IMG/VR virus record: IMGVR_UViG_3300032291_002550
Location: 132,981 to 196,980 of that record
Reading direction: 5' to 3' (one strand)
Source of the DNA: a virus
Length of the DNA stretch: 64,000 bases
In this document: in pieces, positions 1 through 64,000 of the stretch
Layout of the letters: every line of letters begins with the position of its first letter
Numbering within the stretch: position 1 is the first letter of the stretch
Notes under the pieces: generated by a model
The model's database searches: none
Told to the model about the DNA's origin: nothing
The model's input: only the letters and a program-made list of their open reading frames with translations
Position numbers and translations under genes: made by a program

Positions 1-2
1 AT

Positions 3-275
3 TTAGGAATTAAATTACATGATGGAATGTATTCAGACGCTAATAAAGGTTATTATATGGCATTTAAACCAGAATTTGGATTAAAGTCTAATCTTACATT
101 AATTTTGCATCATGCAGATCATTTAGCTTCTAGAATTGAACATGGTCATAAAGAACCTAAAAATACTGCTATACCAATTACAGTTGTTAAATCAACAAAG
201 CCATCTATTGCAGACACATTAAATTCTAGTGCGACATCTGTAGATGATCTATTTAGTGACTTTTTTAAGAAATAA
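3..275 (+). CDS. HD-domain phosphohydrolase-like protein, C-terminal part (5' truncated by window edge)
   Basis: Frame open from nt 3: LGIKLHDGMY...LILHHADHLASRIE; the HDG and LHxAD motifs are typical of the HD-domain C-terminal half. Confidence 0.6.
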   Translation, partial: LGIKLHDGMYSDANKGYYMAFKPEFGLKSNLTLILHHADHLASRIEHGHKEPKNTAIPITVVKSTKPSIADTLNSSATSVDDLFSDFFKK

Positions 276-278
276 AAT

Positions 279-581
279 ATGATATATACATTGTTAATTA
301 TAGTAATTATAGCATTATGCTATGTAATATATAATTTACTTAATAAAGTTGAAGCATATGAAGAACGTGTTTTAAGAAAAACAGAAGATATTGAATTATT
401 ATTATCAAGATTTCAGGAAATTTCTAATAAAATGAAAGAAATTGATAATAAACAAATATTCGAATCTGATGATGAAGTTGGAGTTACTTTTGAGATGTTA
501 AAAAATCTTATACAAGATAACTCAGTTTTACTAGACTATTATATAAAAGAAGATGACAGAAGCAGCAACGGTAGTAGATAA
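279..581 (+). CDS. Hypothetical membrane-anchored coiled-coil protein
   Basis: N-terminal hydrophobic helix (IYTLLIIVIIALCYVIY) followed by a charged heptad-rich region. Confidence 0.6.
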   Translation: MIYTLLIIVIIALCYVIYNLLNKVEAYEERVLRKTEDIELLLSRFQEISNKMKEIDNKQIFESDDEVGVTFEMLKNLIQDNSVLLDYYIKEDDRSSNGSR

Positions 582-1305
582 AAAGCAATACTTTACTCAA
601 GAAACAGAAGATGCAATTTGCAGATATATTCAATCTACAGATTATGCAGAAAAAAGCAGAATTTATAATGCTAGTATTAAAAAGCCATTTGAAAAAATAG
701 TAGAGAATTGGATTTTTAAATTGCAAGCTTGGAAATATACAGAATCATATGTAGAATTATCTAATGATACTATTACATTTCTTTGTGAACGATTAAGTAA
801 ATACGTACATGCTAATGGTAAAGCATTTTCATATTTTTCTGTTATTGCGAGAAATTATCTTATTTTATTTATTAAAAAGAAGCATCAAAAAATAAAAAAT
901 AACGTAGATACCGAAAATATTGATATCGAACGTAATTTAATAAATGAAGAAGCTTATAAGGAATTTGTAGAAGAAACATATGATTTTGTTGAAGAATTTA
1001 TAAAATATATAGATTCAAATTTACCTATTTTATTTGAGTCTCAAAAAGAAATGTCAGTTGCTGATTCGGTATTAGAATTATTTAGGACCCGCGATAATAT
1101 AGAAAACTTTAATAAAAAAGCATTGTATATTTTAATACGAGAACGTACGGGATTAAAAACTCAAATTATAACTAAAACAGTAAATGATATTAAGGTATTA
1201 TATGAACTTTTATATAAGAATTTTAGACTACATGATGGCATAAGATTAGACCCTTATAAGGTTCAAGAATTAATTCGAATGCAAAAGATTAAGTCTAAGA
1301 GATAA
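553..1305 (+). CDS. T4 gp55-like late-transcription sigma factor
   Basis: KAFSYFSVIARNYLI resembles the sigma region 2 NPFAYFTQI motif of gp55; N-terminal KQYFT motif; T4-like context. Confidence 0.65.
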   Translation: MTEAATVVDKKQYFTQETEDAICRYIQSTDYAEKSRIYNASIKKPFEKIVENWIFKLQAWKYTESYVELSNDTITFLCERLSKYVHANGKAFSYFSVIARNYLILFIKKKHQKIKNNVDTENIDIERNLINEEAYKEFVEETYDFVEEFIKYIDSNLPILFESQKEMSVADSVLELFRTRDNIENFNKKALYILIRERTGLKTQIITKTVNDIKVLYELLYKNFRLHDGIRLDPYKVQELIRMQKIKSKR

Positions 1306-1322
1306 TTATTTAAAAGATAATT

Positions 1323-1712
1323 ATGCCAACTATAAATGATTCCATATACGGGAAGACGTCTTTAGCAGATGTATTTAAAGAAATACATGTAAACCAAAAA
1401 GAAAAAAATAAACAAATAGATAATTTAATACAGCAGTTATCTCCATTAGTAAAAAGTATTAATGATGCTGCTGTAGTAGTACCACTAATAAAAGAATATT
1501 TAGACGTGGGTGTTAAGAACGACGAGCAGTTAATTAAAATGACTTCCGTCGTTCAACGACTGTTAGCGTCTGAAGCAAAACAAAAAGCCGACTCTGGTAT
1601 TAGTGATTGGCAATTATCCCCAGATGAATTAAAACAAATACAAAGTGATTTAAAAGATATTAACCAAATTAATAAAGATATTGAAGAATCATTAGTTAAA
1701 CCTATTAAATAA
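1323..1712 (+). CDS. Hypothetical helical protein (possible terminase small subunit)
   Basis: 129-aa helical/coiled-coil ORF preceded by the late-type motif; TerS call rests only on size and helix pattern. Confidence 0.3.
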   Translation: MPTINDSIYGKTSLADVFKEIHVNQKEKNKQIDNLIQQLSPLVKSINDAAVVVPLIKEYLDVGVKNDEQLIKMTSVVQRLLASEAKQKADSGISDWQLSPDELKQIQSDLKDINQINKDIEESLVKPIK

Positions 1713-2761
1713 TGTTACAATCCGCGGAAGTAATAGAAGTTTTTTTAAAAGATAATATTGAAAATTATTATACTATACGATTTAAGTTCTTAAATCGTCC
1801 GGGTAACAACGATGAAAATACAAATACTGCAGTACCTTTAAATGCTCATATTAAATCAATACCAGTACCGGGAGAAATAGTATTAATAGTAACAGCAGCT
1901 TCTGCATTTGCAGGTAATTTTAGATTAAATGAAGGCACATTTTATTATATGAATGATGTTAACATACAATCGAGTATTAATTATAATGGTGTACCTACAT
2001 CAGGTAAAGTACCAATATCAAATACTACAAGTTACCAAAATGCTTCATATGGGGTTGTAAGTTCGCCTAATCAATCTCAACCGGAAAGAGTAAAGAAAAC
2101 ATTTAAACCATTGGATGGTCAAAATTCTTTACAATTATTTGAAGGTGATGTTGTCATGGAAGGAAGAAGTGGCAATTCAGTAAGATTAAGTTCTACAGTT
2201 AATGGATTAACAGGCATTACTAAACAACCTACATGGACATCAGGAAACCCTGGGGATCCAATAATGATTCTATCTAATACAAAAAAGAATAGCTCAACAA
2301 AAGGATTTAGAATTGAAGATATTAATAAAGATGATTCATCTATTTATTTAACATCAACTCAAAGAATACCATTAAAATTAGCAGGGCCTACAACAGTAAC
2401 TAATATTAATATAGGAACATTTTCACAAGATTTATCTGGGAAGCAAATAATAATGAGCTCGGATAGAATTGTATTAAATGCAAAAGAAAAAGAATTAGCC
2501 CTTTCATCTAAAAATGGAATATCAATCACTAGTAAGGGCGATATTGTATTAGAATCTTCAAATGCAATTACATTAAATGCGCCGACAATTAATCTAGGTT
2601 ATCCTACAATATACTCTGGTGTTAATGCTGAACCATTAGATAATATTTTAAATGCAATTATAACCGCTGTTAACGCCAATCCGGTTGCGCCGGGAGCAGC
2701 AGCACCTGCGCAAATCTTACTTAATTTAGGTCTTCATAGATCTACAACAGTAAAACTTTAA
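1712..2761 (+). CDS. Baseplate spike/hub protein (gp5/gpV-like OB-fold plus beta-helix)
   Basis: N-terminal PxPGExV OB-fold motif, EGDVVMEGRSGNSVRLSS, C-terminal beta-strand repeats; lies just upstream of gp25/gp6-like genes. Confidence 0.6.
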   Translation: MLQSAEVIEVFLKDNIENYYTIRFKFLNRPGNNDENTNTAVPLNAHIKSIPVPGEIVLIVTAASAFAGNFRLNEGTFYYMNDVNIQSSINYNGVPTSGKVPISNTTSYQNASYGVVSSPNQSQPERVKKTFKPLDGQNSLQLFEGDVVMEGRSGNSVRLSSTVNGLTGITKQPTWTSGNPGDPIMILSNTKKNSSTKGFRIEDINKDDSSIYLTSTQRIPLKLAGPTTVTNINIGTFSQDLSGKQIIMSSDRIVLNAKEKELALSSKNGISITSKGDIVLESSNAITLNAPTINLGYPTIYSGVNAEPLDNILNAIITAVNANPVAPGAAAPAQILLNLGLHRSTTVKL

Positions 2762-2788
2762 AAAATATTGTATCTTTTATTGACTTAG

Positions 2789-2796
2789 ATAATTAT
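2789..2796 (+). promoter_or_regulatory. Late-promoter-like motif ATA(A/T)TTAT (representative of at least 21 copies)
   Basis: Copies at 1302, 2789, 7582, 11451, 13394, 19528, 22239, 24702, 27672, 29533, 32003, 36692, 37408, 38471, 41429, 44364, 47447, 49633, 51075, 57337 and 61791, each just upstream of a gene start. Confidence 0.7.
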
Positions 2797-2810
2797 ATTA
2801 AAGAGTCAAT

Positions 2811-3332
2811 ATGGACAGTAATAAATTTTTTAAACAACTAAGACAAATCATTAGAGAAGAAGTAGAAATGGCAGTTCATAAAGAAATGAACATTCTCTAC
2901 GAAAGTCTAGATAAAGTATCTAAAAGAACATCTACAAATCAAAGAATTGTAAGCGAAGCGCCTATAACTTCAGCGCCTGTATTTAAAAAAGCAAATATAA
3001 GAAAACCGACAACTACATTTTCTAACAATCCTCTTATTAATGATATTTTAAATGAAACTGCTAACAGTGGATTTTCGAACAAAGACTTTCATGGTATTTT
3101 AGAAGAAGATTATAACCCAACTCAGTTAGGACATAATGATTTTGAAGAGTGGCCTACCATGAGAAATATGTCTAATATAGGGATGAGTTCTACACCAAGT
3201 GCTGCAACAGTAGCTCCGAGAACAGATATTGACGGCAGACCAGTAACGGAATTAGCACCGGAAGTTGAACAAGCATTAACAAGAGATTATTCTGCGTTAA
3301 TGAAAGCAATTAATAAGAAAAAAGGAGCTTAA
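2811..3332 (+). CDS. Hypothetical virion-associated protein
   Basis: ORF with LRQIIREEV N-terminal motif, NPLINDILNETA and ALTRDYSALMKA; own late-type motif at 2789. Confidence 0.55.
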   Translation: MDSNKFFKQLRQIIREEVEMAVHKEMNILYESLDKVSKRTSTNQRIVSEAPITSAPVFKKANIRKPTTTFSNNPLINDILNETANSGFSNKDFHGILEEDYNPTQLGHNDFEEWPTMRNMSNIGMSSTPSAATVAPRTDIDGRPVTELAPEVEQALTRDYSALMKAINKKKGA

Positions 3333-3335
3333 TAA

Positions 3336-3791
3336 ATGGCTAGAATATTAAGTAAAATACCTGTAATTGATACTCAACCAGATGTAGCAGTAGGAATTCT
3401 ACTTCCATTGAATAATGCTTCGAAAGGAGTATTTCAATCATCATACAGTACTCAAGAACAAGCAGTATCTAATCTAAAAAATCTTTTATTAACAAGTAAA
3501 GGAGAGCGCAGATATTTGCCAAATTTCGGAACAGGTATTATGAACTTATTATTTGATCCAAATACAACAGAAATAGGAGAAAATTTAAAAGATGAAATTT
3601 CTTCTGCTATTTCTTTTTGGATGCCATATATTATAATAAACAATATTGATATAAAACAAAAAATAGATTCATTAGGCCCAGAAGCTGAACATGGATTATT
3701 AATTAGTCTTAATTTTCAAGTTACGAATAACGGGGCAAATCAAACTATAATTATCGATATTAATCAATCAGGAACAATAGCTATACTATAA
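3336..3791 (+). CDS. gp25: Baseplate wedge subunit gp25-like
   Basis: NLKNLLLTSKGERRYLPNFGT...AISFWMPYI is the gpW/gp25 family signature. Confidence 0.9.
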   Translation: MARILSKIPVIDTQPDVAVGILLPLNNASKGVFQSSYSTQEQAVSNLKNLLLTSKGERRYLPNFGTGIMNLLFDPNTTEIGENLKDEISSAISFWMPYIIINNIDIKQKIDSLGPEAEHGLLISLNFQVTNNGANQTIIIDINQSGTIAIL

Positions 3792-5662
3792 TGTCAAATA
3801 ATACAAAAAAAGATATAAAGTATATTAATAAGGACTTTAGTAATTTTAGACAATCTCTAATAGAGTTTGCAAAAAGTTACTTCCCAAATACATATAATGA
3901 TTTTAATGAAACATCGCCAGGTATGATGTTTATTGAAATGGCTGCATATGTAGGAGATGTTCTTTCTTATTATACAGATAATCAATTAAAAGAAAGTTTA
4001 TTATCATATTCTCAAGAAAGATCAAACTTATTACAGTTAGCTCAAGAGCGTGGATATAAACCAAAAAATTCTGTACCAGCAACTGCAAATCTAGATGTAT
4101 TTCAGTTATTACCGGCAATACAATCTGGGTCTACATACTATCCTGATTGGAATTATGCTTTATCGATAAATCAAGAAATGATTATTAAAGCTACAAATTC
4201 AAATGTACAATTTAGAACAATTGAACCTGTAGTTTTTACTTCTGCATCTATTACTAATACCGGTGGAGATTCTTTATCAGTATATCAAGTAGATTCTAGC
4301 AATAATCCGATTTATTACTTACTAAAAAAACAAGTAAAGGCTGTTGCCGGAACAATTGTAACTCAAACATTTACTTTTGGCGCGCCAAAAAGATATGATA
4401 AAATTATTTTAAATGATACTAATATAATCGAAGTTTTAGATATTATAGATTCTGATGGAAATACGTGGTATGAAGTTCCTTATTTAGCTCAAGATACTAT
4501 TTTTGATGAAGTTAAGAATGATCAATATGCAAATGTAAATTATACATCATCTAATGGTGTAGCGCCATACTTATTAAAACTTAAAAAAGTATCTAGAAGA
4601 TTTGAAACAAGAGTTAATGGAGATAATACAATTACAATTCAATTTGGAGCTGGAGTATCTACATCAGCTGATGAAGAATTAATACCTAATCCAGATTTAG
4701 TTGGAAGTTCGTTATATTCTCCGAATATTGACTATTCAATTGACCCTAGTAATTTCTTGTACTCTAAAACATATGGTTTAGCACCTGCAAATACTACATT
4801 AACAGTAAGATATACAACAGGTGGTGGAATTGAATCAAATGTTCAAGCAGATACATTAACTACTATTGCTGGTGTTACATTTGATTCTGATGGCTCTGGT
4901 TTAAATCAAGCATTATTTACAAGAATAAAAAATTCGGTAGCTGTAAATAATCCAATACCAGCAGTAGGCGGAAAGAGCTTAGAAAGTATTGATGAAATTA
5001 GATTTAATGCAATTGCAAATTTTGCTTCTCAAAATAGAGCAGTAACAGTTGAAGATTATATTGTAAGAGTATATGCAATGCCGCAAAGATTTGGAGCAGC
5101 AGCAAAAGCATACATTTTACAATCTAAAGATAAGGTAACTGATAAAGGTGTTGTAACATCTAATCAATTAGCAATGGATTTATATGTATTAGGGTATGAT
5201 TTAAATAAAAATTTAACGCCATTAAATTTAATCGTTAAATCTAATTTATCTACGTATTTAGAACAGTATAGAATGATTACAGATGCTATTAATATTAAAG
5301 ACGCATATATTGTAAATATTGGTCTTGATTTTAGTATCGTAGTATTACCTGGATATAACAGTAATGAAGTATTATTAAAATGTATTTCTAAATTAAAGGA
5401 TATTTTTGATATTAATAAATGGCAAATTAATCAGCCTATCGTATTATCAAAATTATATGCAGAATTAGATAGAGTTGATGGGGTTCAAACAGTGTCAAAT
5501 ATTACGATTAGTAATTTAACTGGCAATGATATAGGATATTCAAATAATAAGTATGATATTTTAGCTGCTACGAAAAATGGCGTAATTTATCCTTCATTCG
5601 ATCCATGTATTTTTGAAATTAAATATCCAAATAAAGATATTAAAGGTAGAGTAACTAGTTAA
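3791..5662 (+). CDS. gp6: Baseplate wedge subunit gp6-like
   Basis: KDFSNFRQSLIEFAKSYFP...DFNETSPGMMFIEMAAYVGDVLSYY and QNRAVTVEDY are gp6/baseplate-J motifs. Confidence 0.9.
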   Translation: MSNNTKKDIKYINKDFSNFRQSLIEFAKSYFPNTYNDFNETSPGMMFIEMAAYVGDVLSYYTDNQLKESLLSYSQERSNLLQLAQERGYKPKNSVPATANLDVFQLLPAIQSGSTYYPDWNYALSINQEMIIKATNSNVQFRTIEPVVFTSASITNTGGDSLSVYQVDSSNNPIYYLLKKQVKAVAGTIVTQTFTFGAPKRYDKIILNDTNIIEVLDIIDSDGNTWYEVPYLAQDTIFDEVKNDQYANVNYTSSNGVAPYLLKLKKVSRRFETRVNGDNTITIQFGAGVSTSADEELIPNPDLVGSSLYSPNIDYSIDPSNFLYSKTYGLAPANTTLTVRYTTGGGIESNVQADTLTTIAGVTFDSDGSGLNQALFTRIKNSVAVNNPIPAVGGKSLESIDEIRFNAIANFASQNRAVTVEDYIVRVYAMPQRFGAAAKAYILQSKDKVTDKGVVTSNQLAMDLYVLGYDLNKNLTPLNLIVKSNLSTYLEQYRMITDAINIKDAYIVNIGLDFSIVVLPGYNSNEVLLKCISKLKDIFDINKWQINQPIVLSKLYAELDRVDGVQTVSNITISNLTGNDIGYSNNKYDILAATKNGVIYPSFDPCIFEIKYPNKDIKGRVTS

Positions 5663-5673
5663 ATAATTAAATA

Positions 5674-6753
5674 ATGATTTATCATTTATATTCAGATCAA
5701 GACGCAACAATATACGAAAAAGAACCAACATTAAATGCTGGTTTAGATGAAGTATTGGAGTTAGAAAAAGTTGTTACTAGTACTAATATTATTGAAGTAT
5801 CTAGAATCTTAATAAACTTTAATGCTAGCCAATCGATTGCTAGTTTAAGAAACCAAGGATTAATTTCTACCGGTAGTTTAGTTTCTACATTAAAATTATA
5901 TAGTTTAGAAGCAATCGATGCACCAGTAGATTATACTGTTGCTTGTTACCCAATATCTCAATCATGGACTAGAGGAACAGGAAAAGTAAGTTATATACCA
6001 TTTTTAACTGATGGTGTTTCTTGGGAATATGCAACAGAATCAACAAAATGGGTAACAGGTTCATTTGCTGCTGGAGTAACAGGTTCATATTTAGTAAATA
6101 AAATGGGAGGAAATTGGTATACAGTATCAGAATCTAAACAAACATTTACATATTCTCCTTTAAGACAAGATCTTAATTTAAACGTATCCAATATTGTAAA
6201 TTCTTGGTTAAGTGGTTCTATTAAAGAACAAGGATTTATAATTAAAGTATCTGGTTCATTAGAATATGATACTCAAACTTACGGACCTATTCAGTTTTTT
6301 AGTAATGAAACAAATACAGTATATCCTCCTAGATTAGAATTAGCATGGGATGATTCTTTATTTGTAACAGGTTCATTACCTGCATTATCAACTGATAGAT
6401 ATACTATTATAACTAAAAATCTTAATAAGCAATATGACCAAAATTCAATTGATATATTAAGATTGATATCTAGACCATTATTTCCTGTAAGAACATTTGC
6501 AACGGGAAGTGCATATAATATCGTACAATATCTTCCGCAAACTACATATTATGGTGTAGAAGATTATTACACGGGAGAATCTTTAGTTTCTTTTAGTGAT
6601 TATACTAAAGTAAGCTGTGATAGTATAGGCAATTATTTTAAATTTAATTTTAATATACTTCAAAAAAATAGATTTTATAGATTTATTTATAAAGTAAATA
6701 ATAGTGGCTTAATAAAATATTTTAAAGCCGATGAAGTTTTTAGTGTAATATAA
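5674..6753 (+). CDS. Baseplate-associated structural protein (DNRLRE-like beta domain)
   Basis: DATIYE...NAGLDEVLE...SRILINF...FFSNET..YPPRLEL pattern; located in the baseplate operon. Confidence 0.55.
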   Translation: MIYHLYSDQDATIYEKEPTLNAGLDEVLELEKVVTSTNIIEVSRILINFNASQSIASLRNQGLISTGSLVSTLKLYSLEAIDAPVDYTVACYPISQSWTRGTGKVSYIPFLTDGVSWEYATESTKWVTGSFAAGVTGSYLVNKMGGNWYTVSESKQTFTYSPLRQDLNLNVSNIVNSWLSGSIKEQGFIIKVSGSLEYDTQTYGPIQFFSNETNTVYPPRLELAWDDSLFVTGSLPALSTDRYTIITKNLNKQYDQNSIDILRLISRPLFPVRTFATGSAYNIVQYLPQTTYYGVEDYYTGESLVSFSDYTKVSCDSIGNYFKFNFNILQKNRFYRFIYKVNNSGLIKYFKADEVFSVI

Positions 6754-6754
6754 T

Positions 6755-7585
6755 ATGGCAAGAAATAGTTTAGGACAGTTTATAGTCCAGGAAAGTGGTA
6801 GCAGTATTGTTAGTATTAAATGTGATGAATTATATATCACAAAAACTCAGTATGATCTTTTTTTATTAGATAATAAAGAGTTTACAGAATTAACTCCTAC
6901 AATTGATAAAGATGCATTAATTAATTCATTAACAAATCAAATTAATGGATTAAATAATACGATTAGTGTATTATCTACAGATGTAAAGGGCGGGTTATTA
7001 GTTTCTGTAACCGAGCCTCAATATGCTTACCCAGTAATTCAACTAAATTCTATTACATACAATAATCAAAAAATATACGAAAGTATAGGATTTAATGATG
7101 ATAGTACGTCTCCTAATTTTAATAGTAAACAATCAAACGGATTAAAATTCTGGAGTATACCTAATAAAGCAGCTACAGTATATCAAAATGCAAATTCTAA
7201 AGGTGTTTATGATTTAAAATCATATATTAAATTTAGATTTAGATATATCGGAACAACTCCTATTGCTAATGTAACATCAATGGAAACTAAAATACAATTT
7301 TGGAAGTTAACTAACGGCAATTCTAATTCTATAGGAGGAGGTGTAACTCTTAATCGACAATTGACAGGTCTAGATGGTAATATTAAAACGACATACTCAC
7401 AAGGCGATGTTACGAGCACATATGAAATTTCATTAAATGACCCTGATATTGATCTAGGAGGAAACACGGATATAATATATCTCCCAGTTAGATATAGTTT
7501 ATTTCAAGGAACATCAGATATCGGGGCTAATAATTTTATAATGGAAATCTTGCCAAATTCTACATTCTCTATGTTACCTCAATAA
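6755..7585 (+). CDS. Hypothetical structural protein
   Basis: 276-aa ORF in the baseplate operon; short coiled coil followed by a beta-rich domain. Confidence 0.5.
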   Translation: MARNSLGQFIVQESGSSIVSIKCDELYITKTQYDLFLLDNKEFTELTPTIDKDALINSLTNQINGLNNTISVLSTDVKGGLLVSVTEPQYAYPVIQLNSITYNNQKIYESIGFNDDSTSPNFNSKQSNGLKFWSIPNKAATVYQNANSKGVYDLKSYIKFRFRYIGTTPIANVTSMETKIQFWKLTNGNSNSIGGGVTLNRQLTGLDGNIKTTYSQGDVTSTYEISLNDPDIDLGGNTDIIYLPVRYSLFQGTSDIGANNFIMEILPNSTFSMLPQ

Positions 7586-7594
7586 TTATATTAA

Positions 7595-10500
7595 ATGCTT
7601 ATAGATACTTTACTTCAAACAGAACAACTAATTTACGATCCTGGGTTTAATAATACTGATTTATTAATAACGGGCCAAGTAAAAACTAAAACACCTACTG
7701 CGCAATCTAGCAAATATGAAGTAAATATATATTCTTTTAATGGTATATTACTTGATAGCTATATAAATGATGTACGTACGCCATTTAGATTAACTTCGAC
7801 AGGTTCATTTTTAGATATTAATTTATCTAAGTATTTTGATCAATCTAATTTAAATTCTGGAAAATACTACTATATAGTTAATTCTTATAATCAATTCGGA
7901 TTAAATGAATTAGTAGTAGAAGAAATTTCTGCAACAAGAACAGAAATCAGACTTTTAAGAGTAAAACAAAAGAATCAATTTCTAGAAAGCAGGGAATTAC
8001 AGGCAGGTTTAGCACCACAAGAAGACCCTACTAGTATATTAATACTCGATGATCAGTTAAATTCATCACAAACTGCACCGGAAGTTATACTTACTGACTT
8101 CGATAAAAATTTAGTTTATCAAAATATAAAGCCATATCAATTTAGAAATTTATTTTTAAATTTTGGTCAGAATAGATTATTTAGAATTATTAATATCGAA
8201 ATTGGAAAATCACCGTCTTTCGAAATATTAGTAAAATTATACGAACCTTTACCGATTGATATTGATGTTACGCAAATTTGTGAAATTGATGAAGTTTATT
8301 TTAGTTACGGGGATGTAGCAGAATATATTCAAAATGTAGAAATTATAGACCCTACAATACAAATTCAAGGTCCTAATTTTAACATTGATGTCGACTTTTA
8401 TAAAAACTCAACTACTGGGTTCCAAACATGGAATGATTTATTAGATGTAAATTTATCTACATCACAACAAATTATTGATTCATATTTTGGAGAATCGTTG
8501 CAAGGTATTAAGTTAAATATTGATTATAGTAAACCAGAACAATTTGTATTTTATAGTTCTGCAGAAGAAAGATTTAATAACTTTTATTATAAGATACAGT
8601 TAATAGAAGATTATAATAAACAATTAACTACTCTTAACAATATTAGTCAGTCTATAAAGACCGCAAATATTATTGACGTTACTAAAAAACGTAGTAAAAT
8701 AATCACTGGGTTTGATGACTTTGAAAAGTATTTATATTTCGGTACCGAATCTGGTAGTTTATATACATTTTATACCGGAAGTATTGCTACTTGGCCAAAA
8801 ACGACAACAGGTTCTTTAAATTGGTTAGAATCATATAATTATTGGGTTGATAATTATTCTAATGGCGCATTAAATACTAATATTGGATATAACTTACAAA
8901 GCACTACATCTACAATTGTTAAGACGTATGCGGAAGATACAATAGCAATATTACGTGAATATGATAAGAATAATATCAGTTCTTTATTAAAAACAATACC
9001 TGCTAGTATTTTATTAGACGATAATAATTCAGAATATTTTATATTTGTGAATATGATAGGTCATCATTTTGACATTATCTATACATATATTAATCATTTA
9101 AGCTCGATACATTCTCGAGAAGAACATCCGTTGGACGGTATTAGTAAAGAATTATTAACTGATGTAGCTCAATCATTTGGGTGGAATTTAGTTAATTCTA
9201 AAAAGAAAGATAGTCTTTGGCAATATGTAACTGGCTTAGATTCTAACGGAAATTATCTTCAAACGGGAAGTTTAACACCTACAATATCCACAGAACAATA
9301 TACTTTAGAAATTTGGAATCGTATTGTAAATAACTTACCTTATTTATTAAAAACAAAAGGAACAAAACGTTCTATTCAAGCATTGATGTCTTGTTATGGA
9401 ATTCCTTCTACTGTTATTAATATTAAAGAATTTGGAGGTCCTACAAAAAATAATATACAACCGGATTGGCAAATAGATAAGTTTATTTATTCTTTAGAAT
9501 TTGGAAATAATACAGGGTCTATAACAATTCCTTGGGATACATTAACAACGACAAATAGAACACCAGATACAATTCAGTTTAGATTTAAACCGGATTCTAG
9601 TGTTGTATTATATCCTCGTACATTATTAAGAACAGATAACTCAGGTGATCCGTATTTTTATATAACATATGATCAACCTAGTAATTATAATTCTAAAGAA
9701 GGTCAATTAACATATTATTTACTTCAACCGGATTTAACATATGTAAGTGCATCTCTTAATAACATACCAATGTTTAACGGAGATTGGACGTCTGTAAATA
9801 TTCAACGAACTTATTTACCGACATCATCAACTTCAATTGTAGCTGCTTTTAAAACTAGCGTAGCTAGTAGCGGTGGCACGTTAGAAGCAGAAAGCTGTTT
9901 AACATCTACAATAAGTAATTTAATAACTTCAGATTCGGCATCATCATTTACAATCGGCGCTGTTGTTAAGAATTATGATAATATAATTTATAATAAATCT
10001 AGCTCCGTAAATGGGTCTAATTTGTACTATAATTTAACCTCGAATATCATAATAGGGTCTGCTAGTTATAGCACTTCTAATAAAGCATTTGATGGTAATT
10101 TAAATGAATTTAGATATTGGTCTTATCTATTAAATAATGATTCGATGGCTCAGTATTCTAAGAATCCATTATTTTATGGTGGTAATGCAGATCAAGATGC
10201 GTACGATTATTTAAGTTTTAGATTACCATTATCTTATTTAATAACTACAACAGGAAGTTATCCGTCAGTACATCCTAATCAAAGTATTTCGAGCTTTACA
10301 AGCGCAGCGTCAGCAGCAACTTTTAACGGCTTTCAAGATGGAGATTTAGGTGGAGAAGATTATACAACATATGTAGTTACTCCTAGTTTAGGAGCTGATA
10401 ATTTATATTCTACAAAAATAAGAGTAGTATCAAATTCTTTAACTAGTTCATTAAGTCTAGATAATACCTCAGAGATTCCTACATCTGAACAAACTCCGAA

Positions 10501-11434
10501 AGATACTAACGTAGTAGGTATTTATTTATCTCCGCAAGATATGATAGATTCTGATATTTACAATCAGTTAGGATATTTTGATATTGATGATTATATCGGA
10601 GATCCGGCAGATCAAAATTTATCTTATTATATTGATTTAAGAACGATACAGTATCAATATTGGAAAAAGTATAAAGATAAAAATAATATGCCGGTATTAT
10701 TAAAATTATTATCGGTATATGATTATTCATTCTTTGATCAATTAAAACAATTATTACCGGCTAGAGTTTCTTTAGATAATAGTATTAAGATTAGACCAAA
10801 TGTATTAGAACGTAGCAAAATTACTATTTTAGATGATGTAGTTGCCGTAACTCCGATGTATGAGGATACAATTAACGTTAATAATAATATTAATCTTACG
10901 GGAGAATATCCTGTTTATAGTGCAAGTATTGATTATACGGAGCAATTAGAAAAAGCAGGATTATATAACTATAGTTCTAGTAAATATATATCAGGCTCTG
11001 GAGTAGTAAATATGATGGTAAGATTTGAATCGACAGGTTCAACGATAATTCAAAATACATTATCATTAACTAGACAAGTATTTTATCCAATATATAGTAC
11101 AGAAATAAGTGCTAGTATTGGAAGATATAACTCTAGCAGTTATTATAAAGCTGCAGAGGTTCAAGATTATAATTATGCATTAGCAGCATTTAGAAAAAGA
11201 TCGTTTGAAGGAACAAAAATATCTGCACCGGGATATAATATTAACAGTATAGATTTGCCTGATAATTCTCCGGTAATATCTATAAAAATAGTTAATCCTG
11301 GCACGGTAAGAAATAATCCATCTAAACCAGTATTAGTATTACCGAATCAGCCGGGCAATATTTCAGTAACAAATCCAAATTCTAATGTTAGAAATAGTAT
11401 AGGATATTCTTCACAAGGATTTAATATTGGATAA
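7595..11434 (+). CDS. Large baseplate wedge protein (gp7/P2 gpI-like segment plus LamG-like domain)
   Basis: LPYLLKTKGTKRSIQALMSCYG (phage tail protein I-like KGT motif); FDGNLNEFRYW LamG-type ending. Confidence 0.65.
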   Translation: MLIDTLLQTEQLIYDPGFNNTDLLITGQVKTKTPTAQSSKYEVNIYSFNGILLDSYINDVRTPFRLTSTGSFLDINLSKYFDQSNLNSGKYYYIVNSYNQFGLNELVVEEISATRTEIRLLRVKQKNQFLESRELQAGLAPQEDPTSILILDDQLNSSQTAPEVILTDFDKNLVYQNIKPYQFRNLFLNFGQNRLFRIINIEIGKSPSFEILVKLYEPLPIDIDVTQICEIDEVYFSYGDVAEYIQNVEIIDPTIQIQGPNFNIDVDFYKNSTTGFQTWNDLLDVNLSTSQQIIDSYFGESLQGIKLNIDYSKPEQFVFYSSAEERFNNFYYKIQLIEDYNKQLTTLNNISQSIKTANIIDVTKKRSKIITGFDDFEKYLYFGTESGSLYTFYTGSIATWPKTTTGSLNWLESYNYWVDNYSNGALNTNIGYNLQSTTSTIVKTYAEDTIAILREYDKNNISSLLKTIPASILLDDNNSEYFIFVNMIGHHFDIIYTYINHLSSIHSREEHPLDGISKELLTDVAQSFGWNLVNSKKKDSLWQYVTGLDSNGNYLQTGSLTPTISTEQYTLEIWNRIVNNLPYLLKTKGTKRSIQALMSCYGIPSTVINIKEFGGPTKNNIQPDWQIDKFIYSLEFGNNTGSITIPWDTLTTTNRTPDTIQFRFKPDSSVVLYPRTLLRTDNSGDPYFYITYDQPSNYNSKEGQLTYYLLQPDLTYVSASLNNIPMFNGDWTSVNIQRTYLPTSSTSIVAAFKTSVASSGGTLEAESCLTSTISNLITSDSASSFTIGAVVKNYDNIIYNKSSSVNGSNLYYNLTSNIIIGSASYSTSNKAFDGNLNEFRYWSYLLNNDSMAQYSKNPLFYGGNADQDAYDYLSFRLPLSYLITTTGSYPSVHPNQSISSFTSAASAATFNGFQDGDLGGEDYTTYVVTPSLGADNLYSTKIRVVSNSLTSSLSLDNTSEIPTSEQTPKDTNVVGIYLSPQDMIDSDIYNQLGYFDIDDYIGDPADQNLSYYIDLRTIQYQYWKKYKDKNNMPVLLKLLSVYDYSFFDQLKQLLPARVSLDNSIKIRPNVLERSKITILDDVVAVTPMYEDTINVNNNINLTGEYPVYSASIDYTEQLEKAGLYNYSSSKYISGSGVVNMMVRFESTGSTIIQNTLSLTRQVFYPIYSTEISASIGRYNSSSYYKAAEVQDYNYALAAFRKRSFEGTKISAPGYNINSIDLPDNSPVISIKIVNPGTVRNNPSKPVLVLPNQPGNISVTNPNSNVRNSIGYSSQGFNIG

Positions 11435-11483
11435 AAAATAGTCTTAACATATAATTATTTTAAAATAAGAAGATATACATATT

Positions 11484-12209
11484 ATGGGATATTTAAATAA
11501 TGCAAGCGTAACTGTAGACGCTATATTAACTACAAAAGGCCGTGAATTACTTTCAAAGGGAAGTACGAATGGGTTAAATATTAAATACTTTGCTCTAGGG
11601 GATGATGAAGTAGATTATGATTTATGGAATCCATCACATCCATTAGGAAGTGATTATTACGGTATTATTATAGAAAATATGCCTGTATTAGAAGCATCAC
11701 CTATTCCAGAACAAAATTTAAAAAGTAAATTAATTACTTTACCAAAAAGCACGACAAGATTAACTACTATAAATCCAATAACGATACCGACAGGTACATT
11801 TACGATTAATTTAAGCACTGGAGGTTCGGGAGCATTTCCATTTTATCAAAATCAAGGAGCTAATGGAATTGAAGCGCAAATTAGCTTATCCGATGGCAGT
11901 ACTGGTAATAGTAATCTAGGATATACTATATATTATGATTCGAGATATATTAATATTACTCCGCAAATATCGGCTAATTTTAGCAATTTAGGTCAAATAC
12001 TTGGCGGAACTAATTCGCAGACAACATCTATAGGAGATTCTGGTGTAGCTCTTAGCAGTATAATTTCTACAAATAAATTTAGAATAAATGTAATACCATC
12101 AGCAGTATACACAGATTTTAATGGTAATGCAACGACATTAAATATATTTGTTCAAGGAAATGAATTAGGAGGTAAAATAACAGTACCAGTACCTATCGGA
12201 GTAAGATAA
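11484..12209 (+). CDS. Baseplate/tail-fibre attachment protein
   Basis: DAILTTKGRELL...FALGDDEVDY resembles the TxxG N-terminus of tail-collar/fibre anchor domains. Confidence 0.55.
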   Translation: MGYLNNASVTVDAILTTKGRELLSKGSTNGLNIKYFALGDDEVDYDLWNPSHPLGSDYYGIIIENMPVLEASPIPEQNLKSKLITLPKSTTRLTTINPITIPTGTFTINLSTGGSGAFPFYQNQGANGIEAQISLSDGSTGNSNLGYTIYYDSRYINITPQISANFSNLGQILGGTNSQTTSIGDSGVALSSIISTNKFRINVIPSAVYTDFNGNATTLNIFVQGNELGGKITVPVPIGVR

Positions 12210-12231
12210 TATAATACCTTAAAAAATAAAA

Positions 12232-13326
12232 ATGACAACATTTACAGAATTACAAACGCCAAGAGATATAGTAACTAATTTAAATCAAATAGTTACATCA
12301 CCATTATGGGCAAATAATGTAGGTACATTAACTACATACTATACTAGTTCATTAATGACTTCTACACAAAAACAATATTATTATAATGTTGTTAGTGATA
12401 CAAGTACTAGTGCAAGTGGGCAGTTTGCAGTTACATACGGAAATAGATTAGGAAGCGGCAGTTATTCCGGCGGAGGTTCATTAAATGACTCTCCTACAAG
12501 AGCTATTTATTCGCAATATAAAAATATTTTATTAGATTCTACAGATACTCAATTTACATTTTACGGCGGAGTAAATTCTGATAGTATTTATGTAATTGCA
12601 GTCGACAGAGTAAGATTAAAAGAAAGATTAAATGCTGGTACGTGGCAATTAAATTTAGCAGAGTTAAACGGTAGAGGCTTTGCTAATGCAGCATATACTG
12701 GAAGTAATGTAGCCGTTTCTAGTTCAAATAAAATAATTAGTTTAATTGATGATAGTTTATCATCTACAACGAATAGTGCGACTAACGGAGGTAGAATATA
12801 TAATATAGTATCAGGGTCAGTGAATAATGGTATTTTTGGAGGTACAGTAAATTCAGCATCTGCATATGGTTTAGTTTATCCTGATTTAGGATTATTAGTA
12901 TTAAATGGCAATATGTTAAATTCGCAACTTTCATTTAATACTGTTACGGCATCATATACAGTGACAGGTTCGTCAGCAGTGCCAGGTGGAGATAATGCAT
13001 GGAAATTATATACATCAATTTCAGGTGCAGCTGCGATTAGTGCTGCAAATGGATTTACAGCAAGAAATCAAGAATCAATTAAATCTCAAATTGTATTTGT
13101 AAGAGCATATAATGGAGAATACAATTTTTCAAATAATCCAACTTTTGTAACAGGGTCAGATAATACATTGTCACAAACTACGATGTATAATAACCCGCAA
13201 GTATATATTACATCTATTGGATTATATGATACTCAATATAATTTAGTAGCAGTTGCAAAATTAAGCAAACCATTACTTAAATCTTTTGATAGAGAAATTT
13301 TAGTGAAGGTAAAAATTGACTTTTAA
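12232..13326 (+). CDS. Baseplate structural protein
   Basis: C-terminal YITSIGLYD...LVAVAKLSKPLLKS domain; S/T/G-rich; baseplate operon. Confidence 0.6.
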   Translation: MTTFTELQTPRDIVTNLNQIVTSPLWANNVGTLTTYYTSSLMTSTQKQYYYNVVSDTSTSASGQFAVTYGNRLGSGSYSGGGSLNDSPTRAIYSQYKNILLDSTDTQFTFYGGVNSDSIYVIAVDRVRLKERLNAGTWQLNLAELNGRGFANAAYTGSNVAVSSSNKIISLIDDSLSSTTNSATNGGRIYNIVSGSVNNGIFGGTVNSASAYGLVYPDLGLLVLNGNMLNSQLSFNTVTASYTVTGSSAVPGGDNAWKLYTSISGAAAISAANGFTARNQESIKSQIVFVRAYNGEYNFSNNPTFVTGSDNTLSQTTMYNNPQVYITSIGLYDTQYNLVAVAKLSKPLLKSFDREILVKVKIDF

Positions 13327-13347
13327 AATATTAAGAAAGAAATTAAG

Positions 13348-13372
13348 AAAGCTCCTTTGTTGGGGCTTTTTT
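13348..13372 (+). terminator. Rho-independent terminator
   Basis: AAAGCTCC-TTTGTT-GGGGCTTT followed by a T run, after the stop at 13326. Confidence 0.75.
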
Positions 13373-13418
13373 ACTGAATATATTATCTTATCGATATTTA
13401 TAATAAAGGTAAAAGTTA

Positions 13419-14948
13419 ATGACAGATTATAAAACATTCAGTACTATACAAGATTCAAATGTAGCTACATATACTGCACATAAAAACTGGAGCTTTACAT
13501 CTCAATCTTTTACTGATTCAAAATTTAAATATTTAAGAGGTATTTACTCAGATAAATATGTAACAATAAGTGCATCATCTGCTGCAGGAGAGCTTCAAAA
13601 TTCCGACGGCAGTTATATGAAAAATACGTATATAGGTATTAATCATTTATATTATTCTTCATATCTAAACTTTGGATATATTAGTTATCCTATAGGAACT
13701 TTTACGAGAAATTTAAATAAAGAATTAATAACATATTCTGTTCCGAGAATTAAAGTTGGCGATGAAATAAAACCTGGTAGTGTATCTTTAACAGTAACTG
13801 GGAAAGCTAATGAAACAATTACTTTACAAGATAATGGAAATTATGAATTAATAGATGCTAGAATTAATACATCTAGCTTCACGTCTGACTCTTTAATTTA
13901 CTTAGGATTTAATAACGGATTTAAATCTGATTATACTCCGGAAAGTTATTCTTCTAAAGATATAAATTATACTACAGGTATTTCTAGCAATACTTATACT
14001 CATGGATATCAAGCTAATTTTAATGGGACTTCTTCATACATTCAAGTAAATGATGATTTAGATAATTGGTTTAATACTTTTGATAATGATTTTGCAATAT
14101 CATTTTGGATCTTTCCTCAAGATACTATATCAACAAATCAATCCGTAATATCTAAAAAGTGGCTTAATGGAACATTACTTAAATCATATCCATTCGATAT
14201 AACATATAATGGTGTAACATCTACTCTTATATTTACAAGAACAGATATTAATAGTACATCAACTATAACAATGCCTTTAGATCCTATTATCAATTCAAAC
14301 AAACCCGGGTTTATTATATTTCAAAAAGTAGGAACCCATCTAGACGTAACACTTCAAGTCACTGAAGGTGGGTTATCTTCATTTGACACTGTAACTGATA
14401 TAACTACCGAAAAAGTATCAAACAAAAGTAGTATATATTTAGGAGCAGCAAATAATTTAGGTTTAACACCATTTAGTGGAAGTTTAGATGAAGTAAGATT
14501 TTTTAATCGTGCATTAACTCAAAATGAAATAACATCATTATCTTCATTATATGATATAGATTATTCAGCATTACAAACTAATAAAGTTGGTAATATATTT
14601 TATGACCAAGGGATGATAATTTATTCTCCTTATCAAAATGAATTAGTCTCAGCATCATTTACAAAAGATTTTACTTTATCATATAAAAGTAGCTTAGATA
14701 TAGAACAATTAAAATATTATATCAATGTTCCTATGAACGATTTTAATACAAGTACTAATCCTTCATTATATGATATAACAGGTTCTTTAGCTTCATTCGC
14801 AACAGGATCTGATTTTAATCCATATATAACAACAATTGGATTATATGATACAAATTATAATTTAGTAGCAGTTGCAAAATTAGGAGCACCAATACCAAAA
14901 AGAAATGATATCGATCTAAACTTTGAAGTTAGATTTGATAGATCATAA
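13419..14948 (+). CDS. Baseplate protein with LamG/concanavalin-A-like domain
   Basis: FNGTSSYI...FAISFWI...FSGSLDEVRFFNRALTQNEI LamG motifs; C-terminus paralogous to 12232..13326. Confidence 0.7.
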   Translation: MTDYKTFSTIQDSNVATYTAHKNWSFTSQSFTDSKFKYLRGIYSDKYVTISASSAAGELQNSDGSYMKNTYIGINHLYYSSYLNFGYISYPIGTFTRNLNKELITYSVPRIKVGDEIKPGSVSLTVTGKANETITLQDNGNYELIDARINTSSFTSDSLIYLGFNNGFKSDYTPESYSSKDINYTTGISSNTYTHGYQANFNGTSSYIQVNDDLDNWFNTFDNDFAISFWIFPQDTISTNQSVISKKWLNGTLLKSYPFDITYNGVTSTLIFTRTDINSTSTITMPLDPIINSNKPGFIIFQKVGTHLDVTLQVTEGGLSSFDTVTDITTEKVSNKSSIYLGAANNLGLTPFSGSLDEVRFFNRALTQNEITSLSSLYDIDYSALQTNKVGNIFYDQGMIIYSPYQNELVSASFTKDFTLSYKSSLDIEQLKYYINVPMNDFNTSTNPSLYDITGSLASFATGSDFNPYITTIGLYDTNYNLVAVAKLGAPIPKRNDIDLNFEVRFDRS

Positions 14949-14964
14949 AAATAAAATATAAGTT

Positions 14965-15381
14965 ATGGCAAAAAAGAAATTTTCAATTAGAGCATTAGCT
15001 CGCAAACATGGATATCGTTCTGGACTAGAAGATAAGATATCAGAACAACTTAAGTTCACAGGAAAAACTTGGAGTTACGAATCTGAAAAATTAAAGTATA
15101 CTATCCCGGAGAGAGTTGCAACATATACACCTGATTTTATCTTAATTAAGAAAGATGGAAGTAAAATGTATATAGAAACTAAAGGCAGATTTACTGCTAT
15201 TGATAGAAAGAAGCATCTATTAGTAAAGAGTAGTAACCCAGAATTAGATATACGTCTTTTATTTCAAACACCAAATAATAAGATAACTAAAAACTCTAAA
15301 ACTACATACGCAGATTGGGCGAATAAAAATGGATATCTTTGGGCAGCAAAAGAAATTCCTGTTGAATGGCTAGAAGAATAA
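14965..15381 (+). CDS. T7 endonuclease I-like Holliday junction resolvase
   Basis: YRSGLE...YTPDF...IETKGRF...DRKKHLL...LDIRLLFQ are the PD-(D/E)xK motifs of T7 gp3. Confidence 0.9.
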   Translation: MAKKKFSIRALARKHGYRSGLEDKISEQLKFTGKTWSYESEKLKYTIPERVATYTPDFILIKKDGSKMYIETKGRFTAIDRKKHLLVKSSNPELDIRLLFQTPNNKITKNSKTTYADWANKNGYLWAAKEIPVEWLEE

Positions 15382-15398
15382 GAAATTTTTATTATATT
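15370..15398 (+). promoter_or_regulatory. Putative early/middle promoter (weaker match to the TTWG-N20-TATATT class)
   Basis: CTAG-N19-TATATT just upstream of the primase ATG. Confidence 0.4.
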
Positions 15399-15405
15399 AT
15401 CTTAA

Positions 15406-16353
15406 ATGGATAATACTAAATTAATTTCTTCTTTAGAATCGGTTCTTGGTCGTGGTAAGAAAACGTCCGGTGGAAATGTAGCATTTTACTGCCCGTTTTG
15501 TAATCATCATAAAAGAAAATTAGAAGTTCAATTAATAACTACTAATAAAGGCGAGAATCATTGGCATTGTTGGACATGTAACAAAGCCGGAAAAAAGCTA
15601 AAAAATTTATATAAACAACTTAATACTAGTTATGATAAAATTGTAGAGTTAAATAAAGCTCTAGGTGTTATTACTAAAGACATTAACAGTTTATTTATAG
15701 AACATTCGAATTATACATCGACACATTTATCACTCCCGGCAGAATATAAATCTTTTTTGGAAGCAGAAAATACCCCTGATTATAGGAATGCTTTAAAATA
15801 TTTAAGAGAAGATCGTGGGTTTACAAATTTTGATATTATAAAATATCATCTAGGATTTTGCGAAACGGGTCAGTATAGACATAAAATTATTATTCCTAGT
15901 TATAATTTATCAGGCAGTTTAAATTTCTTTGTTGGCAGGGATTTCTATGGTTCTAATTTTAAACATAAAAATCCAAATGTAAGTAAAGAAATAATTGGGT
16001 TTGAATTATATGTAAATTGGAATTTACCTGTAGTATTAGTTGAAGGCGCAATTGATGCAATGACAATTAAAAGAAATACCATTCCATTATTCGGGAAAAC
16101 AATTCCAGATGAACTTAGAAAACGATTAATAGAAAAAAAAGTAAAAGAAATTTATATTTGTTTAGATAAAGATGCTCAAAAACAAGCATTAAATGTAGCA
16201 AGTGAATTTATGGATGAAGGTATGACAGTTTATTTTGTAGACCTTCATGAAAAAGATCCAAATGAAATTGGATTTGAACGAATGATTAAAATTATTAAAG
16301 AAACAAAGCCGTTAACATTTGCGGAGTTAATAAAATATAAATTAAATATATGA
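15406..16353 (+). CDS. DNA primase (DnaG/gp61-like)
   Basis: Zn finger CPFC...HCWTC; TOPRIM motifs VEGAIDAM and LDKDA. Confidence 0.9.
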   Translation: MDNTKLISSLESVLGRGKKTSGGNVAFYCPFCNHHKRKLEVQLITTNKGENHWHCWTCNKAGKKLKNLYKQLNTSYDKIVELNKALGVITKDINSLFIEHSNYTSTHLSLPAEYKSFLEAENTPDYRNALKYLREDRGFTNFDIIKYHLGFCETGQYRHKIIIPSYNLSGSLNFFVGRDFYGSNFKHKNPNVSKEIIGFELYVNWNLPVVLVEGAIDAMTIKRNTIPLFGKTIPDELRKRLIEKKVKEIYICLDKDAQKQALNVASEFMDEGMTVYFVDLHEKDPNEIGFERMIKIIKETKPLTFAELIKYKLNI

Positions 16354-19300
16354 TTAAAATTCATAAAATAAATAATAAAATAAGTAATATTCAATATATT
16401 ATTCATATTGCAGATATTCATATTCGTTTACAAAAACGACATGAAGAATATCGTACAGTATTTTCTAGATTATATGAATATTGTAAAAATTTTAAATCTA
16501 ATAATCCAAATACAATTATATATGTAGCCGGAGATATTGCTCATTCTAAGACAGATATGTCACCTGAGCAAATAAACATGATTCAAGATTTTTTTAGATC
16601 ATTAGCAGATATCACAGATACAATCGTAATTACTGGTAATCATGATATGAATCTAAATAATAAAACTAGATTAGATGCCCTAGAGCCTATTATTAATGCT
16701 CTTAATCATCCTAACTTATTTTATTTAAAAAATACCGGTGTTTATGAATTAGGTAATGTTTATTTTAATGTAATGGGTGTATCTGATAAGCCAATATCAT
16801 TTATTAAAGGCATAGATATACCAAATGATAAAATTAAAATTGCTCTTCATCATGGCGCAGTGAATCAAGCTTCGACAGCAGTTGGATTTCAATTAACAAA
16901 TGATCATGTAAATACAGAAACATTTGCAAATCATACAATTACATTATTAGGAGATATACATAAATTTCAATATCTAAACTCAGATAAAACTATTGCTTAT
17001 GCTTCTAGTCTTATTCAACAAAATTTTGGGGAAACTTTAGACTTTCATGGATTGATGATATGGGATGTTAATACCGCACAGTCTAAATTTATAGAAGTAG
17101 AAAATGATTATGGATATGTTACTTTAGAAGTTAGTAATGGTATAATAACGACATACCCAGCAAAATTTCCAAAAAAGCCTAGAATCAAATTAAAGATTCA
17201 AAATACGACATCTTCTCAAATAAAAACAATTGTAGCAGATTTAAAATCTAAATATAATGTTCAAGATATAGTAACGCAGAAAGTAAAAGATTTTCATAAA
17301 GATAATTCTAATACAACAAAAATATCTTTAGGTAATGTTAGGGATGTTGAATATCAAAATACAATATTAACAGATTATTTAACAAATCGTTTAGATATTG
17401 ATGAAGATGAAATTTTAGATGGTGTGCGACATATTAACAGAATAATTAATTCTAAATTACAAAGTGCAGACATTCCTAAGAATATAACATATAATCTTAT
17501 GAAGTTTGAATTTTCAAACATGTTTAGTTATGGAGAAAATAATATTATAGATTTTAGTCAAATGAATGGAATTTATGGATTATTTGCTTCTAACAGAAGT
17601 GGTAAAAGTTCATTATTAGATTCATTATTATATTGTATTTTTGATAAATCTACGAAAACAGATAAAGCAGCATATGTTTTAAATAATAAAAAAGATTCAT
17701 TTTCTTGTAAATTAGAAATTGAAATTAACAATAAAAAATATTTTATTGAGCGGTCTGGAGCAAAACAAAAATCAGGTCATGTTAGAGTAACTGTTAGCTT
17801 TTATACATTAGATGATGCAGGTCAAATTATTTCATTAAATGGTCAAGAACGTGATGAAACAAATGCTATTATCAGAACATATTTAGGAACATATAAAGAC
17901 TTTATTTTAACTTCAGTAATTGCTCAAAATAATAATACTGGATTTATTGAAATGACTCAAAAAGAACGTAAAGATTTATTGTCACAGTTTTTAGATATTA
18001 ATATTTTTGATGATTTACAAAAAATAGCATCTGAAGAAATTAAAGATGTACATGCTCTTTTAAAGGACTTACAAAAACAAGATTTTAGTAGTAGAATTTC
18101 TGATGCAGAAAAAGTTATAAAAGAAAATGAAATATCTCATAAAGAATTAGACATTAAACGTATAACATTAGAAAATTGTATTACGAAGCATGAATCTGCA
18201 TTATTAGATATTGCTTCAAAAATTATACCTTTAACAGATGTAAGTTATGACTTAAATAAATTACAAAATAATTTAGAATTAGCAACATCAAAATCTGAGA
18301 AACTTTTATCTGAAATATTATCAATATCTAATGAAATTAGCAATTTAGACGAACGTATAAGCACGTTAACGGATAAACTAAATACATTTAATATGGATGA
18401 AATTGATAGCTCTTTAAATCAATTAAAATTGTATAACGAGCAACATAAAAAACTGTTATCTGATTTAAAAGTTAAACAAGTACATCATTCTCATATTCTA
18501 GATAAAATGAAAAAATTAGAAGATCTAGAATATGATCAAAATTGTTCATTTTGTATGAATAATATATTTGTAAAAGATGCAATTCAAACTAAAGAAACTT
18601 TATCTTCTCATGAAAATGAAATTAAGGATTTATTGGAAGGACAAAAATCTCTTGAAATTTCAATAAATGGGTTAGACCAATATATACTTCAAAATAAAGA
18701 AGTTAACAGTATTAAAAGTGAAATTCAAGTTCTTGAAAATAAAAAGTCATCTTTAGAGTTAAGTTCTAGTCAAAAGAAAGTTGGACATGCAGCCGCAGAA
18801 AGTTCAAAGAAAGAATTTGTTGATAGTATTAAAACATATAATGAAAATAAAGATGCTATAGAGTATAATTTATCATTTACAGAAGAAATTAAACGTACTA
18901 AAGAAGAATTAAGTAAAGATAAGACAGAATTAGGATTAATTAATTCTCAAATGTCCAAATTAATAACTGGTATTGAATTAGAAAAGCAAAATAAAACTAA
19001 TGCTTTAAATAGTATTGAAAAGCTTAGATCATTAGAACGAGAATATAAGTTTTATGAATTATATCTTTCTGCTACAAATCGTAACGGAATTCCATATGAT
19101 TTAATTTGTAAGGTAATGCCTCAAATTGAAACAGAAATTAATAATGTATTAAACCAATTAGTAGATTTTAATATCATGCTTCAAACAGATGAAAAAAATA
19201 TTAATGCATATATTGTTTATGATGATGACAATTATTGGCCATTAGAACTAACATCGGGGATGGAAAGATTTGTTAGTTCATTAGCTATAAGAAATGCATT

Positions 19301-19526
19301 AATCAGTATTACTAATTTACCTAAACCAAATTTTATTGCTATAGATGAAGGTTTTACGCAATTAGATTCTGAAAACATGAATCAAGTATATTTATTATTC
19401 AATTATCTTAAAACACAATTTGATTTTATGATGATTATTTCTCATATAGATGTTATGAGAGATATGGTAGAACATTTTATTGAAATTAAAAAAGAACAAG
19501 GATTTTCTAAAGTTTCCATTATGTAA
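16350..19526 (+). CDS. Fused Mre11/SbcD (gp47-like) nuclease and Rad50/SbcC (gp46-like) ATPase
   Basis: Phosphoesterase motifs ADIH, AGD, GNHD, LGDIH; Walker A ASNRSGKSS; Zn hook CSFC in the coiled coil; signature SGMERF; Walker B IAIDEGF; H-loop ISH. Confidence 0.92.
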   Translation: MIKIHKINNKISNIQYIIHIADIHIRLQKRHEEYRTVFSRLYEYCKNFKSNNPNTIIYVAGDIAHSKTDMSPEQINMIQDFFRSLADITDTIVITGNHDMNLNNKTRLDALEPIINALNHPNLFYLKNTGVYELGNVYFNVMGVSDKPISFIKGIDIPNDKIKIALHHGAVNQASTAVGFQLTNDHVNTETFANHTITLLGDIHKFQYLNSDKTIAYASSLIQQNFGETLDFHGLMIWDVNTAQSKFIEVENDYGYVTLEVSNGIITTYPAKFPKKPRIKLKIQNTTSSQIKTIVADLKSKYNVQDIVTQKVKDFHKDNSNTTKISLGNVRDVEYQNTILTDYLTNRLDIDEDEILDGVRHINRIINSKLQSADIPKNITYNLMKFEFSNMFSYGENNIIDFSQMNGIYGLFASNRSGKSSLLDSLLYCIFDKSTKTDKAAYVLNNKKDSFSCKLEIEINNKKYFIERSGAKQKSGHVRVTVSFYTLDDAGQIISLNGQERDETNAIIRTYLGTYKDFILTSVIAQNNNTGFIEMTQKERKDLLSQFLDINIFDDLQKIASEEIKDVHALLKDLQKQDFSSRISDAEKVIKENEISHKELDIKRITLENCITKHESALLDIASKIIPLTDVSYDLNKLQNNLELATSKSEKLLSEILSISNEISNLDERISTLTDKLNTFNMDEIDSSLNQLKLYNEQHKKLLSDLKVKQVHHSHILDKMKKLEDLEYDQNCSFCMNNIFVKDAIQTKETLSSHENEIKDLLEGQKSLEISINGLDQYILQNKEVNSIKSEIQVLENKKSSLELSSSQKKVGHAAAESSKKEFVDSIKTYNENKDAIEYNLSFTEEIKRTKEELSKDKTELGLINSQMSKLITGIELEKQNKTNALNSIEKLRSLEREYKFYELYLSATNRNGIPYDLICKVMPQIETEINNVLNQLVDFNIMLQTDEKNINAYIVYDDDNYWPLELTSGMERFVSSLAIRNALISITNLPKPNFIAIDEGFTQLDSENMNQVYLLFNYLKTQFDFMMIISHIDVMRDMVEHFIEIKKEQGFSKVSIM

Positions 19527-19555
19527 CATAATTATATGTATAGAAATATCATATA

Positions 19556-22237
19556 ATGTACAGAAAAGAACTGTTTTATAGAGGCTTAACTCAACTTCCA
19601 GTATATATTGAAGACACTTTACAAAATTCTCCATATTATTTTAATATTGTAGACATACCTAAAGTATTCGGTCCTGGAAAAAACTCAATTAGATTTAATT
19701 TAAACGAAAATAATCTTGACATTTATAATGATGTAGATGTTGAGATTATTGATTCGTATGGAAATACCGTATATCATGAAGCACCTGAATACTTTCAAAG
19801 TGATGAAGAAAATATTAGAGTATTAACTGTATATCTTTATGGAAATATATCTAACGGCCCTTTACAAATAACCTTTGTAGGGCATGCAAAAACAGGGCTA
19901 AATGGAGAAGAAATACCTGATGAATTTAAAACTAAGTATAATGTACGTTATACAACTATAGTAGATTTTAACCGATTCCAAAAAAATACAAGCAGAATAT
20001 TATTTGCAACATCTCCGAATATATCTATAACAGAAGCAAGAACAGCATATGTTAGTAGAAGTTTAAGTCCGATAGATACGATAACAGTTTCTGGAAGTGG
20101 AATATATCGTTATCAACAATCATATCCGTTATTAGAATTATCTCCTAGCAATACATTTATAAATGATATGCTTAACGGAGTATTAACATTAACAGGCTCA
20201 TCAATTTTACCCGATTTCAGTGGATATACAACATCTAGTTTTAATATATTTAATTCTAGAATAACAAACATTTACAATTCACAAGTAGCTATTTTAAGCT
20301 CGCCATGGACGGCATCTATACTTGATCAAGGGGCTTCACCTTCATATGGATTAGTTAATAATGCAAATGTAAATTATACATTAACATATAATCCAACACC
20401 AAATTATACTCCTATAAATAATTTTAAATCATTTATAAATTTAAAGATATCTAATTTAGAACCAGCATCTGGATACTTAAAATATATAAAATTATACGGA
20501 AAGAGTCAAGGAAGTCTAGACCAATATGAATTATTAGGAGAATCATTAACAGAAAACTCAGAGCTATTAATTAATAGTGCTTCATATACACAATTTGATA
20601 GAAGCAATGTAGGTTATTTTTTAAATACATCTTCGTTCCAAAGCTTTTGGAACTATAATAATACATATCTATCCGCTTCATTTAATACATCTAGTTTATT
20701 TAATTCATTATACTTAACGCCTTTAGTAGATACTACATTAAATAATGTTTTATTTACTAGTAATGTAGATATTAACTTTCAAAAAGGGTCTTCATACAGA
20801 TTATACTTTAACTATGTAAAGGATACAAACTTTATATTAGAAGTATATATGTCTGGGTCTGCATTTATAGATAAGGCAGGGAATGGTCAAAGAGTTTTTT
20901 ATTTAGATTCAACAAACTTCGGTCCTACAAATTTAAACTTTCCTATAGATTTTTTAGCTTCGCAAACAGGCACTGGCAGATTACAATTTAAAATAATAAC
21001 GGGCAGTTTTTATATAAGTGATATTTCATTAAAATCTGGTATTGATCAAGGATTTAATCCTTCAAACTTTAATTCATATTTTCCAATTAACGTAAAAAAT
21101 CGTAATGACGTATATGATTTTAAAGTAGACTTTATTGATGATAATAATCAAATCAATAGTTATGAATTTGATAATACAGGGGCTGTAAATATTCAAGTAT
21201 CTGGAAGTAATCAATACATAAGTGGTAATGATAATTTATTACCCGGAAGATTAAATCTCGGAGAATCTTCTAATAGTGGTATTTCATTAAATGGAAGTAC
21301 TAACACGATATCTACGCATGGATATCAAAGTGGCAGTGGATGGATATTTTGGTCTGGAAGTCAATCTATAAGTGGAAGTAATCAACCAGGCTCAGGATTT
21401 TATTTTGAAACAGGCGCGCCGTATAATCATTACATAAAAGCAGCAGTCGGTGGTCAAGTACAAATAAGCGGAAGTATAGCCGGCGCAACGGGAGGTACTA
21501 CTATCGACACTGGCTCATTTGTAAAGACGGGTTCATTTAATTCATTTACTAGCTCTATTAACAATATAACTGGCTCATTCGTTACTACTAGTTCATTTAA
21601 TTCCTATACGTCAAGTGTAAAACCGGCTATCGATAGTATAGCAGATAAAGCTAGTTTAACAGGAGACAATACTTTTTCTGGAATTAATACATTTACCGGA
21701 GGTAGTGATACTAGATCTAGCGTTGTATTTTCTGGTTATAATGAGCGCGGTGGAACAGGATATCATGGGTATTATGAAGTAGAAAATACGTACGGCAGCG
21801 CAACTAACCCAAAAAAGTTTTTTAGAATAAATGATACCGGTCGATGGGAAGTTATAAATAGCGCATATAGCGAAGTTATATTAGGTCTTACGGATGCAGG
21901 AGTATTTGATACGCCGGGAGGAGGAACTTCAGACCGCAGAACTAAAAATAATATCGAATATATTAATAATGATGCATCCTCGATTATTAATCAACTAAGA
22001 CCGGTTAAGTTTGAATTTAAAAGAAACCCGGGCAAAACAAGACATGGATTTATAGCTCAAGATATATTAGAAATAAAGCCTGATTTGGTATTAGGAGACG
22101 GTGATAAAGAAAATGGGACATATGGCTTAGATTATGATGGAATTTTAGCATTAACAGTAAAAGCTTTACAAGAATCTAATAAAAAAATATTTGAATTAGA
22201 GACTATGATAAAAGAATTACAAAATAAAATTAAATAA
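19556..22237 (+). CDS. Tail fibre/structural protein with C-terminal peptidase S74 intramolecular chaperone
   Basis: SDRRTKNNI...HGFIAQD...LDYDGILALTVKALQE plus terminal coiled coil is the S74 autocleavage signature. Confidence 0.85.
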   Translation: MYRKELFYRGLTQLPVYIEDTLQNSPYYFNIVDIPKVFGPGKNSIRFNLNENNLDIYNDVDVEIIDSYGNTVYHEAPEYFQSDEENIRVLTVYLYGNISNGPLQITFVGHAKTGLNGEEIPDEFKTKYNVRYTTIVDFNRFQKNTSRILFATSPNISITEARTAYVSRSLSPIDTITVSGSGIYRYQQSYPLLELSPSNTFINDMLNGVLTLTGSSILPDFSGYTTSSFNIFNSRITNIYNSQVAILSSPWTASILDQGASPSYGLVNNANVNYTLTYNPTPNYTPINNFKSFINLKISNLEPASGYLKYIKLYGKSQGSLDQYELLGESLTENSELLINSASYTQFDRSNVGYFLNTSSFQSFWNYNNTYLSASFNTSSLFNSLYLTPLVDTTLNNVLFTSNVDINFQKGSSYRLYFNYVKDTNFILEVYMSGSAFIDKAGNGQRVFYLDSTNFGPTNLNFPIDFLASQTGTGRLQFKIITGSFYISDISLKSGIDQGFNPSNFNSYFPINVKNRNDVYDFKVDFIDDNNQINSYEFDNTGAVNIQVSGSNQYISGNDNLLPGRLNLGESSNSGISLNGSTNTISTHGYQSGSGWIFWSGSQSISGSNQPGSGFYFETGAPYNHYIKAAVGGQVQISGSIAGATGGTTIDTGSFVKTGSFNSFTSSINNITGSFVTTSSFNSYTSSVKPAIDSIADKASLTGDNTFSGINTFTGGSDTRSSVVFSGYNERGGTGYHGYYEVENTYGSATNPKKFFRINDTGRWEVINSAYSEVILGLTDAGVFDTPGGGTSDRRTKNNIEYINNDASSIINQLRPVKFEFKRNPGKTRHGFIAQDILEIKPDLVLGDGDKENGTYGLDYDGILALTVKALQESNKKIFELETMIKELQNKIK

Positions 22238-22251
22238 AATATTTATAATAT

Positions 22252-24705
22252 ATGAAAAATAAAACTATAGCAATTTATCCTGGAAGATTTCAGCCTTTCG
22301 GAAAACATCATGCAGCTGCATTTATGTGGCTTCAAAATAAATTTGGAAAAGAAAATACGTATATCGTAACATCAAATAAAGTAGACCCGGAAAAATCTCC
22401 TTTTAATTTTACCGAAAAGAAAGCCATTATGGAGCTTTATGGCATTAACCCTTCTCATATTATTGAAGTAAAGAATCCGTACAGTCCCGCAGAACTATAT
22501 AGCCAAATTGACCCGGAAACTACATCGGTAGTATTCATGGTTGGAGAAAAAGATATGGGAGAAGACCCTAGATTTAAAATAGGTCCTAAAAAAGACAGAA
22601 GTCCTAGTTTTTTTCAAAGTTATAAAGGAAATGAAAATAATCTGCAACCATTATCTAAACATGGATATTTAATTACTGCACCACATATTTCATTAAAAGT
22701 GCCTGGGTATGGAGAAATGTCTGGAACAGAAATAAGAAAGGCATTAGGAGATACAACAAAATCACGAGAAGAAAAGAAAGAAATATTTCAAGAAATATTT
22801 GGTTGGTATTCAGAAAAAATGGCTAACTATATATTTGATAAATTAGAAAATAAAATGACTGAAAAATTTAGTAAAGATTGGTGGTTAGATAAACTACTTC
22901 AAGAAGATTGCTGGGATGGATATAAACAAATTGGTATGAAGAAAAAAGGAAAGAAACAAGTTCCTAATTGTGTACCTATTAATGAGTATGATTTAGTTAC
23001 ATGCGAAATTTGTGGTGAACAAATGAAACAGATAACTCCAAACCATTTAAAATACAAACATCAAAGTACTTTAAAGGAATATATAATTTCATACCCAACA
23101 TCGAAATTATTATCAGATTCTTTAAGAAAAGAATTAAGAGATAAAAACCCCATGAAGTCATCAAACTCTATAAAAAAAATAGCAGAGACTAAATTACAAA
23201 AACATGGCAATCCTAACTATAATAATATTGAGAAACAAAAATCTACAATTAAAGAACGATATAATATTAGTAATATTATGCAATTACCGCATAATATTGA
23301 AAGAGCTAAAAAGCAACTAGATTTAATTAGAGAAAGAAAATATTTATCTGGAGAATGGATACCGGCAGAATTAAAAGAAGGATATATCGGGTATAGAGAT
23401 GTGGTACGATTATTGACCGAACAGACATTTAAAAAATATTATTATGAAATTAATAACTCAGATAAAAGGTCTAAAGAATGGCATTTAGATCATAAATATT
23501 CTATTAAAGATGGTTATATGAATGGAATTCCGGCATGGATGTTAGCTATAAAAGAAAATTTAGAAATTGTGCATCATACAATTAATGAATCTAAAAATTC
23601 AAAATCTACAATTGGAATTAATGAATTAATTATACATGCTTTAGAAAGTGCCGGTGGCAGTTCTATACAATTATTATTGTGCGGAGGTGCAGCCGGTCAT
23701 ATGAAACATCCTTTTGATTTACCCCAAGTAACATCTGGTAAAGATTTAATTAATGTTTTTGAAGATTCTGCTACGTACTTAACTACAAACCCAGCAGCAA
23801 TAAAAATTGATGGAGTAAATGCATCAGTTAGATTAGTTATATTAGATGGTCAAAGACAGTTTGTTTTAGATAGAGGCTCGATGAAACCTTTAGATGTTAA
23901 AGGAATTACAAAAGCAGATTTATTAGATAGATTTGGAGAAGGACATGGATTTATTCAAACAGGTGGTAAAGTATTAGATATTTTTAATGATTCATTACCT
24001 AGCATTCAACAAGAATTAAAAGCATTAGGAATGTGGGATAACCCAAATATAATGTTTAATGTTGAATATGTTGCTGGAAGTACTAACGTATTATCCTATG
24101 CTAAAAACTTTTTAGCTATTCATGGTTTATTAGAATTATTTCAAGCTACGCCAAAAAGAAGAGAATCAAAGGAAATTCCATATAATAAAAAAGCATTAGA
24201 ATCTTTAGTAGCAAAAATGAATCCAATTGCAGAGAAATCTGGATTTGAAGTAGTACATGAATTCACTACTAGACCATCTAAACCAGCAAATTTAAGTTCA
24301 GTATTAAATCAAAAGCATACTATTATCATTAATGGTAAAAAAGAATCTAAATCATTAAAACAATGGTTAGATGAAATTCAAACAATACCTAGTGGGCAAA
24401 AAGTAACTTTAATAGATGATAAAGCAGTTGGCGCAGTATCTAAAGAAATATTAATGAGATTATCAGGAAATAATAATATTAATGAAGTAGTAAAAGATCC
24501 TGCAGATTATAAAGCAGCAATTGATGGATATTTTATTTATCTAGCAACAATGTTATTAGGAGATGAAGTATTAGAATCAATTACCTCAGATTTAGGAGAT
24601 AGTAAAGACCAAGAAGGTATCGTAGTAAGAGGATTATATCCAGATGTATTTAAGATAACTGGGTCATTTATTATAAAAGGCATGGAAAGTCAATTTAGAA
24701 AATAA
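22252..24705 (+). CDS. Multidomain protein: HIGH-family nucleotidyltransferase, CWxGY module, Zn-finger/HNH endonuclease, RNA-ligase-like (KxDG) domain
   Basis: YPGRFQPFGKHH and SGTEIR; CWDGYKQIGMKKKGKKQVPNCVP; CEIC...HLKYKH and HLDH...NL...N..K; GGAAGHMKHPFD, KIDG, EGIVVR, FKITG. Confidence 0.75.
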   Translation: MKNKTIAIYPGRFQPFGKHHAAAFMWLQNKFGKENTYIVTSNKVDPEKSPFNFTEKKAIMELYGINPSHIIEVKNPYSPAELYSQIDPETTSVVFMVGEKDMGEDPRFKIGPKKDRSPSFFQSYKGNENNLQPLSKHGYLITAPHISLKVPGYGEMSGTEIRKALGDTTKSREEKKEIFQEIFGWYSEKMANYIFDKLENKMTEKFSKDWWLDKLLQEDCWDGYKQIGMKKKGKKQVPNCVPINEYDLVTCEICGEQMKQITPNHLKYKHQSTLKEYIISYPTSKLLSDSLRKELRDKNPMKSSNSIKKIAETKLQKHGNPNYNNIEKQKSTIKERYNISNIMQLPHNIERAKKQLDLIRERKYLSGEWIPAELKEGYIGYRDVVRLLTEQTFKKYYYEINNSDKRSKEWHLDHKYSIKDGYMNGIPAWMLAIKENLEIVHHTINESKNSKSTIGINELIIHALESAGGSSIQLLLCGGAAGHMKHPFDLPQVTSGKDLINVFEDSATYLTTNPAAIKIDGVNASVRLVILDGQRQFVLDRGSMKPLDVKGITKADLLDRFGEGHGFIQTGGKVLDIFNDSLPSIQQELKALGMWDNPNIMFNVEYVAGSTNVLSYAKNFLAIHGLLELFQATPKRRESKEIPYNKKALESLVAKMNPIAEKSGFEVVHEFTTRPSKPANLSSVLNQKHTIIINGKKESKSLKQWLDEIQTIPSGQKVTLIDDKAVGAVSKEILMRLSGNNNINEVVKDPADYKAAIDGYFIYLATMLLGDEVLESITSDLGDSKDQEGIVVRGLYPDVFKITGSFIIKGMESQFRK

Positions 24706-24719
24706 TTATATAAAAGGTT

Positions 24720-25328
24720 ATGGCAAAGAAATTACAAAACATTAGAGCGATAAATCAAATGCTCTCGGGAACTCATAAGTCTCAAAACAAAACAACAGTT
24801 GGTTATCAGTCTAAAGAAGAAGATAGAAATATTGGAGATAAATGGATTGATAATAACGGAATTCAATGGGAACAAAAGGACGGTTATAAGGTTAGTTCAG
24901 CAAAAGCATTAGAAGCAGTTATGGCAGCAATTAAAGCATTAAAAATGCCTAATACATGCCCTAAATGTAATAATGAAATGAAAGATAATCAGTATAACAA
25001 GAAAATGTGGAAAGTTCATAAAATGTGCTTTGATTGTGTTATTGATATGGAACATGAACATAGACTTAATGGTACATATGAACAGTATGAAAAGGATTTA
25101 ATGAGAAAGAATATCGAAGCTTGGTTAATAGATGCAAGAGCGGAAATGAGTGCTATTAAAGAGCTTTTAACTAAAGCAGAATTTGTAAACTCAGATGGTA
25201 CTGTTGAAAAATGGGACACCCCTTGGAAAGGTAAAGAAGAAGAATTAGAAGAATTATTAGAAAGAGACTTTCAAAAAGTAAAGGCTCAATTATTAGGAGA
25301 ACCAATAAATGAAATCATCAATACTTAA
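24720..25328 (+). CDS. Hypothetical Zn-binding protein
   Basis: CPKC...CFDC; late-type motif at 24702. Confidence 0.6.
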   Translation: MAKKLQNIRAINQMLSGTHKSQNKTTVGYQSKEEDRNIGDKWIDNNGIQWEQKDGYKVSSAKALEAVMAAIKALKMPNTCPKCNNEMKDNQYNKKMWKVHKMCFDCVIDMEHEHRLNGTYEQYEKDLMRKNIEAWLIDARAEMSAIKELLTKAEFVNSDGTVEKWDTPWKGKEEELEELLERDFQKVKAQLLGEPINEIINT

Positions 25329-25638
25329 TATTATTTACTTATTTATTTTTATTATAATTTTCTTTTATCTTAAGTATTATATAACAAACTTAAACACAAA
25401 TGTAAAGGATTTAAAACATGATATTGAATTGAGGGAAGCTCAAAACGATAGCATCGCGAAAAAATTAGATAGTATCGCAGTTAAAAAAGTAGAAGTAACT
25501 AACAGAATTGATAATAGAACAACTACTATTAATAATTTGCAAGAATCATTAAATACATTACCTACGTATGATACTAGTCTAACGAATGCAGTAATGTTTT
25601 TACATACATTCGGAAATAAACAATTAAATTCACAATGA
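25309..25638 (+). CDS. Membrane-anchored coiled-coil protein (i-spanin-like)
   Basis: Single N-terminal TM helix plus heptad coiled coil; overlaps the next gene. Confidence 0.45.
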   Translation: MKSSILNIIYLFIFIIIFFYLKYYITNLNTNVKDLKHDIELREAQNDSIAKKLDSIAVKKVEVTNRIDNRTTTINNLQESLNTLPTYDTSLTNAVMFLHTFGNKQLNSQ

Positions 25639-26009
25639 AAAAAATAATACTTTTTATAGTACTATGCCTAGGTTTAGGTATAAATATAAAAGCTCAAGTA
25701 CCAGATACATGTTTTTCTAGAAGAAAAATTACGAATATATACAATAATATTAGAGTATTAGAACATAGAGATTCTATTCATACACAATTAATGGAAGAAT
25801 ATAAAAATCAATGCATTGATTTTAAATTAGCATTAAAATTAGATAGTATAACTATTGAAGGATATAAAGTTCAAAATGCCAATTTAAATGCAAATGTAAA
25901 TGATTGGAAACGAGCATACGAAACATCTAAACCAAAATGGTATGAAAAGCCACCGATAATGTTATCTTCTGGCGCAATACTAACAATGTTCTTATTTAAA
26001 TTATTTTAA
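25635..26009 (+). CDS. Exported protein with signal peptide and C-terminal hydrophobic tail (possible spanin partner)
   Basis: MKKIILFIVLCLGLGINIKA-Q signal peptide, coiled coil, KWYE...AILTMFLF. Confidence 0.4.
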   Translation: MKKIILFIVLCLGLGINIKAQVPDTCFSRRKITNIYNNIRVLEHRDSIHTQLMEEYKNQCIDFKLALKLDSITIEGYKVQNANLNANVNDWKRAYETSKPKWYEKPPIMLSSGAILTMFLFKLF

Positions 26010-26010
26010 T

Positions 26011-27645
26011 ATGGCTAATGTAAATGAATATCAAAATAAAGTTGTCCAAACTCCACAAAATGTAAAGGATATTATAAAGGAGGAATATAAAAAATGTGCA
26101 AAGGACCCAGTGTACTTTATGCGTAAATATTGTTATATTCAACATCCTATGAAAGGCAAAATGCTTTTCGACCTTTATCCATTTCAAGAACAGTGCTTAT
26201 ATGACTTTAGAGATAATGATAGAAATATTATTTTAAAGTCACGTCAGTTAGGTATTTCTACTTTATCTGCTGGATATACATTATGGTTAATGGTATTTCA
26301 TGAAGATAAGAACTGCTTAACTATTGCTACGCGTCAAGAAGTAGCTAGAAACTTAGTAACTAAGGTAAGAGTTATGTATGATAATTTACCTAGTTGGCTA
26401 AAGCAAAATGCTCAATCTACAGAAGATAATAAATTATCATTACGTTTATCAAATGGTTCTCAAGTAAAAGCATCTTCTACATCAGTTTCTGCAGGTCGTT
26501 CTGAAGCAGTATCATTACTTATTATTGATGAGGCTGCATTTATTGATTCTAATACAATTGAAGAATTGTGGGGTGGTTTGCAGCAAACAATGGCAACGGG
26601 TGGTAAATGTATTATGTTATCTACTCCCAATGGTATGGGTAACTTTTTCCATAGAATGTGGCAAAGAGCAGAGGAAGGAGATAATAACTTTCATACTATT
26701 AAGTTACATTGGACAGTACATCCAGATAGAAATCAAACATGGAGAGATAAACAATCTGCAGAATTAGGAGATAAATTAGCAGCTCAAGAATGTGATTGCG
26801 ATTTTACTACATCTGGTAATACGGTTATTGACCCGATGATTTTAAAATGGTATTGGGAAGAATCTGGATTAGTTCATGACCCTATAGAAAAACGAGGATT
26901 TGATGGAAATATGTGGGTATGGAAGTATCCTGATATAAATAAGTCATATATGGTTGTAGCTGACGTTTCTCGTGGGGATGCATCTGATTATTCTTCATTT
27001 CATATTATTGACATTGAAACTGTAGAGCAATGTGCTACATATAAAGGAAAGTTAGACCCTAGAGATTATGGAAATTTATTAGTAGCTGTAGCGACAGAAT
27101 ATAATGATGCTTTATTAGTAATAGAAAATTCAAATATTGGATGGGCTGCAATTCAGCCGGCTATTGATAGAGCATATGGAAATTTATTTTATAGTAGTGC
27201 AGATTTAGCTGTAGTTGATATTCAACAACAAATGGCGTCTGGATATGATTTAGCTACGAAATCTAAAATGACCCCAGGATTTTCTCAAACATCAAAAAAT
27301 AGACCATTAATTATATCTAAACTAGTAGAATATATGAGAGATAAATCTCCTATTATTCATTGTAAACGAACAATTAATGAACTTCAAAATTTTATTTGGA
27401 ATGGTTCTAGACCAGAAGCTCAATATGGATATAATGATGACTTAGTAATGGCATTATCAATCTCACTTTGGGTTAGAGATACTGCTTTAAGATTGCGTCA
27501 GCAAGGATTAGATCTTCATAGAAAAACAGTAGGGCTAATAGGAAAATCTGCTCCTGTATATTCAAGATCATCACATACAACACAACAAAATCCATGGATA
27601 ATGAAAGTTGGCAAACAAGATGAAAGTATTTCTTGGTTGTTATAA
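26011..27645 (+). CDS. gp17: Terminase large subunit (gp17-like)
   Basis: LYPFQ, Walker A KSRQLGIST, Walker B LLIIDEAAF, STPNG, nuclease ADVSRG and NDDLVMA. Confidence 0.95.
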   Translation: MANVNEYQNKVVQTPQNVKDIIKEEYKKCAKDPVYFMRKYCYIQHPMKGKMLFDLYPFQEQCLYDFRDNDRNIILKSRQLGISTLSAGYTLWLMVFHEDKNCLTIATRQEVARNLVTKVRVMYDNLPSWLKQNAQSTEDNKLSLRLSNGSQVKASSTSVSAGRSEAVSLLIIDEAAFIDSNTIEELWGGLQQTMATGGKCIMLSTPNGMGNFFHRMWQRAEEGDNNFHTIKLHWTVHPDRNQTWRDKQSAELGDKLAAQECDCDFTTSGNTVIDPMILKWYWEESGLVHDPIEKRGFDGNMWVWKYPDINKSYMVVADVSRGDASDYSSFHIIDIETVEQCATYKGKLDPRDYGNLLVAVATEYNDALLVIENSNIGWAAIQPAIDRAYGNLFYSSADLAVVDIQQQMASGYDLATKSKMTPGFSQTSKNRPLIISKLVEYMRDKSPIIHCKRTINELQNFIWNGSRPEAQYGYNDDLVMALSISLWVRDTALRLRQQGLDLHRKTVGLIGKSAPVYSRSSHTTQQNPWIMKVGKQDESISWLL

Positions 27646-27692
27646 AATATCATTACTATTACATAAAACATATAATTATAATAAAGATATAA

Positions 27693-29516
27693 GTGTCATT
27701 AATAGATAAATCATTAGGAGCAAGATTAAATCGATTATTTTCTAATAACGTTATCGTACGTAGAGTCGGCGGTAAAAAGTTAAGAGTAATTGATACTGAT
27801 AGATTACAATCATCAGGTAACCTAGAACAGTCAAAGTATGTAGATAGGTTTACTAGATTACATGGTATTAAACCAAGTATATCTACTTATAATAATAACT
27901 ACAATTATCAAAGTTCAAGAACAGAATTATATACAGATTATGAAATCATGGATATGGATTCTATTATCGCAGCAGCATTAGATATTTATTCTGATGAAGC
28001 AACACGTAAGAATGAATATGATGAAATATTGACAATCAAAAGTTCAGATGAAACAATTAAAAAGGTATTAGAGAATTTATTCTATGATATTTTAAATGTG
28101 GAGTTTAATTTATGGCCATGGATCAGAAGTATGTGTAAATATGGAGATTTTTATTTATATTTAGATATTAGAGAAGATATTGGTATTGTTAATGTTACAC
28201 CGCTTTCTGCTTATGAAGTAATTAGAGAAGAAGGGATGGACCCAAACAATCCTTATCATGTACAATTCTCTATTATGGGTAATAATAAAATCAAGTATAA
28301 AAATTACGAGATTGCACATTTCCGTTTATTAACAGATTCAAATTTCTTACCTTACGGCAAATCAATGTTAGAACCAGCACGTAAAGTTTGGAAACAATTA
28401 ACAATGATGGAAGACGCGATGTTAATTCATCGTGTAATGAGAGCCCCAGAGCGTCGTATTTTTAAAATAGACGTAGGTAATATACCAACTAACGAGGTTG
28501 ATAACTATATGCAGCAAATCATGAATAAAATGAAAAAGAAGCCATATATTGATCAGCAAACAGGAGATTATGATTTAAAGTTCAATTTAATGAATATGCT
28601 AGAAGATTTCTATCTTCCAGTTCGCGGAGGCTCTTCTGGTACTGAAATTGATACTTTATCTGGAATGGAATTTACAGGTATAGAAGATATTGAATACTTA
28701 AAAAATAGAATGTTAGCAGGTCTTAAAATACCTAAAGCATTTTTAACATTTGATGAAGGTATTGCAGGTAAAGCATTATTAGCTGCCGAGGATGTTCGTT
28801 TTGCTAGAACAATAGAACGTGTACAACGTATTATAGTTTCTGAGCTTACTAAAATTGCTGTTATACATTTATTTGCTCAAGGATATAAAGACGAAGATTT
28901 AGTTAACTTTGAAATTGGATTAACTACTCCATCAATCGTTTATGAGCAAGAGTTAATTGCTCTTTGGAAAGAAAAGATTGAATTAGCAAAAGAAATTAAA
29001 GAAGCAAAATTATTATCAGAAGAATGGATTTATAAAAATATATTTAAATTATCTGATAATGAATGGCAAAATGAAAGAGATAAAGTATTAGATGATATGA
29101 AAAATAATTTCCGTCAAACTCAAATCGAGGAAGAAGGAAATGATCCATTATTAACCGGAGAATCTTTTGGTACGCCTCATGATATTGCTTCTTTACATGT
29201 AAGTAAAAGAAATGCAGGTAAAGAAACAGAAATAGAAAATAACGGAAGACCTAAAAAAGGCGGTTCTATGTATGGAACTGATGCTCATTCATTAGGAAGA
29301 GATCCAATCGGGTCTAAAGGATTTAAACCTGGTATAGATTTATCTGTTAAAGAAGGTGTAAATACATCATCAAGTAAAGACGCTTTAAAGAGATTAGGAT
29401 TAGTTTATGCAGAGAAAAATACATCTAAGAAATTAATTCTAGAAAGCATTCAGCCAAACAAAAAACAAAATTCTGATGCTGGGACTTATCTTGATGAATC
29501 TAACATTTCGGAATAA
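27693..29516 (+). CDS. gp20: Portal protein (gp20-like)
   Basis: MEDAMLIHRVMRAPERRIFKIDVGN, EDFYLPVRGG...TEIDTL, LKIPKAFL. Confidence 0.95.
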   Translation: MSLIDKSLGARLNRLFSNNVIVRRVGGKKLRVIDTDRLQSSGNLEQSKYVDRFTRLHGIKPSISTYNNNYNYQSSRTELYTDYEIMDMDSIIAAALDIYSDEATRKNEYDEILTIKSSDETIKKVLENLFYDILNVEFNLWPWIRSMCKYGDFYLYLDIREDIGIVNVTPLSAYEVIREEGMDPNNPYHVQFSIMGNNKIKYKNYEIAHFRLLTDSNFLPYGKSMLEPARKVWKQLTMMEDAMLIHRVMRAPERRIFKIDVGNIPTNEVDNYMQQIMNKMKKKPYIDQQTGDYDLKFNLMNMLEDFYLPVRGGSSGTEIDTLSGMEFTGIEDIEYLKNRMLAGLKIPKAFLTFDEGIAGKALLAAEDVRFARTIERVQRIIVSELTKIAVIHLFAQGYKDEDLVNFEIGLTTPSIVYEQELIALWKEKIELAKEIKEAKLLSEEWIYKNIFKLSDNEWQNERDKVLDDMKNNFRQTQIEEEGNDPLLTGESFGTPHDIASLHVSKRNAGKETEIENNGRPKKGGSMYGTDAHSLGRDPIGSKGFKPGIDLSVKEGVNTSSSKDALKRLGLVYAEKNTSKKLILESIQPNKKQNSDAGTYLDESNISE

Positions 29517-29571
29517 TTTATTAACATCGTAAATAATTATTAATGTAATATATACATAGTATCAATACTGT

Positions 29572-30426
29572 ATGAAAAAAATTAAACATAATAAGCTTCG
29601 CAACACAGGTATAATATTTGAATTATTAGTAAGACAAATAACTGCTGATATTTTAAATAATAAAGACTCACAGGCAATTCACATTGTAAAGGAATTTTTC
29701 TCTAAGAAAAGTAGCTTAGCTCATGAACTAAAATTATATCAAACTTTAACAAATGAAAAGCTTTCTAGTGAATGGAAAGCAGGTCAATTATTAGAGGCTG
29801 TAGTAAAGTCAAGAAAAAAATTAGACGAACAAACTTTAGAAAAACTTAAATATAGTTTAATTAAAAGAATTCGTGAAAGCTATAAATTAGAAGACTTCTT
29901 TCAACATAAAGTAAATAACTATAAAGTATTGGCTAGCGTGTATAAATTATTCGAATATGCTGAAGCTGATAATCCTGTTGATGTAGTAGATTCTAAATCT
30001 TGTATTTTTGAGCATTTAATCAGAAAGCCAGAAGATGTGCCTAGTGTAGAAAGTTTAATAGAAACACAGTTTGGCAAAGAAGATAAAGATATTAGATTAT
30101 TATCATATAAAATCTTATTAGAGAAATTTAATGATAAGTATAATAAATTAAATCCTAATCAAAAACAATTATTAAAGCTCTATATCACAAATTCACCAAA
30201 TAATCAAAATGAATTATTTGAATTTGTAATTAGTTCAGTTAAAGCAATTAAAACAGACCTAGACAAGAACATTAAAAAATGTGATAGTCAAGTAGTACAA
30301 ATTAAATTATCAGAAGTAAATAATTTACTAACTACTATTACCGAATCAAGAATAATTAAAGATAATCATGTATTGTCTTTATTAAGATACTTTGAACTAG
30401 TAAAAGAACTTAAAAAAATTAATTAA
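29572..30426 (+). CDS. Hypothetical head-module protein
   Basis: Helical ORF starting KIKHNKLRNTGIIFELLVRQIT, between portal and protease. Confidence 0.6.
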   Translation: MKKIKHNKLRNTGIIFELLVRQITADILNNKDSQAIHIVKEFFSKKSSLAHELKLYQTLTNEKLSSEWKAGQLLEAVVKSRKKLDEQTLEKLKYSLIKRIRESYKLEDFFQHKVNNYKVLASVYKLFEYAEADNPVDVVDSKSCIFEHLIRKPEDVPSVESLIETQFGKEDKDIRLLSYKILLEKFNDKYNKLNPNQKQLLKLYITNSPNNQNELFEFVISSVKAIKTDLDKNIKKCDSQVVQIKLSEVNNLLTTITESRIIKDNHVLSLLRYFELVKELKKIN

Positions 30427-30427
30427 T

Positions 30428-31171
30428 ATGGCATTCAAAAGACTTTTACAAGAAATCGAAGATAAGTTTAATGAAGTGAATCAGTTAGAAGAATTTGCTA
30501 CTAGTAACATGTATTATACATCAATACCAGCTGTAAGTAAAACAAATGCTTTAAATGTTATTAAGTCTAATGAACTATTAAGATTGCTTATATTAAATAA
30601 ACAATTAATATATCGTTTAGATATGAATGAAATAATATTCGAATCTGAGCATGAAAAAGCTATAGATTTATTAAATTCTAAATTACATAAAGCAGATATA
30701 CCTATCATTAATTCTACATCGAAAAATGTACCATCAATGACAGAAGCTTCTACCTCGGGCGGGGCAGGTGCATATTTAACACCTAATGCATTTGGTCATG
30801 AAGCTCCGGAAAGTGCTATCACAGCATATGGAATGAAAAAAGTAGGCGCGCCTAATAAAAATACTAAATCATTAAAAGAATCAAATTATAAAAAAATGGT
30901 GTCTGAAATGTATAGTATATTAGAAGAAGGTAAGTATAATGATATTAAGAATGATCCTACCGTTTCTCCTAAAAAAAAAGTAAACTACGCGATTGCTGAA
31001 GTATATACTAAGTTATTTGAAATTGAAAAGATCATTTCAAGAAACATGAAACTTAAAAATGAAATGAATGTTGATAACAGAATGTATTGGAAATCTACAA
31101 AAGAAAAATTATCTAAACTTTCTGAAAGATTAAATAGAGTTTCGGGTTACCTAAAAAACTTAAGCGCGTAA
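30428..31171 (+). CDS. Hypothetical head-associated protein
   Basis: FKRLLQE N-terminus, TEASTSGGAGAYLTPNAF module, several LxE linkers. Confidence 0.55.
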   Translation: MAFKRLLQEIEDKFNEVNQLEEFATSNMYYTSIPAVSKTNALNVIKSNELLRLLILNKQLIYRLDMNEIIFESEHEKAIDLLNSKLHKADIPIINSTSKNVPSMTEASTSGGAGAYLTPNAFGHEAPESAITAYGMKKVGAPNKNTKSLKESNYKKMVSEMYSILEEGKYNDIKNDPTVSPKKKVNYAIAEVYTKLFEIEKIISRNMKLKNEMNVDNRMYWKSTKEKLSKLSERLNRVSGYLKNLSA

Positions 31172-31187
31172 TAAAATAATAAACAAT

Positions 31188-32006
31188 ATGAGACTTAAAA
31201 ATAAAATATTAATTGAAGGAGACACTTTATCAATCTTCGAAGGTATGTTTAACTCCATGAAAGGTGGAGCAGATTTACAGCACATTGCAAAAGTGATATA
31301 TGATGAACTACAACAAATGGGTTCATATGATTCTTCAGATAGACAATCATTAATAAAACAAGCCGGATTATCGGGTAAAGATGCAGAGACAGTATCAGAT
31401 ATGTTATTTGATATGGATGCAGATGAAAGATACAACGATATGAGTAGATATGATGAATCTATTAATGAAGCTAAAGAAAAGAAAGACCCTGCTGAGAAAA
31501 AGAAAGCAGATAAAACTAATTACGGCCATAAAGATATGTCTGATGTAGATATGGTTAATCCTTATGAATTAAGAAAAGGAATACGTATTGAAATGGTAGA
31601 TATTGATGATTATGAAAAAGCAATGGATAAAGCAGTTAAGAAATTAAAGAAAGATCCAATGTTTTACAGTAATCTAATTGCTAATTCTAAGGAAATTAAA
31701 GGCAAAAGATCAGACGTACCTACCGAAGTGAAGGATAAAAAACTTAATAAAGTATCTGATAAATTAAAGGATAAAGCAAATGAAATGGAAGTATCTAAAA
31801 AAGATGCTACTAAAAAGAATGCTAATGATTCTTTAAATAAAAAAGAAAAAGCTTCTGGAAAACCTAAAGGAGTAAAGGAAATGACAATGAAACCTAAGGC
31901 TTCTAAAGGAATGAAATCTATGACAGTTCCAGGCAAAGAAAAGAAAACTAACTTAAAAGAAAATGTTAATCTTTGGGAAGCATTTAAAAAGAACATCTTA
32001 AGATAA
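31188..32006 (+). CDS. Hypothetical head-associated protein (DUF5661-like module, Lys-rich tail)
   Basis: ELRKGIRIEM...KKDPMFYS module; INE and LKE linkers. Confidence 0.5.
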   Translation: MRLKNKILIEGDTLSIFEGMFNSMKGGADLQHIAKVIYDELQQMGSYDSSDRQSLIKQAGLSGKDAETVSDMLFDMDADERYNDMSRYDESINEAKEKKDPAEKKKADKTNYGHKDMSDVDMVNPYELRKGIRIEMVDIDDYEKAMDKAVKKLKKDPMFYSNLIANSKEIKGKRSDVPTEVKDKKLNKVSDKLKDKANEMEVSKKDATKKNANDSLNKKEKASGKPKGVKEMTMKPKASKGMKSMTVPGKEKKTNLKENVNLWEAFKKNILR

Positions 32007-32015
32007 TTATATAAA

Positions 32016-32624
32016 ATGAATACTAATAATTTACTTATAGATTATCTTCCGTTTGAAGTAACGCCTCAAATGATTAACGAGTCGCTAGAACAAAATGGCG
32101 GTCGTTTAATTGTTAAAGGTACTTTACAACGAGCTGATGCTTTTAATCATAATGGAAGAACATACCCTAGACCTATATTAGAGCGCGAAGCTTCTAGATA
32201 TCTTGGTCAAGAAGTTAAAGAAAGAAGAGCCTTAGGAGAATTAGATCATCCAGATTCTTCAGTAATTAACTTAAATAATGTTTCTCATAATATTTTAGAG
32301 ATGCATTGGGATGGTGATGATTTAGTCGGGACTGTTGAAGTACTACCTACACCTAGCGGAAATATTTTAAAGGCATTATTTCAAGCCGGTATTAAATTAG
32401 GTATTAGTTCAAGAGGCTTAGGTTCAGTTAAGCAAATTGACGAGCAAGGACATGTACAAGTTCAAGATGATTTTAATTTATTATGCTTTGACTTTGTTTC
32501 TAGTCCATCAACTCAAGGAGCTTATTTAAGACCTATTAATGAAGGTTCTGGTCAAATAAATATAACAAATAAATATTATTCTGTAGAAAAGATTATTACA
32601 GATATAATATCAGATTTTAAATAA
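32016..32624 (+). CDS. gp21: Prohead core protease (gp21-like)
   Basis: NHNGRTYP, ALGELDHP, VSH, GISSRGLGS, DFVSSPS. Confidence 0.95.
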   Translation: MNTNNLLIDYLPFEVTPQMINESLEQNGGRLIVKGTLQRADAFNHNGRTYPRPILEREASRYLGQEVKERRALGELDHPDSSVINLNNVSHNILEMHWDGDDLVGTVEVLPTPSGNILKALFQAGIKLGISSRGLGSVKQIDEQGHVQVQDDFNLLCFDFVSSPSTQGAYLRPINEGSGQINITNKYYSVEKIITDIISDFK

Positions 32625-32631
32625 TAAGAAA

Positions 32632-33093
32632 ATGTCAAAAGATAATAAAATAAAATTAAAGGCGCTTTTAAATGAAGCATTTGGAACTTGGGGTGTTGTT
32701 ACGCATGCCCATCCAAATCGTAAAAAGCTTCAAGAACAAGAACCTGGTATGCCCGGAGCAGTTCCTACAAGACCTGCAGCTCAGCCACCTAGAACTCAAC
32801 CTAAACCGCCAGTACCTACAAAACCACAGCAAAGACCTGTAACCAATGATGTACCGGAAGAACCAAAACAAACTCCGCCGCCGACAGAAAATCTTAACTT
32901 TAAAGTGCAGCCTGGGTTTAAAGTAGAATTTGATGGGAAGCCCGGCCAATATTATATTATTAGAATCATGAATACTTCAATGACTAATTTTTTAGTAGTT
33001 AATGATAAAATAGGAAAACCTGTACAATTTATTGGAGTAAATATAGAAAAGATTAATTCTGACGAAAAAGGTAAACCATTTAATAAAGAATAA
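32632..33093 (+). CDS. Hypothetical protein with Pro/Gln-rich linker
   Basis: [10 protein letters not shown]-terminus, PQ-rich segment, small beta domain. Confidence 0.55.
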
Positions 33094-33097
33094 TACA

Positions 33098-33643
33098 ATG
33101 ACTAGTTTAAAAAACATTATAAGCGAAAAATGGATGCAAAATGAAGCATCAGAAAAAATAAAACTAACTCCTCAAGATAAAAAAGAAATCATGGAGATGA
33201 TTGGCAAGTTCAATGAATATGGCAATCATATATACAGAGCAGACGAATTACGTAACATTACTAATGAAATGAAAGATGTAATTCAGAAAGCTAAAGATAT
33301 GACTTTACAAGAAACAGAAGGAAGCTTTGATGGCATTACAGTAGGACGTCATATGAAAACATTAGAAAGTTCTATGCAATTATTTGAAAAGACGGCTGGC
33401 GAAATTAATACTTTACAGCAAAGACTAGAAAGCGTATATGAAGATATTGGAAGTGTATTAAATAAATATTACAAGATAAATGAAAATGAATTAGATGCAG
33501 TAGGTCATGAAGATAGTGATATTAATAATGATGGTAAAGTAGACAAACAAGATTCATATTTAAAGAATAGAAGAAGTGTTATTGCTCATGAAATAAATGA
33601 AAGAGAAATTAATAAATTTAAAAGATTAGCAGGTATTAAATAA
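33098..33643 (+). CDS. Hypothetical head-associated protein with EF-hand-like loop
   Basis: [12 protein letters not shown] loop; C-terminal KFKRLAGIK resembles the scaffold C-terminus. Confidence 0.6.
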
Positions 33644-33652
33644 TTAAAACTT

Positions 33653-33681
33653 AAAAAGCTCTAAGAAATTGGGGCTTTTTT
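33653..33681 (+). terminator. Rho-independent terminator (GAAA loop)
   Basis: AAAAAGCTCTAA-GAAA-TTGGGGCTTTTTT. Confidence 0.8.
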
Positions 33682-33754
33682 ACTGAATATATAAAAAAGT
33701 TTCAAAAAGTATCATGTTTTTGTAACATGGGTAATATATATAATAAATTCCAAT

Positions 33755-33837
33755 ATCGTATTCCTAATATACGATTACAAAAAATATCTAAACCGCTTTT
33801 ATAGTTCATTAATAACTATACCGAATATTTCGTGCGG
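33755..33837 (+). promoter_or_regulatory. Structured 5' leader of the scaffold/capsid operon
   Basis: Hairpins ATCGTA-TTCCTAATA-TACGAT and TATAGTT-CATTAAT-AACTATA, the second enclosed by CCGC/GCGG. Confidence 0.5.
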
Positions 33838-33862
33838 ACAAAAAATCACATAAAAATAAAAA

Positions 33863-34825
33863 ATGCAAGACTTATTAAAAGAAGCTATTGCGGATGCAAA
33901 AGCAGTTAAAGAAACAGCCATTGCTAATGCTAAGTTAGCTTTAGAAGAAGCATTCACCCCAAGAATTCAATCTATGATTTCTTCTCGTTTAGCAGAAGAA
34001 GGAATGGAAGATGAAGAAGGAATGGAAGATGAAATGTCAATGGAAGATCCAGGAATGGATGATGATGGAATGGATGTAGGCGATTTATCAATTGATATCA
34101 ATCAAGATGGTCAATTCGATGAATTTGATATTATGTCTAAACCAGGTGCAGCTGCACCGACAGAAGAAATGCCAGCAGAAGAAATGCCAGCAGAAGAAGA
34201 ATTAGATGAGTATGATTTATCAGAAATCTTACGTCAGTTAGACGAAGAAGAGTATGAATTAAACCCAGGCGAAGATCCAGATGCTATTGAAGAAATGGAT
34301 AGAGCCGCTGTTGATGCTGAAGAAGAAGAGCACATGACAGATCTAGAAGAAGAAATTGATATTGATGCTTTATTAGAAGAATTAATGGGCGATGACGAAA
34401 TGTCTGAAATGAATGATGAAATGCCAATGGAAAAGCCAGAAGAAATGATGGAAATGAAAAAGGCAAATGCTAAAATGAAGAAAGAGTTAGAAGAAGCTTA
34501 TAGCGCAATTAAAACTATGAAAGATAGTTTAAATGAAGTTAATATGCTTAATGCAAAACTTTTATTCACAAACAAATTATTTAAAGCTCATACTTTAAAT
34601 GAATCGCAAAAAGTTAAAGTAATTGATACTTTCGATCGTGCTAGAACAATTAGAGAAGTTAAATTAGTATATGCTACTTTATCTGAATCATTCTCAAGCA
34701 AGAAAACATTAGTAAAAGAATCAGTTGCATCTAAACCAGTTGCATCAACAAAACCTAAACAAACTATTTTATCTGAAGGCGAACAAATTGCAAACAGATT
34801 TAAGAAATTAGCAGGTTTAAAATAA
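33863..34825 (+). CDS. Prohead scaffold protein (gp22-like)
   Basis: LLKEAIADAKAVKETAIANAK..LEEAF N-terminus; very acidic; immediately upstream of the major capsid gene; many LxE sites. Confidence 0.8.
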   Translation: MQDLLKEAIADAKAVKETAIANAKLALEEAFTPRIQSMISSRLAEEGMEDEEGMEDEMSMEDPGMDDDGMDVGDLSIDINQDGQFDEFDIMSKPGAAAPTEEMPAEEMPAEEELDEYDLSEILRQLDEEEYELNPGEDPDAIEEMDRAAVDAEEEEHMTDLEEEIDIDALLEELMGDDEMSEMNDEMPMEKPEEMMEMKKANAKMKKELEEAYSAIKTMKDSLNEVNMLNAKLLFTNKLFKAHTLNESQKVKVIDTFDRARTIREVKLVYATLSESFSSKKTLVKESVASKPVASTKPKQTILSEGEQIANRFKKLAGLK

Positions 34826-34870
34826 TTTTAAAAATAACTTAAACAAAAAACAAAAAACATAAATATTACT

Positions 34871-36619
34871 ATGAGTAATTTAAATGCAATTCAAAAGATC
34901 GTTTCATCTACACAAGATAGATCTTTCCAACTTTTAGAAGAATCTAAAGGTTTAGTTAACAAATGGGCTAAGACCGGTTTGTTAGAAGGAGTTGATAGCG
35001 AATATGACAGAGCTAGCATCTCAATTTTATTAGAAAACCAAGCTAAGCAATTAATTACAGAATCTAGCAGAACAGGTACAGCAGCAGGATCAGAAGAATG
35101 GTCAGGTGTTGCTCTTCCGTTAGTAAGACGTATTTTCAGTGAAATTGCTGCAAAAGATTTCGTTTCAGTTCAACCAATGTCTTTACCTTCAGGTCTAGTA
35201 TTTTATTTAGATTTTAAATATGGTACTACAAACAATGCTGGGTTTGCAACTACTAATACTTCACAAAATCCTAGTAACCCAGGTTACCAAACTAATTCAG
35301 TATTTGGTGTAACTAATACAACTGGTGATCCGACACAAGGTTTATATGGTGCTGGTAGATTTGGATATTCTATTGCTAATACATCTAGTATTTCTAACTT
35401 AGTAGCTGGTGGCGTTGGTTTAACTACATTTGGTACATCATCTTTATCAGCAGCAGATTACAATTTTGATACAAGATTCTTTAATACTTATTCTGCATCA
35501 TTAGCAGTACCTGCTACGAGCTCAATGAAATTATTAACAATATCTTCGGCATCAATTCCTAACTTTGACCCGGAAGGTGTTAGAGCATTTAATCTTTCAG
35601 GTTCAGCACAAGTATTAACTGTATTCCCTCAATTTACTAGAGTAAATTCAGATAATTCACAAATTTCATTTGTTGTATCTGCATCAGGACCTTCATTTGC
35701 AACTAACGGTGCATTTAGTTTCGGTAACGTACAATGTATCTATGAAGTTCAACCTACAGCAGCTAATCGTGGTGATTTTGAAGCTGGTAATTCACCTTAT
35801 GGTCAAACTCAAGGAATTGATACTAACATTAACATTCCAGAAATAAACGTTGAAATGCGTTCTGAGCCGATCGTTGCTAAGACTCGTAAATTAAAAGCTA
35901 TCTGGACTCCAGAATTCGCGCAAGATTTAAATGCATACCATGCAATTGATGCTGAAGCAGAATTAACTTCAATGTTATCTGAGTATATTTCTCAAGAAAT
36001 TGATTTAGAGATTTTAGATATGTTAATGCAAAATGCAGTAACAATTGATGCGTGGTCAGCAGTAATCGGGCGTTCAGTAGATGTTAACTTACCAGGTGTT
36101 GGTACTAACCCACTACCGACTTTCTATTCAACAGATGCTACATCAACAGGTGGTGCATTCTACAATCAACAAACTTGGTTCCAAACTTTAGGAACTAAAA
36201 TCCAAAAGGTATCTAACAAAATTCATCAAAAAACAATGCGTGGTGGTGCGAACTTCTTAGTTTGTTCTCCAGACGTTGCTACTATCTTAGAATCTATCCC
36301 AGGATATGCAGCTGACACTAATGGTGATAAGATGCAATTTGCAATGGGTGTTCAAAAAGCTGGTATGATGAATAATCGTTTCCAAGTTTACAAAAACCCT
36401 TATATGTTAGAAAATACCATTTTAATGGGTTACAGAGGAAATCAATTCTTAGAAACAGGTGCGGTTTATAGCCCATATGTTCCATTGATTATGACTCCTT
36501 TAGTTTATGATCCGAATAACTTCACTCCAAGAAAAGGTGTAATGACACGTTACGCTAAGAAGATTGTTCGTCCCGAATTTTACGGTGTAATTAGAATAAT
36601 GGATTTAAATAGAATCTAA
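34871..36619 (+). CDS. gp23: Major capsid protein (gp23-like)
   Basis: LLENQ, VSVQPMSLPSGLVFYL, AKTRKLKAIWTPEFAQDLNAYH..DAEAEL, YSPYVPL, GVMTRYA. Confidence 0.97.
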   Translation: MSNLNAIQKIVSSTQDRSFQLLEESKGLVNKWAKTGLLEGVDSEYDRASISILLENQAKQLITESSRTGTAAGSEEWSGVALPLVRRIFSEIAAKDFVSVQPMSLPSGLVFYLDFKYGTTNNAGFATTNTSQNPSNPGYQTNSVFGVTNTTGDPTQGLYGAGRFGYSIANTSSISNLVAGGVGLTTFGTSSLSAADYNFDTRFFNTYSASLAVPATSSMKLLTISSASIPNFDPEGVRAFNLSGSAQVLTVFPQFTRVNSDNSQISFVVSASGPSFATNGAFSFGNVQCIYEVQPTAANRGDFEAGNSPYGQTQGIDTNINIPEINVEMRSEPIVAKTRKLKAIWTPEFAQDLNAYHAIDAEAELTSMLSEYISQEIDLEILDMLMQNAVTIDAWSAVIGRSVDVNLPGVGTNPLPTFYSTDATSTGGAFYNQQTWFQTLGTKIQKVSNKIHQKTMRGGANFLVCSPDVATILESIPGYAADTNGDKMQFAMGVQKAGMMNNRFQVYKNPYMLENTILMGYRGNQFLETGAVYSPYVPLIMTPLVYDPNNFTPRKGVMTRYAKKIVRPEFYGVIRIMDLNRI

Positions 36620-36644
36620 TTCTAAATAAAATAAAATAGAAGAA

Positions 36645-36672
36645 GGCAGAAGAAATTCTGCCTTTTTTTATG
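36645..36672 (+). terminator. Terminator of the capsid gene; copy 1 of a 28-bp direct repeat
   Basis: GGCAGAA-GAAA-TTCTGCC-TTTTTTT-ATG. Confidence 0.9.
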
Positions 36673-36714
36673 TTTTTGACATCCATAGAACATATTTATA
36701 ATAAAAGCAATTCT

Positions 36715-37257
36715 ATGGTTATATACGAAACAATAAATAAAATTAACGGAAAGCGTTATATAGGTAAAGATAAGTACAATGATCCTTCATATCTAGGCTC
36801 TGGTACATTATTAACTAAAGCAATAAAAAAGTATGGCAAAGAACATTTTATAAAAACAATATTAGAGTATTGTAATTCAGAAGAACATATGGCTGAAAGA
36901 GAACAATATTGGATTAAATTAATGGGTGCACAAAAATCTAAGTTATATTATAATATAGGAGAAGGTGGTAATGGCGGAGATAATATTTCACATAATCCTA
37001 AAAAAGATTTATTCATTAAAAAGATGACTAAAATTAATAATGATCCACAATATCTACGTACTACAGTAGGGCATGGTGAATCTACAAAAGAAAATCAACG
37101 TAAAGCAGCAAAAGGACGTTATACATTACCATGGTTTAAAGAAAGATACGGAGATGAAAATGGAGAACGTTTATATGAAGAACGAAGATGGAAATTAAAA
37201 AATAGAAACTATAATAAGTTTAGAGACCCAATAACAGGGAAGTTTTCTAAAATATAA
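36715..37257 (+). CDS. GIY-YIG homing endonuclease (Seg-like)
   Basis: VIYETINKINGKRYIG...YLGSG..L.KAIKKYGKEHF...E..WI...YYNI; start moved to ATG 36715, downstream of the late motif at 36692. Confidence 0.9.
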   Translation: MVIYETINKINGKRYIGKDKYNDPSYLGSGTLLTKAIKKYGKEHFIKTILEYCNSEEHMAEREQYWIKLMGAQKSKLYYNIGEGGNGGDNISHNPKKDLFIKKMTKINNDPQYLRTTVGHGESTKENQRKAAKGRYTLPWFKERYGDENGERLYEERRWKLKNRNYNKFRDPITGKFSKI

Positions 37258-37264
37258 TAATAAG

Positions 37265-37292
37265 GGCAGAAGAAATTCTGCCTTTTTTTATG
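37265..37292 (+). terminator. Terminator; copy 2 of the 28-bp direct repeat
   Basis: Identical to 36645-36672. Confidence 0.9.
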
Positions 37293-37434
37293 GGCATACG
37301 CCCCAAAATCTTATCGTATACGAACTTTTATTATAAACTGATATTCTTATATAGAGTACATAAAATACTAATGTATACATGTGCTAAATACTTTTTAACA
37401 ACGAGTGATATTTATATTAAATTTAGTTATAAGT

Positions 37435-38103
37435 ATGAAAGATACAAATCGTCAACGTAAAACGGAGATTAAGGCAATTAGTGCGGTACAATTAAATGAA
37501 GAGCAAAAAGAAGCTAAACGATTAATTGTAGAAAATCAAATAGTAGTTGTTACCGGAAGAGCTGGTAGTGGTAAAAGTTTAGTATGTGCTCAAGCAGCAT
37601 TAGACTTCTTAAAGAAAAAGCAAATAGAATGTATTTATAACACCAGAGCTGCTGTAGAAGTCGGAAAATCATTAGGATATTTACCAGGCGCATTAAATGA
37701 TAAGTTCGATCCATATATGGAAGCTCTTATAGAAAACTTAAATAAATGCTGTACTGATAAGACAGAAGTTTCTAAATTAATTGAAGCAGGGAAAGTAAAA
37801 GCATTGCCCGTGCAATTTATTCGAGGAAAAACAGTAGATGATATTTTAATTGTTGAAGAAGCTCAAAATTTAACTAAAGGAGAAATGTTAGCTATTTTAA
37901 CAAGATTAGGAAAAACAGGTAAGATTGTTATAAATGGTGATAATGAGCAAACAGATATCAAGTCTAATGATGGGCAAGTAAATGGACTAACTTATGCAAT
38001 TGAATTATCTAAAAAGATAGATGAAATTAAATGGATAAAGTTAAAAGAAAATCATAGAAGTGATTTAGTTGGCAAAATATTAGATTATGAATATAATGGT
38101 TAA
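37435..38103 (+). CDS. phoH: PhoH-family ATPase
   Basis: GRAGSGKS, LGYLPG, FIRGKT, VEEAQN, LTRLG, NGDNEQTD, HRSDLV; ATG 37435 preferred because it follows the late motif at 37408. Confidence 0.93.
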   Translation: MKDTNRQRKTEIKAISAVQLNEEQKEAKRLIVENQIVVVTGRAGSGKSLVCAQAALDFLKKKQIECIYNTRAAVEVGKSLGYLPGALNDKFDPYMEALIENLNKCCTDKTEVSKLIEAGKVKALPVQFIRGKTVDDILIVEEAQNLTKGEMLAILTRLGKTGKIVINGDNEQTDIKSNDGQVNGLTYAIELSKKIDEIKWIKLKENHRSDLVGKILDYEYNG

Positions 38104-38248
38104 AAAATTTGAGATTAGTTTAACTGTTAACGGTAGAATTATTATAATAAAGATTCAAAGACCTGGCTTAAATTATATCGATAATTATTTTGAAAATTTA
38201 GCCGGAGAAAATAACGAATATATTATTAACTATATAAAAGAAATATAA
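38096..38248 (+). CDS. Small hypothetical protein (50 aa, not in the ORF track)
   Basis: MVKKFEISLTVNGRIIIIKIQ...YIKEI*; overlaps the phoH stop and is TAATG-coupled to the next ORF. Confidence 0.5.
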   Translation: MVKKFEISLTVNGRIIIIKIQRPGLNYIDNYFENLAGENNEYIINYIKEI

Positions 38249-38427
38249 TGTTTATAACAGACGAAAATCTTCAAAAGGCATTAGATGAAATGAAGAGTCA
38301 AGGATTTGAATTGGGAAAAGTTTATTCTAATCCATATGCTACTGCATTTAAACCTCAAACAAATGAAGAATCTCCAGTAACTAAAAAATTGCGAGAATCT
38401 GAAGAATTACGTAATAAAAATACTTAA
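38248..38427 (+). CDS. Small hypothetical protein (59 aa, not in the ORF track)
   Basis: MFITDENLQKALDEMKSQGFELGKVYSNPYATAFKP...*; ends just before a terminator. Confidence 0.55.
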   Translation: MFITDENLQKALDEMKSQGFELGKVYSNPYATAFKPQTNEESPVTKKLRESEELRNKNT

Positions 38428-38434
38428 TGTTAAG

Positions 38435-38459
38435 ATAGCCTCTTAATTGAGGCTATTTT
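38435..38459 (+). terminator. Rho-independent terminator
   Basis: ATAGCCTC-TTAATT-GAGGCTAT-TTT. Confidence 0.7.
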
Positions 38460-38496
38460 ACTGAATGTATATAATTATATTAAAGACTTATAAGTA

Positions 38497-39660
38497 ATGA
38501 GTGGATTAACAATAGATATTGCAATTTGGACAGGTAACTGTACATTTTCTCCGGGAGAAACACCTTTCGGATATTTTGATTATGATTATCAATTTCAAAT
38601 AGACGCCCCGAAGGTAGCAGATTATTGTGCAAGAAGATTGGGATATCCTATGATGGATGTAGAACTTCAATCTGGGTCTTTTTTTGCTTGCTTTGAACAA
38701 GCTACTTCTGAGTTTGGAAATATTATTAATGAATATAATATCGTAGATAATTTCATTAATCTTCAAGGCGGTGCTTATAATTCTAATTCTAACTTATCTC
38801 AAAAGAATATTGCTCCGAATTTAGGACGTACTCTTCAATTAGCTAAAGAATATGGAAGTGAAGCTGGTGTAGGAGGAAGAATAACATGGAGAACTGGCAG
38901 TTTGTCTATTTATCGCGGTCAACAAAATTATAATATCAATACATTATTTAGAGATGTATACTTTCCTAATGAAGATATTGAAATTAAAAGAATATTTCAT
39001 GACGGGCCGCCTGCTATCGTAAGATACTTTGACCCGTTTGTGGGAACAGGTATGGGGTCGCAACAAATGCTTCAGTCTTTTGGATGGGGTAGTTATTCTC
39101 CGGGCGTATCATTTTTAATGATGCCAATGTATTCTGATTTATTAAGATTACAAGCAATTGAGTTTAATGATATGATAAGAAGATCTTCTTATTCATTTGA
39201 ATTAGTTAATAATCAATTAAGATTATTTCCTATTCCTGAACATAACTTTAATTTATACTTTCAATTTATTGTTGAATCAGATAGAAACTCCATGGACAAT
39301 ATTGTTACATCAGGAGTAGTTTCTGATATGAGTAATGCTCCATACAATAAAATACAATATGGAGATGTTAATGATGTTGGTAAACAATGGATTTTAAAAT
39401 ATACTTTAGCATTAGCAAAAGAGACGTTGGGTAATGTTCGTAATAAATACGATTCAATTCCAATTCCTAATTCAGAAATTCGTATGAATGGGGCTGATTT
39501 AGTAACTCAAGGTCGTGAAGAAGCAACTACATTAGTTACTGATTTACGTGGAGCATTAGATAAAGTGTCACGTCAAGCTCAACTTGAAAAACAGCAAGCA
39601 GAAAATGAAGCTATGCAAACGACATTAAACAAGATACCATTAAAAATTTACGTGGGGTAA
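38497..39660 (+). CDS. Neck protein (gp13-like head-tail adaptor)
   Basis: YCARRLGYPMMDVEL...WILKYTLALAKETLG.VR.KY..IP.P...MNG, gp13-like pattern. Confidence 0.8.
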   Translation: MSGLTIDIAIWTGNCTFSPGETPFGYFDYDYQFQIDAPKVADYCARRLGYPMMDVELQSGSFFACFEQATSEFGNIINEYNIVDNFINLQGGAYNSNSNLSQKNIAPNLGRTLQLAKEYGSEAGVGGRITWRTGSLSIYRGQQNYNINTLFRDVYFPNEDIEIKRIFHDGPPAIVRYFDPFVGTGMGSQQMLQSFGWGSYSPGVSFLMMPMYSDLLRLQAIEFNDMIRRSSYSFELVNNQLRLFPIPEHNFNLYFQFIVESDRNSMDNIVTSGVVSDMSNAPYNKIQYGDVNDVGKQWILKYTLALAKETLGNVRNKYDSIPIPNSEIRMNGADLVTQGREEATTLVTDLRGALDKVSRQAQLEKQQAENEAMQTTLNKIPLKIYVG

Positions 39661-39661
39661 T

Positions 39662-40024
39662 ATGAAACATAAAATTATACTTAAAGAAGAATCTTTAGAT
39701 TTTTACGAATGCATGGTAATTGTAAAAGTAAAAAAGGAAAGAATTAAATTATCAGATGCATACGATGAAATAAGAGCAATACCATATATTGTTACGGCGC
39801 AACCAAAGCATTCTGATTTTATTGAGAAGAGAAGTAATGAGTTATATGATTATGCTCAATTAAAAATGAAGTTTTTATCATATAAAGAAACACCTATAGA
39901 TTCTTTAAATGATATTAAAAATACAGCTTTAAAAGGGTTAGGAGATACTGGTAAGTATAAAGTATATGGCTTAACAGGGTTTATTGTAAGAGAAGACACA
40001 ATACAATTAATAGAAAGAAAATAA
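39662..40024 (+). CDS. Hypothetical protein
   Basis: 120-aa ORF in the neck operon with KIILKE N-terminus. Confidence 0.55.
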   Translation: MKHKIILKEESLDFYECMVIVKVKKERIKLSDAYDEIRAIPYIVTAQPKHSDFIEKRSNELYDYAQLKMKFLSYKETPIDSLNDIKNTALKGLGDTGKYKVYGLTGFIVREDTIQLIERK

Positions 40025-40025
40025 A

Positions 40026-40550
40026 ATGTCATTATTTGGTTCAGCTCGTGATTATTCTTTAATAACAAAATTTAACAGAGAGCTTGTTTATAAACTAGTA
40101 GATACTGAAGTCGGATATTATAAATTCGTCTTAGATCAATCACGTGTTAATTTATATGGGGAAGGAATTTCTAAAGTATATTATCAACCAGTAAGAACAC
40201 CTATTTATATTAGCAGAGGCCCTAATGATGCTGTTCAAACAGATGCGGGTATCGATGCAACGGTAGCAATTGAATTTTATATTTTAAGAGATACAATGCT
40301 AACATTAAATATCGTACCAGAAATTGGAGATATTATTAATTGGGATGACAAATATTACGAAATTGATAATACTACAGAAAACCAATACTTTGCTGGTAAA
40401 AATCCTGATACATGGGTAAAAGGTAATGATTTTGGTGGAAGTTTATCTTTTATGTGTAATGGGCATCAAGTAAGAGAATCTCAACTTCAATTATTAGATT
40501 TAAACTATGGTATTAATAATCAAGATTATGATTTACCTTTAAATATTTAA
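40026..40550 (+). CDS. Neck/head-closure protein (gp14-like)
   Basis: NLYGE...PEIGDIINWDDKYYEI; position between gp13-like and gp15-like genes. Confidence 0.7.
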   Translation: MSLFGSARDYSLITKFNRELVYKLVDTEVGYYKFVLDQSRVNLYGEGISKVYYQPVRTPIYISRGPNDAVQTDAGIDATVAIEFYILRDTMLTLNIVPEIGDIINWDDKYYEIDNTTENQYFAGKNPDTWVKGNDFGGSLSFMCNGHQVRESQLQLLDLNYGINNQDYDLPLNI

Positions 40551-40554
40551 CTAA

Positions 40555-41379
40555 ATGTCTAAGCAAATTATAAAAAAACAAAATCAATATAGAGATAATA
40601 TTAATCCAGATATACGCGTAAACCAAGTATCTAATAACGAAAATTTACGTGCAGTTAAAATTGGATTATATGATGTTGATGCTGCAATTAAATGGCATTT
40701 AGAAAATGTTATTCAAGTTCAAATAAATACTAATCAAGGAACAAAAAAAGTACCTGTATTATTTGCTACACCAGAGAAATGGAGTGGCGTGCAAACTCAA
40801 GGATATTTAAGAGATAATAATGATAAAATCATGGCACCTGTAATTGTTCTTAACAGAACTGGATTTGAACAGCGCCAAGATTATATGAAGAATGAAGTGT
40901 TAAAGAACGAAGGAAATCAATGGATATTTGAAAGAAAATATTCGTCAAAGAATAAGTATACTCCCTTTGATATCTTAACAAACACTAAACCTATTAAAGA
41001 ATATTATGCAATGGATATTCCAAGATATATCCATATAACATATGATATAATTTGTTGGACAGAGTTCTTAGAACAAATGAATGAATTAGTAGAACAAATT
41101 ATGTTCTTTAATGGCACTGCATTTGGAGATACTCAAAAATTTCCAACAATGATATCAGCACCATCATTTGAATTAAGTAATGATATTGGAAGTGATAGAT
41201 TTGTAAAAGCAAAGTTTCAATTTACTACTAAAGCTTATTTAATTAATGAAGACGAAAGAAATAGGCCCACAATTCAAAAATTAATACCTGCTAATAAAGT
41301 TGTAGTTAATTTTCATGAAATTACTTCTCCTTTACAACCAGTAAAGCTTCAAAATACTAGCGGGTCTTCTAGTTACTAG
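40555..41379 (+). CDS. Tail terminator/sheath stabiliser (gp15-like)
   Basis: KVPVLFATPEKW...P.YI.ITYD..W...EQMNELVEQI. Confidence 0.75.
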   Translation: MSKQIIKKQNQYRDNINPDIRVNQVSNNENLRAVKIGLYDVDAAIKWHLENVIQVQINTNQGTKKVPVLFATPEKWSGVQTQGYLRDNNDKIMAPVIVLNRTGFEQRQDYMKNEVLKNEGNQWIFERKYSSKNKYTPFDILTNTKPIKEYYAMDIPRYIHITYDIICWTEFLEQMNELVEQIMFFNGTAFGDTQKFPTMISAPSFELSNDIGSDRFVKAKFQFTTKAYLINEDERNRPTIQKLIPANKVVVNFHEITSPLQPVKLQNTSGSSSY

Positions 41380-41454
41380 TTAAGATTATATTCTTTATAA
41401 ATAAGTAGGTCTGTTTTATTAAATAAACATAATTATAATAAAGAAATTATAACT

Positions 41455-41853
41455 ATGGCTGCAGGAAAATATAACTTTACAATAGAACAAGGCGCTACAA
41501 TAGATTTTGAAATTCAATATAAAGACTCTAATAATGTCCCTGTAGATTTAACGGGATATTCTGGCAGAATGATGATAAGATCTAACTTTGCTGATAATTC
41601 ACCCTCTACATATTTAACTTTATCAAGTTCAAGAAATTCTGACGGTACGGGATTAAATTTTAGCGGAAGCAGAAGTGCTAAACCACCTACAAGCGGTTCT
41701 ATTGGTATTTATATTGCTGCATGTACATCATCCGGGCTTACATTTACAACTGCAAGATATGATTTAGAAATTTATTCCGGCAGCGCTCCTTGTCCATATA
41801 CAGTAAGATTATTAGAAGGACAAGTTAACTTAAGTAAACAAGTAACAGTATAA
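41455..41853 (+). CDS. Ig-like/BppU-like virion protein
   Basis: YNFTIEQGAT...VDLTGYSGRM.IR...YDLEI...RLLEG.V pattern. Confidence 0.6.
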   Translation: MAAGKYNFTIEQGATIDFEIQYKDSNNVPVDLTGYSGRMMIRSNFADNSPSTYLTLSSSRNSDGTGLNFSGSRSAKPPTSGSIGIYIAACTSSGLTFTTARYDLEIYSGSAPCPYTVRLLEGQVNLSKQVTV

Positions 41854-43430
41854 TGTCTACAGTTAATATTAATACATCAAATAATACAATATCAATTCAA
41901 GATACAAATCAAACGATATCTGTAACAGACAATAATAAAAATACAACTGTATACATTCCTCAAACAAATACTAATATAGTAGAAGTTAATTCTTTAGGCC
42001 CGCAAGGTGCTCAGGGAGAACAAGGCATACCTGGCATTATCCCAAACACAGGTAGTTTTGCGACGACGGGAAGTAATATATTTCGAGGAAATCAAATAGT
42101 AACGGGTAGTTTATTTACAACAGGATCTAATACTTTAATAGGTTCTACTACATTATCTGGTACATTAAATATATCTGGTTCTACAACACAAAGAGGAAAT
42201 AATACATTAATTGGTACTACTACATTAACAGGCAGTATATTTATCAACGGAGATATTATACCAGAAGTATCTAAGTCATTTGATTTAGGGTCTATAACAA
42301 ATCCATGGAGATCAATATATCTTCAATCAGGTTCTATTAGTATACAATCAGATATTCCTGGAGGTATATCAGCAATAATATCAAACGCAAACGGAAATGT
42401 TACAATTGCTGGCGCAGGGCTTCAATTAAAAAGCGGTTCATTTGTTCCGTTTGAAGTATCTCCCACGGCAAAAACAATAATAAGAGTACCTAACATACCT
42501 GCTAATGATGTTGGTGGATTAAGTATAATAGGTAGTTCAGATGGGTCATATCAAAGTGTTACAAATGCTGGCGGTCTATTACACCTTACTAGTAATGATG
42601 GCGTGAGCTCTAGAATTACTAGTGATGCATATGGTACAAATGCTAACGCAGCATATGTTGGTAGAAAAGCAAGAGGAACAGCATTAAGTCCCTTACCAGT
42701 ACAATCCGGAGATATATTAACAAGAATAAGTTCAATAGGATGGACCGGGCCTGAATATGGATTTACGATGTCGTCTAGTCTTATAACTGCACCGACATCT
42801 ATTGACGTAATAGCACTTGAAAATTATACAACCTCGAGCTTTGGTAGTAGATTTAGTTTCTATAATGTTCCTTTAGGAAGTACAATAAGAACTTTAGCAG
42901 CAACAATAGATACAACGGGTATAACAATACCAACTAGTAGTTTATTATTTGGTACTGCTAGTTGGGCTGAGAATGCTTTGACAGCATCCTACGTTACTAC
43001 ACTTAATCAAAATGTAATAATAACAGGTTCTCTTTCAATAAGCGGATCAACTACATATAGAGGTTCAGTAATATATGCTCAATCCTCATCAATACAATAT
43101 CTTCCACGCGTAATACCAGATTCTTCACCAACCTCATCAATAACGCTCGATTTTAGTAGAGATACATTAGTACACGTTCATTGTACTGGTTTCTCAACCT
43201 TTACTGTTAATGTTACTAATTTTACAACGGGAAGTGTAGTAGAATTATATCTAACAAACAATGCCGGAAGTACACAGGTTAATATGCCTGGTAGTATTAG
43301 CAGTAATAATTTAATAGGTAAAAATGGAGCCGGAAGTTTCTGGTCTATGTCAAGACCATCAGGATATTTTAAATTTACATGTATAGATGGTACAGCAGCA
43401 AACACATTTGTAATAGGATCAGTAAACTAA
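41853..43430 (+). CDS. Fibre/whisker-like protein with short collagen segment
   Basis: GPQGAQGEQGIPG, repeated TGSN/TGSL beta repeats, DLGSITNPWRSIY. Confidence 0.65.
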   Translation: MSTVNINTSNNTISIQDTNQTISVTDNNKNTTVYIPQTNTNIVEVNSLGPQGAQGEQGIPGIIPNTGSFATTGSNIFRGNQIVTGSLFTTGSNTLIGSTTLSGTLNISGSTTQRGNNTLIGTTTLTGSIFINGDIIPEVSKSFDLGSITNPWRSIYLQSGSISIQSDIPGGISAIISNANGNVTIAGAGLQLKSGSFVPFEVSPTAKTIIRVPNIPANDVGGLSIIGSSDGSYQSVTNAGGLLHLTSNDGVSSRITSDAYGTNANAAYVGRKARGTALSPLPVQSGDILTRISSIGWTGPEYGFTMSSSLITAPTSIDVIALENYTTSSFGSRFSFYNVPLGSTIRTLAATIDTTGITIPTSSLLFGTASWAENALTASYVTTLNQNVIITGSLSISGSTTYRGSVIYAQSSSIQYLPRVIPDSSPTSSITLDFSRDTLVHVHCTGFSTFTVNVTNFTTGSVVELYLTNNAGSTQVNMPGSISSNNLIGKNGAGSFWSMSRPSGYFKFTCIDGTAANTFVIGSVN

Positions 43431-43450
43431 AATAACACAGATAGCATAAG

Positions 43451-43603
43451 ATGAAAATATTTCAACCTATAGTAACAGGATCATTTACAGTATCAGGGTC
43501 TGTATTTTTACCAAGTCTAGTAACTTCTTCTACAGCAGTATCTAATGTTGTAATGTTTGGTACAAGTGTACAGTTATTTGTAACAGCAACTCAAGTAGGA
43601 TAA
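43451..43603 (+). pseudogene. Mini-ORF (50 aa) resembling a fibre-gene N-terminus; probable deletion remnant
   Basis: MKIFQPIVTGSFTVSGSVFLP...TATQVG*; same TGS/SGS beta-repeat style as the upstream fibre. Confidence 0.45.
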
Positions 43604-43627
43604 AAAATATTAAGTAGTATAATATTA

Positions 43628-43657
43628 TTAGGACTTATAACTTTAATTTATTATATT
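43628..43657 (+). promoter_or_regulatory. Putative early/middle promoter TTAGGA-N18-TATATT
   Basis: Same spacing as 60402 and 62204; lies upstream of 43676. Confidence 0.55.
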
Positions 43658-43675
43658 ACAAGAAGTTATAACGTT

Positions 43676-44074
43676 ATGGAAACATTAAAAATTCAACTCG
43701 CAACCATCTTTATATTAGAAGATGAATTATCAAAGCTACTTAATGAAAAGATTTCATTATCAACAAAATATTGGTTATTAGATCTAAATAAACAAGTATT
43801 AGAAATCAAAACTACAATTGATTCTTTACGTGATACTCTTATTAAAACGTATGGTGTTACTAATAATGATGGTAATACTATTCTACCATATTATTTAGAT
43901 ACTGAAAACCAAATCATTAATCCTAAGTTTGATCAATTTCAGCAAGAATATCAAGCACTTCTTAGAGAAGAAAAAGAACTTCAATATAAGCCTATTCCAT
44001 TTTCAGTATTAGAAAAAATAGAAACGGAAGAATCTTATACATTTATACTTCAACATTTAATAGAAAAACAATAA
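43676..44074 (+). CDS. Hypothetical protein (DUF1617-like helical protein)
   Basis: KYWLLDL.K...ID.LR..LIK.YG...F.QEY..LL pattern. Confidence 0.5.
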   Translation: METLKIQLATIFILEDELSKLLNEKISLSTKYWLLDLNKQVLEIKTTIDSLRDTLIKTYGVTNNDGNTILPYYLDTENQIINPKFDQFQQEYQALLREEKELQYKPIPFSVLEKIETEESYTFILQHLIEKQ

Positions 44075-44075
44075 A

Positions 44076-44351
44076 ATGACAATAACAAAAAAATTATCTA
44101 ACGAAGAGTTAGAAGAATTAAAAAGTATTCAAAGTAAATACTTAGAATTAACAGCTCAACTAGGTCAAATACATTTAGAGAAAATTTCTTTAACATTAGC
44201 ATTATCTGGTTTAGAAGAAGAGCTTTCTAAATTGCAAGCCGTATTTTTAGAACTAAAAGAGCAAGAATCTAAAATTCAAGAAGCATTTACTAAAAAATAT
44301 GGTTTAGGCACTGTAAATTTAGAATCAGGTGAATTTATTTCGGAGGTTTGA
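44076..44351 (+). CDS. Small coiled-coil protein
   Basis: Heptad helix ending KKYGLGTVNLESGEFI. Confidence 0.6.
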   Translation: MTITKKLSNEELEELKSIQSKYLELTAQLGQIHLEKISLTLALSGLEEELSKLQAVFLELKEQESKIQEAFTKKYGLGTVNLESGEFISEV

Positions 44352-44428
44352 TCTTAAGATACTATAATTATATTTGTAGAAAGATTCTCTCTACACAAAC
44401 CAACAAAATTTATAAACTTTAACAAATA

Positions 44429-47371
44429 ATGGCAACAGAAAGAATTATTAGCCCAGGCGTATTTACCAACGAGAACGACCTTTCGTTTCTTCCCGCTGGT
44501 ATAGCTCAGATAGGAGCAGCCTTCGTAGGACCTACGTTAAAAGGGCCGGCTTTAGTACCGATGCAGGTAACAAGCTATCAAGACTATCAAGTAATGTTTG
44601 GAAATGAAGACTCAGCCCAAACTTACATTCCATACGCAATTAAAAATTATCTTAAAAATGCTAGCTCTGCTTTAGTAGTTCGTATTTTAGGAGATGGCGG
44701 ATGGTCATTTACAACAACATCAAATAAATTAGCTGCTGTAGCTGTAGCATCTACCGGGTCTACAATTACATATCAAATTGTTTCGGGATTACATCCTGCA
44801 AGAAATAATAACAGTACTAATTTTGACTTAAGAGCATCGACATCTATTAGCGGTACAATTGCTAATAGCTTTACGTTAATAGCGTCAGGTAGTAACTTAA
44901 CAGCTAAATCTTATAACGTATCTATCAATCGTCAAAACACTGACTTTATTAGTAAAGTAATTGGAAGCACCCCAGATTCAACTAAAATAAGCAATACAAA
45001 TTATAATAACGGAATTTATTCATATGTAACATTTGAAGATTTCAGTACTAATATAGCAAATGAATATGGCGTTACAGTTGCCGGAGGTTCTATTACATTA
45101 TTAGGTAATGCTACTAATAACTATACTACACAATTTGCAATGACAAGTTCTACTCCAGGTATTGGAGCTGGTAATAGTTTCTTAACAGCATCAAGCGGGT
45201 GGTCATCTACTAGTACTATTTTGCAAGATTATGTTTTACAAAATGAAATAAATATAGCTACATTAACTACAGCATCTTTAAAGGCAGCAATGCCAATAGA
45301 ATCATTTAATTTTATAACAGGTTCACCGCAATATTTAAATATCGGATTAGAAACAACATCAAACCCTTATATATTAGATGATACACAATATGCATACTTC
45401 CCGACATTAACTACATATAATTCAGGATCAGGTACATTTACTATGTATTTAAATATTGATATAGTATTTTTTATGGCTCCTAATACAACATATACCTTAT
45501 CTCAAGGTCCTGGTGGAATACCATATTTATATACAGTAACACCTACAAAGGTTGTTTACCCTATAGTTTCTGGAAGTAATACTCCTGCATCATATATACC
45601 TAGCGTAACAGTATTAACATCATCATATAACGTAACGTTCCCTGATTATAACAATGCTTCGACACCTTGGATTACCTCAGGTCTTAATACCGGTGTTAAT
45701 GGAGTTAAAACAACTCAAAACTTATTTAAAGTTCATCATTTAAGTGACGGTAATGATACTAATACAGATGTTAAGATTAGCATTACTAATTTAAGAGAAT
45801 ATTCATCTGGAAGTTATTCAACATTTGATATATTAGTTAGAAGCTATAGTGATACTGATAACAGACCTAGTATTTTAGAACAATATAGAGGTGTTAATTT
45901 AAACCCAGATAGTCCTCAATATATTGCTCGTGTAATTGGAGATAAATATAAAGAATTTGATACTATAACAAATAAAGTTATTGATTATGGTAATTACAAT
46001 AATGTTTCTAAATACGTAAGAGTTGAAATGGACCCTACAGTAGATTCAAAAGCTGTAAGCGAAACTTTATCTCCTAGAGGATTTAGAAAATTAAAACAAA
46101 CGTTTATTGGATTTACAAATGCTAATATGCCACCTGCATCTTATGTAGTATCTCAAAATGATTCTGATCAATCATATGTATCTAATAGATTTTTAGGATG
46201 GGATTTCGGAGCAGCAGATAATGCTAATTACTTAAAAGCAATTCCTACTTCATCATCAATTGAAGTATCAGCAATTAATCCTGATTTTGTTGTTGATAAA
46301 TTTATAATGCCTCTTAATACAGGATTAACATATACAGGCGATTTAAGTGCAAGAGTTGATATAACTGGTGTTACTGGCCCAACTGCTAATAACGTTCAGT
46401 TTACAGTTCCAATGCAAGGAGGTTCAGATGGTATGAGTCCTGCTAAAATTAAATTATCTGGTGCTGATATTACTGCTGCAAATTCATTTGGATATGATTT
46501 ATCAACCGCAACAAGTAACGGAAGTGTTAAATATACAGATGCATTTGATATGCTTTCAAATCAAGATGAGTATGATATTAATATGTTATTAGCACCTGGT
46601 GTTATTAGAAGATTACATCCATATGTAGCAAATTATATGATATCAACAGCAGAAGGTCGTCAAGATACATTCGTAATTGTAGATAATACAGCTAAAGACG
46701 ATAATATTGCAACAGCAGCAAACCAAACAACTAATATGGATAGTAATTATGCTGCAACATATTATCCTTGGATGCAAGTATTAGATACATCTGTTAACAA
46801 ACCTATTTGGGTTCCGCCTAGTGTATTAATGCCTGGAGTATTAGCTTATAATGATTCAGTTGCTGCAGAATGGTATGCCCCTGCAGGTCTTAACAGAGGT
46901 GGTATTACAGATGCTATCAATGTAATGACTAAATTAAATCATTCAGAGCGTGATACATTATATGAGAATCAAGTTAATCCAATTGCTTCATTCCCAGGAC
47001 AAGGTATTTGTGCATGGGGTCAAAAAACCTTACAACAAAAACCTAGTGCATTAGATAGAATTAACGTAAGAAGACTATTAATAACTGTTAAGAAATATAT
47101 TGCATCTACTTCTAGATACTTAGTATTTGAACAAAATACCGCAGCAACAAGAAATAGATTCTTAAGCATCGTTAATCCTTACTTAGAATCAATCCAACAA
47201 AGACAAGGATTATATGCATTTAAAGTTGTAATGGATGAAACTAATAATACTCCTGCAGTAATTGACAGAAATTTATTAGTTGGTGATATTTACTTACAAC
47301 CATCAAAAACCGCGGAGTTTATAGTGATTAATTTCAATCTAACCCCAACCGGTGCTGAATTTCCTGCATAA
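44429..47371 (+). CDS. gp18: Tail sheath protein (gp18-like)
   Basis: ISPGVFTNEND, GPTLKGP, YYPW, WYAPAGLNRG, WGQKTL, LDRINVRRLL, VFEQN, AEFIVINF. Confidence 0.97.
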   Translation: MATERIISPGVFTNENDLSFLPAGIAQIGAAFVGPTLKGPALVPMQVTSYQDYQVMFGNEDSAQTYIPYAIKNYLKNASSALVVRILGDGGWSFTTTSNKLAAVAVASTGSTITYQIVSGLHPARNNNSTNFDLRASTSISGTIANSFTLIASGSNLTAKSYNVSINRQNTDFISKVIGSTPDSTKISNTNYNNGIYSYVTFEDFSTNIANEYGVTVAGGSITLLGNATNNYTTQFAMTSSTPGIGAGNSFLTASSGWSSTSTILQDYVLQNEINIATLTTASLKAAMPIESFNFITGSPQYLNIGLETTSNPYILDDTQYAYFPTLTTYNSGSGTFTMYLNIDIVFFMAPNTTYTLSQGPGGIPYLYTVTPTKVVYPIVSGSNTPASYIPSVTVLTSSYNVTFPDYNNASTPWITSGLNTGVNGVKTTQNLFKVHHLSDGNDTNTDVKISITNLREYSSGSYSTFDILVRSYSDTDNRPSILEQYRGVNLNPDSPQYIARVIGDKYKEFDTITNKVIDYGNYNNVSKYVRVEMDPTVDSKAVSETLSPRGFRKLKQTFIGFTNANMPPASYVVSQNDSDQSYVSNRFLGWDFGAADNANYLKAIPTSSSIEVSAINPDFVVDKFIMPLNTGLTYTGDLSARVDITGVTGPTANNVQFTVPMQGGSDGMSPAKIKLSGADITAANSFGYDLSTATSNGSVKYTDAFDMLSNQDEYDINMLLAPGVIRRLHPYVANYMISTAEGRQDTFVIVDNTAKDDNIATAANQTTNMDSNYAATYYPWMQVLDTSVNKPIWVPPSVLMPGVLAYNDSVAAEWYAPAGLNRGGITDAINVMTKLNHSERDTLYENQVNPIASFPGQGICAWGQKTLQQKPSALDRINVRRLLITVKKYIASTSRYLVFEQNTAATRNRFLSIVNPYLESIQQRQGLYAFKVVMDETNNTPAVIDRNLLVGDIYLQPSKTAEFIVINFNLTPTGAEFPA

Positions 47372-47400
47372 TTTATAACATAAATTCTAACTTAAAAATA

Positions 47401-47437
47401 GCAGCTCTATATCTAAAAAATATAGGGCTGTTTTTTT
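47401..47437 (+). terminator. Rho-independent terminator
   Basis: GCAGCTCTATAT-loop-ATATAGGGCTGT followed by a T run. Confidence 0.8.
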
Positions 47438-47465
47438 GTCCCTATGATATTTATTATAAAATTCA

Positions 47466-47621
47466 ATGGCAAAGAAACCAGATAAAAAATCTTCATCTAG
47501 TGTTAAAGCATTTTATAAGAAGGCCAAGAAAAAGCGTACGGGTATTAGCTCTAAAAAAAGAACGAGCAATAATAAAAAATCAAAACACTACAAAAAAACA
47601 TATAGAGGGCAAGGAAGATGA
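47466..47621 (+). CDS. Small very basic protein (51 aa, ends KxYRGQGR; not in the ORF track)
   Basis: MAKKPDKKSSSSVKAFYKKAKKKRTG...YKKTYRGQGR*; late motif at 47447; ATGA overlap with 47618. Confidence 0.75.
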   Translation: MAKKPDKKSSSSVKAFYKKAKKKRTGISSKKRTSNNKKSKHYKKTYRGQGR

Positions 47622-47989
47622 AAAAACTATTACTTGAATCATTAATAAGAGAATGCTTAGAAGAAATGGAATCAGAACAAACAATGTGTAATTCATGTGC
47701 CATTAAATTTCTTCAAGAGCTTAAAGCTAATCCAATAATAGGAGAAGCTGAATATCGTGGAAGAAAGGTATCATTAGGAAAGCCTTTCTTAACACCAGGT
47801 GGGCCTAAAAAACGCAGTGTATATGTTAAGAATGCTAAAGGAAATGTTGTTAAAGTAAACTTTGGCGACCCAAATATGAGAATCAAGAAAAACATTCCTG
47901 CTAGAAGAAAGTCATTTAGAGCACGTCATAAATGTGATACTCCCGGTCCAAGATGGAAGGCACGCTACTGGAGCTGCCGCGCCTGGTAA
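47618..47989 (+). CDS. Basic phage protein (DUF6321-like)
   Basis: EAEYRGRKVSLGKP...KVNFGDPNM...RRKSFRARHKC...ARYWSC. Confidence 0.65.
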   Translation: MKKLLLESLIRECLEEMESEQTMCNSCAIKFLQELKANPIIGEAEYRGRKVSLGKPFLTPGGPKKRSVYVKNAKGNVVKVNFGDPNMRIKKNIPARRKSFRARHKCDTPGPRWKARYWSCRAW

Positions 47990-48014
47990 TAAAAATAAAC
48001 ATAAAATAATTAAT

Positions 48015-48956
48015 ATGCCATATTCATATCATAAAGAAGGCGACAAATATGTCGTTACTAAAAAAGATACCGGTAAAGTCGTTGGACATACTAAAGGTAC
48101 CAAAGAAGCATTAAATAAATACTTAGCAGCATTACATATAAATACTAATGAAGGTAAAACTAATGAAGCATCTACATTAACAAAAGTAGCTCGTAAAATA
48201 TTGTGGGATAAAATACGAACGCCTAAAGAATTTGCAACCCAAGTTAAAGAATTACCAGATCGTACATTAATAATTTGGGCTAAAGATGCAGAAAAAAATA
48301 AAGCTATCCCAAATACTCCTTTAGCATTTCAACAAAAACTAGTAAAAATAGAAATGGCTAAAAGAGGTCTTAATTTAAATTCTACAGGTATGCCTTTTGA
48401 AAGTAAAAATAATACTATGAAAAAATCAGAACTAACTAATATGATTCAGGAAATCATAAAAGAAGTAATATCAGAACAAACTAATACTACTCCAAAACAT
48501 AAAATTATAGCTCAGTTAATGGGGCCTGATTTCTTTTTATCTAAGAAGCCAGAAAATACATGGGATGAAAAAGATCATGATGTATTTAATCGTATATCAA
48601 AAATGGCGTCTGAAGAAGGTAAAGTGCCAAAAATATCTGAATCAGCAGATTATGACACAGCTGTAGCATTTAGATTAGTTGCTAAGGGTAACAGAGATGC
48701 AGCATTAGAAGCTCTTCAAACTGAAATAAATAAAGTTACTGGGCCAATGGGAAGATTTTCTAAAGTAAAAGTAACTATTATCCCGTCAAAAGGAAATCCT
48801 CAAGACATTATTATTAAACTAAATGGACCTAGTGCTTTTTCAATGGGTAAAGACATTACTGCTAAAGATAAAACTAAAGCATATACAAACCCAACCATCA
48901 GAAATAATTTTGTTAAAGTGTCTCCATACACGCCACAACTAACTAAAATATCTTAA
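48015..48956 (+). CDS. Modular head-associated protein
   Basis: ATG 48015 (MPYSYHKEGDKYVV) preferred over 47934; modules separated by xNE/ISE; internal MKKSEL..MIQEIIKEVISE. Confidence 0.6.
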   Translation: MPYSYHKEGDKYVVTKKDTGKVVGHTKGTKEALNKYLAALHINTNEGKTNEASTLTKVARKILWDKIRTPKEFATQVKELPDRTLIIWAKDAEKNKAIPNTPLAFQQKLVKIEMAKRGLNLNSTGMPFESKNNTMKKSELTNMIQEIIKEVISEQTNTTPKHKIIAQLMGPDFFLSKKPENTWDEKDHDVFNRISKMASEEGKVPKISESADYDTAVAFRLVAKGNRDAALEALQTEINKVTGPMGRFSKVKVTIIPSKGNPQDIIIKLNGPSAFSMGKDITAKDKTKAYTNPTIRNNFVKVSPYTPQLTKIS

Positions 48957-48981
48957 GTCTAACGATCAATATTATTAATTA

Positions 48982-49608
48982 ATGGAAACTATATTAAGTA
49001 TCATATCTAGTTCATTACCGACATTCTTAACCGGTATTTTAGGGCCTATATTAATATTAGTAGTAAGGCATTATCTTGCAGAGCATAAAAAGGCCAAAGA
49101 TCCTATTAAAGACGCTGCTTCCAATGGCGAAATAATTTGTAAAGTATTAGATCAAATCTTAGATGAAACAAATTTAGACCGTGTATGGATAACTCAATTC
49201 CACAATGGAGGACATTTTTATCCTACAGGAAAGTCTATTCAAAAATTTTCAATGATTTATGAAGCAGTAAGTGCTGATGCAGAATCAATAAGACAAAATT
49301 TTCAAAACATACCGATAAACTTATTTAGCAAATCTATTAATAGACTTCTAGATTATGATAAAATTACTATCACTGATTATAAAGATGATGAAATAGCTAC
49401 ATACGGATTAAGATACTTAGCAGAAGAAACAGGATGTAAATCTTCATATATGTTTGCTCTTAAGAATATTGATGGTAAAATGATAGGTGTTCTTTCCGCG
49501 GAAGCAACGAAGCGTAAAAAAGAATTAAGTGATGAATCTTATGATAATTTAAAGACTCATGCAGCTCAAATAGGCGTTTTATTAGATACGTTCCTACGTA
49601 AGAAATAA
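48982..49608 (+). CDS. N-terminal TM plus GAF-like domain protein (possible T4 T-type holin)
   Basis: TM FLTGILGPILILVV; DRVWITQFHNG...KSSYMFAL...GKMIGVL GAF-like pattern. Confidence 0.5.
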   Translation: METILSIISSSLPTFLTGILGPILILVVRHYLAEHKKAKDPIKDAASNGEIICKVLDQILDETNLDRVWITQFHNGGHFYPTGKSIQKFSMIYEAVSADAESIRQNFQNIPINLFSKSINRLLDYDKITITDYKDDEIATYGLRYLAEETGCKSSYMFALKNIDGKMIGVLSAEATKRKKELSDESYDNLKTHAAQIGVLLDTFLRKK

Positions 49609-49670
49609 TATATCAATTTTTAATACTTAACAATAATTATAATAAATAACAAATTTAAACATATAATACT

Positions 49671-50162
49671 ATGCCAGAAATTTTAGACCCAGCCGAAATA
49701 ATGTTCCAGAGCTGGGAACCAAAACAAACAAATAGATTCTTCATGTATATTGAAGGAATTCCTTCTTTTATTATTAAAGCAGCAGGAAGACCTCAACTAA
49801 CATCAAATATTACAGTATTAGATCATATCAACGTAGACAGAAAAGTAAAAGGTAAGTCTCGTTGGCAAGATATCACTATTACTTTATACGACCCAATTGT
49901 TCCTTCAGGAGCTCAAGCAGTAATGGAATGGATTCGTCTAGGCCATGAAAGCGTAACAGGTCGTGATGGTTATAGTGATTTCTACAAAAAAGACATTACA
50001 TTTAATATGTTAGGGCCTGTAGGTGATAAAGTAGAAGAATGGGTATTAAAAGGTGCTTGGTGTTCAGATGCTAACTTCAATGAAATGGATTGGGCGAATG
50101 ACGGAGAAGCTGTTACTATTACAGTAACGATTACCTATGATTATGCTATATTGAACTATTGA
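49671..50162 (+). CDS. gp19: Tail tube protein (gp19-like)
   Basis: EPKQTNRF...WQDITITLYDPI...VMEW...YKKDI...EEWVLKGAW. Confidence 0.92.
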   Translation: MPEILDPAEIMFQSWEPKQTNRFFMYIEGIPSFIIKAAGRPQLTSNITVLDHINVDRKVKGKSRWQDITITLYDPIVPSGAQAVMEWIRLGHESVTGRDGYSDFYKKDITFNMLGPVGDKVEEWVLKGAWCSDANFNEMDWANDGEAVTITVTITYDYAILNY

Positions 50163-50166
50163 TTTT

Positions 50167-50688
50167 ATGATTACACAAGCAACACAAGGAAGCATAAAAA
50201 CTCCAAAAACCTTAGAAGCTTCTTCAGTATCAAAACTGAACGAAAGATTAAAAGACGAATATGGTGCTCATTATTTCTACAGAAATGCTCACAACTGGTG
50301 CGCTGGTGAAGGGTATTTAAAAGCTGCTGCATTTTTTGCAGGAGAAGCTGACAACGAGTTAGAGCATGCAGAAGGTATTCAAAAGTATTTAGTAGATTGG
50401 AATGTCATTCCAACATTGCCAGCAATTAAAGCAAATATTACATTTACAAACTTAATTGATATTGTTAATAAAGCTTATCAAATTGAATATGCTCTTTATG
50501 AAGCATATTTAAAAGATTCTAAAGAATTATTTGCGAGCGATTTAAATACATTCGATTTTTTAACAGCATATAGAATGGGTCAAAATCAATCAGTAATTGA
50601 ATATTCAGATTTACTAAATGCAGCGATGCTTGTAAATGTAGAAAATAATTTCGAAGTATTATATTTCGAGCAAACATATTTTAAATAA
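50167..50688 (+). CDS. Ferritin-like protein
   Basis: LNERLKDEYGAHYFY...W....GY..AAAFF..EAD.ELEHA..I..YL, E...Y and Q...E: FtnA-type four-helix bundle pattern. Confidence 0.8.
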   Translation: MITQATQGSIKTPKTLEASSVSKLNERLKDEYGAHYFYRNAHNWCAGEGYLKAAAFFAGEADNELEHAEGIQKYLVDWNVIPTLPAIKANITFTNLIDIVNKAYQIEYALYEAYLKDSKELFASDLNTFDFLTAYRMGQNQSVIEYSDLLNAAMLVNVENNFEVLYFEQTYFK

Positions 50689-50695
50689 ACTAAAA

Positions 50696-51001
50696 ATGTC
50701 AAAACAAATAAAACTAAAATCACTTCTTAAAGAAGGATATGCATGGGAACGTAAACCCGGCAAACCATTACCAACTATTCAAGAAGTAATGGATGAGTAC
50801 GAATCTAAACAAGAAAAAGAAGCGCCTATACAAGAAATGGATGCTGAAGGATATTCTCGTATGGATGGTTTAGTAAGTCAGGAAGATATAAATTCTATAG
50901 TCAATGCAGCATCAAATATTATTCGTGATTTAAAAGCAGATGGGTTTGATTCTGAAGATATATTTGATTTTATCATGGATCATATTAAAACTTTAGACTA
51001 A
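50696..51001 (+). CDS. Hypothetical head-associated protein
   Basis: IKLKSLLKE-GYAWERKPGKPLPT module, then IQE-linked acidic module. Confidence 0.6.
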   Translation: MSKQIKLKSLLKEGYAWERKPGKPLPTIQEVMDEYESKQEKEAPIQEMDAEGYSRMDGLVSQEDINSIVNAASNIIRDLKADGFDSEDIFDFIMDHIKTLD

Positions 51002-51036
51002 CAAAATATTACCTTTTCCCGAGGTTACCCGAAATT

Positions 51037-51063
51037 GGCTTGCAATAAAATGCGAGCCTTTTT
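51037..51063 (+). terminator. Rho-independent terminator
   Basis: GGCTTGCA-ATAAAA-TGCGAGCC-TTTTT. Confidence 0.8.
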
Positions 51064-51099
51064 CATGATTCTAGATAATTATAATAAAATAAATACGTT

Positions 51100-51954
51100 A
51101 TGAGTATAGTAAACGACAATTATCCAATGGATAAAACTTCTATCCAAGATTTAAAAAACAGTATTATTCAAGAATACAAACAAAAAGAAGTTAGAACGCA
51201 TAATTTCCCGACAGAAGTAATTTCATTACCATCTAAAGGATTATTATATCCAGAAGATTCTCCATTAAGAAGTGGTACTATTGAATTAAAATATATGACT
51301 GCTGCTGAAGAAGATATTCTTACAACACAATCATTAATTAAACAAGGAGTTGTACTAGACAAATTATTTCAAGCATTAATAATAACGCCTATTAAGTATA
51401 ATGATTTAATTGGCGCTGATAAAGATGCTATTATGATTGCTGCAAGAATTTTAGGATACGGAAAAATGTATGATGCTACTTGCACTTGCCCTGAATGTGA
51501 TAAAGAATCTAAAGTATCGTTTGATTTAAATACATTAAAAGAAAAGGAATTTGATATCCAGAAGGCCGAAATGATTAATGCAAATGAATTCAAATTTACT
51601 TTACCAGCTTCAAACAGAGAAGTAATATTTAAATTACTTACTCACGGAGATGAAAAGAAAATTCAGCTAGAACTTGAAGCAATTAAAAAATCAAATAAAT
51701 CAGGTATTAGTAAAGATCTTACTACAAGATTAAAATATATTATTATTGCGGTTGATGGTAATGAAGATAAGAAATATATTAGTGAGTTTGTTGATAATGA
51801 ATTATTTGCGCAAGATTCAAGAGGGTTAAGAGAACATATTAAAACTATTTCTCCGGGTGTAGATTTTAATGTTGATTTTACTTGTCAAGAATGTTTCTAT
51901 GAAGGGAAATTAAACTTACCCGTGGGAGTGGACTTTTTTTGGCCTGGGGCCTAA
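51100..51954 (+). CDS. T4 gp26-like baseplate hub/tail assembly chaperone
   Basis: LPSKG..Y, MTAAEEDIL, CPEC and CQEC Zn pairs, ends xxFFWP; upstream of the tape measure gene. Confidence 0.8.
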   Translation: MSIVNDNYPMDKTSIQDLKNSIIQEYKQKEVRTHNFPTEVISLPSKGLLYPEDSPLRSGTIELKYMTAAEEDILTTQSLIKQGVVLDKLFQALIITPIKYNDLIGADKDAIMIAARILGYGKMYDATCTCPECDKESKVSFDLNTLKEKEFDIQKAEMINANEFKFTLPASNREVIFKLLTHGDEKKIQLELEAIKKSNKSGISKDLTTRLKYIIIAVDGNEDKKYISEFVDNELFAQDSRGLREHIKTISPGVDFNVDFTCQECFYEGKLNLPVGVDFFWPGA

Positions 51955-51964
51955 CTATAGGCCC
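51931..51964 (+). promoter_or_regulatory. Putative programmed ribosomal frameshift signal (U7 plus 3' hairpin)
   Basis: GAC TTT TTT T (T7 at 51934-51940), 6-nt spacer, GGGCCTA-ACTA-TAGGCCC stem-loop. Confidence 0.7.
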
Positions 51965-52183
51965 ATTCTGCATACCGAGATATTTAACTTGGTATATCAT
52001 GGCAAAGGAGGATTTACGTGGGAGAGCGTGTATTCCTTTCCCGTGTGGCTTCGAAGATTCTATATTAAGCAAATCAATGACTTTATTAATAAAGAAAATG
52101 AAGAAGTTGAAAAGCAAACTTCAGAAGCAAAAAGTAAAATGCCGAAGATTTCTAAACCTAATTTCAATAAAAGAAAGCCCTAA
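51941..52183 (+). CDS. gp51-like frameshift extension of the tail assembly chaperone
   Basis: Frame open from the T7 run: GLGPNYRPILHTEIFNLVYHGKGGFTWESVYSFPVWLRRFYIKQI; no good independent start. Confidence 0.7.
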   Translation, partial: GLGPNYRPILHTEIFNLVYHGKGGFTWESVYSFPVWLRRFYIKQINDFINKENEEVEKQTSEAKSKMPKISKPNFNKRKP

Positions 52184-52198
52184 TAAAAGGGCTTTTTT
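52174..52198 (+). terminator. Rho-independent terminator
   Basis: AAAGCCCT-AATAAA-AGGGCTTT-TTT overlapping the stop at 52183. Confidence 0.75.
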
Positions 52199-52238
52199 AC
52201 TGTATAACGATAATTAATAATATAAAAGACTAGAAAGT

Positions 52239-52457
52239 ATGTTAACATCAATATTAGCAAATACATTAATTACATTATTTCCAAAATCATTTGCAAAGCG
52301 TCAACAAGAATTCTTTAAGAATAAAGAGTTTATTGAAGCTACATACAAAGCAAAGAATGCCGCGAAAAATGCAAGTAAGAATATGAAAGTATATCAAGAA
52401 AAAAATAAAGGATCTAAATATACAACTGCTAAAACTGGTAATAAGAACTTTAAATAA
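52239..52457 (+). CDS. Small basic hypothetical protein
   Basis: 72-aa ORF between the terminator and the tape measure gene. Confidence 0.55.
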   Translation: MLTSILANTLITLFPKSFAKRQQEFFKNKEFIEATYKAKNAAKNASKNMKVYQEKNKGSKYTTAKTGNKNFK

Positions 52458-52464
52458 TTAAGTT

Positions 52465-54492
52465 ATGGCAAAAAGAACACCTATAGATATACAAAAAGAA
52501 AAACTTGAAAATATTTATGCAGAACAAGCAAAGGCAGAAAATATTGTAGATATATCTAAAAAACAAGCCGCTCTTAATAAATTAGCCGCGGAAGAACTTA
52601 AAATACTTCAAGCAATTGCTATTCTACAAGAAAAACAAGAACGTTCTTTAGACTCAATTACTCGTAAGTTACAAGACCAAATTAAGGAATTAAAGAATAA
52701 AGAAGATTTAACTGATAGTGAAAATGATTTATTAGATAAGACAGTTAAATTACAAGAAAAGATTAAAGATGCTATTAAGTCCGGTTCAGGAGAAGTCGAA
52801 GCTCTTAAAGGTGAATATGAAGACTTAACAAAAGAATTACAAAAAATATTAAAAATACAAACTCAAGCTGAAAGATCTGCAAAGAATTTTCTTGGAGATG
52901 TTACAAGTGCTATATCTAAAGTACCATTGATTGGTGGCGCGTTATCAAAAGGATTTGAAGCATTTTTAAATTCTAGTAAAGGTAAAGCATTAGCTAATAT
53001 GATTGCTGCAAAATTATTTAACCCAAATGCAGTAAGACAATCTCAAGGTAATATGGCACTACTAGGTGCTGGTCTAGCAGTAACCGGGGCTGGCATTAAA
53101 ATGGGGCTAGCAAGAGAGCAAGAAATGAAAGATCAACAACGATTGATAGGGTTAACGAACGAACAATCTATAGCAGTTGATAGAATGCAACGTGGGTTAT
53201 TAAATAGTTCCAAATCAATGGTTATAACCATGGAAGAAGCTAGAAAAGCCTCTGCAGATTTAGTAGATAATTTTGGAACGTTTGGAGCTGAAAATGCTAC
53301 ATTAGTAGACCAACAAGTTAAATTAACAAAAGCTTTTGGTCTTCAAGCAGAAGAAGCTTCTGATTTTCAACGAAGTGCAATGATATCTGGACAATCTACA
53401 GAAGAAATGAAGATTGCTGTATTATCTACTGCTGCAGGATTTAATAAGACAACTAAATCGACCCAATCATTATCTGGAGTTTTACGAATGGTTTCTAAAT
53501 TATCAGATTCAATTCGTATACAATTTAGAGGTAGTGGCCAGGAATTAACAAATGCTGTTATGAAAGCTAAAATGTTAGGTACTACTTTAGAAGATTTAAA
53601 TGGAATTGCAGACCAATTATTAAATATAGAATCATCAATTGAAAATCAAGTAACAGCTCAGTTAGTTACAGGAAGAAATATTAACTTAGATAGAGCTAGA
53701 TTTTTTGCTTTAACGGATGATATGAATGGATTAATGGATGAGTTAGTTAAACAAGAAATTGATTATGCATCTTATTCAAAAATGAATCGTGTTGAAAAGC
53801 AAGCAACTGCTGCTGCATTAGGAATGTCTACAGACCAAATGGCTAAGTTTGTTTCTCAACAAGAATTAGCTACGAAATTAGGATTAGATATGGCAGCTGC
53901 TGAAAATCAAACTGCTGCTGGATTAGAACAATCTTTAAAGAATAATCAAGAAAGGATTGCGCAAATGGCAGCACTAGGAAATGAAGCAGCAAAACAATAT
54001 GAACGCGATAATCAGGCATTAACTACGCAAGAAAAAATGACTGCAGCTGTCGAACAAATGGTGCAATTATTTAGAATAATGGCTCCGATTGTAGTAGGTA
54101 TTGGAGTGATGATGACAGCAATTGCAGTAGCTGCTATGATGGCAATGGGGTCAATAACATTAGGCGTTTCTATTGCTGCCGGTGTAGGAGCTGCTATAGC
54201 AGCATACGCTTACTTGCCAGGTATGGCATCAGGTGGTGATGTAGTAGGAGGAAATGGGCCTGTAGTTGTAGGAGAAAATGGTCCGGAAATTGTACGATTA
54301 AAAAGAGGTAACTCAGTAACACCTAATTCTCAATTAAATACAATCGGCGGTAATAATAAAGAAACAAACGATTTATTACGTCAATTAATAGCAAAAGTAG
54401 ATCAACCGGCAATCATTAAAATGGGCGACACAACAATTAATGAATTAGGTAATAAAACAACATTAAATAGAAATTATCAAGCAGAAGCATAA
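52465..54492 (+). CDS. Tape measure protein
   Basis: Long Ala/Gln-rich helical protein, hydrophobic segment near the C-terminus, GMASGG...VVVGENGPEIV motif; follows the chaperone. Confidence 0.8.
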   Translation: MAKRTPIDIQKEKLENIYAEQAKAENIVDISKKQAALNKLAAEELKILQAIAILQEKQERSLDSITRKLQDQIKELKNKEDLTDSENDLLDKTVKLQEKIKDAIKSGSGEVEALKGEYEDLTKELQKILKIQTQAERSAKNFLGDVTSAISKVPLIGGALSKGFEAFLNSSKGKALANMIAAKLFNPNAVRQSQGNMALLGAGLAVTGAGIKMGLAREQEMKDQQRLIGLTNEQSIAVDRMQRGLLNSSKSMVITMEEARKASADLVDNFGTFGAENATLVDQQVKLTKAFGLQAEEASDFQRSAMISGQSTEEMKIAVLSTAAGFNKTTKSTQSLSGVLRMVSKLSDSIRIQFRGSGQELTNAVMKAKMLGTTLEDLNGIADQLLNIESSIENQVTAQLVTGRNINLDRARFFALTDDMNGLMDELVKQEIDYASYSKMNRVEKQATAAALGMSTDQMAKFVSQQELATKLGLDMAAAENQTAAGLEQSLKNNQERIAQMAALGNEAAKQYERDNQALTTQEKMTAAVEQMVQLFRIMAPIVVGIGVMMTAIAVAAMMAMGSITLGVSIAAGVGAAIAAYAYLPGMASGGDVVGGNGPVVVGENGPEIVRLKRGNSVTPNSQLNTIGGNNKETNDLLRQLIAKVDQPAIIKMGDTTINELGNKTTLNRNYQAEA

Positions 54493-57323
54493 TGGCAATA
54501 CTAGATTTAAAATCAAATTTATCACAATGGCGCAAGCCGACAACAGTAGAATCTGGAGAAAAAAAGAAACTGTCTGAATCTCCAATAAAAGCAGTTTATA
54601 GCACGTCTAATGAGCTTAAAACTCCTACTGATATAAAGATAAATAAAGTAGATAATTCTACGTCTATTCAAGTGCCAGGGGCTAAAAAAATAGATTATAA
54701 ACTGTTTTCTATTAATGCAAAAAGAAATAGAGGAATACCTGCTATATCTACATTATTTGGCGATAAATTATTACCAAAAGTTTCAGAATATAAAGAACAA
54801 AGAGTAAAAGAATTAGTTAAAGCCTCAGAGTTTATAAAAATTACTCCTAGAGGCATTCAGCATATATCTACAATAGAAATACTTAAAACTATTTTAAAGG
54901 ATAAAATAAGTAAATATAAAGACCAATTACCAATTGATATACTTAAGCTTAGTTTATATAAAGATCAATTACCTGCTATTATAGATAAACTAAGTTTATA
55001 TAAAGATCAAATACCAGCATTACTAGATAAACTAAGCTTGTATAAAGATCAAAGACCTAATATGTTGGCAAAGATTAGTCAATATATTCAAAAACTAATT
55101 GATAATAAAAACAGTATATATGATACTAGAAAAGAAATCTTAGGATTTAAAAATGTATCAGATAGATTAAGATTATTATATAGAGCTACATATCCTCCAG
55201 TATTTAATTATTTTAATGATTTACGATCAGGAGCTAAAGGATTTACTAGAAGTCAAACAACCACTCAATATCTAGGATTAGATACTAATGCATTAACTTA
55301 TACATATCCTAAAACAGTAAGAGAAGGAAGATTAAGTGATAGTACTAAAATAAAAGGTGCTCAACAATGGCCTTTAAAGGTTACATTTTCTAATCGTTTG
55401 GGCAACACTAAATATACAAGAACAGTATATAATAGTAATAAACCATATACATCAGATATTGGCATAACAGGTGATACTTTAGAAAAGTATTTCTTCAGAA
55501 CTAACTCACCTTCGGCTAGAGATATTTTGTATAGCGCATTTAATTTAAGAGATAGTTCATTTAATACAGGATTAGCTTTATTCAATCAACCATTAATATT
55601 AACTGGTATACAACGTAAAGACTTTGTTAAGACAGGATTTTATCCATGGGAGACTTGGAAATTTGATGATGGATTTATTAGAGGTGGTGTTGTTACATCT
55701 ACTCAAAGAGCAATTGTAGATGTTCTTCGTATTGGAAAATGGATGGCATCTGCAAAAGGATTATTATTTATAACGCGTCAAGCAGGACTTCAAGCTTCAG
55801 CTCCTAATACAGAAGCTGATCCTTTTGTAGGTAGAAGAGCTAGCAACGGGGCATTAACATTGGCAAGTTCATTAGCTAATACAGCAACGCAGCATTTAGG
55901 TCTTAGATTTAGAAAAGATGCGGTGCCAATTGTGCCTAGAAGTACATATTCATCGGCATTATTATCTCCCTTATATAAAAATAGATTAGAAAAGGTTTAT
56001 AATGAAATATTTAACTATCCTTCTTTATTAAGTAATGCCCCGGGGTTGCCTATACTTACATTAACTGGTATAGGTGGGCCTCAATCAGTATATGGCATCG
56101 GGGCTACGAATATTAAAAGATATATAGTCAGCAATACATGGAAAACTATAGGGCCAAGCGGTATAGAAGTTACTAATGTAAGAAAGGGGGGTATATTAGG
56201 ACAAGATGATAAATATTCATATATTATAAATAAGCCTTATATTGATTATGACACTAAATTACAAATTAAAGCAGATAATTCAGTTTATAAAGGAGATAAT
56301 TTATCGATTTCAGAAGGCAATGATCAGCAATATTATAGTTTAACTTATGATGCAATTCGTACGAAAGCTAAAGAATCAAAACTAAACTCTACTGAAATTA
56401 TTAATTTTCTTTTAAATGATGATGCTAAAAAAGTAAAATGGATTCCTACACAAGGGTCATTTGGTAGCGGTGTTGTAATTCAAGATTATACTCAAACTAG
56501 TCAACATATAAGAAAAAAACTTAGCGTACCTGAATATGGCAAGCGCGGTAAAAATCTTCAAAATCCTTTAAAGGGAGATTTTATGAGTAAATATACTCCG
56601 GCTGGAAATGGTATGATTGACCCTATTTGGAAAATAAACCAAACTGATGAAGAAGCTGTTGATGATTTTATTAAGTTTATGTTTCATGATTTAAATACAA
56701 ATGAAAGATTTAGATTTAGAGCATACATCGAAAATGTATCTGAAGATTTTAATCCTAATTGGCAAGAAGTAAAAATTTTAGGAAGAGCAGATAGCCCTTA
56801 TATTTATCAAGGATTTGAGCGTAGTTTAAGTATATCATTTAAAGCTGCTGCATTATCTAGAGGAGATTTAATGCTAATGTGGGACCAATTAGAAAGATTG
56901 GCAAAGACTACAGTGCCTAAATATCAAAGCGATGCTAAAATGAAAGGTCCATTAATTAAGTTTACTTTAGGTAATTGGTTTATTAATACACCAGCATTTA
57001 TTAAGTCATTATCTTATACAGTTGATAATGAAACGCCATGGGAAATTAACTTAAGCGATACCGGTATATATAAAGGGAGTAATAAAGAAAATAATGTCGG
57101 AGAATTACCGATGATTGTATCAGTGCAAGTATCAATGCAGATATTTGGTGAAGTAAGACCAGAAACGGCGCATGTACAAAAACAGCCAGTCGGAATTACA
57201 AGCTCAACACATTATAATAAAGGTAATTTATATCCTTTAGGTATATCTGGGCTAAGAGCTGCTAGACAATCTACATTACTTAAAAGTGTAGATGTTGATG
57301 ACCCTGAAACAAGTACGTTATAA
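54492..57323 (+). CDS. Baseplate/tail-tube initiator protein (gp48/gp54-like C-terminal domain)
   Basis: FRAYIENVSEDFNPNW....GRADSPYIYQGFERSLSISF...P.IKFTLG tube-fold pattern; follows the tape measure gene. Confidence 0.65.
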   Translation: MAILDLKSNLSQWRKPTTVESGEKKKLSESPIKAVYSTSNELKTPTDIKINKVDNSTSIQVPGAKKIDYKLFSINAKRNRGIPAISTLFGDKLLPKVSEYKEQRVKELVKASEFIKITPRGIQHISTIEILKTILKDKISKYKDQLPIDILKLSLYKDQLPAIIDKLSLYKDQIPALLDKLSLYKDQRPNMLAKISQYIQKLIDNKNSIYDTRKEILGFKNVSDRLRLLYRATYPPVFNYFNDLRSGAKGFTRSQTTTQYLGLDTNALTYTYPKTVREGRLSDSTKIKGAQQWPLKVTFSNRLGNTKYTRTVYNSNKPYTSDIGITGDTLEKYFFRTNSPSARDILYSAFNLRDSSFNTGLALFNQPLILTGIQRKDFVKTGFYPWETWKFDDGFIRGGVVTSTQRAIVDVLRIGKWMASAKGLLFITRQAGLQASAPNTEADPFVGRRASNGALTLASSLANTATQHLGLRFRKDAVPIVPRSTYSSALLSPLYKNRLEKVYNEIFNYPSLLSNAPGLPILTLTGIGGPQSVYGIGATNIKRYIVSNTWKTIGPSGIEVTNVRKGGILGQDDKYSYIINKPYIDYDTKLQIKADNSVYKGDNLSISEGNDQQYYSLTYDAIRTKAKESKLNSTEIINFLLNDDAKKVKWIPTQGSFGSGVVIQDYTQTSQHIRKKLSVPEYGKRGKNLQNPLKGDFMSKYTPAGNGMIDPIWKINQTDEEAVDDFIKFMFHDLNTNERFRFRAYIENVSEDFNPNWQEVKILGRADSPYIYQGFERSLSISFKAAALSRGDLMLMWDQLERLAKTTVPKYQSDAKMKGPLIKFTLGNWFINTPAFIKSLSYTVDNETPWEINLSDTGIYKGSNKENNVGELPMIVSVQVSMQIFGEVRPETAHVQKQPVGITSSTHYNKGNLYPLGISGLRAARQSTLLKSVDVDDPETSTL
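54903..55090 (+). repeat. 42-bp (14-aa) tandem repeat, about 4.5 copies
   Basis: K(I/L)SxYKDQ(L/I/R)P units at 54903, 54945, 54987 and 55029, partial at 55071. Confidence 0.85.
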
Positions 57324-57350
57324 TATCATACCTCTGATATTTATTAATAT

Positions 57351-57659
57351 ATGAATAGATATCAAGACCTTCCAATTATAAAAGATTCAAATGGGCGACG
57401 TAAATATACAACTACGTTCGTCCCATTTTTTGATAAATCAGATAATGATATTTATGTTATTACTGACCCATCTGATAGATTAGATTTATTAGCAAACCAA
57501 TTTTACGGGGATGTAACGGCATGGCCAATAATAGCAACTGCTAATAATATAGGATTAGGTACTTTAAATATTGAGTCTGGTAAGCAATTACGTATACCAG
57601 ATCCTAATAAATTTAGAGATTATATTATTCAAATAAATAATTTTAATCAAAATCAATAA
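57351..57659 (+). CDS. LysM-like baseplate protein (gp53/gpX-like)
   Basis: DRLDLLANQFYGD...WPIIATANN...GKQLRIP. Confidence 0.85.
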   Translation: MNRYQDLPIIKDSNGRRKYTTTFVPFFDKSDNDIYVITDPSDRLDLLANQFYGDVTAWPIIATANNIGLGTLNIESGKQLRIPDPNKFRDYIIQINNFNQNQ

Positions 57660-57664
57660 GTTAT

Positions 57665-59872
57665 ATGTCATTAAATTATCAGTTTTATAATAATACTCTC
57701 CAGGACGTTAAAGATGAAATACATAGAAGAGAACGTGCTTATTGGCCTTCTGGTCATATTAATAATGAAGCATTAGCATGGAACTATCAAAAAACTGCGT
57801 ATATTATTTTAAAAGCTCTTAAAGTAACATATACACCAGAAACTACACAAACCGGCCCATTTCCAATGGCGCCTAATACACCGGTAAATACATTTTCTGG
57901 GCAATTACCTTCAAGAACGACTCCAGCATCTTATAAAGTAGAAACTAATAGTAATGCTCCAGTTAAAAGAATACAAACTCCAACTGCGCCTATATTAGAA
58001 TTATACGGTCCAGATTATACAAAATCTAACGGGACATTAAAAGGCGCAGTGTTAAATTCAGCCGAAATTAATGTAGAAGGTACATATGGCTCTATTCTAA
58101 AAATTACAGTCAATTTTACAGTATTCGATAAAGATGAACTAGATAATTATATGAATAGTTTTTTACGCCCAGGGGTCGATATCGGATTAGAATGGGGATG
58201 GACAGTAGATGAATTTGCTGGTAATAAAGGCAACCCAGATGCTGGCGATCTTCCTGTATACGTAAATAAGTCAGATATACATGGGACGGTGTTTAACTTT
58301 TCATTTTCTGCTAAAGAAGACGGTACATGGGATTGCAGTTTACAAGCATATGGCCCATCAGCAATGACATACGGATTTAATGCAGATGCGAAAGACTCGA
58401 CAAATACTAAACCAGACCCGTCAAATTTTGCTACTTATGGAATTTTAGACCTTTTTCGTATTATACAAGATAATGTAGAAGATATGTACGAAAAAGGAGA
58501 TATAGTTACAGGGCGAACTGAAAATGATGCATGCAAAAAGATATGGATGTCTCAAGTAACTGGATATTTTAATATAAATTCTACAAGTAATAATCCATTT
58601 ACAGCTACCTTAGATAAAAAAGAAGGCCCAATTATTTATATTTATAATTTACCTAGTGGATTTACTCCAGAAACGACAGAAACCCTTATAAGAGGTAAAG
58701 CAGCACTAGAAACATCGAATACTACAGCGGCAGAAATAACATCATATGAAAAGAAGGCATATATAACTTTAGATAATCTTATAAGTTTAATTAATGACAA
58801 AATTAATAACTTATCTAGAAGAGGATTACCAAATTATACATTTTATAAAGACAGCAAAAACATTTGTGTAGGGACTGGACTTAATGATTTATTTTTACAA
58901 ACAGGGCCTGCAGACCCTAAATTTGCATTTACTACACAAAGAAATGGCGCCCCTGGGTCTTCATTTCAACATGTTTTAAGTTTGAGGGGTTCTACAGAAC
59001 CATTTGCAAGTCAAATAGCAACTGGTACTAATAATATACCAATACAGCATTTAGTATTAGTAAGTGTTGAGTTTATTAATGAAGAGTTACATAAAATTTT
59101 AGGCGGAGATAAATATGTAAAAGATAAAAAGATTTTATCTTTTTTAAGATTATTATTTCAACAATTGGAAACTGAAACTGGAGGGATTATAGATTTAGAA
59201 TTAACGCCAGAAAGAAATTTAAATGGAAGTATTATATCAATATCAATTGTAAATAAAAATGGGGTACCAGATAATTCTTTAGATAATATTAATCCGTTTA
59301 TGATTAAAATGATGACAAAGGGCTCTGTAGTACGAGCAATGAGTATAGAATCAAAAGTACCTGATGCTGTAGCCACAGAAGTCGCGACATTTACAAGATC
59401 TGGTCTAAGTTATGGGGATAGTAATGCTGATAATTCAATTACACCTGCAGATTCAAAAGTAGTTATATTTGAACTGATAAATGAATTATTAAAACTAAAT
59501 AGTGATTATCTTAATAATTTAGGTACAACACAAGAACGTATTACATCTCGTAATAAATTTAGCGCTTCTGTACGAGATATATACAAAAAACTATTTTCTA
59601 TTCAACAATCATTAACTTTAAATATTGATGGGTCTCTTGGAAGTATTAATAATATATTAGATTTAAAAACAGCAGTATTTCCAATTTATCTTAAACTTAC
59701 ATTAGATGGTATTAATGGATTTTTATATGGTAATGCAATAACAACAAATTGGTTACCAAAACAATATAGAGATTCGAGGATTTATTGGACAGTAACTAAA
59801 ATTCGTCATAGAATAGAAAATAACGATTGGATTACAGAATTAGAAGCTATATATAGAGTAAAAGAAAAATAA
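57665..59872 (+). CDS. Baseplate hub protein (gp27/gpD-like)
   Basis: FLRPG....LEWGW, G.VFNFSF....DGTWDC, LTLDGING...GN, V..I.H.I..NDW.TEL; follows the LysM gene. Confidence 0.65.
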   Translation: MSLNYQFYNNTLQDVKDEIHRRERAYWPSGHINNEALAWNYQKTAYIILKALKVTYTPETTQTGPFPMAPNTPVNTFSGQLPSRTTPASYKVETNSNAPVKRIQTPTAPILELYGPDYTKSNGTLKGAVLNSAEINVEGTYGSILKITVNFTVFDKDELDNYMNSFLRPGVDIGLEWGWTVDEFAGNKGNPDAGDLPVYVNKSDIHGTVFNFSFSAKEDGTWDCSLQAYGPSAMTYGFNADAKDSTNTKPDPSNFATYGILDLFRIIQDNVEDMYEKGDIVTGRTENDACKKIWMSQVTGYFNINSTSNNPFTATLDKKEGPIIYIYNLPSGFTPETTETLIRGKAALETSNTTAAEITSYEKKAYITLDNLISLINDKINNLSRRGLPNYTFYKDSKNICVGTGLNDLFLQTGPADPKFAFTTQRNGAPGSSFQHVLSLRGSTEPFASQIATGTNNIPIQHLVLVSVEFINEELHKILGGDKYVKDKKILSFLRLLFQQLETETGGIIDLELTPERNLNGSIISISIVNKNGVPDNSLDNINPFMIKMMTKGSVVRAMSIESKVPDAVATEVATFTRSGLSYGDSNADNSITPADSKVVIFELINELLKLNSDYLNNLGTTQERITSRNKFSASVRDIYKKLFSIQQSLTLNIDGSLGSINNILDLKTAVFPIYLKLTLDGINGFLYGNAITTNWLPKQYRDSRIYWTVTKIRHRIENNDWITELEAIYRVKEK

Positions 59873-60423
59873 TGGCAAAAAGACCTAAAATATATTATCC
59901 TCAAGACCAAATAACTACGGGCCTTAAAACATCAGGAAAAGAGTGGATGTTAAAAAACGGTACTGAGTTTAAAGGATTTTATCATACTTATAAAGATGGT
60001 ATGGTAATGACTGGCTTTAGTTATGTAGAATCTACTTCTGAATATTTAATACCTTATCAACCACAATCTTCTTTTAAGTATGATTCTTTAACTCAAACTA
60101 ACGTTAAAGATTATATTACTCCACAACAATATTATCCACGACCATCAAAAGTAGATTATGATCAAGGATACGTAACACGTTATTTTATAAGAAAGGCTAA
60201 TAATGTAGACGCTAAAATTATAGAAATTGATGCTAAACAATGGAATTTAATAGGAAGTCAGATTGACCCATACTTATATTTAAAAACATCTCTTCCTTGG
60301 AAATTAACAGGAAATATGGAAACTGTTGAATTGACAAACTTTAAAGTTGTACGCAAATATAACGAAGAATTACCTGGATTACAAAAATACTTAAAAAATT
60401 ATTTGGAGTTATATAAAAAATAA
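59872..60423 (+). CDS. Hypothetical protein (end of tail/baseplate module)
   Basis: YYPRPS..DY..GY.TRYF..K; TAATG-coupled to the hub gene. Confidence 0.6.
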   Translation: MAKRPKIYYPQDQITTGLKTSGKEWMLKNGTEFKGFYHTYKDGMVMTGFSYVESTSEYLIPYQPQSSFKYDSLTQTNVKDYITPQQYYPRPSKVDYDQGYVTRYFIRKANNVDAKIIEIDAKQWNLIGSQIDPYLYLKTSLPWKLTGNMETVELTNFKVVRKYNEELPGLQKYLKNYLELYKK

Positions 60424-60433
60424 CTTATATTTC
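60402..60433 (+). promoter_or_regulatory. Putative early/middle promoter TTTG-N20-TATATTTC (Bacteroidota -33/-7-like)
   Basis: TTTGGA at 60402 and TATATT at 60426, directly before the polA-like gene. Confidence 0.6.
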
Positions 60434-60437
60434 TGGT

Positions 60438-61790
60438 ATGCTACCAATTGTAGAAACCGAAACTGAATTATTTGACCTTATAACAGAGATTAAAGATCAT
60501 CGTATCTTTGTTGCGCCGGTTTTAAAAGACCCGTTTCTTCACTACAGTATAAATGAGCTTTCATTACTTTATTTATATGACCTCACAATTGATAAAGAAT
60601 GTATTGTAAGTTTTAATCATTCCGAAGCACTTTCAATACAAGAATCTTTATTAAGTAATTTATTATGTTCTAGTAAAGAATGTTTTGTTTTAAATCTTAA
60701 ATATTTATTAAGTAAAATTACTTGTGACCATATATATGATGCTCATATGGTAATATACTTCTTAACAAACAAATCTATAGATATTGAGGAGTTTGATACC
60801 CCTGTACATGATTACTTTAATCAAAAATATTCTAACTTAAAAAATCTTAATCATCTTATACCAATTGTAAAACATCATGAAAAGTTTGGCAATCTTTTAA
60901 AAGAATATAAAGAAGCATTATCAGAATTTACAATATCAGACACGTTCTTAAAATATAATAATGTAGTTAAAACTTTACATCATATAGAAATAAATGGTAT
61001 GTATGTAAATCCTGATATACTTAAAGAAACATTTCCAAATGTAACAATAACAAATAATTTTGTATATACAGAATATAATCCTTATACAACGACAGGAAGA
61101 CCTTCAAATAGATTTGATTCTGTAAATTATGCAGCTCTTAATAAAGAAATAGGCGTAAGAAAATCATTTAAGTCTCGTTTTGGAAATGATGGATTTTTAT
61201 TACAATTTGATTATGATGCTTATCATATTAGATTATTAGGAGAATTATTAGGATATCAATTTCCAGGTAAAGTAAATATGCATGAGCATTTAGGTCGTCA
61301 ATATTTTGGAAAAGAAGAATTAACTCCAGAAGAATATGATCAAAGTAAAGGAATAACATTTAAATTATTGTACGGAGGTATTGAAAAGGAGTTCTTAGAA
61401 ATTCCATTTTTTAAATTAGTAGATGATTTTACAAAAATTAATTGGAAGCTTTATAAAGACCAAAAATACTTAGAAACACCAATATATAAAAGAACATTAA
61501 AAAATACATTCTTTACTGAAATGAATTCTCAGAAGCTTCTTAACTATTTAATTCAATCATTAGAGATGGAAGAAACCATGGGAATATTAGACACTTTAAC
61601 ACGCTTTAATAAAGGATATAAGAGTAAGATAATATTATATACATATGACTCAATACTCGTAGATTTCCATAAAGATGACGGAGGTAAGTATATTAAGCAA
61701 TGTCAAAGAATATTAGAATGTAATGGAAAATATCCAGTAAAAGTTCAGGCCGGATATGATTATAATAACTTAAAAAATGTAAGTATGTAG
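60438..61790 (+). CDS. Atypical, short family A DNA polymerase-like protein
   Basis: TTTGRPS, motif A FDYDAYHIRL, motif B KGITFKLLYG, NYLIQS, motif C YTYDSILVD. Confidence 0.8.
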   Translation: MLPIVETETELFDLITEIKDHRIFVAPVLKDPFLHYSINELSLLYLYDLTIDKECIVSFNHSEALSIQESLLSNLLCSSKECFVLNLKYLLSKITCDHIYDAHMVIYFLTNKSIDIEEFDTPVHDYFNQKYSNLKNLNHLIPIVKHHEKFGNLLKEYKEALSEFTISDTFLKYNNVVKTLHHIEINGMYVNPDILKETFPNVTITNNFVYTEYNPYTTTGRPSNRFDSVNYAALNKEIGVRKSFKSRFGNDGFLLQFDYDAYHIRLLGELLGYQFPGKVNMHEHLGRQYFGKEELTPEEYDQSKGITFKLLYGGIEKEFLEIPFFKLVDDFTKINWKLYKDQKYLETPIYKRTLKNTFFTEMNSQKLLNYLIQSLEMEETMGILDTLTRFNKGYKSKIILYTYDSILVDFHKDDGGKYIKQCQRILECNGKYPVKVQAGYDYNNLKNVSM

Positions 61791-61816
61791 ATATTTATAT
61801 TAAATAGTCTATATAC

Positions 61817-62203
61817 GTGATACGTTTACTTTGTACATTCACTTTAGAGAATGATTTACAACCAACAATTGATAATATCGTAAGTAATTATAATATACTT
61901 AACGGTAAGATTTTTGTTCTTCAAATGAGCGAGAATCCTGAGTTGGCTTGCACGTATAATATAGAGTCTGGCAATCTTAATGATTTGTTAGATAATACTA
62001 TTTCAATACATAGAAGAAAAGAAACTAATACGCTTTATACCATTAATGGATTAAATTTCTTGATAAAATCACTTAATAATAATATATTAGATAAGAATTA
62101 TAAAGTGAATTGGGAAGATTATTCAAATACAGCTATTTTAGTAACAGATAAAAAATTAATTTTACATGAATTACAAATATATAAAATAATTCATATAAAA
62201 TAA
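61817..62203 (+). CDS. Hypothetical protein
   Basis: LLCTF...TYNI...ISIHRRKETNTLYTINGLN; late motif at 61791. Confidence 0.6.
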   Translation: MIRLLCTFTLENDLQPTIDNIVSNYNILNGKIFVLQMSENPELACTYNIESGNLNDLLDNTISIHRRKETNTLYTINGLNFLIKSLNNNILDKNYKVNWEDYSNTAILVTDKKLILHELQIYKIIHIK

Positions 62204-62235
62204 TTAGGAAAATAAAAGATAAGATATTATATTAG
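62204..62235 (+). promoter_or_regulatory. Putative early/middle promoter TTAGGA-N18-TATATTAG
   Basis: Upstream of the SSB gene; same spacing as 43628 and 60402. Confidence 0.6.
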
Positions 62236-62298
62236 ATAAGAAATTTAGATATCAGGTAGATATTTAGTGAGTTAAACAATTAAAAAACAAAAAGAAAA

Positions 62299-63090
62299 AT
62301 GGCGATCAATTTAGACAGCATTAGAGCAAAGTTAAGCGATTTGCAAAAGAACACAGGAAAAGGCGAAAGACAAGACACCTTATGGAAACCAGAACCAGGT
62401 ACACAAGTAATTAGAATTGTACCTTATCAATTCAACAAAGACAACCCATTCAATGAACTTTATTTCCATTATGAATTCGGAAATAAGCAGTATTTATCTC
62501 CATCTACTTTCGGTAAACCAGACCCAGTAGTTGAGTTCGCAGAAAAACTTCAATCAACAGGCAAAAAAGAAGAATGGAAATTAGGTAAGAAGATCGAACC
62601 TAAAATGCGTGTATATGCTCCGGTAGTTATTCGTGGAAGAGAACATGAAGGCGTTAAATATTGGGGATTTGGTAAAACAGTATACCAAGAATTACTAGCA
62701 TTTATTGCAGATCCAGATTACGGTGATATTACAGACCCAGTTAGTGGAAGAGATATTACAGTAGAATTCAAAACTAAAGAACAAACGGGAAAAGATTTTC
62801 CAGAAACATCTATTCGTATTAAACCAAATCAAACACCGGTTCATACGGATAAGGATATTATCACAAAAATCTCAACTGGTCAGAAAAATTTAACAGAAAT
62901 CTTTAAAGAACCTTCTTACGAAGATTTAAAGGTTGTTTTAACCAATTGGTTAAATCGAGATACTGAGGGTGTAAATGACGATGCTAATGCATCTGCAAGT
63001 ACAGAATCTAAAGTATCGACTCCTACAAAACCTGCTGAAACAAAATCAGTAGAGGATATTTCAAGCGCATTTGACAGCTTGTTTAAATAA
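62299..63090 (+). CDS. Single-stranded DNA-binding protein (gp32-like)
   Basis: WKP..G..VIRIVP, DITDPVSGRDI, acidic C-terminal tail ending FDSLFK; upstream of recA/uvsX. Confidence 0.85.
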   Translation: MAINLDSIRAKLSDLQKNTGKGERQDTLWKPEPGTQVIRIVPYQFNKDNPFNELYFHYEFGNKQYLSPSTFGKPDPVVEFAEKLQSTGKKEEWKLGKKIEPKMRVYAPVVIRGREHEGVKYWGFGKTVYQELLAFIADPDYGDITDPVSGRDITVEFKTKEQTGKDFPETSIRIKPNQTPVHTDKDIITKISTGQKNLTEIFKEPSYEDLKVVLTNWLNRDTEGVNDDANASASTESKVSTPTKPAETKSVEDISSAFDSLFK

Positions 63091-63099
63091 TTAACATAC

Positions 63100-63146
63100 T
63101 AGTAAATAAGAGGAGCATAGAATCATCTACTCCTCTTATTTTACTA
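63100..63146 (+). terminator. Long intergenic hairpin (terminator or processing site)
   Basis: TAGTAAATAAGAGGAG...CTCCTCTTATTTTACTA. Confidence 0.6.
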
Positions 63147-63160
63147 TAAACCAAAATATT

Positions 63161-64000
63161 ATGGCAAAAAAGAAAGCAGATGACGGATTATCATCTGGTG
63201 CAATGCACGAAGATTTAGCATCATTATTAGCAGATACGCTTAATGCAAAGTTTAAAGAAACTAACATGAAAGTAGCGTATTTTTTAGATAAAGATGCTGA
63301 TTCTCCTAGCAATGTAACAGATTGGATAACGACAGGAAATGATATTGCAGATTTAGCAATATCAAATAGACCGTATGGTGGATTGCCAGTAGGTCGTATT
63401 ATAGAGATTATGGGCGAAAGTGCTGCTGGTAAATCTTTACTAACAGCAAATATATTAGCTCAATGTCAACGTAAGGGAGGTTTATCTATTTATATTGATA
63501 CAGAAAATGCTGTAGCAAATGAATTCTTTGAAATGTTGGGTATGGATTTAAGTAAAATGATTTATGCTCCAGTAGAAACTATAGAAGACGCATTTGCAAT
63601 TGTAGAAACTATTATTGAGAAAGTAAGAAATGCTGACAAAAATAGATTAGTATGTATTGCTATAGATTCTATCATGGGTGCTACAACAAAAGTAGAGCAA
63701 GAAGCAGATTACGAAAAAGATGGATATGCAACTACAAAAGCTATTGTATTATCAAAAGCAATGCGTAAGATTACTAATATGATTGGTCGTCAAAAAGTAT
63801 GCTTAATCTTAACAAATCAATTACGTGATAAAGTAGGTGTTATGGGCTTCGGTGAAAAGACCCAAACTTCCGGTGGTAAAGCAGTTGGGTTTCATGCTTC
63901 AGTTAGATTATCATTATATAATTTAGGAATGATTAAGAAATCTGACGGAACTGTAATTGGAGCTAAAACAAAGTTAAAGATTAAGAAGAATCGTTTAGGA
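63161..64000 (+). CDS. uvsX: RecA/UvsX recombinase (3' truncated by window edge)
   Basis: Translated by hand: GGLPVGRIIEIMGESAAGKS, YIDTENA, IAIDSI, LTNQLRDK, TSGGKAVGFHASVRL, KIKKNR. Confidence 0.95.
   Translation, partial: MAKKKADDGLSSGAMHEDLASLLADTLNAKFKETNMKVAYFLDKDADSPSNVTDWITTGNDIADLAISNRPYGGLPVGRIIEIMGESAAGKSLLTANILAQCQRKGGLSIYIDTENAVANEFFEMLGMDLSKMIYAPVETIEDAFAIVETIIEKVRNADKNRLVCIAIDSIMGATTKVEQEADYEKDGYATTKAIVLSKAMRKITNMIGRQKVCLILTNQLRDKVGVMGFGEKTQTSGGKAVGFHASVRLSLYNLGMIKKSDGTVIGAKTKLKIKKNRLG

Follow-up and report, generated by a model that had tools for sequence, protein, structure and literature searches.

It is commonly assumed that a homing endonuclease gene can spare its host gene only by residing in an intron, in an intein or between genes. 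In T4-like phages, free-standing HNH and GIY-YIG endonucleases, such as T4 mob/seg and Aeh1 nrdA-mobE, target conserved enzyme genes, and fractured genes, or ‘genes in pieces’, are a related case (Dassa et al. 2009, PMC2677866). The WHO elements of Torulaspora and Lachancea keep the host gene functional and displace its old part (Coughlan et al. 2020, PMC7282813), and the ShiLan-type insertion in a mycobacteriophage DNA methylase is a spreading HNH element whose nuclease lies in another frame and has its own GTG start (Arsenault, Gosselin & Gogarten 2025, PMC11855218). Here, we analysed a 64,000-nucleotide stretch of freshwater phage DNA (the window), in which a sequence-only reading had described an HNH endonuclease fused in frame inside a polyprotein and flanked by prohead-protease-like sites. 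We consider it likely that this block is a homing endonuclease gene with neither intron nor intein, tolerated as an in-frame internal domain in a hypervariable linker. One point against this is that, to our knowledge, endonucleases do not usually work from within a larger protein as one of its domains.

The host gene, P0001 (22252..24705; this and all features below lie on the + strand), is a continuous ORF coding for an 817-aa fusion protein in which a nucleotidyltransferase, a linker, the inserted nuclease and an RNA-ligase-like domain follow one another, so that the nuclease-type block does lie in frame within a single ORF, as first described. The N-terminal domain (aa 1-209; 22252..22878) is cytidylyl/adenylyltransferase-like and carries a HIGH motif (GRFQPFGKHH, aa 11-20). 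It matches Pfam CTP_transf_like (E 0.028 in P0001, as low as 1.9e-8 in relatives) and phrog_395 (E 1.2e-5), and the sole, marginal match of the host-family profile to PDB sequences was the NMN adenylyltransferase 2qjt (E 0.13; P0001 residues 6-61 aligned to 2qjt residues 9-64). This domain is followed by a CWDGY...KKKGKKQVPNCVPINE linker module (22909..22986; phrog_9737 E 4.5e-9), found in empty and filled alleles alike, the last residue of which is the native junction Glu245. Alignment of homologues revealed the linker between the two host domains to be hypervariable, with 0-400 extra residues in relatives.

The C-terminal domain (23683..24702) opens with GGAAGHM (aa 478-484) and possesses a nucleotidyltransferase motif I, K518-I-D-G (KxDG), which is invariant across homologues, together with EGIVVR at aa 788-793. 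An AlphaFold model of this domain (pLDDT 86.8) was matched by VIA, with modest Z scores, to T4 Rnl1 (Z 7.2, 175 residues aligned, rmsd 4.2), Naegleria RNA ligase (Z 7.0) and T4 Rnl2 (Z 6.4), the top matches all being ligases. Motif I and the predicted fold both place the domain in the covalent nucleotidyltransferase (RNA/DNA ligase) superfamily. The suggestion of a polyprotein is not supported by these matches; the host is a two-domain RNA-repair-type enzyme that combines an NMNAT-like nucleotidyltransferase with a KxDG RNA-ligase-like domain. When 50,697 deposited phage genomes were searched using tblastn, the N-domain was found in only two records, no cultured phage had the ligase-like domain, and the arrangement as a whole was absent from cultured phages.

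Delimited against empty alleles, the homing-endonuclease element is optional and comprises 232 codons inserted in frame (aa 246-477; 22987..23682; 696 nt in total), ending ...SAGGSSIQLLLC at nt 23682, and the genome holds one copy of it. Its start, 22987, coincides with that given in the sequence-only reading, but the insert runs 36 nt past the end given there. The motifs previously listed, CEIC...H..KYKH, KHGNPNY/ERYNISN and WHLDHKYS...NLEIV...NESK, are all found in residues 246-465, and the borders read VPINE|YDL and IGINE|LIIHALE|SAG, as described. Near the start of the insert is a Ros/MucR-type C2H2 zinc finger (C251, C254, H265, H270; 23002..23061), which matches ROS_MUCR with an E-value of 0.014 in the P0001 copy and as low as 7e-9 in relatives, and for which VIA returned the Ros DNA-binding domain 2jsp (Z 3.3). 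This is followed by NUMOD3/DUF7487-like helical repeats (NPMK.., KHGNPNYNN, ERYNISN; 23110..23367; DUF7487 E 5e-4) that are presumed to bind DNA. Within a set of 30 family members, DUF7487 was detected in 12 and NUMOD3 in 5, the best NUMOD3 match in the block family having an E-value of 1.6e-11, and the same region is matched by the Campylobacter phage protein Hef, an annotated homing endonuclease (53% over aa 298-346).

The HNH-like core (23467..23595) contains WHLDH (D413, H414), N436, N445 and K448, and the pattern D413-H414...N436...N445..K448 is invariant in 30/30 homologues. In an AlphaFold model of the block (pLDDT 88.8), these residues map onto the strands (insert residues 165-169 and 192-196) and the helix (197-203) of a predicted beta-beta-alpha unit. 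Pfam HNH models remained below significance on the P0001 block (E 0.85-7.9), HNH_4 matched one of the 30 family members (E 0.0011), and searches with the block model using Foldseek (E about 1) and VIA (Z<=3.6) gave no clear structural match; Cas9 HNH, GVE2 HNH, BrxU, Gme HNH, T5 SciA, McrA and I-HmuI recurred among the weak ones. Thus, the proposed HNH identity finds its support in the invariant D-H...N...N..K pattern, the predicted beta-beta-alpha topology and these weak structural matches, and not in the Pfam models. The tail of the element (23596..23682) contains the INE and ALE sites of the earlier reading. It ends in SAGGSSIQLLLC, in which the element reproduces the LLxE junction of the host but has Cys at the position of the Glu; pLDDT is low where the insert model ends and where the C-domain model begins. 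With both a zinc finger/NUMOD region and the catalytic-residue pattern in place, the block is predicted to be a homing-endonuclease-like module.

Empty alleles are common among close relatives. Around 40 protein clusters without the block, 85-100% identical outside it, read CVPINE|GGAAGHM; these include P0004 (585 aa), which is 99% identical to P0001 outside the block, while P0002 (816 aa, 97%) possesses the block. At the nucleotide level, the empty loci L001-L004 show 91-96% identity on both flanks. Furthermore, two freshwater DNA runs from two studies (X2 and X8) each contain an insert contig together with contigs that join 22985 to 23683, and the empty form therefore exists as DNA. All empty alleles have hhxE|GG as their native junction ahead of the ligase domain, with INE|GG in near and LLxE|GG in distant relatives. 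When viral and metagenome contigs were scanned for the block, only a decayed copy (L006/L028) and distant fragments were returned. The block is present sporadically, at one fixed site, among close relatives, in the manner of a mobile element, and the idea of a selfish insertion at a linker was upheld by the homologue alignment, in which the block is optional and lies exactly at the INE junction.

P0050, P0052 and P0053 have inserts of 97-99% identity within host domains of just 71-86% identity, implying that the block moves. The reverse is seen when P0044 is compared with P0050 (host domains 75-81% identical, inserts only 43%), and between the window and L006 the insert is 90.4% identical while the flanks are 82.7% and 86.8% identical. 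From these sequence comparisons, the history of the element appears to differ from that of the host gene, as would be expected of a mobile element. With an exhaustive HMMER search, 1353 relatives of the block were identified (E<=1e-3), among them free-standing proteins, 200-400 aa long, that match it from end to end and carry NUMOD3 (P0137, P0151, P0154, P0160 and P0171); the exhaustive search was needed to find these, a word-based search having yielded one weak match.

In each of two highly divergent host families, the distance from the HNH core to the downstream GGxxGH[ML] is always 64-71 aa, and the element always precedes the GGAxGHM motif, with an LLxC end of its own that copies the host LLxE junction. 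All 50 proteins with a Cys ahead of the GGAxGHM motif contain either an HNH core (34 proteins) or a remnant of the tail (16 proteins), and an HNH core was found in 0/87 proteins in which the preceding residue is Glu. In addition, 15/33 copies have a partial copy of the target, LLxEGGA.., upstream of the element, the duplicated part (LLxEGGA.. and LLxCGGA..) amounting to about 8-11 codons.

Copies of the element in several states of decay were found, all in frame. L006/P0003 has lost 366 nt including the nuclease core, P0057 lacks the N-terminal half of the block, and shorter remnants remain in P0035 (31 aa), L009 (26 aa), P0079-P0101 (17 aa) and P0017 (12 aa). Such repeated decay in several lineages implies that there is no lasting selection for the domain. 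We also noted that the sequence around both INE codons forms an 8-nt direct repeat, ATTAATGA, which could mediate a deletion of the L009 type; since L009 reads INE-DE-LII, a simple repeat-to-repeat deletion was rejected for L009 itself.

These data bear on an alternative in which the block is a domesticated accessory domain, serving in nucleic-acid binding or end processing, and in which its presence or absence reflects modular shuffling of the linker and not homing. The linker is indeed an insertion hot spot for many unrelated modules, as judged by comparing homologues, and in L010-L015 the INE|GG joint connects the same N-domain to another C-terminal region, of Pol-beta type. The catalytic residues are also conserved over 50%-divergent hosts, and the pairing of a nuclease with a ligase would make sense for RNA or DNA repair. 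Nevertheless, we think this alternative unlikely, given the repeated decay to remnants in several lineages, the polymorphism of the block among about 99%-identical alleles and even within single samples, its movement between hosts independently of those hosts, and the free-standing NUMOD3-bearing proteins, typical of homing endonucleases, among its closest relatives.

T4 prohead protease gp21 has the cleavage consensus (L/I)xE, and its substrates include IPI-III, Alt, gp23 and gp22. On this model, it had been suggested that the host is a capsid-processed polyprotein and that the product of ORF 32016 cleaves behind the Glu of INE|, INE| and ALE|, sparing the flanking domains and freeing the nuclease for possible packaging and injection. 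A gp21-like prohead maturation protease gene is present 7 kb downstream (32016..32624; phrog_207 E 2.5e-53), although we give it as context only, with no link to the element shown; the host gene is located between a tail-fibre gene and the packaging genes; the native hhxE|GG junction of empty alleles fits the T4 consensus; and (I/L)xE is moderately enriched in P0001 (17 sites versus 10.0 +/- 2.7 in shuffles). However, the sites at the borders are not special, as 9/17 fall inside the block, and a protease acting on the motif would therefore shred the nuclease that it was to release. The left INE site is host sequence, present also where the element is missing, and the right site is not conserved, being LKK, LSK or LKQ in homologues; moreover, by exchanging the junction Glu for Cys the element removes the best site. 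At the N-terminus, residues 6-20 already form the enzyme's first strand with its HIGH motif, leaving no room for a capsid-targeting leader of the T4 type, and both flanking domains have ordinary cytoplasmic enzyme folds. With neither a leader or propeptide nor (L/I)xE placed specifically at segment borders, release by the prohead protease is highly improbable.

The frame of the host gene is open across the whole insert, and the sequence-only reading was right in seeing no intein or intron. Pfam searches of P0001 at E<=1 detected neither Hint nor Intein_splicing, whereas the same library found both in P0130, P0132, P0140 and P0144 (E 1e-10 in the relatives P0130 and P0144), a positive control for the search, and Rfam gave no match in 22000-25000 at E<=10. 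Furthermore, the block begins with Y246 and ends with C477 followed by G478, in place of the intein pattern C/S...HN then C/S/T, and its model is a helical plus beta-beta-alpha unit and not a Hint fold. Thus, neither the Hint domain and splice-junction residues of an intein nor the features of a group I/II intron are found. Relatives of the host gene do contain true split or contiguous inteins. Their insertion point is within ligase motif I (QEK|C...HN|TDG), some 50 aa further downstream, a position that led us to reject the LLLC Cys as an intein +1 residue. Although removal of nt 22987-23682 restores exactly the INE|GGAAGHM of the empty allele, unrecognised splicing, whether by a cryptic intron overlapping the coding sequence or by an atypical intein, is barely credible in the face of these negative searches, termini and predicted fold, the presence of the joined form as DNA, and the partial target duplicates of other lineages, which would stay in the protein after precise splicing.

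How, then, might a homing endonuclease gene persist as an internal domain of this enzyme? The element sits in the disordered, hypervariable linker, just before the GGAxGHM that opens the ligase-like domain. No alternative-frame ORF of at least 60 aa exists within the gene (the longest in another frame or strand is 55 aa), and scans of the gene for promoters, terminators and the TATAAATA late motif gave nothing exceeding chance. Since the element lacks its own start, stop and promoter, translation of the host ORF would produce it as an internal domain within a ~93-kDa protein. The host may tolerate this because both catalytic domains are intact and the linker accepts 0-400 extra residues, so that no excision would be required for the host enzyme. 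During mixed infection, we infer, the nuclease would cut near ...CCTATTAATGA(A/G)|GGAGGTGCAGCCGGTCATATG... in an empty allele, the filled allele would then serve as the repair template from which the element is copied into the cut allele, and the element's ...LLxC copy of the junction would rebuild the start of the ligase domain. Once targets are exhausted, the element would decay through deletions that preserve the frame, since any frameshift would abolish the ligase domain behind it.

A broader proposal, to which we give roughly even chances, is that there exists a dedicated HNH-like lineage that normally lives as an unspliced in-frame domain of its target protein, as a third solution beside introns and inteins. 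Such a lineage would rely on the start codon of its host for translation, would be restricted to a disordered linker, would replace LLxE-GGAxGHM with LLxC-GGAxGHM, thereby restoring the enzyme and perhaps blocking re-cutting, and would have persisted in two very divergent host families. In any case, a single endonuclease family occurs here dozens of times as a plain in-frame domain of an enzyme linker, with every stage of a cycle of gain, decay and loss preserved in frame and with filled and empty alleles found together in the same lakes. This offers a natural system in which to study how a selfish nuclease functions within a larger protein, how linkers buffer invasions, and the possible seeding of new nuclease-ligase domain combinations. 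It is also a warning for annotation, as long multi-domain phage ‘polyproteins’ may be ordinary enzymes with unspliced selfish inserts.

Compared with known systems, the locus resembles T4 gp21 substrates in having (L/I)xE at the borders of the block and a gp21-like protease gene in the same genome, but differs from them in lacking an N-terminal targeting leader and in that the motif is frequent and mostly within the folded nuclease. Like T4 mob/seg, Aeh1 nrdA-mobE and the fractured genes of Dassa et al. (2009, PMC2677866), it combines a sporadic distribution with what would be intron-less homing; those endonucleases, however, have their own start and stop and are intergenic or split the host gene into two polypeptides, whereas the element here keeps the host ORF whole. 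Like the WHO elements, it would home without splicing and supplies a substitute for part of its target gene, although WHO genes are separate, intein-derived and located downstream of FBA1 (Coughlan et al. 2020, PMC7282813), while this element is translated inside the host protein and duplicates only about 8-11 codons. The LAGLIDADG ORFs in mitochondrial rps3 of Ophiostoma and relatives are likewise in-frame fusions without an intron or intein of their own (Gibb & Hausner 2005, cited in PMC7902536); those belong to fungal organelles, and the present element to a phage, where it is HNH-like and lies between two enzyme domains. Finally, as in the ShiLan-type insertion, the element occupies a coding gene of a phage, leaves the host frame open with no detectable intron or intein, and would stay in the host protein, much like the tolerated loop proposed for ShiLan (Arsenault, Gosselin & Gogarten 2025, PMC11855218). 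The nuclease here is of a different family, with a Ros zinc finger and NUMOD3/DUF7487 repeats, and, unlike that of ShiLan, it lies in the host frame with no other-frame ORF of at least 60 aa, so that its translation needs no special explanation.

The host gene, ORF 22252-24705 (+), encodes an 817-aa protein, P0001, whose first 209 residues form a HIGH-motif nucleotidyltransferase with a weak Pfam CTP_transf_like match and a match to phrog_395, a profile of its own family aligning residues 6-61 with an NMN adenylyltransferase. A CWDGY...CVPINE module (residues 220-245) common to several PHROGs of unknown function follows, and the C-terminal domain (residues 478-817) opens with GGAAGHM and carries an invariant KIDG (K518) together with EGIVVR. 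When the C-terminal part was modelled (pLDDT 86.8), the best structural matches were ligases (Z scores of 7.2 for T4 Rnl1, 7.0 for the Naegleria RNA ligase and 6.4 for T4 Rnl2). Since a nucleotidyltransferase is thus joined to a ligase-like domain, sequence and model together predict a two-domain enzyme of RNA-repair type, and the term "polyprotein", applied to P0001 in the sequence-only reading, has no demonstrated sense here.

Comparison with empty alleles places the nuclease-like block at nt 22987-23682 (aa 246-477, YDLVTCEIC to SSIQLLLC); it is real and in frame, as had been noticed, and its end, earlier set at 23646, lay slightly short. Within it are a C2H2 zinc finger of the Ros type, helical repeats that match DUF7487 and NUMOD3, and a C-terminal core in which D-H...N...N..K is invariant in 30 homologues and which is modelled as strand-strand-helix (pLDDT 88.8). 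No Pfam HNH model matched the block significantly, and structure searches with its model were weak (Foldseek E about 1, VIA Z<=3.6), with HNH nucleases and the Ros finger recurring in the match lists. As motif and predicted topology fit without a significant match, we refer to the core as HNH-like.

The block is optional at the INE junction. When 5.8 billion proteins were searched, CVPINE ran directly into GGAAGHM in about 40 clusters 584-589 aa long whose identity to the host parts was 85-100%, while the block was present in one 816-aa cluster (97% identical). Four viral contigs also carry the empty allele, their DNA being 91-96% identical on both flanks. Contigs from four freshwater DNA runs were then aligned to the stretch, and two of the four, from different studies, yielded an insert-bearing contig plus contigs joining 22985 to 23683, a join that falls precisely where the empty junction was predicted. 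In these samples, then, DNA of the joined form coexists with that of the filled form.

The claim that the block has neither intein nor intron also held, there being no Hint/intein match in P0001 at E<=1 and nothing in Rfam at E<=10. Other frames contain no ORF above 55 aa, and scans of the host gene for promoter, terminator and late-motif signals gave nothing that stood out. With no splicing route, alternative ORF or internal signal found, the nuclease must be translated within the host protein. The library that gave no intein match in P0001 does find split and contiguous inteins in its relatives; these are unrelated to the block's site and interrupt ligase motif I, about 50 residues further on. 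There, P0128, P0130, P0132, P0139 and P0140 each end in the N-terminal half of an intein (insertion QEK/C...HN/TDG), and P0144 has a whole mini-intein (aa 748-878). Several relatives stop after a ~100-aa N-intein half, which suggests that the family carrying the in-frame nuclease also contains split inteins or fractured genes.

It had been proposed that the gp21-like prohead protease (ORF 32016-32624) releases the nuclease from a capsid-processed polyprotein at (I/L)xE sites. P0001 does hold 17 such sites against 10.0 +/- 2.7 in shuffles, but nine of the 17 fall within the nuclease itself. Furthermore, INE on the left belongs to the host, forming its native junction in empty alleles too, the right site reads LKK, LSK or LKQ in other carriers, and the element swaps the junction Glu for Cys. 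At its N-terminus P0001 already enters the first strand of the enzyme, which leaves no space for a T4-type targeting leader, and nothing assigns the protein to the capsid. Release by this protease is thus very improbable. Judged by their sites, ORFs 29572-30426, 30428-31171 and 33863-34825, near the portal and protease genes, are better candidates for processed scaffold or core proteins, having the region's highest density (3.6-5.0 sites per 100 aa) and no Pfam or PHROG matches.

The interdomain linker itself (window 22879-22986, in an alignment of host-protein homologues, A2) is hypervariable, and homologues bear between 0 and 400 residues of unrelated modules there, including CWxGY...CVP, EGYMS..FPKTVYGVK, a hydrophobic segment and a ~200-aa WKDF..DFSA.. 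domain, with edges often reading hhxE/G. In the models, disorder covers the tail end of the block and residues 1-16 of the C-domain construct. Loci L010-L015 and L017 (e.g. L011:5986-8499) have the same nucleotidyltransferase domain and CWDGY module at the N-terminus (79-88% identity), but beyond an identical INE/GG junction comes a quite different C-terminal region, about 600 aa long, whose GS...DIDL signature is of the Pol-beta nucleotidyltransferase type (Pfam Polbeta E 2.8e-4); this makes the junction a module-swapping point. The linker plainly accepts insertions; given this tolerance, it would absorb the insert, and the host enzyme would need no excision of the element.

An exhaustive HMMER search returned 1353 relatives of the block, among them free-standing proteins of 200-400 aa aligning end to end, several with NUMOD3, and many others that form part of long nucleotidyltransferase-ligase proteins. 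Copies of this embedded kind all have the core 64-71 residues ahead of GGxxGH[ML], a spacing also seen in a second, very divergent host family (GGAYGHM...EKxDG). Among 139 proteins carrying the motif, the preceding residue is Glu in 87 lacking the HNH core and in none possessing it; Cys precedes the motif in 34 with the core and in 16 that lack it but retain a recognisable tail remnant, and Ala in 2 with the core. A partial upstream target copy (LLxEGGA.., up to LLKEGGSAGH) lies ahead of the zinc finger in 15 of 33 intact copies, and is reduced to the native ...INE in the window lineage. From the fixed spacing, the Cys junction and these partial copies, we infer that the element entered inside the GGAxGHM codons, bringing its own rebuilt junction, LLxC-GGA.., which would restore the start of the ligase domain. 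The Glu-to-Cys change may shield the filled allele from re-cutting. One relative, P0129 (563 aa), terminates with ...SLLIEG exactly at the junction that follows the nuclease block, perhaps because the gene is split or the contig ends at that point.

Decay is graded and in frame: 366 nt, catalytic core included, are gone from L006/P0003 and the N-terminal half of the element from P0057, and tail remnants persist in P0035 (31 residues), L009 (26), P0017 (12) and a large group of 574-aa proteins (17). Such a series is that expected of the homing endonuclease gene life cycle, constrained here by the downstream ligase domain, which has to remain in frame. Inserts in P0050, P0052 and P0053 are 97-99% identical whereas their host domains are only 71-86% identical; conversely, P0044 and P0050 share host domains at 75-81% and inserts at only 43%. 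When the window is compared with L006, identity reaches 90.4% in the retained insert, versus 82.7% and 86.8% in the flanks. By these comparisons the element moves. Optional presence, in-frame decay, an insert history independent of the host and homing-endonuclease-like motifs support the earlier interpretation as a selfish nuclease.

The viral record is 196,980 bp long and has direct terminal repeats; the window, its final 64 kb, occurs in sequencing runs from freshwater metagenomes and encodes a T4-type portal, large terminase and gp21-like prohead protease. A free-standing GIY-YIG endonuclease gene among the head genes (36670-37257; Pfam GIY-YIG E 3.4e-5, SegE-like E 0.004) is a second, conventional homing-type element of this genome. 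In one 1058-aa ORF (16350-19526) an SbcD-like phosphoesterase (Metallophos) is fused to an SbcC/SMC-like ATPase, the T4 counterparts of which are two separate genes, gp47 and gp46. The host gene begins 14 nt after, and directly 3' of, a tail-fibre gene with an S74 chaperone domain (19556-22237), and T4 RNA ligase 1 is the best structural match of its C-domain. In T4 that ligase also acts as the tail-fibre attachment protein gp63, and by analogy a similar double role is conceivable for the host enzyme.

The closest phage case is the ShiLan insertion, in which the nuclease lies out of frame (PMC11855218); the window nuclease is in the host frame, and the lack of any sizeable ORF in other frames sets it apart from such a hidden HNH. 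Fungal mitochondrial rps3 has LAGLIDADG ORFs fused in frame (as described in PMC7902536, citing Gibb & Hausner 2005), WHO elements supply a replacement part of the target gene (PMC7282813), and phage endonucleases that are free-standing either split genes or lie beside them (PMC2677866). The window element combines features of these, being in frame, unspliced and situated in a linker, with a rebuilt target junction.
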